Source: Thalia democratica (taxonomy: Eukaryota). From it: DNA of 64,000 nt. A model generated the notes under the pieces. That model saw nothing but the letters and a program-made list of their open reading frames with translations. It ran no database searches and was not told the DNA's origin. The translations under genes were made by a program, and so were the position numbers. Numbering within the stretch: the stretch's first letter is position 1; every line of letters begins with the position of its first letter. Location of the stretch: assembly GCA_965202585.1 (NCBI GenBank), contig OZ241831.1, positions 14,756,001 through 14,820,000 on the forward strand, given 5' to 3'. Shown piece after piece: positions 1-64,000 of the stretch.

Positions 1-536
1 TTCACATTTGTTATCTTTTGTTCTGAACTTTTATTTCTATTTATATACTTATAACTTTTTAAAACATTTTACATGGTTTTAACTGCATTTAAGTTGATAA
101 AAAGAAGACGTTTAAAAGTTAAACCTTTGTTGTGTTGCTGATAATCAACAACAACAACTTAAAAATGTAACAAAAACTAAGGTTTTTTTTGGTATAAGTT
201 AAGTATACGTTACTGTATTATTTTTTTTAAACACTTATTTACTGAATGTTTTAACAGAAATTCAACAAATGAACAAGAAGTTGTATAGAAAAAAAAAAGT
301 TCACGGACAACGTATTGAAGTTAGTTAAATCCTTTTTTACATATACTACTGTTTTTTCAAATTAGACTTGAGCAATGGTAACCATAAGATTAAAACTTGA
401 AAGTACGACAAATTTTAAATCAAACAACTAAAGTGTTTGATCTTTTAATTCTTATAACAACCAGTTTGTTTGTACAATTATCAATTTGTGGCTTGTACTT
501 TAAGTAGATATCAATAGCCGGTTTTGTTCAAATGGT

Positions 537-552
537 GGTCCTAAAAAGGACC
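537..552 (-). terminator. Histone mRNA 3' stem-loop of H2B (present in every unit at the listed offsets)
   Basis: Minus strand GGTCCT-TTTT-AGGACC followed by ACCAT, 13 nt after the stop codon; fits the metazoan 6-bp stem/4-nt loop SLBP element. Confidence 0.95.
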
Positions 553-565
553 GGTTGTTGAGCAT

Positions 566-925
566 TTATTTTGAGCTGGTGTACTTGGTAACAGCTTTAG
601 TTCCCTCTGAAACTGCGTGCTTTGACAACTCGCCGGGGAGCAAGAGCCTGACAGCAGTTTGAATTTCGCGGCTGCTCACAGTTGACCTCTTGTTGTAATG
701 AGCCAAACGTGAAGCCTCTGCTGCAATGCGCTCGAAGATGTCGTTGACAAATGAGTTCATGATTCCCATCGCCTTGCTGGAAATTCCGGTGTCGGGGTGC
801 ACTTGCTTCAAAACTTTGTACACGTAGATGCCAAAGCTTTCTTTGTGCCTCCTCCTTCGCTTCTTCTTGCCGTCGACCGGGGTGGTCTTGGCTACTGACT
901 TCTTCGCGCCTTTGGTTGCGGTCAT
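566..925 (-). CDS. H2B: Histone H2B
   Basis: 119 aa, contains [16 protein letters not shown] and [16 protein letters not shown]; intronless; stem-loop downstream. Confidence 0.98.
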
Positions 926-957
926 GATGATGTGTGAACTTCAGTCTCGGCGCCAGC

Positions 958-999
958 TTATATACTGAAAGTTTATGCAAATTAGCATTTCCGTACGCG
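958..999 (-). promoter_or_regulatory. H2B promoter: CGCGTACGG (991-999), octamer CTAATTTGCAT (975-985) and TATA box (958-964)
   Basis: The minus strand reads CGCGTACGG-AAATG-CTAATTTGCAT-AAACTTTCAG-TATATAA, resembling the vertebrate H2B octamer-plus-TATA arrangement; present in all units. Confidence 0.8.
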
Positions 1000-1054
1000 A
1001 ACGACAGCCTCTCTCATTTTATGATTCTCTCGTTTGTCGTAAATATTTTTAGGT

Positions 1055-1070
1055 GGTCCTGAAAAGGACC
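1055..1070 (-). terminator. Histone mRNA 3' stem-loop of H2A (all units)
   Basis: Minus strand GGTCCT-TTTC-AGGACC, 14 nt after the stop. Confidence 0.95.
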
Positions 1071-1084
1071 TGGTTTGTTTTAAC

Positions 1085-1465
1085 TTAGGCTGATTTTTTT
1101 GAAGCGGTCTTCTTGGGCAATAATACTGCCTGGATGTTTGGAAGAACACCTCCTTGAGCAATAGTGACGCCGCCGAGAAGTTTGTTCAACTCTTCGTCGT
1201 TGCGGATAGCTAGTTGCAAATGGCGGGGAATGATCCTGCTTTTCTTGTTGTCACGAGCAGCGTTACCGGCAAGCTCGAGCACTTCTGCGCTCAAATACTC
1301 GAGAACGGCAGCCAGATAAACTGGAGCACCAGCTCCGACTCTTTGGCTGTAGTTGCCAGTGCGCAACAGGCGGTGCACGCGACCGACTGGAAACTGCAGT
1401 CCTGCACGAGAAGACCTGCTCTTCGGCTTAGATTTGAGTTTTGATCCTTTACCACGTCCCGACAT
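1085..1465 (-). CDS. H2A: Histone H2A (start trimmed to MSGRGK; 126 aa)
   Basis: [34 protein letters not shown]; the ORF-track start at 1501 lies upstream of the canonical start; no C-terminal SQ motif. Confidence 0.98.
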
Positions 1466-1508
1466 CTTGTTGTTCGAATGATTGTGCCAAGATGCTCGCA
1501 CAGCTCTG

Positions 1509-1554
1509 TATAAAACTCAAACCTAACCGCGTCGAACGAACAACTAATTTGCAT
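1509..1554 (-). promoter_or_regulatory. H2A promoter: octamer ATGCAAATTAG (1544-1554), CGCG core (1528-1531), weak TATA-like TTTATA (1509-1514)
   Basis: The 11-mer is identical to those upstream of H4, H3 and (inverted) H2B; the TATA call is weak. Confidence 0.7.
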
Positions 1555-1628
1555 ATGTCGTAGCTGCTCTTTAATCTTGTCAAAATGTTTGTTCAGCAGT
1601 GTTGAAGAAATTTGATTTTGAAATGGGT

Positions 1629-1644
1629 GGTCCTAAAAAGGACC
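1629..1644 (-). terminator. Histone mRNA 3' stem-loop of H4 (all units)
   Basis: Minus strand GGTCCT-TTTT-AGGACC followed by ACCCA, 15 nt after the stop. Confidence 0.95.
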
Positions 1645-1659
1645 GAGTTTGCTAGATGT

Positions 1660-2004
<345 letters not shown>

Positions 2005-2005
2005 T

Positions 2006-2056
2006 TATTTATAAGCTGTTACGGACGCGTACGGTTACTACTAAACTAATTTGCAT
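2006..2056 (-). promoter_or_regulatory. H4 promoter: octamer (2046-2056), plus-strand CGCGTACGG (2026-2034), TATAAATA (2006-2013)
   Basis: Motifs read directly from the sequence; TATA lies about 35 nt upstream of the ATG. Confidence 0.8.
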
Positions 2057-2129
2057 ACTCAGAAAAGTCTCTAACTTACATTCTTTCGTTTGGTTTATTT
2101 TTTCTCACTATCAAACAAAGTTTAAAAGT

Positions 2130-2145
2130 GGCCCTGAAAAGGACC
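2130..2145 (-). terminator. Histone mRNA 3' stem-loop of H3 (all units)
   Basis: Minus strand GGTCCT-TTTC-AGGGCC (one U-G wobble), 15 nt after the stop. Confidence 0.95.
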
Positions 2146-2160
2146 GGTTTTAGCTAATGC

Positions 2161-2697
<537 letters not shown>

Positions 2698-2725
2698 TCA
2701 TGTTTTGTTAATATTTTGATTGAGT

Positions 2726-2741
2726 GGTCCTGAAAAGGACC
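2726..2741 (-). terminator. Histone mRNA 3' stem-loop of H1 (all units)
   Basis: Minus strand GGTCCT-TTTC-AGGACC, 17 nt after the stop. Confidence 0.95.
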
Positions 2742-2758
2742 TTGGGTAAAAGAACAAC

Positions 2759-3346
2759 TTATTTTTTACAGCTCTTCTTGGTACTTGCCTTCTTAGATGC
2801 TTTTTTGGCTACCGGCTTCTTCTTGGTTACTTTCTTCTTCTTGCTTGCAGCTTTTTTAGATGCTGCTTTCTTAGGAGCACACTTTTTAGCAGGTCGCTTT
2901 TTGGCTGCTGGTTTTTTCGCTGCCTTCTTGGGAGCACACTTCTTTACTCGTTTCTTTGCTGCGGCCTTCTTTACTGCTGGCTTTTTAGCTACTTTTTTTG
3001 TCCTCTTCTTGGGACCAGCAGCTGGCATTGGAGCAAGCTTGAACGAGCCGGAAGCGCCTTTTCCAGTAGTCTGGAGAAAAGAACCTTTGGTCACGCCGCT
3101 GGTAAGTGCTCTCTTCAAGTGAGAATTAGAAGCTGAGAGGTCAAGCTTGTAGGTGTCCGCGATATATTTTTGTATCTTCTGGCGGGATGTACCTTTTCGT
3201 TCCTTCATTGCTCCCAGGGCAGAGCTAATCATCTCCCTGTAAGTCGGGTGTTCTGCCTTCTTGGCGCTTGGTCTCTTGGAAGACCTGGCCTTGGCTGCGG
3301 CCGCCGCCGCTGCTACTGCTGGTGCTGCTACTGCTGTGGTAGACAT
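2759..3346 (-). CDS. H1: Linker histone H1
   Basis: 195 aa; globular domain (HPTYREMI...GTSRQKIQKYI...LQTTGKGASGSFKL) plus a Lys/Ala/Pro-rich tail; stem-loop downstream. Confidence 0.95.
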   Translation of the reverse strand: MSTTAVAAPAVAAAAAAAKARSSKRPSAKKAEHPTYREMISSALGAMKERKGTSRQKIQKYIADTYKLDLSASNSHLKRALTSGVTKGSFLQTTGKGASGSFKLAPMPAAGPKKRTKKVAKKPAVKKAAAKKRVKKCAPKKAAKKPAAKKRPAKKCAPKKAASKKAASKKKKVTKKKPVAKKASKKASTKKSCKK

Positions 3347-5003
3347 TTTGTATGTATTTTAAAGCAACCGAAACAATACTTTTAGTAGTTACTGACTGTG
3401 ACGAATTGACTGTTGAGCAGTTTTACTTTGTGAAGTACCTTTTACTGATTAATACGAGCATTATCATGTGAGTTTAAAGCGCATATGCTCATAAAAGCAT
3501 AGTTATTTTTTTACGAACGTCAAAAACATTCCAGTGACAAAGAAACCAGACTTAGCCTGGTCGGAAACAGAGTTTTTTTTAAAGCTTAGCTTTAAAGGTC
3601 CAGAAAAACAGTCTAAAAGTTACAGCACACCTCTGCATTTAATAATATAAACCTCAAATGAAACAAAATACATTACTACACATCCGGTTTAGTTTTCTTC
3701 AGCTGCAAACTTAAAACTGTAAGATTTTAGACAAGCACAAGTATTTTTTCCACTTCAAGCTTAAGTTAAGTTTTATTATTTTAATTTCATTCGGTTTTGT
3801 CAATTGTAAAACCCATTAAGTATGTTTAACTTGATTACAACTTTAACTGTGCTGGTTAGTAAAAAGTAATTCATAAACAAACACAAGTATTTAATTTATG
3901 ATACTTTACAAGTTATCATTACTTTAAGTATACTTATATTCAAAATGGCAGTACTAAACCACATAAAAAAACTTAAGTTCATAAGTTTTGAATTTGTTCT
4001 TCCACATACTAGTAACTTCAAAAATGTTCTGAACAGTAGCCATACAAAACTTGTTAAAAAGCTAGAAACTAATGTTTAACTTGTTATATAAAACAGTCCC
4101 AACTAGTTACTAGTATTTCACAGTTAGAAAAATTTGAAACAACTTTTTAAAACTATTACACAGTTGTTTTGATTTTTTAACAACGTTTTATTTGTTATAC
4201 TCGAAGCTGAACTAAGAACTTTTTCTTTGTAGATTTCATGAAAAGAAAGCGAACAAATGGATTTGATCGTAACTTTCCAAAACAAGACGAAATAACTTGC
4301 ACTTAAATGAATATCAGTACTGTTCACTTATGTTCAAAGAAAAGGACCGAAATTTCAATATGAAGTTTAAAAGAGTTGCTTATTTTGAGACGAAGAACTT
4401 TACTTAAAAAAAGAGGTTAGGCTAATTTTAAAAGTAACAAAAGTACAGTTCAAAAATGACTGCATAATGATAGAAGTGTTTATGTTTACTAAGTGAAGAT
4501 TTGTTTAAATAAACTTTAATTGATTTACTGCTTAAAGTAGTTTCTAAGTGTAATAAAAACTAGATTCATTACAATGTTCTGCACAATTTAGACAGTTGAC
4601 TAAATGTTTTGCTGTGGTATATTTTAAAAAAGGTTGTTAAATCAACTCTAACTTGATATAAATGTAATTTCAAAATGTATTCTTTATTCTCAGGTGTTTT
4701 GAGCACTTCTGTTGTAACAACAGCATTTAAATTTCTAACATGTTAACAATTAGCTAATGTGTTTGTTTGATTTTTGTGTCTTTTCCTTTTAAAACAGGGT
4801 ATTTACTTATTTGAAAACTGTACGTTGCTTTTGCACTCGTACTATCATAGCTGAACAGTTTTACGAAGCTTACTTTGAAGCAAATAAAAAAAAAATAAGT
4901 AAAGGCAAGAAAAACTTAAATTATTTGTTAGTTAGAACAAAGTTAGCTCTAAACATAAGAAACACTTAAGCAAATAAGCTACAAGTTTCAGACAGTTCAT
5001 TGG

Positions 5004-5010
5004 TTTATAA
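5004..5010 (+). promoter_or_regulatory. TATA-like element at -29 to -23 of the 5S gene (all units)
   Basis: TTTATAA at the position typical of 5S upstream elements; C at position -1. Confidence 0.45.
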
Positions 5011-5032
5011 CAACTTTTTATCGTTTTCGAAC

Positions 5033-5156
5033 GCCTACGACCATACCACACTGAACACACCCCATCTCGTCCGATCTGGGAAGTTAAAAAAGTGTCGGGC
5101 TTAAAGGTTAGTACTTAGATGGGTGACCGCTTGGGAATACCGCGTGCCGTAGGCTT
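5033..5156 (+). rRNA. 5S rRNA: 5S rRNA gene, atypical variant (4 nt longer than canonical; functionality uncertain)
   Basis: GCCTACGACCATACC...CTCGTCCGATCT...GGTTAGTACTTAGATGGGTGACCGC...GGGAATACC...GTAGGCTT aligns with metazoan 5S over its full length. Confidence 0.88.
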
Positions 5157-5163
5157 TTATTTT
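5155..5163 (+). terminator. Pol III terminator T-runs after 5S (TTTTATTTT; all units)
   Basis: Two T4 tracts immediately after the 5S 3' end. Confidence 0.7.
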
Positions 5164-5409
5164 CAAGCACTTATTTGTTGGATTTATTCTTCATACTTAT
5201 TATGAAAGTTTCTAGTTTATCTTAAACATTTTTCAATAATAAATGACACACTAACTAGACTGTCATTTAGTTGTAGACTTATTTTGTCTGTTGCTTTCAT
5301 TTTGCTATTTATATAAAAGCCATAACTTTATTTCTTAAAAGCGTTTCGTTCTGCTCTAGACTTTTAACAAATATAACTTGAAATAAACAGTTGCAGTAGT
5401 TTTTAGTTA

Positions 5410-8160
5410 TCAAGTTGTCTCATACACAGTCTTCAATAAAGTTACAAAGCTGTTTACTTCTTTTCCTTTGCATAATGTTTCAGCTATTGGTTTTTTTACG
5501 CGTTGATGTTTTATGTTAAAAATCCATAAGCAACTAAGTTTAATAAAACAAGTCTAAGATTTGTAAAAAAAAAATTCAACTTTGCTATTCATGACAGTTG
5601 TACTGAAATTGAATGCTTTTTGGTCGTTTTTTTTCTTTAGAACAATCACTGTTGTTTACATTTATTTATTTTTGAAAATACATTTTGATAAGCATGATCA
5701 GTATAATTTTCATGAATAAACCTCTACTGTTCAAGTATTTTTTAAAATAATACGAAATTTATTAAAACTAACTGTTTTATTTTCATTCCATAATGAAATT
5801 ACTTTTTATAGTGACGTAGAACAAGTTTTAAAAATAAAGTTTAGTATTTATTAAATTAAAAAAAAAGTCTACGAAGTAAGCATAATTGAGAATTTTTTTT
5901 TTGTCTAAATAAAGAAGTTAACAAGAAAAAGCCTTTGGACAACACGTTTAAGTTAGTTGAAGCTTTTTATGAAACATCAAATTACAACTAGTTAACAAAA
6001 CTTATTCCACGATTTAGGCAATACTTTCAAAACATAACTAGCTCTCTTATTAAAAGTTGCTTAGAATGTCCAGTAAAAGTACAAAGGCAATAGTAAGTAT
6101 GCATATCTAGGTGACAAAAGAAAAGACAGAAAAAATATTATTTAGAAGTAAAATGTGTCATTCAACTAGCTCTAACTCTTACTTTTGATCTTTTACCACC
6201 ACAAAGTTGGTTGAGTTGCACATTTTTGTTGTTTAGTTAAAGCTTGTTTAACACTGCTTAGTAGACTTTAAAGCTGGTTAAATAAGCTGGTTGTCCTGAT
6301 TACATTAGATTAACTTGATAAAGCTATAAGCAATGCTAGATCAACTAAAAGATGTAAGCTTTTTAAAGTTATAGATTCGAAATGTTCTTTTTCGTTCATG
6401 TTGTGATGCATATATGTTGTTTTTTGTTTATGTATTTATGAGTTGTAATGCATGTTTTAAATGTGTTTTAGTTAAAGTTATTTTCTGAAACGATACAACA
6501 TAAATTAGACCCAAAGCTAAACTAATTTTCAACTTGATAAATCTGTGAACAATTTGAGTTCAATAAAAAGCTTTGTAAAAAGAATTCGGTTGTAATACAT
6601 GATGGTTGTTGTACTGAAATTGCAGTTTTGTTGATTTTTTTATTTTGGTTTGAACAGCTTCTGTTGTTAATTGTATTTTAAACTGTTTTACTTAGTTTGA
6701 GTTGCATTGTAATAAAAAGAAATAATAAATTTTAGAAACTACTGGTTTATTAGATTGTAATTGTTAATATCCAAAGTTAAGTTTGTTTTATTATAATTTA
6801 ATGTATTATTTTCATTTAAAATCTAATACTTTTTACAGTGACGTAGAACAGTATTTTTTAAATAAACTAAATACTTTTTCAATTTTACAAAAAGAAGTAT
6901 ACAAAATAAGCATAACGGGAATAAGTTTTGTTTAAAGAAAGAAGTTTACAAGAAAATCTTATGGACACAAAAATCAAGTTAGTTGAAGCTTTCTGCGAAA
7001 CGTATATTTATTTGTAATGTAACAGACTTAAGCAATGGTTTTTAAATACAACTAGCTCCCTCCTCAAAAGTAGTTTAAAATGTCATGTAAGAGAACAAAA
7101 ACAATTGTAAATACAAGTATGTGACAAAAAGTTAAAACACAAAAGTATAAGTTAGAAGTAAACTGTTTTATACAAACATTCTAACTCACCTTTTACCAGC
7201 ACAAAAAACATTAAGTTTGGTTCGTTTTTGTCGTCTAGTTAGAGCTTGTTTAATGCTGCTTAGTGGACATTGATATCTGGTTGAATCAGTTGGTGGTCCT
7301 TATCACTTTAGACTTATAACAGAAATGACTATAGACTGTAAAAGTCGTTTTAAGTCATCAAGTTGTCTCACATATAGTTGTAACAAGTAATACAAATGAG
7401 TGGTGACAAGCTGTTACTTCTTTTCCTTTCAGCTTAAAAATTGAGTTCTTTCATGTATTCGACTAATTAAGCAATCAAAAACAAACTAAATAGATGTCAG
7501 CTTTGTAAAATAAAAGTTTTAATGATAAGCTTTCATCAACTATTTCAGCTATTTTTGTTTTGGTAAATCGCGTACTTGTTTATAGTGTTGTTTTTCTTTG
7601 AACAATCGATGTTGTTTACATTTATGTATTTTAATGTATGATTTTTAAATTACTATGCATGTTTTTAATCGTGTTTTAGTTGTAATTAAACTATATTTTT
7701 TGTGAAACAAATATTGTTTGTTGTTAACAATTGAAAACATACTTTGTTGATAAACCAAAGTAAGTTTTATTCTTATTACTATTTAAGTGTACTATTTTCA
7801 TTGAAAAATATAAATAGTTTTTAAAGTGACGTAGCGTAACTTTTTTTAATAAGTTAAAAAACAAATAATTATTGAATGTTTAAGAAAAGTGCACAAAGTA
7901 AGAACGAATAAGATAGAGTTCTTAGAAAAAAAAAGATATCAAGAAGAAAAAGACATCCAAGTTAGTTAATTATGTTAAGCATTCAATTACAGTAGTTGTT
8001 ACATCAAGTTGTCTAACACCTAGTCTAAACAAGTAACTTTACCATGAAAATAATAAAACAAGCATTTTTTAACCGTGTTTAAGCTAATGAGTTGGTTTGT
8101 ATCATAGGGTGATGTTTTGGCTTGAAATGATATCTTAAATAAGCTAAATAGATGTCAGCC
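5410..8160. repeat. Diverged ~1-kb internal triplication in the spacer (copies at about 5410-6370, 6370-7350 and 7358-8160; all units)
   Basis: Collinear shared blocks: AGTGACGTAG at 5810/6837/7825; GTTGTACTGAAATTG at 5597/6608; AAGTTAGTT at about 5948/6977/7960; GCTTGTTTAA..CTGCTTAGT at about 6242/7244; TCAAGTTGTCTCA at 5410/7358. Boundaries approximate. Confidence 0.8.
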
Positions 8161-8757
8161 TTGTAGGTGGGAATACTTAAATGTGTTTGAAATTCACATT
8201 TGTTATCTTTTGTTCTGAACTTTTATTTCTATTTATATACTTATAACTTTTTAAAACATTTTACATGGTTTTAACTGCATTTAAGTTGATAAAAAGAAGA
8301 CGTTTAAAAGTTAAACCTTTGTTGTGTTGCTGATAATCAACAACAACAACTTAAAAATGTAACAAAAACTAAGGTTTTTTTTGGTATAAGTTAAGTATAC
8401 GTTACTGTATTATTTTTTTTAAACACTTATTTACTGAATGTTTTAACAGAAATTCAACAAATGAACAAGAAGTTGTATAGAAAAAAAAAAGTTCACGGAC
8501 AACGTATTGAAGTTAGTTAAATCCTTTTTTACATATACTACTGTTTTTTCAAATTAGACTTGAGCAATGGTAACCATAAGATTAAAACTTGAAAGTACGA
8601 CAAATTTTAAATCAAACAACTAAAGTGTTTGATCTTTTAATTCTTATAACAACCAGTTTGTTTGTACAATTATCAATTTGTGGCTTGTACTTTAAGTAGA
8701 TATCAATAGCCGGTTTTGTTCAAATGGTGGTCCTAAAAAGGACCGGTTGTTGAGCAT

Positions 8758-9117
8758 TTATTTTGAGCTGGTGTACTTGGTAACAGCTTTAGTTCCCTCT
8801 GAAACTGCGTGCTTTGACAACTCGCCGGGGAGCAAGAGCCTGACAGCAGTTTGAATTTCGCGGCTGCTCACAGTTGACCTCTTGTTGTAATGAGCCAAAC
8901 GTGAAGCCTCTGCTGCAATGCGCTCGAAGATGTCGTTGACAAATGAGTTCATGATTCCCATCGCCTTGCTGGAAATTCCGGTGTCGGGGTGCACTTGCTT
9001 CAAAACTTTGTACACGTAGATGCCAAAGCTTTCTTTGTGCCTCCTCCTTCGCTTCTTCTTGCCGTCGACCGGGGTGGTCTTGGCTACTGACTTCTTCGCG
9101 CCTTTGGTTGCGGTCAT
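8758..9117 (-). CDS. H2B: Histone H2B (unit 2)
   Basis: Protein identical to unit 1. Confidence 0.98.
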
Positions 9118-9276
9118 GATGATGTGTGAACTTCAGTCTCGGCGCCAGCTTATATACTGAAAGTTTATGCAAATTAGCATTTCCGTACGCGAACGACAGC
9201 CTCTCTCATTTTATGATTCTCTCGTTTGTCGTAAATATTTTTAGGTGGTCCTGAAAAGGACCTGGTTTGTTTTAAC

Positions 9277-9657
9277 TTAGGCTGATTTTTTTGAAGCGGT
9301 CTTCTTGGGCAATAATACTGCCTGGATGTTTGGAAGAACACCTCCTTGAGCAATAGTGACGCCGCCGAGAAGTTTGTTCAACTCTTCGTCGTTGCGGATA
9401 GCTAGTTGCAAATGGCGGGGAATGATCCTGCTTTTCTTGTTGTCACGAGCAGCGTTACCGGCAAGCTCGAGCACTTCTGCGCTCAAATACTCGAGAACGG
9501 CAGCCAGATAAACTGGAGCACCAGCTCCGACTCTTTGGCTGTAGTTGCCAGTGCGCAACAGGCGGTGCACGCGACCGACTGGAAACTGCAGTCCTGCACG
9601 AGAAGACCTGCTCTTCGGCTTAGATTTGAGTTTTGATCCTTTACCACGTCCCGACAT
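9277..9657 (-). CDS. H2A: Histone H2A (unit 2)
   Basis: Protein identical to unit 1; start trimmed to MSGRGK. Confidence 0.98.
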
Positions 9658-9851
9658 CTTGTTGTTCGAATGATTGTGCCAAGATGCTCGCACAGCTCTG
9701 TATAAAACTCAAACCTAACCGCGTCGAACGAACAACTAATTTGCATATGTCGTAGCTGCTCTTTAATCTTGTCAAAATGTTTGTTCAGCAGTGTTGAAGA
9801 AATTTGATTTTGAAATGGGTGGTCCTAAAAAGGACCGAGTTTGCTAAATGT

Positions 9852-10196
<345 letters not shown>

Positions 10197-10352
10197 TTAT
10201 TTATAAGCTGTTACGGACGCGTACGGTTACTACTAAACTAATTTGCATACTCAGAAAAGTCTCTAACTTACATTCTTTCGTTTGGTTTATTTTTTCTCAC
10301 TATCAAACAAAGTTTAAAAGTGGCCCTGAAAAGGACCGGTTTTAGCTAATGC

Positions 10353-10889
<537 letters not shown>

Positions 10890-10950
10890 TCATGTTTTGT
10901 TAATATTTTGATTGAGTGGTCCTGAAAAGGACCTTGGGTAAAAGAACAAC

Positions 10951-11538
10951 TTATTTTTTACAGCTCTTCTTGGTACTTGCCTTCTTAGATGCTTTTTTGG
11001 CTACCGGCTTCTTCTTGGTTACTTTCTTCTTCTTGCTTGCAGCTTTTTTAGATGCTGCTTTCTTAGGAGCACACTTTTTAGCAGGTCGCTTTTTGGCTGC
11101 TGGTTTTTTCGCTGCCTTCTTGGGAGCACACTTCTTTACTCGTTTCTTTGCTGCGGCCTTCTTTACTGCTGGCTTTTTAGCTACTTTTTTTGTCCTCTTC
11201 TTGGGACCAGCAGCTGGCATTGGAGCAAGCTTGAACGAGCCGGAAGCGCCTTTTCCAGTAGTCTGGAGAAAAGAACCTTTGGTCACGCCGCTGGTAAGTG
11301 CTCTCTTCAAGTGAGAATTAGAAGCTGAGAGGTCAAGCTTGTAGGTGTCCGCGATATATTTTTGTATCTTCTGGCGGGATGTACCTTTTCGTTCCTTCAT
11401 TGCTCCCAGGGCAGAGCTAATCATCTCCCTGTAAGTCGGGTGTTCTGCCTTCTTGGCGCTTGGTCTCTTGGAAGACCTGGCCTTGGCTGCGGCCGCCGCC
11501 GCTGCTACTGCTGGTGCTGCTACTGCTGTGGTAGACAT
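10951..11538 (-). CDS. H1: Histone H1 (unit 2)
   Basis: Protein identical to unit 1. Confidence 0.95.
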   Translation of the reverse strand: MSTTAVAAPAVAAAAAAAKARSSKRPSAKKAEHPTYREMISSALGAMKERKGTSRQKIQKYIADTYKLDLSASNSHLKRALTSGVTKGSFLQTTGKGASGSFKLAPMPAAGPKKRTKKVAKKPAVKKAAAKKRVKKCAPKKAAKKPAAKKRPAKKCAPKKAASKKAASKKKKVTKKKPVAKKASKKASTKKSCKK

Positions 11539-13224
11539 TTTGTATGTATTTTAAAGCAACCGAAACAATACTTTTAGTAGTTACTGACTGTGACGAATTG
11601 ACTGTTGAGCAGTTTTACTTTGTGAAGTACCTTTTACTGATTAATACGAGCATTATCATGTGAGTTTAAAGCGCATATGCTCATAAAAGCATAGTTATTT
11701 TTTTACGAACGTCAAAAACATTCCAGTGACAAAGAAACCAGACTTAGCCTGGTCGGAAACAGAGTTTTTTTTAAAGCTTAGCTTTAAAGGTCCAGAAAAA
11801 CAGTCTAAAAGTTACAGCACACCTCTGCATTTAATAATATAAACCTCAAATGAAACAAAATACATTACTACACATCCGGTTTAGTTTTCTTCAGCTGCAA
11901 ACTTAAAACTGTAAGATTTTAGACAAGCACAAGTATTTTTTCCACTTCAAGCTTAAGTTAAGTTTTATTATTTTAATTTCATTCGGTTTTGTCAATTGTA
12001 AAACCCATTAAGTATGTTTAACTTGATTACAACTTTAACTGTGCTGGTTAGTAAAAAGTAATTCATAAACAAACACAAGTATTTAATTTATGATACTTTA
12101 CAAGTTATCATTACTTTAAGTATACTTATATTCAAAATGGCAGTACTAAACCACATAAAAAAACTTAAGTTCATAAGTTTTGAATTTGTTCTTCCACATA
12201 CTAGTAACTTCAAAAATGTTCTGAACAGTAGCCATACAAAACTTGTTAAAAAGCTAGAAACTAATGTTTAACTTGTTATATAAAACAGTCCCAACTAGTT
12301 ACTAGTATTTCACAGTTAGAAAAATTTGAAACAACTTTTTAAAACTATTACACAGTTGTTTTGATTTTTTAACAACGTTTTATTTGTTATACTCGAAGCT
12401 GAACTAAGAACTTTTTCTTTGTAGATTTCATGAAAAGAAAGCGAACAAATGGATTTGATCGTAACTTTCCAAAACAAGACGAAATAACTTGCACTTAAAT
12501 GAATATCAGTACTGTTCACTTATGTTCAAAGAAAAGGACCGAAATTTCAATATGAAGTTTAAAAGAGTTGCTTATTTTGAGACGAAGAACTTTACTTAAA
12601 AAAAGAGGTTAGGCTAATTTTAAAAGTAACAAAAGTACAGTTCAAAAATGACTGCATAATGATAGAAGTGTTTATGTTTACTAAGTGAAGATTTGTTTAA
12701 ATAAACTTTAATTGATTTACTGCTTAAAGTAGTTTCTAAGTGTAATAAAAACTAGATTCATTACAATGTTCTGCACAATTTAGACAGTTGACTAAATGTT
12801 TTGCTGTGGTATATTTTAAAAAAGGTTGTTAAATCAACTCTAACTTGATATAAATGTAATTTCAAAATGTATTCTTTATTCTCAGGTGTTTTGAGCACTT
12901 CTGTTGTAACAACAGCATTTAAATTTCTAACATGTTAACAATTAGCTAATGTGTTTGTTTGATTTTTGTGTCTTTTCCTTTTAAAACAGGGTATTTACTT
13001 ATTTGAAAACTGTACGTTGCTTTTGCACTCGTACTATCATAGCTGAACAGTTTTACGAAGCTTACTTTGAAGCAAATAAAAAAAAAATAAGTAAAGGCAA
13101 GAAAAACTTAAATTATTTGTTAGTTAGAACAAAGTTAGCTCTAAACATAAGAAACACTTAAGCAAATAAGCTACAAGTTTCAGACAGTTCATTGGTTTAT
13201 AACAACTTTTTATCGTTTTCGAAC

Positions 13225-13348
13225 GCCTACGACCATACCACACTGAACACACCCCATCTCGTCCGATCTGGGAAGTTAAAAAAGTGTCGGGCTTAAAGGT
13301 TAGTACTTAGATGGGTGACCGCTTGGGAATACCGCGTGCCGTAGGCTT
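13225..13348 (+). rRNA. 5S rRNA: 5S rRNA variant (unit 2)
   Basis: Same sequence as unit 1. Confidence 0.88.
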
Positions 13349-16300
13349 TTATTTTCAAGCACTTATTTGTTGGATTTATTCTTCATACTTATTATGAAAG
13401 TTTCTAGTTTATCTTAAACATTTTTCAATAATAAATGACACACTAACTAGACTGTCATTTAGTTGTAGACTTATTTTGTCTGTTGCTTTCATTTTGCTAT
13501 TTATATAAAAGCCATAACTTTATTTCTTAAAAGCGTTTCGTTCTGCTCTAGACTTTTAACAAATATAACTTGAAATAAACAGTTGCAGTAGTTTTTAGTT
13601 ATCAAGTTGTCTCATACACAGTCTTCAATAAAGTTACAAAGCTGTTTACTTCTTTTCCTTTGCATAATGTTTCAGCTATTGGTTTTTTTACGCGTTGATG
13701 TTTTATGTTAAAAATCCATAAGCAACTAAGTTTAATAAAACAAGTCTAAGATTTGTAAAAAAAAAATTCAACTTTGCTATTCATGACAGTTGTACTGAAA
13801 TTGAATGCTTTTTGGTCGTTTTTTTTCTTTAGAACAATCACTGTTGTTTACATTTATTTATTTTTGAAAATACATTTTGATAAGCATGATCAGTATAATT
13901 TTCATGAATAAACCTCTACTGTTCAAGTATTTTTTAAAATAATACGAAATTTATTAAAACTAACTGTTTTATTTTCATTCCATAATGAAATTACTTTTTA
14001 TAGTGACGTAGAACAAGTTTTAAAAATAAAGTTTAGTATTTATTAAATTAAAAAAAAAGTCTACGAAGTAAGCATAATTGAGAATTTTTTTTTTGTCTAA
14101 ATAAAGAAGTTAACAAGAAAAAGCCTTTGGACAACACGTTTAAGTTAGTTGAAGCTTTTTATGAAACATCAAATTACAACTAGTTAACAAAACTTATTCC
14201 ACGATTTAGGCAATACTTTCAAAACATAACTAGCTCTCTTATTAAAAGTTGCTTAGAATGTCCAGTAAAAGTACAAAGGCAATAGTAAGTATGCATATCT
14301 AGGTGACAAAAGAAAAGACAGAAAAAATATTATTTAGAAGTAAAATGTGTCATTCAACTAGCTCTAACTCTTACTTTTGATCTTTTACCACCACAAAGTT
14401 GGTTGAGTTGCACATTTTTGTTGTTTAGTTAAAGCTTGTTTAACACTGCTTAGTAGACTTTAAAGCTGGTTAAATAAGCTGGTTGTCCTGATTACATTAG
14501 ATTAACTTGATAAAGCTATAAGCAATGCTAGATCAACTAAAAGATGTAAGCTTTTTAAAGTTATAGATTCGAAATGTTCTTTTTCGTTCATGTTGTGATG
14601 CATATATGTTGTTTTTTGTTTATGTATTTATGAGTTGTAATGCATGTTTTAAATGTGTTTTAGTTAAAGTTATTTTCTGAAACGATACAACATAAATTAG
14701 ACCCAAAGCTAAACTAATTTTCAACTTGATAAATCTGTGAACAATTTGAGTTCAATAAAAAGCTTTGTAAAAAGAATTCGGTTGTAATACATGATGGTTG
14801 TTGTACTGAAATTGCAGTTTTGTTGATTTTTTTATTTTGGTTTGAACAGCTTCTGTTGTTAATTGTATTTTAAACTGTTTTACTTAGTTTGAGTTGCATT
14901 GTAATAAAAAGAAATAATAAATTTTAGAAACTACTGGTTTATTAGATTGTAATTGTTAATATCCAAAGTTAAGTTTGTTTTATTATAATTTAATGTATTA
15001 TTTTCATTTAAAATCTAATACTTTTTACAGTGACGTAGAACAGTATTTTTTAAATAAACTAAATACTTTTTCAATTTTACAAAAAGAAGTATACAAAATA
15101 AGCATAACGGGAATAAGTTTTGTTTAAAGAAAGAAGTTTACAAGAAAATCTTATGGACACAAAAATCAAGTTAGTTGAAGCTTTCTGCGAAACGTATATT
15201 TATTTGTAATGTAACAGACTTAAGCAATGGTTTTTAAATACAACTAGCTCCCTCCTCAAAAGTAGTTTAAAATGTCATGTAAGAGAACAAAAACAATTGT
15301 AAATACAAGTATGTGACAAAAAGTTAAAACACAAAAGTATAAGTTAGAAGTAAACTGTTTTATACAAACATTCTAACTCACCTTTTACCAGCACAAAAAA
15401 CATTAAGTTTGGTTCGTTTTTGTCGTCTAGTTAGAGCTTGTTTAATGCTGCTTAGTGGACATTGATATCTGGTTGAATCAGTTGGTGGTCCTTATCACTT
15501 TAGACTTATAACAGAAATGACTATAGACTGTAAAAGTCGTTTTAAGTCATCAAGTTGTCTCACATATAGTTGTAACAAGTAATACAAATGAGTGGTGACA
15601 AGCTGTTACTTCTTTTCCTTTCAGCTTAAAAATTGAGTTCTTTCATGTATTCGACTAATTAAGCAATCAAAAACAAACTAAATAGATGTCAGCTTTGTAA
15701 AATAAAAGTTTTAATGATAAGCTTTCATCAACTATTTCAGCTATTTTTGTTTTGGTAAATCGCGTACTTGTTTATAGTGTTGTTTTTCTTTGAACAATCG
15801 ATGTTGTTTACATTTATGTATTTTAATGTATGATTTTTAAATTACTATGCATGTTTTTAATCGTGTTTAGTTGTAATTAAACTATATTTTTTGTGAAACA
15901 AATATTGTTTGTTGTTAACAATTGAAAACATACTTTGTTGATAAACCAAAGTAAGTTTTATTCTTATTACTATTTAAGTGTACTATTTTCATTGAAAAAT
16001 ATAAATAGTTTTTAAAGTGACGTAGCGTAACTTTTTTTAATAAGTTAAAAAACAAATAATTATTGAATGTTTAAGAAAAGTGCACAAAGTAAGAACGAAT
16101 AAGATAGAGTTCTTAGAAAAAAAAAGATATCAAGAAGAAAAAGACATCCAAGTTAGTTAATTATGTTAAGCATTCAATTACAGTAGTTGTTACATCAAGT
16201 TGTCTAACACCTAGTCTAAACAAGTAACTTTACCATGAAAATAATAAAACAAGCATTTTTTAACCGTGTTTAAGCTAATGAGTTGGTTTGTATCATAGGG

Positions 16301-16948
16301 TGATGTTTTGGCTTGAAATGATATCTTAAATAAGCTAAATAGATGTCAGCCTTGTAGGTGGGAATACTTAAATGTGTTTGAAATTCACATTTGTTATCTT
16401 TTGTTCTGAACTTTTATTTCTATTTATATACTTATAACTTTTTAAAACATTTTACATGGTTTTAACTGCATTTAAGTTGATAAAAAGAAGACGTTTAAAA
16501 GTTAAACCTTTGTTGTGTTGCTGATAATCAACAACAACAACTTAAAAATGTAACAAAAACTAAGGTTTTTTTTGGTATAAGTTAAGTATACGTTACTGTA
16601 TTATTTTTTTTAAACACTTATTTACTGAATGTTTTAACAGAAATTCAACAAATGAACAAGAAGTTGTATAGAAAAAAAAAAGTTCACGGACAACGTATTG
16701 AAGTTAGTTAAATCCTTTTTTACATATACTACTGTTTTTTCAAATTAGACTTGAGCAATGGTAACCATAAGATTAAAACTTGAAAGTACGACAAATTTTA
16801 AATCAAACAACTAAAGTGTTTGATCTTTTAATTCTTATAACAACCAGTTTGTTTGTACAATTATCAATTTGTGGCTTGTACTTTAAGTAGATATCAATAG
16901 CCGGTTTTGTTCAAATGGTGGTCCTAAAAAGGACCGGTTGTTGAGCAT

Positions 16949-17308
16949 TTATTTTGAGCTGGTGTACTTGGTAACAGCTTTAGTTCCCTCTGAAACTGCG
17001 TGCTTTGACAACTCGCCGGGGAGCAAGAGCCTGACAGCAGTTTGAATTTCGCGGCTGCTCACAGTTGACCTCTTGTTGTAATGAGCCAAACGTGAAGCCT
17101 CTGCTGCAATGCGCTCGAAGATGTCGTTGACAAATGAGTTCATGATTCCCATCGCCTTGCTGGAAATTCCGGTGTCGGGGTGCACTTGCTTCAAAACTTT
17201 GTACACGTAGATGCCAAAGCTTTCTTTGTGCCTCCTCCTTCGCTTCTTCTTGCCGTCGACCGGGGTGGTCTTGGCTACTGACTTCTTCGCGCCTTTGGTT
17301 GCGGTCAT
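16949..17308 (-). CDS. H2B: Histone H2B (unit 3)
   Basis: Protein identical to unit 1. Confidence 0.98.
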
Positions 17309-17467
17309 GATGATGTGTGAACTTCAGTCTCGGCGCCAGCTTATATACTGAAAGTTTATGCAAATTAGCATTTCCGTACGCGAACGACAGCCTCTCTCAT
17401 TTTATGATTCTCTCGTTTGTCGTAAATATTTTTAGGTGGTCCTGAAAAGGACCTGGTTTGTTTTAAC

Positions 17468-17848
17468 TTAGGCTGATTTTTTTGAAGCGGTCTTCTTGGG
17501 CAATAATACTGCCTGGATGTTTGGAAGAACACCTCCTTGAGCAATAGTGACGCCGCCGAGAAGTTTGTTCAACTCTTCGTCGTTGCGGATAGCTAGTTGC
17601 AAATGGCGGGGAATGATCCTGCTTTTCTTGTTGTCACGAGCAGCGTTACCGGCAAGCTCGAGCACTTCTGCGCTCAAATACTCGAGAACGGCAGCCAGAT
17701 AAACTGGAGCACCAGCTCCGACTCTTTGGCTGTAGTTGCCAGTGCGCAACAGGCGGTGCACGCGACCGACTGGAAACTGCAGTCCTGCACGAGAAGACCT
17801 GCTCTTCGGCTTAGATTTGAGTTTTGATCCTTTACCACGTCCCGACAT
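17468..17848 (-). CDS. H2A: Histone H2A (unit 3)
   Basis: Protein identical to unit 1. Confidence 0.98.
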
Positions 17849-18042
17849 CTTGTTGTTCGAATGATTGTGCCAAGATGCTCGCACAGCTCTGTATAAAACT
17901 CAAACCTAACCGCGTCGAACGAACAACTAATTTGCATATGTCGTAGCTGCTCTTTAATCTTGTCAAAATGTTTGTTCAGCAGTGTTGAAGAAATTTGATT
18001 TTGAAATGGGTGGTCCTAAAAAGGACCGAGTTTGCTAAATGT

Positions 18043-18387
<345 letters not shown>

Positions 18388-18543
18388 TTATTTATAAGCT
18401 GTTACGGACGCGTACGGTTACTACTAAACTAATTTGCATACTCAGAAAAGTCTCTAACTTACATTCTTTCGTTTGGTTTATTTTTTCTCACTATCAAACA
18501 AAGTTTAAAAGTGGCCCTGAAAAGGACCGGTTTTAGCTAATGC

Positions 18544-19080
<537 letters not shown>

Positions 19081-19141
19081 TCATGTTTTGTTAATATTTT
19101 GATTGAGTGGTCCTGAAAAGGACCTTGGGTAAAAGAACAAC

Positions 19142-19729
19142 TTATTTTTTACAGCTCTTCTTGGTACTTGCCTTCTTAGATGCTTTTTTGGCTACCGGCT
19201 TCTTCTTGGTTACTTTCTTCTTCTTGCTTGCAGCTTTTTTAGATGCTGCTTTCTTAGGAGCACACTTTTTAGCAGGTCGCTTTTTGGCTGCTGGTTTTTT
19301 CGCTGCCTTCTTGGGAGCACACTTCTTTACTCGTTTCTTTGCTGCGGCCTTCTTTACTGCTGGCTTTTTAGCTACTTTTTTTGTCCTCTTCTTGGGACCA
19401 GCAGCTGGCATTGGAGCAAGCTTGAACGAGCCGGAAGCGCCTTTTCCAGTAGTCTGGAGAAAAGAACCTTTGGTCACGCCGCTGGTAAGTGCTCTCTTCA
19501 AGTGAGAATTAGAAGCTGAGAGGTCAAGCTTGTAGGTGTCCGCGATATATTTTTGTATCTTCTGGCGGGATGTACCTTTTCGTTCCTTCATTGCTCCCAG
19601 GGCAGAGCTAATCATCTCCCTGTAAGTCGGGTGTTCTGCCTTCTTGGCGCTTGGTCTCTTGGAAGACCTGGCCTTGGCTGCGGCCGCCGCCGCTGCTACT
19701 GCTGGTGCTGCTACTGCTGTGGTAGACAT
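19142..19729 (-). CDS. H1: Histone H1 (unit 3)
   Basis: Protein identical to unit 1. Confidence 0.95.
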   Translation of the reverse strand: MSTTAVAAPAVAAAAAAAKARSSKRPSAKKAEHPTYREMISSALGAMKERKGTSRQKIQKYIADTYKLDLSASNSHLKRALTSGVTKGSFLQTTGKGASGSFKLAPMPAAGPKKRTKKVAKKPAVKKAAAKKRVKKCAPKKAAKKPAAKKRPAKKCAPKKAASKKAASKKKKVTKKKPVAKKASKKASTKKSCKK

Positions 19730-21415
19730 TTTGTATGTATTTTAAAGCAACCGAAACAATACTTTTAGTAGTTACTGACTGTGACGAATTGACTGTTGAG
19801 CAGTTTTACTTTGTGAAGTACCTTTTACTGATTAATACGAGCATTATCATGTGAGTTTAAAGCGCATATGCTCATAAAAGCATAGTTATTTTTTTACGAA
19901 CGTCAAAAACATTCCAGTGACAAAGAAACCAGACTTAGCCTGGTCGGAAACAGAGTTTTTTTTAAAGCTTAGCTTTAAAGGTCCAGAAAAACAGTCTAAA
20001 AGTTACAGCACACCTCTGCATTTAATAATATAAACCTCAAATGAAACAAAATACATTACTACACATCCGGTTTAGTTTTCTTCAGCTGCAAACTTAAAAC
20101 TGTAAGATTTTAGACAAGCACAAGTATTTTTTCCACTTCAAGCTTAAGTTAAGTTTTATTATTTTAATTTCATTCGGTTTTGTCAATTGTAAAACCCATT
20201 AAGTATGTTTAACTTGATTACAACTTTAACTGTGCTGGTTAGTAAAAAGTAATTCATAAACAAACACAAGTATTTAATTTATGATACTTTACAAGTTATC
20301 ATTACTTTAAGTATACTTATATTCAAAATGGCAGTACTAAACCACATAAAAAAACTTAAGTTCATAAGTTTTGAATTTGTTCTTCCACATACTAGTAACT
20401 TCAAAAATGTTCTGAACAGTAGCCATACAAAACTTGTTAAAAAGCTAGAAACTAATGTTTAACTTGTTATATAAAACAGTCCCAACTAGTTACTAGTATT
20501 TCACAGTTAGAAAAATTTGAAACAACTTTTTAAAACTATTACACAGTTGTTTTGATTTTTTAACAACGTTTTATTTGTTATACTCGAAGCTGAACTAAGA
20601 ACTTTTTCTTTGTAGATTTCATGAAAAGAAAGCGAACAAATGGATTTGATCGTAACTTTCCAAAACAAGACGAAATAACTTGCACTTAAATGAATATCAG
20701 TACTGTTCACTTATGTTCAAAGAAAAGGACCGAAATTTCAATATGAAGTTTAAAAGAGTTGCTTATTTTGAGACGAAGAACTTTACTTAAAAAAAGAGGT
20801 TAGGCTAATTTTAAAAGTAACAAAAGTACAGTTCAAAAATGACTGCATAATGATAGAAGTGTTTATGTTTACTAAGTGAAGATTTGTTTAAATAAACTTT
20901 AATTGATTTACTGCTTAAAGTAGTTTCTAAGTGTAATAAAAACTAGATTCATTACAATGTTCTGCACAATTTAGACAGTTGACTAAATGTTTTGCTGTGG
21001 TATATTTTAAAAAAGGTTGTTAAATCAACTCTAACTTGATATAAATGTAATTTCAAAATGTATTCTTTATTCTCAGGTGTTTTGAGCACTTCTGTTGTAA
21101 CAACAGCATTTAAATTTCTAACATGTTAACAATTAGCTAATGTGTTTGTTTGATTTTTGTGTCTTTTCCTTTTAAAACAGGGTATTTACTTATTTGAAAA
21201 CTGTACGTTGCTTTTGCACTCGTACTATCATAGCTGAACAGTTTTACGAAGCTTACTTTGAAGCAAATAAAAAAAAAATAAGTAAAGGCAAGAAAAACTT
21301 AAATTATTTGTTAGTTAGAACAAAGTTAGCTCTAAACATAAGAAACACTTAAGCAAATAAGCTACAAGTTTCAGACAGTTCATTGGTTTATAACAACTTT
21401 TTATCGTTTTCGAAC

Positions 21416-21539
21416 GCCTACGACCATACCACACTGAACACACCCCATCTCGTCCGATCTGGGAAGTTAAAAAAGTGTCGGGCTTAAAGGTTAGTACTTA
21501 GATGGGTGACCGCTTGGGAATACCGCGTGCCGTAGGCTT
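21416..21539 (+). rRNA. 5S rRNA: 5S rRNA variant (unit 3)
   Basis: Same sequence as unit 1. Confidence 0.88.
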
Positions 21540-24500
21540 TTATTTTCAAGCACTTATTTGTTGGATTTATTCTTCATACTTATTATGAAAGTTTCTAGTT
21601 TATCTTAAACATTTTTCAATAATAAATGACACACTAACTAGACTGTCATTTAGTTGTAGACTTATTTTGTCTGTTGCTTTCATTTTGCTATTTATATAAA
21701 AGCCATAACTTTATTTCTTAAAAGCGTTTCGTTCTGCTCTAGACTTTTAACAAATATAACTTGAAATAAACAGTTGCAGTAGTTTTTAGTTATCAAGTTG
21801 TCTCATACACAGTCTTCAATAAAGTTACAAAGCTGTTTACTTCTTTTCCTTTGCATAATGTTTCAGCTATTGGTTTTTTTACGCGTTGATGTTTTATGTT
21901 AAAAATCCATAAGCAACTAAGTTTAATAAAACAAGTCTAAGATTTGTAAAAAAAAAATTCAACTTTGCTATTCATGACAGTTGTACTGAAATTGAATGCT
22001 TTTTGGTCGTTTTTTTTCTTTAGAACAATCACTGTTGTTTACATTTATTTATTTTTGAAAATACATTTTGATAAGCATGATCAGTATAATTTTCATGAAT
22101 AAACCTCTACTGTTCAAGTATTTTTTAAAATAATACGAAATTTATTAAAACTAACTGTTTTATTTTCATTCCATAATGAAATTACTTTTTATAGTGACGT
22201 AGAACAAGTTTTAAAAATAAAGTTTAGTATTTATTAAATTAAAAAAAAAGTCTACGAAGTAAGCATAATTGAGAATTTTTTTTTTGTCTAAATAAAGAAG
22301 TTAACAAGAAAAAGCCTTTGGACAACACGTTTAAGTTAGTTGAAGCTTTTTATGAAACATCAAATTACAACTAGTTAACAAAACTTATTCCACGATTTAG
22401 GCAATACTTTCAAAACATAACTAGCTCTCTTATTAAAAGTTGCTTAGAATGTCCAGTAAAAGTACAAAGGCAATAGTAAGTATGCATATCTAGGTGACAA
22501 AAGAAAAGACAGAAAAAATATTATTTAGAAGTAAAATGTGTCATTCAACTAGCTCTAACTCTTACTTTTGATCTTTTACCACCACAAAGTTGGTTGAGTT
22601 GCACATTTTTGTTGTTTAGTTAAAGCTTGTTTAACACTGCTTAGTAGACTTTAAAGCTGGTTAAATAAGCTGGTTGTCCTGATTACATTAGATTAACTTG
22701 ATAAAGCTATAAGCAATGCTAGATCAACTAAAAGATGTAAGCTTTTTAAAGTTATAGATTCGAAATGTTCTTTTTCGTTCATGTTGTGATGCATATATGT
22801 TGTTTTTTGTTTATGTATTTATGAGTTGTAATGCATGTTTTAAATGTGTTTTAGTTAAAGTTATTTTCTGAAACGATACAACATAAATTAGACCCAAAGC
22901 TAAACTAATTTTCAACTTGATAAATCTGTGAACAATTTGAGTTCAATAAAAAGCTTTGTAAAAAGAATTCGGTTGTAATACATGATGGTTGTTGTACTGA
23001 AATTGCAGTTTTGTTGATTTTTTTATTTTGGTTTGAACAGCTTCTGTTGTTAATTGTATTTTAAACTGTTTTACTTAGTTTGAGTTGCATTGTAATAAAA
23101 AGAAATAATAAATTTTAGAAACTACTGGTTTATTAGATTGTAATTGTTAATATCCAAAGTTAAGTTTGTTTTATTATAATTTAATGTATTATTTTCATTT
23201 AAAATCTAATACTTTTTACAGTGACGTAGAACAGTATTTTTTAAATAAACTAAATACTTTTTCAATTTTACAAAAAGAAGTATACAAAATAAGCATAACG
23301 GGAATAAGTTTTGTTTAAAGAAAGAAGTTTACAAGAAAATCTTATGGACACAAAAATCAAGTTAGTTGAAGCTTTCTGCGAAACGTATATTTATTTGTAA
23401 TGTAACAGACTTAAGCAATGGTTTTTAAATACAACTAGCTCCCTCCTCAAAAGTAGTTTAAAATGTCATGTAAGAGAACAAAAACAATTGTAAATACAAG
23501 TATGTGACAAAAAGTTAAAACACAAAAGTATAAGTTAGAAGTAAACTGTTTTATACAAACATTCTAACTCACCTTTTACCAGCACAAAAAACATTAAGTT
23601 TGGTTCGTTTTTGTCGTCTAGTTAGAGCTTGTTTAATGCTGCTTAGTGGACATTGATATCTGGTTGAATCAGTTGGTGGTCCTTATCACTTTAGACTTAT
23701 AACAGAAATGACTATAGACTGTAAAAGTCGTTTTAAGTCATCAAGTTGTCTCACATATAGTTGTAACAAGTAATACAAATGAGTGGTGACAAGCTGTTAC
23801 TTCTTTTCCTTTCAGCTTAAAAATTGAGTTCTTTCATGTATTCGACTAATTAAGCAATCAAAAACAAACTAAATAGATGTCAGCTTTGTAAAATAAAAGT
23901 TTTAATGATAAGCTTTCATCAACTATTTCAGCTATTTTTGTTTTGGTAAATCGCGTACTTGTTTATAGTGTTGTTTTTCTTTGAACAATCGATGTTGTTT
24001 ACATTTATGTATTTTAATGTATGATTTTTAAATTACTATGCATGTTTTTAATCGTGTTTTAGTTGTAATTAAACTATATTTTTTGTGAAACAAATATTGT
24101 TTGTTGTTAACAATTGAAAACATACTTTGTTGATAAACCAAAGTAAGTTTTATTCTTATTACTATTTAAGTGTACTATTTTCATTGAAAAATATAAATAG
24201 TTTTTAAAGTGACGTAGCGTAACTTTTTTTAATAAGTTAAAAAACAAATAATTATTGAATGTTTAAGAAAAGTGCACAAAGTAAGAACGAATAAGATAGA
24301 GTTCTTAGAAAAAAAAAGATATCAAGAAGAAAAAGACATCCAAGTTAGTTAATTATGTTAAGCATTCAATTACAGTAGTTGTTACATCAAGTTGTCTAAC
24401 ACCTAGTCTAAACAAGTAACTTTACCATGAAAATAATAAAACAAGCATTTTTTAACCGTGTTTAAGCTAATGAGTTGGTTTGTATCATAGGGTGATGTTT

Positions 24501-25140
24501 TGGCTTGAAATGATATCTTAAATAAGCTAAATAGATGTCAGCCTTGTAGGTGGGAATACTTAAATGTGTTTGAAATTCACATTTGTTATCTTTTGTTCTG
24601 AACTTTTATTTCTATTTATATACTTATAACTTTTTAAAACATTTTACATGGTTTTAACTGCATTTAAGTTGATAAAAAGAAGACGTTTAAAAGTTAAACC
24701 TTTGTTGTGTTGCTGATAATCAACAACAACAACTTAAAAATGTAACAAAAACTAAGGTTTTTTTTGGTATAAGTTAAGTATACGTTACTGTATTATTTTT
24801 TTTAAACACTTATTTACTGAATGTTTTAACAGAAATTCAACAAATGAACAAGAAGTTGTATAGAAAAAAAAAAGTTCACGGACAACGTATTGAAGTTAGT
24901 TAAATCCTTTTTTACATATACTACTGTTTTTTCAAATTAGACTTGAGCAATGGTAACCATAAGATTAAAACTTGAAAGTACGACAAATTTTAAATCAAAC
25001 AACTAAAGTGTTTGATCTTTTAATTCTTATAACAACCAGTTTGTTTGTACAATTATCAATTTGTGGCTTGTACTTTAAGTAGATATCAATAGCCGGTTTT
25101 GTTCAAATGGTGGTCCTAAAAAGGACCGGTTGTTGAGCAT

Positions 25141-25500
25141 TTATTTTGAGCTGGTGTACTTGGTAACAGCTTTAGTTCCCTCTGAAACTGCGTGCTTTGA
25201 CAACTCGCCGGGGAGCAAGAGCCTGACAGCAGTTTGAATTTCGCGGCTGCTCACAGTTGACCTCTTGTTGTAATGAGCCAAACGTGAAGCCTCTGCTGCA
25301 ATGCGCTCGAAGATGTCGTTGACAAATGAGTTCATGATTCCCATCGCCTTGCTGGAAATTCCGGTGTCGGGGTGCACTTGCTTCAAAACTTTGTACACGT
25401 AGATGCCAAAGCTTTCTTTGTGCCTCCTCCTTCGCTTCTTCTTGCCGTCGACCGGGGTGGTCTTGGCTACTGACTTCTTCGCGCCTTTGGTTGCGGTCAT
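25141..25500 (-). CDS. H2B: Histone H2B (unit 4)
   Basis: Protein identical to unit 1. Confidence 0.98.
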
Positions 25501-25659
25501 GATGATGTGTGAACTTCAGTCTCGGCGCCAGCTTATATACTGAAAGTTTATGCAAATTAGCATTTCCGTACGCGAACGACAGCCTCTCTCATTTTATGAT
25601 TCTCTCGTTTGTCGTAAATATTTTTAGGTGGTCCTGAAAAGGACCTGGTTTGTTTCAAC

Positions 25660-26040
25660 TTAGGCTGATTTTTTTGAAGCGGTCTTCTTGGGCAATAATA
25701 CTGCCTGGATGTTTGGAAGAACACCTCCTTGAGCAATAGTGACGCCGCCGAGAAGTTTGTTCAACTCTTCGTCGTTGCGGATAGCTAGTTGCAAATGGCG
25801 GGGAATGATCCTGCTTTTCTTGTTGTCACGAGCAGCGTTACCGGCAAGCTCGAGCACTTCTGCGCTCAAATACTCGAGAACGGCAGCCAGATAAACTGGA
25901 GCACCAGCTCCGACTCTTTGGCTGTAGTTGCCAGTGCGCAACAGGCGGTGCACGCGACCGACTGGAAACTGCAGTCCTGCACGAGAAGACCTGCTCTTCG
26001 GCTTAGATTTGAGTTTTGATCCTTTACCACGTCCCGACAT
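25660..26040 (-). CDS. H2A: Histone H2A (unit 4)
   Basis: Protein identical to unit 1. Confidence 0.98.
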
Positions 26041-26234
26041 CTTGTTGTTCGAATGATTGTGCCAAGATGCTCGCACAGCTCTGTATAAAACTCAAACCTA
26101 ACCGCGTCGAACGAACAACTAATTTGCATATGTCGTAGCTGCTCTTTAATCTTGTCAAAATGTTTGTTCAGCAGTGTTGAAGAAATTTGATTTTGAAATG
26201 GGTGGTCCTAAAAAGGACCGAGTTTGCTAAATGT

Positions 26235-26579
<345 letters not shown>

Positions 26580-26735
26580 TTATTTATAAGCTGTTACGGA
26601 CGCGTACGGTTACTACTAAACTAATTTGCATACTCAGAAAAGTCTCTAACTTACATTCTTTCGTTTGGTTTATTTTTTCTCACTATCAAACAAAGTTTAA
26701 AAGTGGCCCTGAAAAGGACCGGTTTTAGCTAATGC

Positions 26736-27272
<537 letters not shown>

Positions 27273-27333
27273 TCATGTTTTGTTAATATTTTGATTGAGT
27301 GGTCCTGAAAAGGACCTTGGGTAAAAGAACAAC

Positions 27334-27921
27334 TTATTTTTTACAGCTCTTCTTGGTACTTGCCTTCTTAGATGCTTTTTTGGCTACCGGCTTCTTCTTG
27401 GTTACTTTCTTCTTCTTGCTTGCAGCTTTTTTAGATGCTGCTTTCTTAGGAGCACACTTTTTAGCAGGTCGCTTTTTGGCTGCTGGTTTTTTCGCTGCCT
27501 TCTTGGGAGCACACTTCTTTACTCGTTTCTTTGCTGCGGCCTTCTTTACTGCTGGCTTTTTAGCTACTTTTTTTGTCCTCTTCTTGGGACCAGCAGCTGG
27601 CATTGGAGCAAGCTTGAACGAGCCGGAAGCGCCTTTTCCAGTAGTCTGGAGAAAAGAACCTTTGGTCACGCCGCTGGTAAGTGCTCTCTTCAAGTGAGAA
27701 TTAGAAGCTGAGAGGTCAAGCTTGTAGGTGTCCGCGATATATTTTTGTATCTTCTGGCGGGATGTACCTTTTCGTTCCTTCATTGCTCCCAGGGCAGAGC
27801 TAATCATCTCCCTGTAAGTCGGGTGTTCTGCCTTCTTGGCGCTTGGTCTCTTGGAAGACCTGGCCTTGGCTGCGGCCGCCGCCGCTGCTACTGCTGGTGC
27901 TGCTACTGCTGTGGTAGACAT
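27334..27921 (-). CDS. H1: Histone H1 (unit 4)
   Basis: Protein identical to unit 1. Confidence 0.95.
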   Translation of the reverse strand: MSTTAVAAPAVAAAAAAAKARSSKRPSAKKAEHPTYREMISSALGAMKERKGTSRQKIQKYIADTYKLDLSASNSHLKRALTSGVTKGSFLQTTGKGASGSFKLAPMPAAGPKKRTKKVAKKPAVKKAAAKKRVKKCAPKKAAKKPAAKKRPAKKCAPKKAASKKAASKKKKVTKKKPVAKKASKKASTKKSCKK

Positions 27922-29607
27922 TTTGTATGTATTTTAAAGCAACCGAAACAATACTTTTAGTAGTTACTGACTGTGACGAATTGACTGTTGAGCAGTTTTA
28001 CTTTGTGAAGTACCTTTTACTGATTAATACGAGCATTATCATGTGAGTTTAAAGCGCATATGCTCATAAAAGCATAGTTATTTTTTTACGAACGTCAAAA
28101 ACATTCCAGTGACAAAGAAACCAGACTTAGCCTGGTCGGAAACAGAGTTTTTTTTAAAGCTTAGCTTTAAAGGTCCAGAAAAACAGTCTAAAAGTTACAG
28201 CACACCTCTGCATTTAATAATATAAACCTCAAATGAAACAAAATACATTACTACACATCCGGTTTAGTTTTCTTCAGCTGCAAACTTAAAACTGTAAGAT
28301 TTTAGACAAGCACAAGTATTTTTTCCACTTCAAGCTTAAGTTAAGTTTTATTATTTTAATTTCATTCGGTTTTGTCAATTGTAAAACCCATTAAGTATGT
28401 TTAACTTGATTACAACTTTAACTGTGCTGGTTAGTAAAAAGTAATTCATAAACAAACACAAGTATTTAATTTATGATACTTTACAAGTTATCATTACTTT
28501 AAGTATACTTATATTCAAAATGGCAGTACTAAACCACATAAAAAAACTTAAGTTCATAAGTTTTGAATTTGTTCTTCCACATACTAGTAACTTCAAAAAT
28601 GTTCTGAACAGTAGCCATACAAAACTTGTTAAAAAGCTAGAAACTAATGTTTAACTTGTTATATAAAACAGTCCCAACTAGTTACTAGTATTTCACAGTT
28701 AGAAAAATTTGAAACAACTTTTTAAAACTATTACACAGTTGTTTTGATTTTTTAACAACGTTTTATTTGTTATACTCGAAGCTGAACTAAGAACTTTTTC
28801 TTTGTAGATTTCATGAAAAGAAAGCGAACAAATGGATTTGATCGTAACTTTCCAAAACAAGACGAAATAACTTGCACTTAAATGAATATCAGTACTGTTC
28901 ACTTATGTTCAAAGAAAAGGACCGAAATTTCAATATGAAGTTTAAAAGAGTTGCTTATTTTGAGACGAAGAACTTTACTTAAAAAAAGAGGTTAGGCTAA
29001 TTTTAAAAGTAACAAAAGTACAGTTCAAAAATGACTGCATAATGATAGAAGTGTTTATGTTTACTAAGTGAAGATTTGTTTAAATAAACTTTAATTGATT
29101 TACTGCTTAAAGTAGTTTCTAAGTGTAATAAAAACTAGATTCATTACAATGTTCTGCACAATTTAGACAGTTGACTAAATGTTTTGCTGTGGTATATTTT
29201 AAAAAAGGTTGTTAAATCAACTCTAACTTGATATAAATGTAATTTCAAAATGTATTCTTTATTCTCAGGTGTTTTGAGCACTTCTGTTGTAACAACAGCA
29301 TTTAAATTTCTAACATGTTAACAATTAGCTAATGTGTTTGTTTGATTTTTGTGTCTTTTCCTTTTAAAACAGGGTATTTACTTATTTGAAAACTGTACGT
29401 TGCTTTTGCACTCGTACTATCATAGCTGAACAGTTTTACGAAGCTTACTTTGAAGCAAATAAAAAAAAAATAAGTAAAGGCAAGAAAAACTTAAATTATT
29501 TGTTAGTTAGAACAAAGTTAGCTCTAAACATAAGAAACACTTAAGCAAATAAGCTACAAGTTTCAGACAGTTCATTGGTTTATAACAACTTTTTATCGTT
29601 TTCGAAC

Positions 29608-29731
29608 GCCTACGACCATACCACACTGAACACACCCCATCTCGTCCGATCTGGGAAGTTAAAAAAGTGTCGGGCTTAAAGGTTAGTACTTAGATGGGTG
29701 ACCGCTTGGGAATACCGCGTGCCGTAGGCTT
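29608..29731 (+). rRNA. 5S rRNA: 5S rRNA variant (unit 4)
   Basis: Same sequence as unit 1. Confidence 0.88.
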
Positions 29732-32700
29732 TTATTTTCAAGCACTTATTTGTTGGATTTATTGTTCATACTTATTATGAAAGTTTCTAGTTTATCTTAA
29801 ACATTTTTCAATAATAAATGACACACTAACTAGACTGTCATTTAGTTGTAGACTTATTTTGTCTGTTGCTTTCATTTTGCTATTTATATAAAAGCCATAA
29901 CTTTATTTCTTAAAAGCGTTTCGTTCTGCTCTAGACTTTTAACAAATATAACTTGAAATAAACAGTTGCAGTAGTTTTTAGTTATCAAGTTGTCTCATAC
30001 ACAGTCTTCAATAAAGTTACAAAGCTGTTTACTTCTTTTCCTTTGCATAATGTTTCAGCTATTGGTTTTTTTACGCGTTGATGTTTTATGTTAAAAATCC
30101 ATAAGCAACTAAGTTTAATAAAACAAGTCTAAGATTTGTAAAAAAAAAATTCAACTTTGCTATTCATGACAGTTGTACTGAAATTGAATGCTTTTTGGTC
30201 GTTTTTTTTCTTTAGAACAATCACTGTTGTTTACATTTATTTATTTTTGAAAATACATTTTGATAAGCATGATCAGTATAATTTTCATGAATAAACCTCT
30301 ACTGTTCAAGTATTTTTTAAAATAATACGAAATTTATTAAAACTAACTGTTTTATTTTCATTCCATAATGAAATTACTTTTTATAGTGACGTAGAACAAG
30401 TTTTAAAAATAAAGTTTAGTATTTATTAAATTAAAAAAAAAGTCTACGAAGTAAGCATAATTGAGAATTTTTTTTTTGTCTAAATAAAGAAGTTAACAAG
30501 AAAAAGCCTTTGGACAACACGTTTAAGTTAGTTGAAGCTTTTTATGAAACATCAAATTACAACTAGTTAACAAAACTTATTCCACGATTTAGGCAATACT
30601 TTCAAAACATAACTAGCTCTCTTATTAAAAGTTGCTTAGAATGTCCAGTAAAAGTACAAAGGCAATAGTAAGTATGCATATCTAGGTGACAAAAGAAAAG
30701 ACAGAAAAAATATTATTTAGAAGTAAAATGTGTCATTCAACTAGCTCTAACTCTTACTTTTGATCTTTTACCACCACAAAGTTGGTTGAGTTGCACATTT
30801 TTGTTGTTTAGTTAAAGCTTGTTTAACACTGCTTAGTAGACTTTAAAGCTGGTTAAATAAGCTGGTTGTCCTGATTACATTAGATTAACTTGATAAAGCT
30901 ATAAGCAATGCTAGATCAACTAAAAGATGTAAGCTTTTTAAAGTTATAGATTCGAAATGTTCTTTTTCGTTCATGTTGTGATGCATATATGTTGTTTTTT
31001 GTTTATGTATTTATGAGTTGTAATGCATGTTTTAAATGTGTTTTAGTTAAAGTTATTTTCTGAAACGATACAACATAAATTAGACCCAAAGCTAAACTAA
31101 TTTTCAACTTGATAAATCTGTGAACAATTTGAGTTCAATAAAAAGCTTTGTAAAAAGAATTCGGTTGTAATACATGATGGTTGTTGTACTGAAATTGCAG
31201 TTTTGTTGATTTTTTTATTTTGGTTTGAACAGCTTCTGTTGTTAATTGTATTTTAAACTGTTTTACTTAGTTTGAGTTGCATTGTAATAAAAAGAAATAA
31301 TAAATTTTAGAAACTACTGGTTTATTAGATTGTAATTGTTAATATCCAAAGTTAAGTTTGTTTTATTATAATTTAATGTATTATTTTCATTTAAAATCTA
31401 ATACTTTTTACAGTGACGTAGAACAGTATTTTTTAAATAAACTAAATACTTTTTCAATTTTACAAAAAGAAGTATACAAAATAAGCATAACGGGAATAAG
31501 TTTTGTTTAAAGAAAGAAGTTTACAAGAAAATCTTATGGACACAAAAATCAAGTTAGTTGAAGCTTTCTGCGAAACGTATATTTATTTGTAATGTAACAG
31601 ACTTAAGCAATGGTTTTTAAATACAACTAGCTCCCTCCTCAAAAGTAGTTTAAAATGTCATGTAAGAGAACAAAAACAATTGTAAATACAAGTATGTGAC
31701 AAAAAGTTAAAACACAAAAGTATAAGTTAGAAGTAAACTGTTTTATACAAACATTCTAACTCACCTTTTACCAGCACAAAAAACATTAAGTTTGGTTCGT
31801 TTTTGTCGTCTAGTTAGAGCTTGTTTAATGCTGCTTAGTGGACATTGATATCTGGTTGAATCAGTTGGTGGTCCTTATCACTTTAGACTTATAACAGAAA
31901 TGACTATAGACTGTAAAAGTCGTTTTAAGTCATCAAGTTGTCTCACATATAGTTGTAACAAGTAATACAAATGAGTGGTGACAAGCTGTTACTTCTTTTC
32001 CTTTCAGCTTAAAAATTGAGTTCTTTCATGTATTCGACTAATTAAGCAATCAAAAACAAACTAAATAGATGTCAGCTTTGTAAAATAAAAGTTTTAATGA
32101 TAAGCTTTCATCAACTATTTCAGCTATTTTTGTTTTGGTAAATCGCGTACTTGTTTATAGTGTTGTTTTTCTTTGAACAATCGATGTTGTTTACATTTAT
32201 GTATTTTAATGTATGATTTTTAAATTACTATGCATGTTTTTAATTTTAGTTGTAATTAAACTATATTTTTTGTGAAACAAATATTGTTTGTTGTTAACAA
32301 TTGAAAACATACTTTGTTGATAAACCAAAGTAAGTTTTATTCTTATTACTATTTAAGTGTACTATTTTCATTGAAAAATATAAATAGTTTTTAAAGTGAC
32401 GTAGCGTAACTTTTTTTAATAAGTTAAAAAACAAATAATTATTGAATGTTTAAGAAAAGTGCACAAAGTAAGAACGAATAAGATAGAGTTCTTAGAAAAA
32501 AAAAGATATCAAGAAGAAAAAGACATCCAAGTTAGTTAATTATGTTAAGCATTCAATTACAGTAGTTGTTACATCAAGTTGTCTAACACCTAGTCTAAAC
32601 AAGTAACTTTACCATGAAAATAATAAAACAAGCATTTTTTAACCGTGTTTAAGCTAATGAGTTGGTTTGTATCATAGGGTGATGTTTTGGCTTGAAATGA

Positions 32701-33327
32701 TATCTTAAATAAGCTAAATAGATGTCAGCCTTGTAGGTGGGAATACTTAAATGTGTTTGAAATTCACATTTGTTATCTTTTGTTCTGAACTTTTATTTCT
32801 ATTTATATACTTATAACTTTTTAAAACATTTTACATGGTTTTAACTGCATTTAAGTTGATAAAAAGAAGACGTTTAAAAGTTAAACCTTTGTTGTGTTGC
32901 TGATAATCAACAACAACAACTTAAAAATGTAACAAAAACTAAGGTTTTTTTTGGTATAAGTTAAGTATACGTTACTGTATTATTTTTTTTAAACACTTAT
33001 TTACTGAATGTTTTAACAGAAATTCAACAAATGAACAAGAAGTTGTATAGAAAAAAAAAAGTTCACGGACAACGTATTGAAGTTAGTTAAATCCTTTTTT
33101 ACATATACTACTGTTTTTTCAAATTAGACTTGAGCAATGGTAACCATAAGATTAAAACTTGAAAGTACGACAAATTTTAAATCAAACAACTAAAGTGTTT
33201 GATCTTTTAATTCTTATAACAACCAGTTTGTTTGTACAATTATCAATTTGTGGCTTGTACTTTAAGTAGATATCAATAGCCGGTTTTGTTCAAATGGTGG
33301 TCCTAAAAAGGACCGGTTGTTGAGCAT

Positions 33328-33687
33328 TTATTTTGAGCTGGTGTACTTGGTAACAGCTTTAGTTCCCTCTGAAACTGCGTGCTTTGACAACTCGCCGGGG
33401 AGCAAGAGCCTGACAGCAGTTTGAATTTCGCGGCTGCTCACAGTTGACCTCTTGTTGTAATGAGCCAAACGTGAAGCCTCTGCTGCAATGCGCTCGAAGA
33501 TGTCGTTGACAAATGAGTTCATGATTCCCATCGCCTTGCTGGAAATTCCGGTGTCGGGGTGCACTTGCTTCAAAACTTTGTACACGTAGATGCCAAAGCT
33601 TTCTTTGTGCCTCCTCCTTCGCTTCTTCTTGCCGTCGACCGGGGTGGTCTTGGCTACTGACTTCTTCGCGCCTTTGGTTGCGGTCAT
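33328..33687 (-). CDS. H2B: Histone H2B (unit 5)
   Basis: Protein identical to unit 1. Confidence 0.98.
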
Positions 33688-33846
33688 GATGATGTGTGAA
33701 CTTCAGTCTCGGCGCCAGCTTATATACTGAAAGTTTATGCAAATTAGCATTTCCGTACGCGAACGACAGCCTCTCTCATTTTATGATTCTCTCGTTTGTC
33801 GTAAATATTTTTAGGTGGTCCTGAAAAGGACCTGGTTTGTTTTAAC

Positions 33847-34227
33847 TTAGGCTGATTTTTTTGAAGCGGTCTTCTTGGGCAATAATACTGCCTGGATGTT
33901 TGGAAGAACACCTCCTTGAGCAATAGTGACGCCGCCGAGAAGTTTGTTCAACTCTTCGTCGTTGCGGATAGCTAGTTGCAAATGGCGGGGAATGATCCTA
34001 CTTTTCTTGTTGTCACGAGCAGCGTTACCGGCAAGCTCGAGCACTTCTGCGCTCAAATACTCGAGAACGGCAGCCAGATAAACTGGAGCACCAGCTCCGA
34101 CTCTTTGGCTGTAGTTGCCAGTGCGCAACAGGCGGTGCACGCGACCGACTGGAAACTGCAGTCCTGCACGAGAAGACCTGCTCTTCGGCTTAGATTTGAG
34201 TTTTGATCCTTTACCACGTCCCGACAT
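33847..34227 (-). CDS. H2A: Histone H2A (unit 5)
   Basis: Protein identical; synonymous Ser change AGC to AGT at 34000. Confidence 0.98.
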
Positions 34228-34421
34228 CTTGTTGTTCGAATGATTGTGCCAAGATGCTCGCACAGCTCTGTATAAAACTCAAACCTAACCGCGTCGAACG
34301 AACAACTAATTTGCATATGTCGTAGCTGCTCTTTAATCTTGTCAAAATGTTTGTTCAGCAGTGTTGAAGAAATTTGATTTTGAAATGGGTGGTCCTAAAA
34401 AGGACCGAGTTTGCTAAATGT

Positions 34422-34766
<345 letters not shown>

Positions 34767-34922
34767 TTATTTATAAGCTGTTACGGACGCGTACGGTTAC
34801 TACTAAACTAATTTGCATACTCAGAAAAGTCTCTAACTTACATTCTTTCGTTTGGTTTATTTTTTCTCACTATCAAACAAAGTTTAAAAGTGGCCCTGAA
34901 AAGGACCGGTTTTAGCTAATGC

Positions 34923-35459
<537 letters not shown>

Positions 35460-35520
35460 TCATGTTTTGTTAATATTTTGATTGAGTGGTCCTGAAAAGG
35501 ACCTTGGGTAAAAGAACAAC

Positions 35521-36108
35521 TTATTTTTTACAGCTCTTCTTGGTACTTGCCTTCTTAGATGCTTTTTTGGCTACCGGCTTCTTCTTGGTTACTTTCTTCT
35601 TCTTGCTTGCAGCTTTTTTAGATGCTGCTTTCTTAGGAGCACACTTTTTAGCAGGTCGCTTTTTGGCTGCTGGTTTTTTCGCTGCCTTCTTGGGAGCACA
35701 CTTCTTTACTCGTTTCTTTGCTGCGGCCTTCTTTACTGCTGGCTTTTTAGCTACTTTTTTTGTCCTCTTCTTGGGACCAGCAGCTGGCATTGGAGCAAGC
35801 TTGAACGAGCCGGAAGCGCCTTTTCCAGTAGTCTGGAGAAAAGAACCTTTGGTCACGCCGCTGGTAAGTGCTCTCTTCAAGTGAGAATTAGAAGCTGAGA
35901 GGTCAAGCTTGTAGGTGTCCGCGATATATTTTTGTATCTTCTGGCGGGATGTACCTTTTCGTTCCTTCATTGCTCCCAGGGCAGAGCTAATCATCTCCCT
36001 GTAAGTCGGGTGTTCTGCCTTCTTGGCGCTTGGTCTCTTGGAAGACCTGGCCTTGGCTGCGGCCGCCGCCGCTGCTACTGCTGGTGCTGCTACTGCTGTG
36101 GTAGACAT
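35521..36108 (-). CDS. H1: Histone H1 (unit 5)
   Basis: Protein identical to unit 1. Confidence 0.95.
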   Translation of the reverse strand: MSTTAVAAPAVAAAAAAAKARSSKRPSAKKAEHPTYREMISSALGAMKERKGTSRQKIQKYIADTYKLDLSASNSHLKRALTSGVTKGSFLQTTGKGASGSFKLAPMPAAGPKKRTKKVAKKPAVKKAAAKKRVKKCAPKKAAKKPAAKKRPAKKCAPKKAASKKAASKKKKVTKKKPVAKKASKKASTKKSCKK

Positions 36109-37794
36109 TTTGTATGTATTTTAAAGCAACCGAAACAATACTTTTAGTAGTTACTGACTGTGACGAATTGACTGTTGAGCAGTTTTACTTTGTGAAGTAC
36201 CTTTTACTGATTAATACGAGCATTATCATGTGAGTTTAAAGCGCATATGCTCATAAAAGCATAGTTATTTTTTTACGAACGTCAAAAACATTCCAGTGAC
36301 AAAGAAACCAGACTTAGCCTGGTCGGAAACAGAGTTTTTTTTAAAGCTTAGCTTTAAAGGTCCAGAAAAACAGTCTAAAAGTTACAGCACACCTCTGCAT
36401 TTAATAATATAAACCTCAAATGAAACAAAATACATTACTACACATCCGGTTTAGTTTTCTTCAGCTGCAAACTTAAAACTGTAAGATTTTAGACAAGCAC
36501 AAGTATTTTTTCCACTTCAAGCTTAAGTTAAGTTTTATTATTTTAATTTCATTCGGTTTTGTCAATTGTAAAACCCATTAAGTATGTTTAACTTGATTAC
36601 AACTTTAACTGTGCTGGTTAGTAAAAAGTAATTCATAAACAAACACAAGTATTTAATTTATGATACTTTACAAGTTATCATTACTTTAAGTATACTTATA
36701 TTCAAAATGGCAGTACTAAACCACATAAAAAAACTTAAGTTCATAAGTTTTGAATTTGTTCTTCCACATACTAGTAACTTCAAAAATGTTCTGAACAGTA
36801 GCCATACAAAACTTGTTAAAAAGCTAGAAACTAATGTTTAACTTGTTATATAAAACAGTCCCAACTAGTTACTAGTATTTCACAGTTAGAAAAATTTGAA
36901 ACAACTTTTTAAAACTATTACACAGTTGTTTTGATTTTTTAACAACGTTTTATTTGTTATACTCGAAGCTGAACTAAGAACTTTTTCTTTGTAGATTTCA
37001 TGAAAAGAAAGCGAACAAATGGATTTGATCGTAACTTTCCAAAACAAGACGAAATAACTTGCACTTAAATGAATATCAGTACTGTTCACTTATGTTCAAA
37101 GAAAAGGACCGAAATTTCAATATGAAGTTTAAAAGAGTTGCTTATTTTGAGACGAAGAACTTTACTTAAAAAAAGAGGTTAGGCTAATTTTAAAAGTAAC
37201 AAAAGTACAGTTCAAAAATGACTGCATAATGATAGAAGTGTTTATGTTTACTAAGTGAAGATTTGTTTAAATAAACTTTAATTGATTTACTGCTTAAAGT
37301 AGTTTCTAAGTGTAATAAAAACTAGATTCATTACAATGTTCTGCACAATTTAGACAGTTGACTAAATGTTTTGCTGTGGTATATTTTAAAAAAGGTTGTT
37401 AAATCAACTCTAACTTGATATAAATGTAATTTCAAAATGTATTCTTTATTCTCAGGTGTTTTGAGCACTTCTGTTGTAACAACAGCATTTAAATTTCTAA
37501 CATGTTAACAATTAGCTAATGTGTTTGTTTGATTTTTGTGTCTTTTCCTTTTAAAACAGGGTATTTACTTATTTGAAAACTGTACGTTGCTTTTGCACTC
37601 GTACTATCATAGCTGAACAGTTTTACGAAGCTTACTTTGAAGCAAATAAAAAAAAAATAAGTAAAGGCAAGAAAAACTTAAATTATTTGTTAGTTAGAAC
37701 AAAGTTAGCTCTAAACATAAGAAACACTTAAGCAAATAAGCTACAAGTTTCAGACAGTTCATTGGTTTATAACAACTTTTTATCGTTTTCGAAC

Positions 37795-37918
37795 GCCTAC
37801 GACCATACCACACTGAACACACCCCATCTCGTCCGATCTGGGAAGTTAAAAAAGTGTCGGGCTTAAAGGTTAGTACTTAGATGGGTGACCGCTTGGGAAT
37901 ACCGCGTGCCGTAGGCTT
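37795..37918 (+). rRNA. 5S rRNA: 5S rRNA variant (unit 5)
   Basis: Same sequence as unit 1. Confidence 0.88.
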
Positions 37919-40900
37919 TTATTTTCAAGCACTTATTTGTTGGATTTATTCTTCATACTTATTATGAAAGTTTCTAGTTTATCTTAAACATTTTTCAATA
38001 ATAAATGACACACTAACTAGACTGTCATTTAGTTGTAGACTTATTTTGTCTGTTGCTTTCATTTTGCTATTTATATAAAAGCCATAACTTTATTTCTTAA
38101 AAGCGTTTCGTTCTGCTCTAGACTTTTAACAAATATAACTTGAAATAAACAGTTGCAGTAGTTTTTAGTTATCAAGTTGTCTCATACACAGTCTTCAATA
38201 AAGTTACAAAGCTGTTTACTTCTTTTCCTTTGCATAATGTTTCAGCTATTGGTTTTTTTACGCGTTGATGTTTTATGTTAAAAATCCATAAGCAACTAAG
38301 TTTAATAAAACAAGTCTAAGATTTGTAAAAAAAAAATTCAACTTTGCTATTCATGACAGTTGTACTGAAATTGAATGCTTTTTGGTAGTTTTTTTTCTTT
38401 AGAACAATCACTGTTGTTTACATTTATTTATTTTTGAAAATACATTTTGATAAGCATGATCAGTATAATTTTCATGAATAAACCTCTACTGTTCAAGTAT
38501 TTTTTAAAATAATACGAAATTTATTAAAACTAACTGTTTTATTTTCATTCCATAATGAAATTACTTTTTATAGTGACGTAGAACAAGTTTTAAAAATAAA
38601 GTTTAGTATTTATTAAATTAAAAAAAAAGTCTACGAAGTAAGCATAATTGAGAATTTTTTTTTTGTCTAAATAAAGAAGTTAACAAGAAAAAGCCTTTGG
38701 ACAACACGTTTAAGTTAGTTGAAGCTTTTTATGAAACATCAAATTACAACTAGTTAACAAAACTTATTCCACGATTTAGGCAATACTTTCAAAACATAAC
38801 TAGCTCTCTTATTAAAAGTTGCTTAGAATGTCCAGTAAAAGTACAAAGGCAATAGTAAGTATGCATATCTAGGTGACAAAAGAAAAGACAGAAAAAATAT
38901 TATTTAGAAGTAAAATGTGTCATTCAACTAGCTCTAACTCTTACTTTTGATCTTTTACCACCACAAAGTTGGTTGAGTTGCACATTTTTGTTGTTTAGTT
39001 AAAGCTTGTTTAACACTGCTTAGTAGACTTTAAAGCTGGTTAAATAAGCTGGTTGTCCTGATTACATTAGATTAACTTGATAAAGCTATAAGCAATGCTA
39101 GATCAACTAAAAGATGTAAGCTTTTTAAAGTTATAGATTCGAAATGTTCTTTTTCGTTCATGTTGTGATGCATATATGTTGTTTTTTGTTTATGTATTTA
39201 TGAGTTGTAATGCATGTTTTAAATGTGTTTTAGTTAAAGTTATTTTCTGAAACGATACAACATAAATTAGACCCAAAGCTAAACTAATTTTCAACTTGAT
39301 AAATCTGTGAACAATTTGAGTTCAATAAAAAGCTTTGTAAAAAGAATTCGGTTGTAATACATGATGGTTGTTGTACTGAAATTGCAGTTTTGTTGATTTT
39401 TTTATTTTGGTTTGAACAGCTTCTGTTGTTAATTGTATTTTAAACTGTTTTACTTAGTTTGAGTTGCATTGTAATAAAAAGAAATAATAAATTTTAGAAA
39501 CTACTGGTTTATTAGATTGTAATTGTTAATATCCAAAGTTAAGTTTGTTTTATTATAATTTAATGTATTATTTTCATTTAAAATCTAATACTTTTTACAG
39601 TGACGTAGAACAGTATTTTTTAAATAAACTAAATACTTTTTCAATTTTACAAAAAGAAGTATACAAAATAAGCATAACGGGAATAAGTTTTGTTTAAAGA
39701 AAGAAGTTTACAAGAAAATCTTATGGACACAAAAATCAAGTTAGTTGAAGCTTTCTGCGAAACGTATATTTATTTGTAATGTAAAAGACTTAAGCAATGG
39801 TTTTTAAATACAACTAGCTCCCTCCTCAAAAGTAGTTTAAAATGTCATGTAAGAGAACAAAAACAATTGTAAATACAAGTATGTGACAAAAAGTTAAAAC
39901 ACAAAAGTATAAGTTAGAAGTAAACTGTTTTATACAAACATTCTAACTCACCTTTTACCAGCACAAAAAACATTAAGTTTGGTTCGTTTTTGTCGTCTAG
40001 TTAGAGCTTGTTTAATGCTGCTTAGTGGACATTGATATCTGGTTGAATCAGTTGGTGGTCCTTATCACTTTAGACTTATAACAGAAATGACTATAGACTG
40101 TAAAAGTCGTTTTAAGTCATCAAGTTGTCTCACATATAGTTGTAACAAGTAATACAAATGAGTGGTGACAAGCTGTTACTTCTTTTCCTTTCAGCTTAAA
40201 AATTGAGTTCTTTCATGTATTCGACTAATTAAGCAATCAAAAACAAACTAAATAGATGTCAGCTTTGTAAAATAAAAGTTTTAATGATAAGCTTTCATCA
40301 ACTATTTCAGCTATTTTTGTTTTGGTAAATCGCGTACTTGTTTATAGTGTTGTTTTTCTTTGAACAATCGATGTTGTTTACATTTATGTATTTTAATGTA
40401 TGATTTTTAAATTACTATGCATGTTTTTAATCGTGTTAGTTGTAATTAAACTATATTTTTTGTGAAACAAATATTGTTTGTTGTTAACAATTGAAAACAT
40501 ACTTTGTTGATAAACCAAAGTAAGTTTTATTCTTATTACTATTTAAGTGTACTATTTTCATTGAAAAATATAAATAGTTTTTAAAGTGACGTAGCGTAAC
40601 TTTTTTTAATAAGTTAAAAAACAAATAATTATTGAATGTTTAAGAAAAGTGCACAAAGTAAGAACGAATAAGATAGAGTTCTTAGAAAAAAAAAGATATC
40701 AAGAAGAAAAAGACATCCAAGTTAGTTAATTATGTTAAGCATTCAATTACAGTAGTTGTTACATCAAGTTGTCTAACACCTAGTCTAAACAAGTAACTTT
40801 ACCATGAAAATAATAAAACAAGCATTTTTTAACCGTGTTTAAGCTAATGAGTTGGTTTGTATCATAGGGTGATGTTTTGGCTTGAAATGATATCTTAAAT

Positions 40901-41517
40901 AAGCTAAATAGATGTCAGCCTTGTAGGTGGGAATACTTAAATGTGTTTGAAATTCACATTTGTTATCTTTTGTTCTGAACTTTTATTTCTATTTATATAC
41001 TTATAACTTTTTAAAACATTTTACATGGTTTTAACTGCATTTAAGTTGATAAAAAGAAGACGTTTAAAAGTTAAACCTTTGTTGTGTTGCTGATAATCAA
41101 CAACAACAACTTAAAAATGTAACAAAAACTAAGGTTTTTTTTGGTATAAGTTAAGTATACGTTACTGTATTATTTTTTTTAAACACTTATTTACTGAATG
41201 TTTTAACAGAAATTCAACAAATGAACAAGAAGTTGTATAGAAAAAAAAAAGTTCACGGACAACGTATTGAAGTTAGTTAAATCCTTTTTTACATATACTA
41301 CTGTTTTTTCAAATTAGACTTGAGCAATGGTAACCATAAGATTAAAACTTGAAAGTACGACAAATTTTAAATCAAACAACTAAAGTGTTTGATCTTTTAA
41401 TTCTTATAACAACCAGTTTGTTTGTACAATTATCAATTTGTGGCTTGTACTTTAAGTAGATATCAATAGCCGGTTTTGTTCAAATGGTGGTCCTAAAAAG
41501 GACCGGTTGTTGAGCAT

Positions 41518-41877
41518 TTATTTTGAGCTGGTGTACTTGGTAACAGCTTTAGTTCCCTCTGAAACTGCGTGCTTTGACAACTCGCCGGGGAGCAAGAGCC
41601 TGACAGCAGTTTGAATTTCGCGGCTGCTCACAGTTGACCTCTTGTTGTAATGAGCCAAACGTGAAGCCTCTGCTGCAATGCGCTCGAAGATGTCGTTGAC
41701 AAATGAGTTCATGATTCCCATCGCCTTGCTGGAAATTCCGGTGTCGGGGTGCACTTGCTTCAAAACTTTGTACACGTAGATGCCAAAGCTTTCTTTGTGC
41801 CTCCTCCTTCGCTTCTTCTTGCCGTCGACCGGGGTGGTCTTGGCTACTGACTTCTTCGCGCCTTTGGTTGCGGTCAT
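41518..41877 (-). CDS. H2B: Histone H2B (unit 6)
   Basis: Protein identical to unit 1. Confidence 0.98.
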
Positions 41878-42036
41878 GATGATGTGTGAACTTCAGTCTC
41901 GGCGCCAGCTTATATACTGAAAGTTTATGCAAATTAGCATTTCCGTACGCGAACGACAGCCTCTCTCATTTTATGATTCTCTCGTTTGTCGTAAATATTT
42001 TTAGGTGGTCCTGAAAAGGACCTGGTTTGTTTTAAC

Positions 42037-42417
42037 TTAGGCTGATTTTTTTGAAGCGGTCTTCTTGGGCAATAATACTGCCTGGATGTTTGGAAGAACA
42101 CCTCCTTGAGCAATAGTGACGCCGCCGAGAAGTTTGTTCAACTCTTCGTCGTTGCGGATAGCTAGTTGCAAATGGCGGGGAATGATCCTGCTTTTCTTGT
42201 TGTCACGAGCAGCGTTACCGGCAAGCTCGAGCACTTCTGCGCTCAAATACTCGAGAACGGCAGCCAGATAAACTGGAGCACCAGCTCCGACTCTTTGGCT
42301 GTAGTTGCCAGTGCGCAACAGGCGGTGCACGCGACCGACTGGAAACTGCAGTCCTGCACGAGAAGACCTGCTCTTCGGCTTAGATTTGAGTTTTGATCCT
42401 TTACCACGTCCCGACAT
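42037..42417 (-). CDS. H2A: Histone H2A (unit 6)
   Basis: Protein identical to unit 1. Confidence 0.98.
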
Positions 42418-42611
42418 CTTGTTGTTCGAATGATTGTGCCAAGATGCTCGCACAGCTCTGTATAAAACTCAAACCTAACCGCGTCGAACGAACAACTAAT
42501 TTGCATATGTCGTAGCTGCTCTTTAATCTTGTCAAAATGTTTGTTCAGCAGTGTTGAAGAAATTTGATTTTGAAATGGGTGGTCCTAAAAAGGACCGAGT
42601 TTGCTAAATGT

Positions 42612-42956
<345 letters not shown>

Positions 42957-43112
42957 TTATTTATAAGCTGTTACGGACGCGTACGGTTACTACTAAACTA
43001 ATTTGCATACTCAGAAAAGTCTCTAACTTACATTCTTTCGTTTGGTTTATTTTTTCTCACTATCAAACAAAGTTTAAAAGTGGCCCTGAAAAGGACCGGT
43101 TTTAGCTAATGC

Positions 43113-43649
<537 letters not shown>

Positions 43650-43710
43650 TCATGTTTTGTTAATATTTTGATTGAGTGGTCCTGAAAAGGACCTTGGGTA
43701 AAAGAACAAC

Positions 43711-44298
43711 TTATTTTTTACAGCTCTTCTTGGTACTTGCCTTCTTAGATGCTTTTTTGGCTACCGGCTTCTTCTTGGTTACTTTCTTCTTCTTGCTTGC
43801 AGCTTTTTTAGATGCTGCTTTCTTAGGAGCACACTTTTTAGCAGGTCGCTTTTTGGCTGCTGGTTTTTTCGCTGCCTTCTTGGGAGCACACTTCTTTACT
43901 CGTTTCTTTGCTGCGGCCTTCTTTACTGCTGGCTTTTTAGCTACTTTTTTTGTCCTCTTCTTGGGACCAGCAGCTGGCATTGGAGCAAGCTTGAACGAGC
44001 CGGAAGCGCCTTTTCCAGTAGTCTGGAGAAAAGAACCTTTGGTCACGCCGCTGGTAAGTGCTCTCTTCAAGTGAGAATTAGAAGCTGAGAGGTCAAGCTT
44101 GTAGGTGTCCGCGATATATTTTTGTATCTTCTGGCGGGATGTACCTTTTCGTTCCTTCATTGCTCCCAGGGCAGAGCTAATCATCTCCCTGTAAGTCGGG
44201 TGTTCTGCCTTCTTGGCGCTTGGTCTCTTGGAAGACCTGGCCTTGGCTGCGGCCGCCGCCGCTGCTACTGCTGGTGCTGCTACTGCTGTGGTAGACAT
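43711..44298 (-). CDS. H1: Histone H1 (unit 6)
   Basis: Protein identical to unit 1. Confidence 0.95.
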   Translation of the reverse strand: MSTTAVAAPAVAAAAAAAKARSSKRPSAKKAEHPTYREMISSALGAMKERKGTSRQKIQKYIADTYKLDLSASNSHLKRALTSGVTKGSFLQTTGKGASGSFKLAPMPAAGPKKRTKKVAKKPAVKKAAAKKRVKKCAPKKAAKKPAAKKRPAKKCAPKKAASKKAASKKKKVTKKKPVAKKASKKASTKKSCKK

Positions 44299-45983
44299 TT
44301 TGTATGTATTTTAAAGCAACCGAAACAATACTTTTAGTAGTTACTGACTGTGACGAATTGACTGTTGAGCAGTTTTACTTTGTGAAGTACCTTTTACTGA
44401 TTAATACGAGCATTATCATGTGAGTTTAAAGCGCATATGCTCATAAAAGCATAGTTATTTTTTTACGAACGTCAAAAACATTCCAGTGACAAAGAAACCA
44501 GACTTAGCCTGGTCGGAAACAGAGTTTTTTTTAAAGCTTAGCTTTAAAGGTCCAGAAAAACAGTCTAAAAGTTACAGCACACCTCTGCATTTAATAATAT
44601 AAACCTCAAATGAAACAAAATACATTACTACACATCCGGTTTAGTTTTCTTCAGCTGCAAACTTAAAACTGTAAGATTTTAGACAAGCACAAGTATTTTT
44701 TCCACTTCAAGCTTAAGTTAAGTTTTATTATTTTAATTTCATTCGGTTTTGTCAATTGTAAAACCCATTAAGTATGTTTAACTTGATTACAACTTTAACT
44801 GTGCTGGTTAGTAAAAAGTAATTCATAAACAAACACAAGTATTTAATTTATGATACTTTACAAGTTATCATTACTTTAAGTATACTTATATTCAAAATGG
44901 CAGTACTAAACCACATAAAAAAACTTAAGTTCATAAGTTTTGAATTTGTTCTTCCACATACTAGTAACTTCAAAAATGTTCTGAACAGTAGCCATACAAA
45001 ACTTGTTAAAAAGCTAGAAACTAATGTTTAACTTGTTATATAAAACAGTCCCAACTAGTTACTAGTATTTCACAGTTAGAAAAATTTGAAACAACTTTTT
45101 AAAACTATTACACAGTTGTTTTGATTTTTTAACAACGTTTTATTTGTTATACTCGAAGCTGAACTAAGAACTTTTTCTTTGTAGATTTCATGAAAAGAAA
45201 GCGAACAAATGGATTTGATCGTAACTTTCCAAAACAAGACGAAATAACTTGCACTTAAATGAATATCAGTACTGTTCACTTATGTTCAAAGAAAAGGACC
45301 GAAATTTCAATATGAAGTTTAAAAGAGTTGCTTATTTTGAGACGAAGAACTTTACTTAAAAAAAGAGGTTAGGCTAATTTTAAAAGTAACAAAAGTACAG
45401 TTCAAAAATGACTGCATAATGATAGAAGTGTTTATGTTTACTAAGTGAAGATTTGTTTAAATAAACTTTAATTGATTTACTGCTTAAAGTAGTTTCTAAG
45501 TGTAATAAAAACTAGATTCATTACAATGTTCTGCACAATTTAGACAGTTGACTAAATGTTTTGCTGTGGTATATTTTAAAAAAGGTTGTTAAATCAACTC
45601 TAACTTGATATAAATGTAATTTCAAAATGTATTCTTTATTCTCAGGTGTTTTGAGCACTTCTGTTGTAACAACAGCATTTAAATTTCTAACATGTTAACA
45701 ATTAGCTAATGTGTTTGTTTGATTTTTGTGTCTTTTCCTTTTAAAACAGGGTATTTACTTATTTGAAAACTGTACGTTGCTTTTGCACTCGTACTATCAT
45801 AGCTGAACAGTTTTACGAAGCTTACTTTGAAGCAAATAAAAAAAAATAAGTAAAGGCAAGAAAAACTTAAATTATTTGTTAGTTAGAACAAAGTTAGCTC
45901 TAAACATAAGAAACACTTAAGCAAATAAGCTACAAGTTTCAGACAGTTCATTGGTTTATAACAACTTTTTATCGTTTTCGAAC

Positions 45984-46107
45984 GCCTACGACCATACCAC
46001 ACTGAACACACCCCATCTCGTCCGATCTGGGAAGTTAAAAAAGTGTCGGGCTTAAAGGTTAGTACTTAGATGGGTGACCGCTTGGGAATACCGCGTGCCG
46101 TAGGCTT
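45984..46107 (+). rRNA. 5S rRNA: 5S rRNA variant (unit 6)
   Basis: Same sequence as unit 1. Confidence 0.88.
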
Positions 46108-49100
46108 TTATTTTCAAGCACTTATTTGTTGGATTTATTCTTCATACTTATTATGAAAGTTTCTAGTTTATCTTAAACATTTTTTAATAATAAATGACAC
46201 ACTAACTAGACTGTCATTTAGTTGTAGACTTATTTTGTCTGTTGCTTTCATTTTGCTATTTATATAAAAGCCATAACTTTATTTCTTAAAAGCGTTTCGT
46301 TCTGCTCTAGACTTTTAACAAATATAACTTGAAATAAACAGTTGCAGTAGTTTTTAGTTATCAAGTTGTCTCATACACAGTCTTCAATAAAGTTACAAAG
46401 CTGTTTACTTCTTTTCCTTTGCATAATGTTTCAGCTATTGGTTTTTTTACGCGTTGATGTTTTATGTTAAAAATCCATAAGCAACTAAGTTTAATAAAAC
46501 AAGTCTAAGATTTGTAAAAAAAAAATTCAACTTTGCTATTCATGACAGTTGTACTGAAATTGAATGCTTTTTGGTCGTTTTTTTTCTTTAGAACAATCAC
46601 TGTTGTTTACATTTATTTATTTTTGAAAATACATTTTGATAAGCATGATCAGTATAATTTTCATGAATAAACCTCTACTGTTCAAGTATTTTTTAAAATA
46701 ATACGAAATTTATTAAAACTAACTGTTTTATTTTCATTCCATAATGAAATTACTTTTTATAGTGACGTAGAACAAGTTTTAAAAATAAAGTTTAGTATTT
46801 ATTAAATTAAAAAAAAAGTCTACGAAGTAAGCATAATTGAGAATTTTTTTTTTGTCTAAATAAAGAAGTTAACAAGAAAAAGCCTTTGGACAACACGTTT
46901 AAGTTAGTTGAAGCTTTTTATGAAACATCAAATTACAACTAGTTAACAAAACTTATTCCACGATTTAGGCAATACTTTCAAAACATAACTAGCTCTCTTA
47001 TTAAAAGTTGCTTAGAATGTCCAGTAAAAGTACAAAGGCAATAGTAAGTATGCATATCTAGGTGACAAAAGAAAAGACAGAAAAAATATTATTTAGAAGT
47101 AAAATGTGTCATTCAACTAGCTCTAACTCTTACTTTTGATCTTTTACCACCACAAAGTTGGTTGAGTTGCACATTTTTGTTGTTTAGTTAAAGCTTGTTT
47201 AACACTGCTTAGTAGACTTTAAAGCTGGTTAAATAAGCTGGTTGTCCTGATTACATTAGATTAACTTGATAAAGCTATAAGCAATGCTAGATCAACTAAA
47301 AGATGTAAGCTTTTTAAAGTTATAGATTCGAAATGTTCTTTTTCGTTCATGTTGTGATGCATATATGTTGTTTTTTGTTTATGTATTTATGAGTTGTAAT
47401 GCATGTTTTAAATGTGTTTTAGTTAAAGTTATTTTCTGAAACGATACAACATAAATTAGACCCAAAGCTAAACTAATTTTCAACTTGATAAATCTGTGAA
47501 CAATTTGAGTTCAATAAAAAGCTTTGTAAAAAGAATTCGGTTGTAATACATGATGGTTGTTGTACTGAAATTGCAGTTTTGTTGATTTTTTTATTTTGGT
47601 TTGAACAGCTTCTGTTGTTAATTGTATTTTAAACTGTTTTACTTAGTTTGAGTTGCATTGTAATAAAAAGAAATAATAAATTTTAGAAACTACTGGTTTA
47701 TTAGATTGTAATTGTTAATATCCAAAGTTAAGTTTGTTTTATTATAATTTAATGTATTATTTTCATTTAAAATCTAATACTTTTTACAGTGACGTAGAAC
47801 AGTATTTTTTAAATAAACTAAATACTTTTTCAATTTTACAAAAAGAAGTATACAAAATAAGCATAACGGGAATAAGTTTTGTTTAAAGAAAGAAGTTTAC
47901 AAGAAAATCTTATGGACACAAAAATCAAGTTAGTTGAAGCTTTCTGCGAAACGTATATTTATTTGTAATGTAACAGACTTAAGCAATGGTTTTTAAATAC
48001 AACTAGCTCCCTCCTCAAAAGTAGTTTAAAATGTCATGTAAGAGAACAAAAACAATTGTAAATACAAGTATGTGACAAAAAGTTAAAACACAAAAGTATA
48101 AGTTAGAAGTAAACTGTTTTATACAAACATTCTAACTCACCTTTTACCAGCACAAAAAACATTAAGTTTGGTTCGTTTTTGTCGTCTAGTTAGAGCTTGT
48201 TTAATGCTGCTTAGTGGACATTGATATCTGGTTGAATCAGTTGGTGGTCCTTATCACTTTAGACTTATAACAGAAATGACTATAGACTGTAAAAGTCGTT
48301 TTAAGTCATCAAGTTGTCTCACATATAGTTGTAACAAGTAATACAAATGAGTGGTGACAAGCTGTTACTTCTTTTCCTTTCAGCTTAAAAATTGAGTTCT
48401 TTCATGTATTCGACTAATTAAGCAATCAAAAACAAACTAAATAGATGTCAGCTTTGTAAAATAAAAGTTTTAATGATAAGCTTTCATCAACTATTTCAGC
48501 TATTTTTGTTTTGGTAAATCGCGTACTTGTTTATAGTGTTGTTTTTCTTTGAACAATCGATGTTGTTTACATTTATGTATTTTAATGTATGATTTTTAAA
48601 TTACTATGCATGTTTTTAATTTTAGTTGTAATTAAACTATATTTTTTGTGAAACAAATATTGTTTGTTGTTAACAATTGAAAACATACTTTGTTGATAAA
48701 CCAAAGTAAGTTTTATTCTTATTACTATTTAAGTGTACTATTTTCATTGAAAAATATAAATAGTTTTTAAAGTGACGTAGCGTAACTTTTTTTAATAAGT
48801 TAAAAAACAAATAATTATTGAATGTTTAAGAAAAGTGCACAAAGTAAGAACGAATAAGATAGAGTTCTTAGAAAAAAAAAGATATCAAGAAGAAAAAGAC
48901 ATCCAAGTTAGTTAATTATGTTAAGCATTCAATTACAGTAGTTGTTACATCAAGTTGTCTAACACCTAGTCTAAACAAGTAACTTTACCATGAAAATAAT
49001 AAAACAAGCATTTTTTAACCGTGTTTAAGCTAATGAGTTGGTTTGTATCATAGGGTGATGTTTTGGCTTGAAATGATATCTTAAATAAGCTAAATAGATG

Positions 49101-49703
49101 TCAGCCTTGTAGGTGGGAATACTTAAATGTGTTTGAAATTCACATTTGTTATCTTTTGTTCTGAACTTTTATTTCTATTTATATACTTATAACTTTTTAA
49201 AACATTTTACATGGTTTTAACTGCATTTAAGTTGATAAAAAGAAGACGTTTAAAAGTTAAACCTTTGTTGTGTTGCTGATAATCAACAACAACAACTTAA
49301 AAATGTAACAAAAACTAAGGTTTTTTTTGGTATAAGTTAAGTATACGTTACTGTATTATTTTTTTTAAACACTTATTTACTGAATGTTTTAACAGAAATT
49401 CAACAAATGAACAAGAAGTTGTATAGAAAAAAAAAAGTTCACGGACAACGTATTGAAGTTAGTTAAATCCTTTTTTACATATACTACTGTTTTTTCAAAT
49501 TAGACTTGAGCAATGGTAACCATAAGATTAAAACTTGAAAGTACGACAAATTTTAAATCAAACAACTAAAGTGTTTGATCTTTTAATTCTTATAACAACC
49601 AGTTTGTTTGTACAATTATCAATTTGTGGCTTGTACTTTAAGTAGATATCAATAGCCGGTTTTGTTCAAATGGTGGTCCTAAAAAGGACCGGTTGTTGAG
49701 CAT

Positions 49704-50063
49704 TTATTTTGAGCTGGTGTACTTGGTAACAGCTTTAGTTCCCTCTGAAACTGCGTGCTTTGACAACTCGCCGGGGAGCAAGAGCCTGACAGCAGTTTGA
49801 ATTTCGCGGCTGCTCACAGTTGACCTCTTGTTGTAATGAGCCAAACGTGAAGCCTCTGCTGCAATGCGCTCGAAGATGTCGTTGACAAATGAGTTCATGA
49901 TTCCCATCGCCTTGCTGGAAATTCCGGTGTCGGGGTGCACTTGCTTCAAAACTTTGTACACGTAGATGCCAAAGCTTTCTTTGTGCCTCCTCCTTCGCTT
50001 CTTCTTGCCGTCGACCGGGGTGGTCTTGGCTACTGACTTCTTCGCGCCTTTGGTTGCGGTCAT
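49704..50063 (-). CDS. H2B: Histone H2B (unit 7)
   Basis: Protein identical to unit 1. Confidence 0.98.
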
Positions 50064-50222
50064 GATGATGTGTGAACTTCAGTCTCGGCGCCAGCTTATA
50101 TACTGAAAGTTTATGCAAATTAGCATTTCCGTACGCGAACGACAGCCTCTCTCATTTTATGATTCTCTCGTTTGTCGTAAATATTTTTAGGTGGTCCTGA
50201 AAAGGACCTGGTTTGTTTCAAC

Positions 50223-50603
50223 TTAGGCTGATTTTTTTGAAGCGGTCTTCTTGGGCAATAATACTGCCTGGATGTTTGGAAGAACACCTCCTTGAGCAAT
50301 AGTGACGCCGCCGAGAAGTTTGTTCAACTCTTCGTCGTTGCGGATAGCTAGTTGCAAATGGCGGGGAATGATCCTGCTTTTCTTGTTGTCACGAGCAGCG
50401 TTACCGGCAAGCTCGAGCACTTCTGCGCTCAAATACTCGAGAACGGCAGCCAGATAAACTGGAGCACCAGCTCCGACTCTTTGGCTGTAGTTGCCAGTGC
50501 GCAACAGGCGGTGCACGCGACCGACTGGAAACTGCAGTCCTGCACGAGAAGACCTGCTCTTCGGCTTAGATTTGAGTTTTGATCCTTTACCACGTCCCGA
50601 CAT
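50223..50603 (-). CDS. H2A: Histone H2A (unit 7)
   Basis: Protein identical to unit 1. Confidence 0.98.
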
Positions 50604-50797
50604 CTTGTTGTTCGAATGATTGTGCCAAGATGCTCGCACAGCTCTGTATAAAACTCAAACCTAACCGCGTCGAACGAACAACTAATTTGCATATGTCGTA
50701 GCTGCTCTTTAATCTTGTCAAAATGTTTGTTCAGCAGTGTTGAAGAAATTTGATTTTGAAATGGGTGGTCCTAAAAAGGACCGAGTTTGCTAAATGT

Positions 50798-51142
<345 letters not shown>

Positions 51143-51298
51143 TTATTTATAAGCTGTTACGGACGCGTACGGTTACTACTAAACTAATTTGCATACTCAG
51201 AAAAGTCTCTAACTTACATTCTTTCGTTTGGTTTATTTTTTCTCACTATCAAACAAAGTTTAAAAGTGGCCCTGAAAAGGACCGGTTTTAGCTAATGC

Positions 51299-51835
<537 letters not shown>

Positions 51836-51896
51836 TCATGTTTTGTTAATATTTTGATTGAGTGGTCCTGAAAAGGACCTTGGGTAAAAGAACAAC

Positions 51897-52484
51897 TTAT
51901 TTTTTACAGCTCTTCTTGGTACTTGCCTTCTTAGATGCTTTTTTGGCTACCGGCTTCTTCTTGGTTACTTTCTTCTTCTTGCTTGCAGCTTTTTTAGATG
52001 CTGCTTTCTTAGGAGCACACTTTTTAGCAGGTCGCTTTTTGGCTGCTGGTTTTTTCGCTGCCTTCTTGGGAGCACACTTCTTTACTCGTTTCTTTGCTGC
52101 GGCCTTCTTTACTGCTGGCTTTTTAGCTACTTTTTTTGTCCTCTTCTTGGGACCAGCAGCTGGCATTGGAGCAAGCTTGAACGAGCCGGAAGCGCCTTTT
52201 CCAGTAGTCTGGAGAAAAGAACCTTTGGTCACGCCGCTGGTAAGTGCTCTCTTCAAGTGAGAATTAGAAGCTGAGAGGTCAAGCTTGTAGGTGTCCGCGA
52301 TATATTTTTGTATCTTCTGGCGGGATGTACCTTTTCGTTCCTTCATTGCTCCCAGGGCAGAGCTAATCATCTCCCTGTAAGTCGGGTGTTCTGCCTTCTT
52401 GGCGCTTGGTCTCTTGGAAGACCTGGCCTTGGCTGCGGCCGCCGCCGCTGCTACTGCTGGTGCTGCTACTGCTGTGGTAGACAT
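51897..52484 (-). CDS. H1: Histone H1 (unit 7)
   Basis: Protein identical to unit 1. Confidence 0.95.
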   Translation of the reverse strand: MSTTAVAAPAVAAAAAAAKARSSKRPSAKKAEHPTYREMISSALGAMKERKGTSRQKIQKYIADTYKLDLSASNSHLKRALTSGVTKGSFLQTTGKGASGSFKLAPMPAAGPKKRTKKVAKKPAVKKAAAKKRVKKCAPKKAAKKPAAKKRPAKKCAPKKAASKKAASKKKKVTKKKPVAKKASKKASTKKSCKK

Positions 52485-54170
52485 TTTGTATGTATTTTAA
52501 AGCAACCGAAACAATACTTTTAGTAGTTACTGACTGTGACGAATTGACTGTTGAGCAGTTTTACTTTGTGAAGTACCTTTTACTGATTAATACGAGCATT
52601 ATCATGTGAGTTTAAAGCGCATATGCTCATAAAAGCATAGTTATTTTTTTACGAACGTCAAAAACATTCCAGTGACAAAGAAACCAGACTTAGCCTGGTC
52701 GGAAACAGAGTTTTTTTTAAAGCTTAGCTTTAAAGGTCCAGAAAAACAGTCTAAAAGTTACAGCACACCTCTGCATTTAATAATATAAACCTCAAATGAA
52801 ACAAAATACATTACTACACATCCGGTTTAGTTTTCTTCAGCTGCAAACTTAAAACTGTAAGATTTTAGACAAGCACAAGTATTTTTTCCACTTCAAGCTT
52901 AAGTTAAGTTTTATTATTTTAATTTCATTCGGTTTTGTCAATTGTAAAACCCATTAAGTATGTTTAACTTGATTACAACTTTAACTGTGCTGGTTAGTAA
53001 AAAGTAATTCATAAACAAACACAAGTATTTAATTTATGATACTTTACAAGTTATCATTACTTTAAGTATACTTATATTCAAAATGGCAGTACTAAACCAC
53101 ATAAAAAAACTTAAGTTCATAAGTTTTGAATTTGTTCTTCCACATACTAGTAACTTCAAAAATGTTCTGAACAGTAGCCATACAAAACTTGTTAAAAAGC
53201 TAGAAACTAATGTTTAACTTGTTATATAAAACAGTCCCAACTAGTTACTAGTATTTCACAGTTAGAAAAATTTGAAACAACTTTTTAAAACTATTACACA
53301 GTTGTTTTGATTTTTTAACAACGTTTTATTTGTTATACTCGAAGCTGAACTAAGAACTTTTTCTTTGTAGATTTCATGAAAAGAAAGCGAACAAATGGAT
53401 TTGATCGTAACTTTCCAAAACAAGACGAAATAACTTGCACTTAAATGAATATCAGTACTGTTCACTTATGTTCAAAGAAAAGGACCGAAATTTCAATATG
53501 AAGTTTAAAAGAGTTGCTTATTTTGAGACGAAGAACTTTACTTAAAAAAAGAGGTTAGGCTAATTTTAAAAGTAACAAAAGTACAGTTCAAAAATGACTG
53601 CATAATGATAGAAGTGTTTATGTTTACTAAGTGAAGATTTGTTTAAATAAACTTTAATTGATTTACTGCTTAAAGTAGTTTCTAAGTGTAATAAAAACTA
53701 GATTCATTACAATGTTCTGCACAATTTAGACAGTTGACTAAATGTTTTGCTGTGGTATATTTTAAAAAAGGTTGTTAAATCAACTCTAACTTGATATAAA
53801 TGTAATTTCAAAATGTATTCTTTATTCTCAGGTGTTTTGAGCACTTCTGTTGTAACAACAGCATTTAAATTTCTAACATGTTAACAATTAGCTAATGTGT
53901 TTGTTTGATTTTTGTGTCTTTTCCTTTTAAAACAGGGTATTTACTTATTTGAAAACTGTACGTTGCTTTTGCACTCGTACTATCATAGCTGAACAGTTTT
54001 ACGAAGCTTACTTTGAAGCAAATAAAAAAAAAATAAGTAAAGGCAAGAAAAACTTAAATTATTTGTTAGTTAGAACAAAGTTAGCTCTAAACATAAGAAA
54101 CACTTAAGCAAATAAGCTACAAGTTTCAGACAGTTCATTGGTTTATAACAACTTTTTATCGTTTTCGAAC

Positions 54171-54294
54171 GCCTACGACCATACCACACTGAACACACCC
54201 CATCTCGTCCGATCTGGGAAGTTAAAAAAGTGTCGGGCTTAAAGGTTAGTACTTAGATGGGTGACCGCTTGGGAATACCGCGTGCCGTAGGCTT
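54171..54294 (+). rRNA. 5S rRNA: 5S rRNA variant (unit 7)
   Basis: Same sequence as unit 1. Confidence 0.88.
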
Positions 54295-57200
54295 TTATTT
54301 TCAAGCACTTATTTGTTGGATTTATTCTTCATACTTATTATGAAAGTTTCTAGTTTATCTTAAACATTTTTCAATAATAAATGACACACTAACTAGACTG
54401 TCATTTAGTTGTAGACTTATTTTGTCTGTTGCTTTCATTTTGCTATTTATATAAAAGCCATAACTTTATTTCTTAAAAGCGTTTCGTTCTGCTCTAGACT
54501 TTTAACAAATATAACTTGAAATAAACAGTTGCAGTAGTTTTTAGTTATCAAGTTGTCTCATACACAGTCTTCAATAAAGTTACAAAGCTGTTTACTTCTT
54601 TTCCTTTGCATAATGTTTCAGCTATTGGTTTTTTTACGCGTTGATGTTTTATGTTAAAAATCCATAAGCAACTAAGTTTAATAAAACAAGTCTAAGATTT
54701 GTAAAAAAAAAATTCAACTTTGCTATTCATGACAGTTGTACTGAAATTGAATGCTTTTTGGTCGTTTTTTTTCTTTAGAACAATCACTGTTGTTTACATT
54801 TATTTATTTTTGAAAATACATTTTGATAAGCATGATCAGTATAATTTTCATGAATAAACCTCTACTGTTCAAGTATTTTTTAAAATAATACGAAATTTAT
54901 TAAAACTAACTGTTTTATTTTCATTCCATAATGAAATTACTTTTTATAGTGACGTAGAACAAGTTTTAAAAATAAAGTTTAGTATTTATTAAATTAAAAA
55001 AAAAGTCTACGAAGTAAGCATAATTGAGAATTTTTTTTTTGTCTAAATAAAGAAGTTAACAAGAAAAAGCCTTTGGACAACACGTTTAAGTTAGTTGAAG
55101 CTTTTTATGAAACATCAAATTACAACTAGTTAACAAAACTTATTCCACGATTTAGGCAATACTTTCAAAACATAACTAGCTCTCTTATTAAAAGTTGCTT
55201 AGAATGTCCAGTAAAAGTACAAAGGCAATAGTAAGTATGCATATCTAGGTGACAAAAGAAAAGACAGAAAAAATATTATTTAGAAGTAAAATGTGTCATT
55301 CAACTAGCTCTAACTCTTACTTTTGATCTTTTACCACCACAAAGTTGGTTGAGTTGCACATTTTTGTTGTTTAGTTAAAGCTTGTTTAACACTGCTTAGT
55401 AGACTTTAAAGCTGGTTAAATAAGCTGGTTGTCCTGATTACATTAGATTAACTTGATAAAGCTATAAGCAATGCTAGATCAACTAAAAGATGTAAGCTTT
55501 TTAAAGTTATAGATTCGAAATGTTCTTTTTCGTTCATGTTGTGATGCATATATGTTGTTTTTTGTTTATGTATTTATGAGTTGTAATGCATGTTTTAAAT
55601 GTGTTTTAGTTAAAGTTATTTTCTGAAACGATACAACATAAATTAGACCCAAAGCTAAACTAATTTTCAACTTGATAAATCTGTGAACAATTTGAGTTCA
55701 ATAAAAAGCTTTGTAAAAAGAATTCGGTTGTAATACATGATGGTTGTTGTACTGAAATTGCAGTTTTGTTGATTTTTTTATTTTGGTTTGAACAGCTTCT
55801 GTTGTTAATTGTATTTTAAACTGTTTTACTTAGTTTGAGTTGCATTGTAATAAAAAGAAATAATAAATTTTAGAAACTACTGGTTTATTAGATTGTAATT
55901 GTTAATATCCAAAGTTAAGTTTGTTTTATTATAATTTAATGTATTATTTTCATTTAAAATCTAATACTTTTTACAGTGACGTAGAACAGTATTTTTTAAA
56001 TAAACTAAATACTTTTTCAATTTTACAAAAAGAAGTATACAAAATAAGCATAACGGGAATAAGTTTTGTTTAAAGAAAGAAGTTTACAAGAAAATCTTAT
56101 GGACACAAAAATCAAGTTAGTTGAAGCTTTCTGCGAAACGTATATTTATTTGTAATGTAACAGACTTAAGCAATGGTTTTTAAATACAACTAGCTCCCTC
56201 CTCAAAAGTAGTTTAAAATGTCATGTAAGAGAACAAAAACAATTGTAAATACAAGTATGTGACAAAAAGTTAAAACACAAAAGTATAAGTTAGAAGTAAA
56301 CTGTTTTATACAAACATTCTAACTCACCTTTTACCAGCACAAAAAACATTAAGTTTGGTTCGTTTTTGTCGTCTAGTTAGAGCTTGTTTAATGCTGCTTA
56401 GTGGACATTGATATCTGGTTGAATCAGTTGGTGGTCCTTATCACTTTAGACTTATAACAGAAATGACTATAGACTGTAAAAGTCGTTTTAAGTCATCAAG
56501 TTGTCTCACATATAGTTGTAACAAGTAATACAAATGAGTGGTGACAAGCTGTTACTTCTTTTCCTTTCAGCTTAAAAATTGAGTTCTTTCATGTATTCGA
56601 CTAATTAAGCAATCAAAAACAAACTAAATAGATGTCAGCTTTGTAAAATAAAAGTTTTAATGATAAGCTTTCATCAACTATTTCAGCTATTTTTGTTTTG
56701 GTAAATCGCGTACTTGTTTATAGTGTTGTTTTTCTTTGAACAATCGATGTTGTTTACATTTATGTATTTTAATGTATGATTTTTAAATTACTATGCATGT
56801 TTTTAATCGTGTTAGTTGTAATTAAACTATATTTTTTGTGAAACAAATATTGTTTGTTGTTAACAATTGAAAACATACTTTGTTGATAAACCAAAGTAAG
56901 TTTTATTCTTATTACTATTTAAGTGTACTATTTTCATTGAAAAATATAAATAGTTTTTAAAGTGACGTAGCGTAACTTTTTTTAATAAGTTAAAAAACAA
57001 ATAATTATTGAATGTTTAAGAAAAGTGCACAAAGTAAGAACGAATAAGATAGAGTTCTTAGAAAAAAAAAGATATCAAGAAGAAAAAGACATCCAAGTTA
57101 GTTAATTATGTTAAGCATTCAATTACAGTAGTTGTTACATCAAGTTGTCTAACACCTAGTCTAAACAAGTAACTTTACCATGAAAATAATAAAACAAGCA

Positions 57201-57893
57201 TTTTTTAACCGTGTTTAAGCTAATGAGTTGGTTTGTATCATAGGGTGATGTTTTGGCTTGAAATGATATCTTAAATAAGCTAAATAGATGTCAGCCTTGT
57301 AGGTGGGAATACTTAAATGTGTTTGAAATTCACATTTGTTATCTTTTGTTCTGAACTTTTATTTCTATTTATATACTTATAACTTTTTAAAACATTTTAC
57401 ATGGTTTTAACTGCATTTAAGTTGATAAAAAGAAGACGTTTAAAAGTTAAACCTTTGTTGTGTTGCTGATAATCAACAACAACAACTTAAAAATGTAACA
57501 AAAACTAAGGTTTTTTTTGGTATAAGTTAAGTATACGTTACTGTATTATTTTTTTTAAACACTTATTTACTGAATGTTTTAACAGAAATTCAACAAATGA
57601 ACAAGAAGTTGTATAGAAAAAAAAAAGTTCACGGACAACGTATTGAAGTTAGTTAAATCCTTTTTTACATATACTACTGTTTTTTCAAATTAGACTTGAG
57701 CAATGGTAACCATAAGATTAAAACTTGAAAGTACGACAAATTTTAAATCAAACAACTAAAGTGTTTGATCTTTTAATTCTTATAACAACCAGTTTGTTTG
57801 TACAATTATCAATTTGTGGCTTGTACTTTAAGTAGATATCAATAGCCGGTTTTGTTCAAATGGTGGTCCTAAAAAGGACCGGTTGTTGAGCAT

Positions 57894-58253
57894 TTATTTT
57901 GAGCTGGTGTACTTGGTAACAGCTTTAGTTCCCTCTGAAACTGCGTGCTTTGACAACTCGCCGGGGAGCAAGAGCCTGACAGCAGTTTGAATTTCGCGGC
58001 TGCTCACAGTTGACCTCTTGTTGTAATGAGCCAAACGTGAAGCCTCTGCTGCAATGCGCTCGAAGATGTCGTTGACAAATGAGTTCATGATTCCCATCGC
58101 CTTGCTGGAAATTCCGGTGTCGGGGTGCACTTGCTTCAAAACTTTGTACACGTAGATGCCAAAGCTTTCTTTGTGCCTCCTCCTTCGCTTCTTCTTGCCG
58201 TCGACCGGGGTGGTCTTGGCTACTGACTTCTTCGCGCCTTTGGTTGCGGTCAT
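57894..58253 (-). CDS. H2B: Histone H2B (unit 8)
   Basis: Protein identical to unit 1. Confidence 0.98.
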
Positions 58254-58412
58254 GATGATGTGTGAACTTCAGTCTCGGCGCCAGCTTATATACTGAAAGT
58301 TTATGCAAATTAGCATTTCCGTACGCGAACGACAGCCTCTCTCATTTTATGATTCTCTCGTTTGTCGTAAATATTTTTAGGTGGTCCTGAAAAGGACCTG
58401 GTTTGTTTCAAC

Positions 58413-58793
58413 TTAGGCTGATTTTTTTGAAGCGGTCTTCTTGGGCAATAATACTGCCTGGATGTTTGGAAGAACACCTCCTTGAGCAATAGTGACGCCG
58501 CCGAGAAGTTTGTTCAACTCTTCGTCGTTGCGGATAGCTAGTTGCAAATGGCGGGGAATGATCCTGCTTTTCTTGTTGTCACGAGCAGCGTTACCGGCAA
58601 GCTCGAGCACTTCTGCGCTCAAATACTCGAGAACGGCAGCCAGATAAACTGGAGCACCAGCTCCGACTCTTTGGCTGTAGTTGCCAGTGCGCAACAGGCG
58701 GTGCACGCGACCGACTGGAAACTGCAGTCCTGCACGAGAAGACCTGCTCTTCGGCTTAGATTTGAGTTTTGATCCTTTACCACGTCCCGACAT
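58413..58793 (-). CDS. H2A: Histone H2A (unit 8)
   Basis: Protein identical to unit 1. Confidence 0.98.
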
Positions 58794-58987
58794 CTTGTTG
58801 TTCGAATGATTGTGCCAAGATGCTCGCACAGCTCTGTATAAAACTCAAACCTAACCGCGTCGAACGAACAACTAATTTGCATATGTCGTAGCTGCTCTTT
58901 AATCTTGTCAAAATGTTTGTTCAGCAGTGTTGAAGAAATTTGATTTTGAAATGGGTGGTCCTAAAAAGGACCGAGTTTGCTAAATGT

Positions 58988-59332
<345 letters not shown>

Positions 59333-59488
59333 TTATTTATAAGCTGTTACGGACGCGTACGGTTACTACTAAACTAATTTGCATACTCAGAAAAGTCTCT
59401 AACTTACATTCTTTCGTTTGGTTTATTTTTTCTCACTATCAAACAAAGTTTAAAAGTGGCCCTGAAAAGGACCGGTTTTAGCTAATGC

Positions 59489-60025
<537 letters not shown>

Positions 60026-60086
60026 TCATGTTTTGTTAATATTTTGATTGAGTGGTCCTGAAAAGGACCTTGGGTAAAAGAACAAC

Positions 60087-60674
60087 TTATTTTTTACAGC
60101 TCTTCTTGGTACTTGCCTTCTTAGATGCTTTTTTGGCTACCGGCTTCTTCTTGGTTACTTTCTTCTTCTTGCTTGCAGCTTTTTTAGATGCTGCTTTCTT
60201 AGGAGCACACTTTTTAGCAGGTCGCTTTTTGGCTGCTGGTTTTTTCGCTGCCTTCTTGGGAGCACACTTCTTTACTCGTTTCTTTGCTGCGGCCTTCTTT
60301 ACTGCTGGCTTTTTAGCTACTTTTTTTGTCCTCTTCTTGGGACCAGCAGCTGGCATTGGAGCAAGCTTGAACGAGCCGGAAGCGCCTTTTCCAGTAGTCT
60401 GGAGAAAAGAACCTTTGGTCACGCCGCTGGTAAGTGCTCTCTTCAAGTGAGAATTAGAAGCTGAGAGGTCAAGCTTGTAGGTGTCCGCGATATATTTTTG
60501 TATCTTCTGGCGGGATGTACCTTTTCGTTCCTTCATTGCTCCCAGGGCAGAGCTAATCATCTCCCTGTAAGTCGGGTGTTCTGCCTTCTTGGCGCTTGGT
60601 CTCTTGGAAGACCTGGCCTTGGCTGCGGCCGCCGCCGCTGCTACTGCTGGTGCTGCTACTGCTGTGGTAGACAT
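60087..60674 (-). CDS. H1: Histone H1 (unit 8)
   Basis: Protein identical to unit 1. Confidence 0.95.
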   Translation of the reverse strand: MSTTAVAAPAVAAAAAAAKARSSKRPSAKKAEHPTYREMISSALGAMKERKGTSRQKIQKYIADTYKLDLSASNSHLKRALTSGVTKGSFLQTTGKGASGSFKLAPMPAAGPKKRTKKVAKKPAVKKAAAKKRVKKCAPKKAAKKPAAKKRPAKKCAPKKAASKKAASKKKKVTKKKPVAKKASKKASTKKSCKK

Positions 60675-62360
60675 TTTGTATGTATTTTAAAGCAACCGAA
60701 ACAATACTTTTAGTAGTTACTGACTGTGACGAATTGACTGTTGAGCAGTTTTACTTTGTGAAGTACCTTTTACTGATTAATACGAGCATTATCATGTGAG
60801 TTTAAAGCGCATATGCTCATAAAAGCATAGTTATTTTTTTACGAACGTCAAAAACATTCCAGTGACAAAGAAACCAGACTTAGCCTGGTCGGAAACAGAG
60901 TTTTTTTTAAAGCTTAGCTTTAAAGGTCCAGAAAAACAGTCTAAAAGTTACAGCACACCTCTGCATTTAATAATATAAACCTCAAATGAAACAAAATACA
61001 TTACTACACATCCGGTTTAGTTTTCTTCAGCTGCAAACTTAAAACTGTAAGATTTTAGACAAGCACAAGTATTTTTTCCACTTCAAGCTTAAGTTAAGTT
61101 TTATTATTTTAATTTCATTCGGTTTTGTCAATTGTAAAACCCATTAAGTATGTTTAACTTGATTACAACTTTAACTGTGCTGGTTAGTAAAAAGTAATTC
61201 ATAAACAAACACAAGTATTTAATTTATGATACTTTACAAGTTATCATTACTTTAAGTATACTTATATTCAAAATGGCAGTACTAAACCACATAAAAAAAC
61301 TTAAGTTCATAAGTTTTGAATTTGTTCTTCCACATACTAGTAACTTCAAAAATGTTCTGAACAGTAGCCATACAAAACTTGTTAAAAAGCTAGAAACTAA
61401 TGTTTAACTTGTTATATAAAACAGTCCCAACTAGTTACTAGTATTTCACAGTTAGAAAAATTTGAAACAACTTTTTAAAACTATTACACAGTTGTTTTGA
61501 TTTTTTAACAACGTTTTATTTGTTATACTCGAAGCTGAACTAAGAACTTTTTCTTTGTAGATTTCATGAAAAGAAAGCGAACAAATGGATTTGATCGTAA
61601 CTTTCCAAAACAAGACGAAATAACTTGCACTTAAATGAATATCAGTACTGTTCACTTATGTTCAAAGAAAAGGACCGAAATTTCAATATGAAGTTTAAAA
61701 GAGTTGCTTATTTTGAGACGAAGAACTTTACTTAAAAAAAGAGGTTAGGCTAATTTTAAAAGTAACAAAAGTACAGTTCAAAAATGACTGCATAATGATA
61801 GAAGTGTTTATGTTTACTAAGTGAAGATTTGTTTAAATAAACTTTAATTGATTTACTGCTTAAAGTAGTTTCTAAGTGTAATAAAAACTAGATTCATTAC
61901 AATGTTCTGCACAATTTAGACAGTTGACTAAATGTTTTGCTGTGGTATATTTTAAAAAAGGTTGTTAAATCAACTCTAACTTGATATAAATGTAATTTCA
62001 AAATGTATTCTTTATTCTCAGGTGTTTTGAGCACTTCTGTTGTAACAACAGCATTTAAATTTCTAACATGTTAACAATTAGCTAATGTGTTTGTTTGATT
62101 TTTGTGTCTTTTCCTTTTAAAACAGGGTATTTACTTATTTGAAAACTGTACGTTGCTTTTGCACTCGTACTATCATAGCTGAACAGTTTTACGAAGCTTA
62201 CTTTGAAGCAAATAAAAAAAAAATAAGTAAAGGCAAGAAAAACTTAAATTATTTGTTAGTTAGAACAAAGTTAGCTCTAAACATAAGAAACACTTAAGCA
62301 AATAAGCTACAAGTTTCAGACAGTTCATTGGTTTATAACAACTTTTTATCGTTTTCGAAC

Positions 62361-62484
62361 GCCTACGACCATACCACACTGAACACACCCCATCTCGTCC
62401 GATCTGGGAAGTTAAAAAAGTGTCGGGCTTAAAGGTTAGTACTTAGATGGGTGACCGCTTGGGAATACCGCGTGCCGTAGGCTT
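62361..62484 (+). rRNA. 5S rRNA: 5S rRNA variant (unit 8)
   Basis: Same sequence as unit 1. Confidence 0.88.
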
Positions 62485-64000
62485 TTATTTTCAAGCACTT
62501 ATTTGTTGGATTTATTCTTCATACTTATTATGAAAGTTTCTAGTTTATCTTAAACATTTTTCAATAATAAATGACACACTAACTAGACTGTCATTTAGTT
62601 GTAGACTTATTTTGTCTGTTGCTTTCATTTTGCTATTTATATAAAAGCCATAACTTTATTTCTTAAAAGCGTTTCGTTCTGCTCTAGACTTTTAACAAAT
62701 ATAACTTGAAATAAACAGTTGCAGTAGTTTTTAGTTATCAAGTTGTCTCATACACAGTCTTCAATAAAGTTACAAAGCTGTTTACTTCTTTTCCTTTGCA
62801 TAATGTTTCAGCTATTGGTTTTTTTACGCGTTGATGTTTTATGTTAAAAATCCATAAGCAACTAAGTTTAATAAAACAAGTCTAAGATTTGTAAAAAAAA
62901 AATTCAACTTTGCTATTCATGACAGTTGTACTGAAATTGAATGCTTTTTGGTCGTTTTTTTTCTTTAGAACAATCACTGTTGTTTACATTTATTTATTTT
63001 TGAAAATACATTTTGATAAGCATGATCAGTATAATTTTCATGAATAAACCTCTACTGTTCAAGTATTTTTTAAAATAATACGAAATTTATTAAAACTAAC
63101 TGTTTTATTTTCATTCCATAATGAAATTACTTTTTATAGTGACGTAGAACAAGTTTTAAAAATAAAGTTTAGTATTTATTAAATTAAAAAAAAAGTCTAC
63201 GAAGTAAGCATAATTGAGAATTTTTTTTTTGTCTAAATAAAGAAGTTAACAAGAAAAAGCCTTTGGACAACACGTTTAAGTTAGTTGAAGCTTTTTATGA
63301 AACATCAAATTACAACTAGTTAACAAAACTTATTCCACGATTTAGGCAATACTTTCAAAACATAACTAGCTCTCTTATTAAAAGTTGCTTAGAATGTCCA
63401 GTAAAAGTACAAAGGCAATAGTAAGTATGCATATCTAGGTGACAAAAGAAAAGACAGAAAAAATATTATTTAGAAGTAAAATGTGTCATTCAACTAGCTC
63501 TAACTCTTACTTTTGATCTTTTACCACCACAAAGTTGGTTGAGTTGCACATTTTTGTTGTTTAGTTAAAGCTTGTTTAACACTGCTTAGTAGACTTTAAA
63601 GCTGGTTAAATAAGCTGGTTGTCCTGATTACATTAGATTAACTTGATAAAGCTATAAGCAATGCTAGATCAACTAAAAGATGTAAGCTTTTTAAAGTTAT
63701 AGATTCGAAATGTTCTTTTTCGTTCATGTTGTGATGCATATATGTTGTTTTTTGTTTATGTATTTATGAGTTGTAATGCATGTTTTAAATGTGTTTTAGT
63801 TAAAGTTATTTTCTGAAACGATACAACATAAATTAGACCCAAAGCTAAACTAATTTTCAACTTGATAAATCTGTGAACAATTTGAGTTCAATAAAAAGCT
63901 TTGTAAAAAGAATTCGGTTGTAATACATGATGGTTGTTGTACTGAAATTGCAGTTTTGTTGATTTTTTTATTTTGGTTTGAACAGCTTCTGTTGTTAATT

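Follow-up and report, generated by a model that had tools for sequence, protein, structure and literature searches.

A homogenised 5S rRNA gene copy with two internal lesions in tandem histone repeats, probably a pseudogene relic

The oocyte 5S DNA of Xenopus laevis reportedly contains a pseudogene, attributed to Jacq, Miller and Brownlee (1977), which is said to be a truncated duplicate that adjoins the functional gene in a repeat made up of 5S DNA only. Linkage of 5S to histone genes is described from several animals. Histone-5S repeats are found in Artemia, Mytilus, Asellus, Hydractinia and Potamopyrgus (PMC5011920, PMC13525598, PMC4106214, PMC8382920), and the linked 5S of Hydractinia is reported as transcribed (PMC5011920). 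How 5S genes that sit within other multigene families evolve in concert is the subject of Drouin and de Sa 1995, as represented in PMC13525598 and PMC4106214. No description of histone-5S linkage in tunicates was found in the papers searched, and the canonical string from box A to the intermediate element gave no literature text match.

The locus presented here resembles the histone-linked cases of Artemia, Mytilus, Asellus, Hydractinia and Potamopyrgus in having a single 5S in a multi-kb tandem unit of the histone quartet or quintet, present in high copy number. Unlike the linked gene of Hydractinia, the linked copy is lesioned and represents a small minority of the 5S genes. We argue below that it is probably a homogenised pseudogene, the relic of a histone-linked 5S gene that once functioned.

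The histone unit and its 5S-like gene

The window, a 64-kb stretch of DNA, contains eight tandem units of 8187–8192 nt (about 8.19 kb each). Every unit carries the five replication-type histone genes in the order H2B, H2A, H4, H3 and H1 on the minus strand, and one 5S-like gene on the plus strand about 1.7 kb upstream of H1. The ORFs of the quintet in unit 1 occupy nt 566–3346 (H2B 566–925, H2A 1085–1465, H4 1660–1971, H3 2161–2571 and H1 2759–3346). A histone 3′ stem-loop (RF00032, 22–33 bits) lies just downstream of each of the five genes. Besides these stem-loops and the 5S, the unit gave no hit to any further RNA family in a permissive Rfam scan.

The canonical histones are unusually divergent; H3 has LLLRKLPF, H2B has TVSSREIQ, and H2A is likewise divergent. 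In the contig collection 186 blocks list this exact H3 protein, and the matches listed are all from environmental, mostly marine, metagenomes, which points to an animal group abundant in ocean plankton samples.

The 5S-like gene of unit 1 is the 123-nt sequence of nt 5033–5155. It matches RF00001 over model positions 1–120 with 84.1 bits (cmscan), well above the gathering score of 38; the intact genes of relatives score 111.7–112.1 bits. Seven further copies on the plus strand, at nt 13225–13347, 21416–21538, 29608–29730, 37795–37917, 45984–46106, 54171–54293 and 62361–62483, are identical to it, so that one 5S-like gene is found in 8 of the 8 units, as the earlier note on this DNA had stated, at a spacing of about 8190 nt. 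The identity of the eight copies includes 100 nt of upstream flank. However, zero differences among the eight copies are uninformative on selection, since the units are about 99.8% identical throughout and vary at no more than 21 columns of an alignment of about 8.4 kb. At this rate a 123-nt stretch should contain about 0.3 variable sites, and within-window conservation was therefore rejected as a sign of selection. The presence of identical lesions in every unit through homogenisation of the whole unit is as expected of a tandemly homogenised pseudogene.

Most of the variable columns cluster at nt 7500–7999 and 8500–8999, where 11 of the 12 such columns of the 2.2-kb spacer part fall. Separately, nt 5769–6311 and nt 6794–7320 both align to nt 5936–6471 of the related contig L001 and to overlapping parts of contig L010. 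This common counterpart indicates that the long spacer holds an internal, diverged duplication.

The flanks of the copy have the upstream element and the T-run of a functional 5S gene, and the elements listed in the earlier note can all be read directly on the plus strand. A TATA-like element, TTTATAA, is located at nt 5004–5010 (−29 to −23), a C occupies −1 (nt 5032), and a T4-A-T4 run resembling a Pol III terminator covers nt 5155–5163. The TTATAA is invariant at the same distance in the histone-linked copies of relatives and in canonical genes linked to snRNA genes, and the remaining flank differs.

The earlier note had judged the gene body against human 5S, which is the wrong yardstick. 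The intact 5S of the lineage itself, 119 nt long with about 112 bits, is available from the histone-linked L010 and from two contigs, L021 and L022, that were obtained by a pattern scan of metagenome contigs. Compared with it, the window copy differs by two clusters only, nt 5088–5091 and nt 5101–5105 in unit 1. In the first, alignment to the intact copies shows that the canonical GC is changed to AAA by two substitutions and an extra A. This lesion falls in box A; in helix II, it leaves a G·A non-pair in place of the G-C pair next to loop B. The second consists of a G to T change at nt 5101 and an AAA insertion at nt 5103–5105, giving TTAAA. It lies within the intermediate element, on the 5′ strand of helix V, and cmscan reports a U·C non-pair and a 3-nt insert in this helix. 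Both lesions thus agree with what had been noticed from the letters, namely one nucleotide added and the end pair of helix II lost in box A, and three nucleotides added and helix V damaged downstream of it.

Two other features read from the comparison with human 5S change their meaning with the yardstick. The A8·C mismatch in helix I is present, yet it is the sole non-standard pair of the intact copies as well (the window copy has three) and is therefore a trait of the lineage and no lesion. Likewise, the pairs in helices II, III and IV that had been taken as compensated merely reflect the canonical gene sequence and are present in the intact genes too.

Box C is identical to that of the canonical gene, and box A is moved by 4 nt relative to it. 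In the type 1 Pol III promoters of Xenopus and Drosophila, changes in box A or the intermediate element and altered spacing lower TFIIIA-dependent transcription, and helix V is a main contact of TFIIIA on 5S RNA. Weak Pol III transcription of the lesioned copy may persist, since neither box C nor the terminator nor the TATA-like element upstream is affected.

Abundance and folding of the lesioned and intact forms

The contigs of three public runs, X1 to X3, which come from two studies and bear two organism labels, were mapped on nt 4600–5600 at 80% likeness. The runs look genomic, as the AT-rich spacer is covered throughout. The depths are sums over contigs and give rough copy ratios rather than exact copy numbers. 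The spacer contigs have depths of about 2650 in X1, 1880 in X2 and 1060 in X3, and the 77-nt contig specific for the lesions has 2516, 1772 and 1228, respectively. The summed 5S-like depth in the bin covering the lesions, nt 5076–5109, is 80308, 63338 and 47824, and across the bins of the 5S body it ranges from about 24,000 to 215,000 in the three runs. The lesioned variant accordingly accounts for about 3% of the 5S-like depth in the lesion-covering bin. The 77-nt contig is found without difference in three runs from two studies, which rejects an assembly artefact.

The dominant form is free of the lesions and has a different flank. A 65-nt contig with a depth of 25000 has C at nt 5089, one base fewer at nt 5091 and three fewer at nt 5103, and a loose end shows GGGCGT ahead of GGTTAG. 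The high-depth contigs have A at −4, and loose ends at nt 5158 in X2 and X3 continue into another 3′ flank, starting GCTTTTTGAATTC, which is the flank of the intact 5S on L021 and L022. Apart from the lesions no differing letter within the 5S is reported among the run contigs, indicating that the canonical gene of the genome matches the histone-linked copy outside the lesions. The copy in the window is thus neither the sole nor the main 5S of its genome, the situation in which the earlier note would have regarded it as simply the 5S of the species.

L021 and L022 each carry one 119-nt 5S of 111.7 bits. On L022, which belongs to a close relative, the intact 5S is clustered within nt 1866–4175 with the snRNA genes U5 (nt 3784–3898) and U2 (nt 3980–4175), all on one strand. 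On L021 the 5S and its 3′ flank are as on L022, and no snRNA gene is located within 2.4 kb upstream.

A further variant was observed in X2. An 80-nt contig with a depth of 3402 spans nt 5066–5158 and lacks about 13 nt across nt 5088–5117, including the whole intermediate-element region. It is deeper than the variant carried by the window and probably resides in histone arrays on other chromosomes.

Folding was computed with ViennaRNA, and the energy of the 5S Y-fold was compared with the free minimum. In the intact copies the two are the same fold, at −45.5 kcal/mol for the histone-linked L010 and −43.4 kcal/mol for L021 and L022. The window copy has a Y-fold of −30.2 kcal/mol and a free minimum of −35.3 kcal/mol with an unrelated fold. 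The related, more strongly altered copies show −23.5 against −35.6 kcal/mol (L001) and −9.2 against −26.2 kcal/mol (L002). The consensus pairs of the intact copies mostly have probabilities of 0.5–1.0; outside helix I those of the window copy are at most 0.07. The window copy is not predicted to adopt the five-helix Y-fold, and helices II and V each contain a non-standard pair. These predictions are suggestive of a 5S fold that is no longer thermodynamically favoured, and proteins could still chaperone it.

The abundance and folding data bear on the reading that the copy is a working variant of 5S rRNA, for instance a stage- or tissue-specific one comparable to oocyte versus somatic 5S, which enters ribosomes despite the bulge. 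The score far above the threshold, the intact helices I, III and IV and loops C and E, and the intact promoter flanks and terminator agree with such a variant. However, its fold is 15 kcal/mol weaker than that of the intact copies and is not the minimum, and both lesions are uncompensated; to our knowledge the dual 5S types all retain the fold. The variant also makes up about 3% of the 5S-like depth only, and the lesioned form is not conserved, the linked gene in sister lineages being intact, more broken or absent. Of all the readings considered, this one appears the least probable.

Histone-linked 5S in related arrays

The histone units of relatives are marine metagenome contigs, many of them from Tara Oceans, that share the exact H3 or H2B protein of the window. 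The source of the window is accordingly a marine planktonic animal. H3, H2B and the H1 of L010 found matches in the contig collection; exact look-up of the window's H1 found none. The contigs bear no species labels, and orthology of the array types is judged from the flanks and one gene tree. In the tree of the H1-to-H3 segment the window groups with L010 and L009 (support 91/94), L001–L003 form the sister clade (100/99), and L004–L008 lie outside.

L010 and nine more contigs from different samples have an identical, intact 119-nt 5S of 112.1 bits at the same position and in the same orientation, and the 5′ flank of L010 is clearly homologous to that of the window. The clade to which the window belongs thus had an intact linked 5S not long ago. 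Together with the intact family in the same genome, these contigs provide the intact counterparts expected of a pseudogene. Compared with L021 and L022, L010 displays a double change from U-A to C-G in helix V, which suggests that the linked gene evolved under structural constraint while it was intact.

The L001 clade carries 117-nt copies (L001 nt 273–389 and 8667–8783, L002 nt 4563–4679 and L003 nt 7133–7249) with 73.8 and 61.3 bits. On alignment they have the same TTAAA change in helix V as the window, an intact box A and a 5-nt deletion in loop A. They also bear five to nine uncompensated, helix-breaking substitutions, and the nearby T-run is only T3. In L009 about 430 nt are gone with the entire 5S, and homologous spacer aligns on both sides (L009 nt 4750–4800 versus about nt 5000–5430 of the window). 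No 5S was found by blastn or nhmmer anywhere on the L004–L008 contigs, including the region 1.7–3.1 kb upstream of H1. The occurrence of intact, decayed and deleted states at one spot shows that the linked 5S is evolutionarily expendable in this group. The spacer of L009 is, moreover, about 2.5 kb shorter overall.

Two observations do not follow from simple decay. The TTAAA lesion is common to the window and the L001 clade and absent from L010, which is closer to the window by its flanks and by the H1-to-H3 tree; this discordance does not fit simple decay. In addition, the 5S bodies of the window and L001 are 93% identical (8 mismatches in 117 aligned positions), whereas their flanks are 47% (5′) and 73% (3′) identical (Fisher p about 7e-15 for body versus flanks), and the spacers in general align at 64–75%. 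Plain neutral decay does not predict such a conserved body between two lesioned lineages. The neutral divergence in relatives that the earlier note had named as one mark of a plain pseudogene is therefore not what is found. Four-fold sites of the histone genes, 82–92% identical between the window and L001–L003, are close to the value of the 5S body, but they are an ambiguous neutral yardstick, as codon bias probably constrains them and the spacers are far more diverged.

The discordant lesion and the conserved body are most economically read as the outcome of gene conversion, acting intermittently from the abundant intact family and keeping the body close to canonical. This is consistent with the match of the window copy to its own genome's canonical 5S at positions that vary between species. 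Conversion could also have repaired L010. Alternative readings of these two observations are selection at the DNA level, sorting of several ancestral array types, and recurrent mutation.

Selection at the DNA level would mean that the lesioned copy still binds TFIIIA, TFIIIC or Pol III by way of box C and the upstream TATA and is kept to organise chromatin or to form a boundary between the histone units; alternatively, it would yield a short non-ribosomal RNA. The earlier note had raised such a retained variant; direct support for it did not emerge, but the far higher conservation of the body than of the flanks between the two lesioned lineages speaks for it. So do the unchanged box C, −29 element and terminator, the lesion common to two clades, and run X3, which under the second organism label has the exact double-lesion sequence though its flanks differ by about 2%. 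Gene conversion from the intact family, however, could explain the conserved body equally well, since the copy follows its own genome's canonical 5S at the species-variable positions. The whole element is gone from L009, a member of the same clade, and the L004–L008 contigs have none. The extra changes of L001–L003 are uncompensated and the nearby T4 run is gone, showing that no RNA structure is preserved there. We consider retention of this kind unlikely. In a broader version, the lesioned 5S would be a conserved landing site for Pol III factors, or a gene for a 5S-derived non-ribosomal RNA, in the histone arrays of several related marine species, and the shared change in helix V and the intermediate element would have been selected, uncoupling the copy from ribosome supply; this we regard as quite unlikely.

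Recurrent mutation would require that the copies of the two lesioned lineages still worked until recently and that TTAAA arose twice at a mutational hot spot, the conserved body then recording past purifying selection. Parallel inactivation would explain both why the body is conserved and why the lesion is distributed discordantly. Box A contains TTAAGC, 8 nt upstream of the inserted GCTTAA, and the two are reverse complements, a hint of a fold-back template switch. A fold-back (quasi-palindrome) origin was nevertheless rejected for want of an exact match, because the predicted product is TTAAC rather than TTAAA and the starting stem has 2 bp only. That an identical 5-nt replacement should arise twice is improbable in itself, and the many further changes in the L001 clade argue for an older inactivation there. 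Parallel inactivation has, in our judgement, only a very slim chance of being correct.

Origin of the copy and comparison with known systems

The dominance of intact 5S in the genome, the intact orthologue, the decay and deletion in relatives and the lost fold favour the first of the two origins considered in the earlier note, a once-functional 5S that decayed and was spread by concerted evolution. The course of events can be pictured as follows. The ancestor of the group would have had one working 5S per histone quintet unit, about 1.7–2 kb upstream of H1 on the opposite strand. In the lineage of the window, two small AT-enriching lesions would have been gained in the internal control region, damaging box A and the intermediate element, opening the end of helix II and giving helix V a mismatch and an AAA bulge. 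Unequal exchange and conversion, which would keep the units about 99.8% identical, may then have spread the damaged copy to every unit. Ribosomal 5S RNA would be provided by the far more abundant intact 119-nt family with its different flank, found beside U5 and U2 snRNA genes on the contig of one relative. The histone-linked copy presumably no longer feeds ribosomes, and occasional conversion from the intact family may hold the rest of its body near the canonical sequence.

The locus carries a caution, as fixation of broken 5S copies follows from homogenisation of the array and abundant intact 5S genes exist elsewhere in the genome. The related histone arrays offer a compact natural series, intact, lightly lesioned, heavily lesioned and deleted, for genes that ride in the repeat of another family. 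The series is suited to the study of gain, degradation, perhaps repair by conversion, and loss. The shared lesion and the slowly evolving body could serve to measure gene conversion between dispersed 5S families.

As is said of the Xenopus oocyte 5S pseudogene, the defective copy is present once per tandem unit and uniform through concerted evolution, with intact genes probably supplying the ribosome. Unlike the truncated Xenopus duplicate, the window copy is of full length, has two small lesions, and is the sole 5S in a histone quintet repeat. It also resembles the 5S linkages of Drouin and de Sa, to the extent that these are represented in the papers citing them, in the pattern of repeated gain, homogenisation with the host repeat, and loss, the relatives here being intact, decayed or deleted. 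Beyond the pattern as represented there, the present arrays show one lesion common to two clades, and a body that has remained near-canonical despite its lesions.

Follow-up and report, generated by a model that had tools for sequence, protein, structure and literature searches.

Why should one short site in the spacer of a tandem gene repeat carry six alleles, when the other variable loci of the same near-identical units carry two each, and are those alleles present in the animal or only in its assembly? The question is raised by the window, i.e., the whole 64,000-nucleotide stretch of DNA that was analysed (C7:14756001-14820000 in the 801-Mb assembly of a marine animal). It contains an array of head-to-tail units, repeated every 8187-8192 bp (~8.19 kb). 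Once 260 kb had been read, the whole array turned out to comprise 29 units (C7:14670416-14905930). Each unit possesses genes for H1, H3, H4, H2A and H2B and one 5S copy. A 3' stem-loop match was found at each of the five histone genes, with scores just below the Rfam gathering score; the five genes with their stem-loops and the 5S copy, arranged head to tail, make this a tandem histone-5S repeat. The rest of the unit is spacer of 23-31% G+C, made of decayed ~1-kb sub-repeats. The site in question, hereafter the hot site, is located in this AT-rich spacer about 1.0 kb past the 3' end of H2B, as histone transcription runs, and 2.5 kb downstream of the 5S copy, and thus lies between convergently oriented genes. 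Upstream of it, a segment of ~31 nt (~7596-7626) appeared in the alignment to be nearly identical to that of sister histone arrays, as compared to ~77% identity for the surrounding spacer. Array units 8-18 constitute the core of the array: 11 near-identical units with 1-16 pairwise differences per 8.19 kb, array unit 18 being a hybrid between the core and unit-19 types. The features are listed in Table 1.

Table 1. Positions of the hot site in the seven units of the window and of the genes, spacer blocks and control sequence referred to in the text (window coordinates; units of the hot site are numbered within the window).
Feature	Position	Strand	Remarks
Hot site, unit 1	7667..7679	+	Ancestral allele AATCGTGTTTTAG; the majority allele, present in 21/29 array units
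Hot site, unit 2	15859..15870	+	-1 allele AATCGTGTTTAG (T4 to T3)
Hot site, unit 3	24050..24062	+	Ancestral allele
Hot site, unit 4	32242..32249	+	-5 allele AATTTTAG; CGTGT lost, 1-nt T microhomology
Hot site, unit 5	40429..40439	+	-2 allele AATCGTGTTAG (T4 to T2)
Hot site, unit 6	48618..48625	+	-5 allele; this unit has 9273C, unit 4 does not
Hot site, unit 7	56805..56815	+	-2 allele; this unit has 9273C, unit 5 does not
Histone block, one unit	8758..11538	-	ORFs and histone 3' stem-loop matches
H2B	8758-9117	-	ORF
H2A	9277-9657	-	ORF
H4	9852-10163	-	ORF
H3	10353-10763	-	ORF
H1	10951-11538	-	ORF
5S rRNA copy	5033..5155 (next 13225-13347)	+	Rfam RF00001, 84.1 bits
Block 35-80 bp upstream of the hot site	7588..7632	+	Common to sister arrays and sub-repeat A (5628-5672); family D9 and alignment
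Paralogous GTGTTTTAG in the adjoining ~1-kb sub-repeat	6463..6471	+	Stable control; sub-repeat kinship by family D19 and alignment

An earlier sequence-only reading of the window had reported seven positions with length changes of 0, -1, 0, -5, -2, -5 and -2, and these were matched exactly. It had also attributed the differences in unit length to this one site, except for a single A10 to A9 change. Alignment of the six complete units bears this out: there are 13 variable columns, namely six at the hot site, six SNPs and the A10 to A9 change, and the unit lengths of 8192, 8191, 8192, 8187, 8189 and 8187 bp are accounted for wholly by the hot site and the one A-run change. The ancestral core of the site is the 8-base CGTGTTTT, and the flanking sequences on either side are ATGCATGTTTTTAAT and TAGTTGTAATTAAAC. 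The tally of indels over the array copies that had been proposed as a check was run on the 29 assembled units; it peaks at the hot site and brings in two extra alleles. Altogether, the 29 units have six alleles: the ancestral one in 21 units, -5 in three, -2 in two, and T>C, -1 and a compound -4 in a single unit each. The two that reading of the whole array added to those of the window's seven units are the T>C allele (CGTGTCTT) and the compound allele (AATTGTTAG), each in one unit. No single deletion yields the compound allele from the ancestor; it equals the -2 allele minus CG. The six alleles, with the compound one as a second hit, thus require no fewer than five mutations (T>C, -1, -2, -5 and the second hit). 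The picture of nested deletions needs to be amended accordingly: the small deletions do overlap, but the spectrum is not purely a nested series of deletions, since one base was substituted (T>C) and a single base was lost.

The clustering of these events is far beyond chance. Across the 11 core units, there are 19 variable loci, 18 of them biallelic; apart from the hot site, no locus in any unit family exceeds three alleles. At least 5 of the 23 core events fall within 8 of 8192 bp, which for the alleles as assembled corresponds to an upper-bound P of ~1.5e-7 and a per-base excess of ~280-fold. The window's seven units alone, likewise taken as assembled, reveal the same clustering with P ~3e-4. 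As far as the assembly goes, the hotspot is statistically real.

It is also unique within the unit. The paralogous 9-mer GTGTTTTAG, which had been described as constant in the window, is identical in 26/26 copies in the whole array; it lacks the CpG of the hot site because it is preceded by AAAT, not AATC. The orthologous site of the sister histone arrays (C10, C7:31.36 Mb, C167 and C342), whose spacer is ~77% identical, is CAGTTGTAGTTTAATTG in 71/71 copies. Given this constancy, the position is not hypervariable in histone arrays generally; the variation is confined to one array and one sequence variant. The unstable version contains a CpG (TCGTG), as opposed to the stable ATGTG and TTGTA. 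Elsewhere in the unit, 217 CpGs and 24 GTGT motifs are stable, so that no sequence feature accounts for the hot site being special. The homopolymers tell the same. Each unit has ~240 runs of at least 4 nt, 139 of them other T runs, and 10 runs of at least 8 nt, all near-constant in the core, which speaks against general slippage or polishing noise. The 10 long runs underwent a single change, A10 to A9, across the 11 core units, in line with the initial remark that long A10 and T10 runs are otherwise stable. General CpG, GTGT or T-run instability is excluded by the constancy of these 217 CpGs, 24 GTGT motifs and ~240 runs. Folding of the hot site in comparison with shuffled sequences revealed no hairpin or cruciform (z = 0.37). 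Conversion by a paralogue was rejected as the source of the alleles, since the -5, -2 and compound forms are absent from both sub-repeat B (AAATGTGTTTTAG) and the sister type (CAGTTGTAGTTTAATTG); for the -1 allele, a T3 donor by conversion is possible.

The direction of change can be read from the diverged outer units, all of which carry CGTGTTTT, and from the main contigs of four runs; this form is therefore taken as ancestral. Each of these runs belongs to a different study, and they cover organisms A and B as well as two marine metagenomes; in all four, the contig over 7597-7846 shows the ancestral allele with no gaps. A search of metagenome contigs for independent wild copies of the hot site found none. 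The derived copies are distributed unevenly: seven of the eight belong to the 11 core units and one is found among the 18 others (Fisher P = 0.0014), three units beyond the core. The core haplotype, defined by A at 7466 and an extra A at 7926, is present in run X17 and absent from X19, X1 and X2, which have outer-type alleles only at both positions. The core unit family appears private to organism A and looks like a recent amplification, which would mean repeated change of the hot site in a short time.

The alleles also turned out to cross the boundaries of local haplotypes. The -5 allele resides on two of them, that of the core (two units) and an outer-type one at C7:14845733, outside the window, which differs at markers on either side of the hot site (130 bp to the left, 140 bp to the right). 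Furthermore, within the core, the derived marker 9273C is common to array units 13, 16 and 17, and the -5 and -2 alleles each occur with both of its states, which constitutes a four-gamete conflict. These data suggest either that the deletions recurred or that conversion tracts shorter than ~270 bp moved them. The haplotype-block junctions between unit families are located elsewhere than at the hot site. A separate observation concerns run X19 of organism B, in which coverage by a high-depth contig stops at 7666, immediately before the hot site, and starts again at 7844; this contig may represent another array type.

Several explanations have to be weighed against one another. The animal may have only, or almost only, the ancestral allele, while a site-specific read error or a mis-consensus of the core was used as variation that distinguishes the units. 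Such an artefact seems to us somewhat improbable, yet it has to be taken seriously. The seven derived copies of the core sit in the most similar units, where the placement of reads is most ambiguous, and the -5 and -2 forms recur unlinked to other markers, as the products of a systematic read or consensus error would. In addition, the Logan contigs of the four runs carry the ancestral allele only, and no deletion at the hot site is found among the indels listed for them. However, the X17 contigs are also without the 7926 A9 allele, though about half of the assembled units have it; Logan contigs evidently drop minor indel alleles and are thus uninformative on the derived ones. The A:G ratio at 7466 is ~65:35 in X17 vs. 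38:62 in the assembled units. A share of ~35% for G in the reads as compared to 62% in the assembly suggests another core-to-outer ratio: the assembled core may be of the wrong size, or X17 may come from another individual. The quality of the assembly argues on the other side. Its consensus is otherwise very accurate (one change in 10 long homopolymers × 11 units), single-unit SNPs are resolved within the same core, and in the sister arrays 29 consecutive intervals are all exactly 7275 bp long. The -5 copy at 14845733 belongs to a diverged unit in which reads can be placed unambiguously, and long-read errors do not usually take the form of 5-bp deletions in non-repetitive sequence. We infer that the alleles are real in the DNA of the animal. 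If so, they could have arisen with no break at all, by slippage in the short T run and its GTGT/T context, with one or two unrelated events on top, the alleles being spread by conversion or unequal crossover. The -1 and -2 alleles are indeed plain changes in T-run length, the CG lies between two near-direct repeats, TGTTTTTA and TGTTTTA, and the array does exchange blocks, as seen from the hybrid nature of unit 18. Nevertheless, slippage is an unlikely source. T4 is a poor substrate for it, and the 139 other T runs of at least 4 nt, the 10 runs of at least 8 nt and all 26 copies of the paralogue remain stable. Slippage implies that instability rises with run length, whereas the T4 context underwent at least five events vs. 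one in the ten runs of at least 8 nt. The -5, compound and T>C alleles are not repeat-unit changes, and misalignment of the near-repeats would remove ~11-12 bp, a size absent from the observed alleles. The contention of the sequence-only reading that simple homopolymer slippage does not suffice is thereby reinforced: against ~240 runs and a paralogue that stay constant, the hot site is an outlier.

Two other explanations assign a special role to the cut itself. A dedicated endonuclease (R2-like, of the homing type, of a site-specific DNA transposon or of the host) would cut the site and leave the alleles as scars of end-joining or excision; its cut might also start the amplification of the array. 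This would agree with the overlap of the deletions at a single point and their reproducible outcomes, with the restriction of derived alleles to the newly amplified family of units and that adjoining it, and with the seemingly private character of that family in organism A (X19, X1 and X2 being of the outer type only). However, the whole 801-Mb assembly contains 29 left-flank 23-mers and 29 right-flank 24-mers, all paired within 30 bp; a search for an inserted element or an orphan half-site over the same 801 Mb found no assembled unit interrupted. An extra left-flank match on C1 has ~20 nt in common and nothing beyond, and is probably due to chance. Among the ORFs of at least 70 aa in the unit, there is no nuclease, reverse-transcriptase or transposase gene, and the non-histone ORFs merely overlap histone genes in another frame or on the other strand. 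The occurrence of a substitution and of a 1-bp loss, as well as the position of the unit-family block junctions off the hot site, also stand against such an enzyme, and this explanation is very improbable. Since every left flank in the assembled units is paired with a right flank, the suggestion that an R2-like or another site-specific element targets the array finds no support. Reading of the sequence also excluded Cas9-type editing scars: there is no NGG at the right distance on either strand. Alternatively, a programmed or enzyme-preferred break point may initiate the unequal exchange that amplified the core, the six alleles being occasional end-joined misrepairs. In rDNA, copy-number control driven by replication-fork barriers and breaks is known, and if this alternative were true, the histone array would have a counterpart of that system. 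It is very unlikely, though. The idea that a programmed recombination or fragile site at this position drives the homogenisation of the array gained no evidence from the data, the block junctions between unit families being off the hot site.

The explanation that we prefer, with moderate confidence and at about even probability, is a genuine and very local hotspot of nicking or breakage followed by misrepair in a recently amplified histone-5S family, the alleles being then spread by exchange within the array. One or both strands would be repeatedly nicked or broken at or beside the junction of G and T. Resealing would be imprecise, proceeding either by end-joining of the break or via a TOP1 sequential-cleavage deletion. 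Homogenisation of the array, through unequal exchange and short tracts of gene conversion, would then pass these alleles along and reshuffle them. The four deletions can each be aligned so that they span one boundary, that between CGTG and TTTT, and take in the T next to it; microhomology is 0-1 nt. To judge from the bases at the junctions, overlapping deletions of this kind are compatible with end-joining scars of a recurrent double-strand break, but not specific to them. The original interpretation of the alleles as scars of cutting and end-joining is hence retained in part: the common point and the low microhomology are in its favour, but a TOP1-type nick fits the -2 and -5 alleles equally well. 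TOP1 deletions, as defined in PMC8866115, are losses of 2-5 bp that fall within a short repeat or a stretch of microhomology; the sequence contains TN(d-1)T, and a T directly precedes the deleted bases on the 5' side. Under this definition, both the -2 allele (TT in TTTT) and the -5 allele (CGTGT after a T) have the form of TOP1 deletions; the -1 allele, the T>C allele and the loss of CG that turns -2 into the compound form do not. The position of the hot site between convergent transcription units would favour topoisomerase activity.

If the alleles are real, the array provides a clean natural case of a ~280-fold local excess of small indels at a defined 8-bp sequence. It would come with built-in controls, the identical 9-mer paralogue and the 71 unchanged orthologous copies, so that the origin of a germline indel hotspot could be tested directly. 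The multi-allelic site could also be used as a natural barcode for unit genealogy, unequal exchange and conversion. If the alleles turn out to be an artefact, they will serve as a warning that near-identical array cores in excellent assemblies can hold site-specific false variants.

Three known systems are close to what is seen here. The end-joining scars at recurrently cut sites, such as nuclease targets and the R2 site in rDNA, resemble the hot site in the overlapping small deletions, the microhomology of 0-1 nt, the single compound allele and the multicopy tandem array; the difference is that here no inserted element or orphan half-site was found in the assembly and no nuclease gene in the unit, and the 71 orthologues in the sister arrays are untouched. 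Concerted evolution of tandem histone repeats, with or without 5S, has been described in bivalves, crustaceans and other invertebrates. The present array shares with those the five histone genes with stem-loops and the 5S copy, the near-identical units, the unit families and their hybrids, and unequal exchange. Concerted evolution accounts for the copying and movement of alleles, but not for six alleles at 8 bp vs. ~18 biallelic variants in 8.2 kb. The third system is the deletion signature ID-TOP1 / COSMIC ID4 (Reijns et al. 2022, PMC8866115). It is a genome-wide diffuse signature, whereas here there is one 8-bp hotspot, and the -1 and T>C alleles and the CG loss of the compound form are outside its motif. 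On the other hand, the likeness includes small deletions at a T-rich short repeat or single-nucleotide microhomology, which the -2 and -5 alleles fit, and the hot site is situated downstream of heavily transcribed genes in a convergent zone, where TOP1 activity would be expected.

At the 8-bp multi-allelic spacer spot of the 8.19-kb histone and 5S units (the hot site), one assembled contig of X19, a run of organism B, reaches window position 7666, the base immediately preceding the site, and restarts at 7844, skipping 177 bases. The depth of this contig is about 2533, vs. about 1460 for the array, and the form joining 7666 to 7844 was not found in this assembly. The contig may come from a different array type, or it may represent a variant unit broken at the hot site.

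X19 and three other runs, read as assembled contigs, which drop minor indel alleles, were also compared for the haplotype of the near-identical core units (8 to 18), namely A at window 7466 together with A10 at 7926. Of these, X17, a run of organism A, has this haplotype; the contigs of X19 and two marine metagenomes lack it and show only the alleles of the diverged outer units at both positions. The homogeneous core appears to have expanded recently, and the expansion may be private to a single population or individual. Within the core, unit 18 carries both the compound hot-site allele (the 2-bp deletion plus loss of CG) and an H3 gene with a 2-bp duplication of CT close to its 3′ end, the C-terminus being altered relative to the usual one. 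This H3 copy is frameshifted, in a unit otherwise near-identical to the others. Four of the features discussed here are collected in the table.

Features of the histone array and related loci
Feature	Location	Remark
Conserved spacer block	window 7588-7632	second copy at 5628-5672 in sub-repeat A
Unit 18 H3 gene	L010:3670-4152 = G000:C7:14823670-14824152	just outside the window
Left-flank copy	G000:C1:7584256-7584278 (L026)	20-nt exact match, ACTATGCATGTTTTTAAT...
C10 sister histone array	G000:C10:25634108-26055906	blocks of opposite orientation

The left-flank match on C1 stops precisely at the start of the hot site, and beyond its 20 nt the C1 locus has no similarity to the array. In such AT-rich DNA, a match of this kind is probably due to chance.

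The sister array on C10 runs on the plus strand up to about 25.845 Mb, on the minus strand from 25.860 to 26.017 Mb, and from 26.019 Mb onwards back on the plus strand. Where the orientation changes for the last time, minus-strand and plus-strand copies of the site are separated by only 2.6 kb, so the array contains large inverted segments. The 5S part of the query has no match in the sister units. About 35–80 bp upstream of the hot site lies the conserved block. The sister arrays share its core, CTTTGAACAATCGATGTTGTTTACATTTATGT (about 7596-7626), almost letter for letter with this array, whereas the flanking spacer shows only about 77% identity. The block may be a functional element of the spacer.
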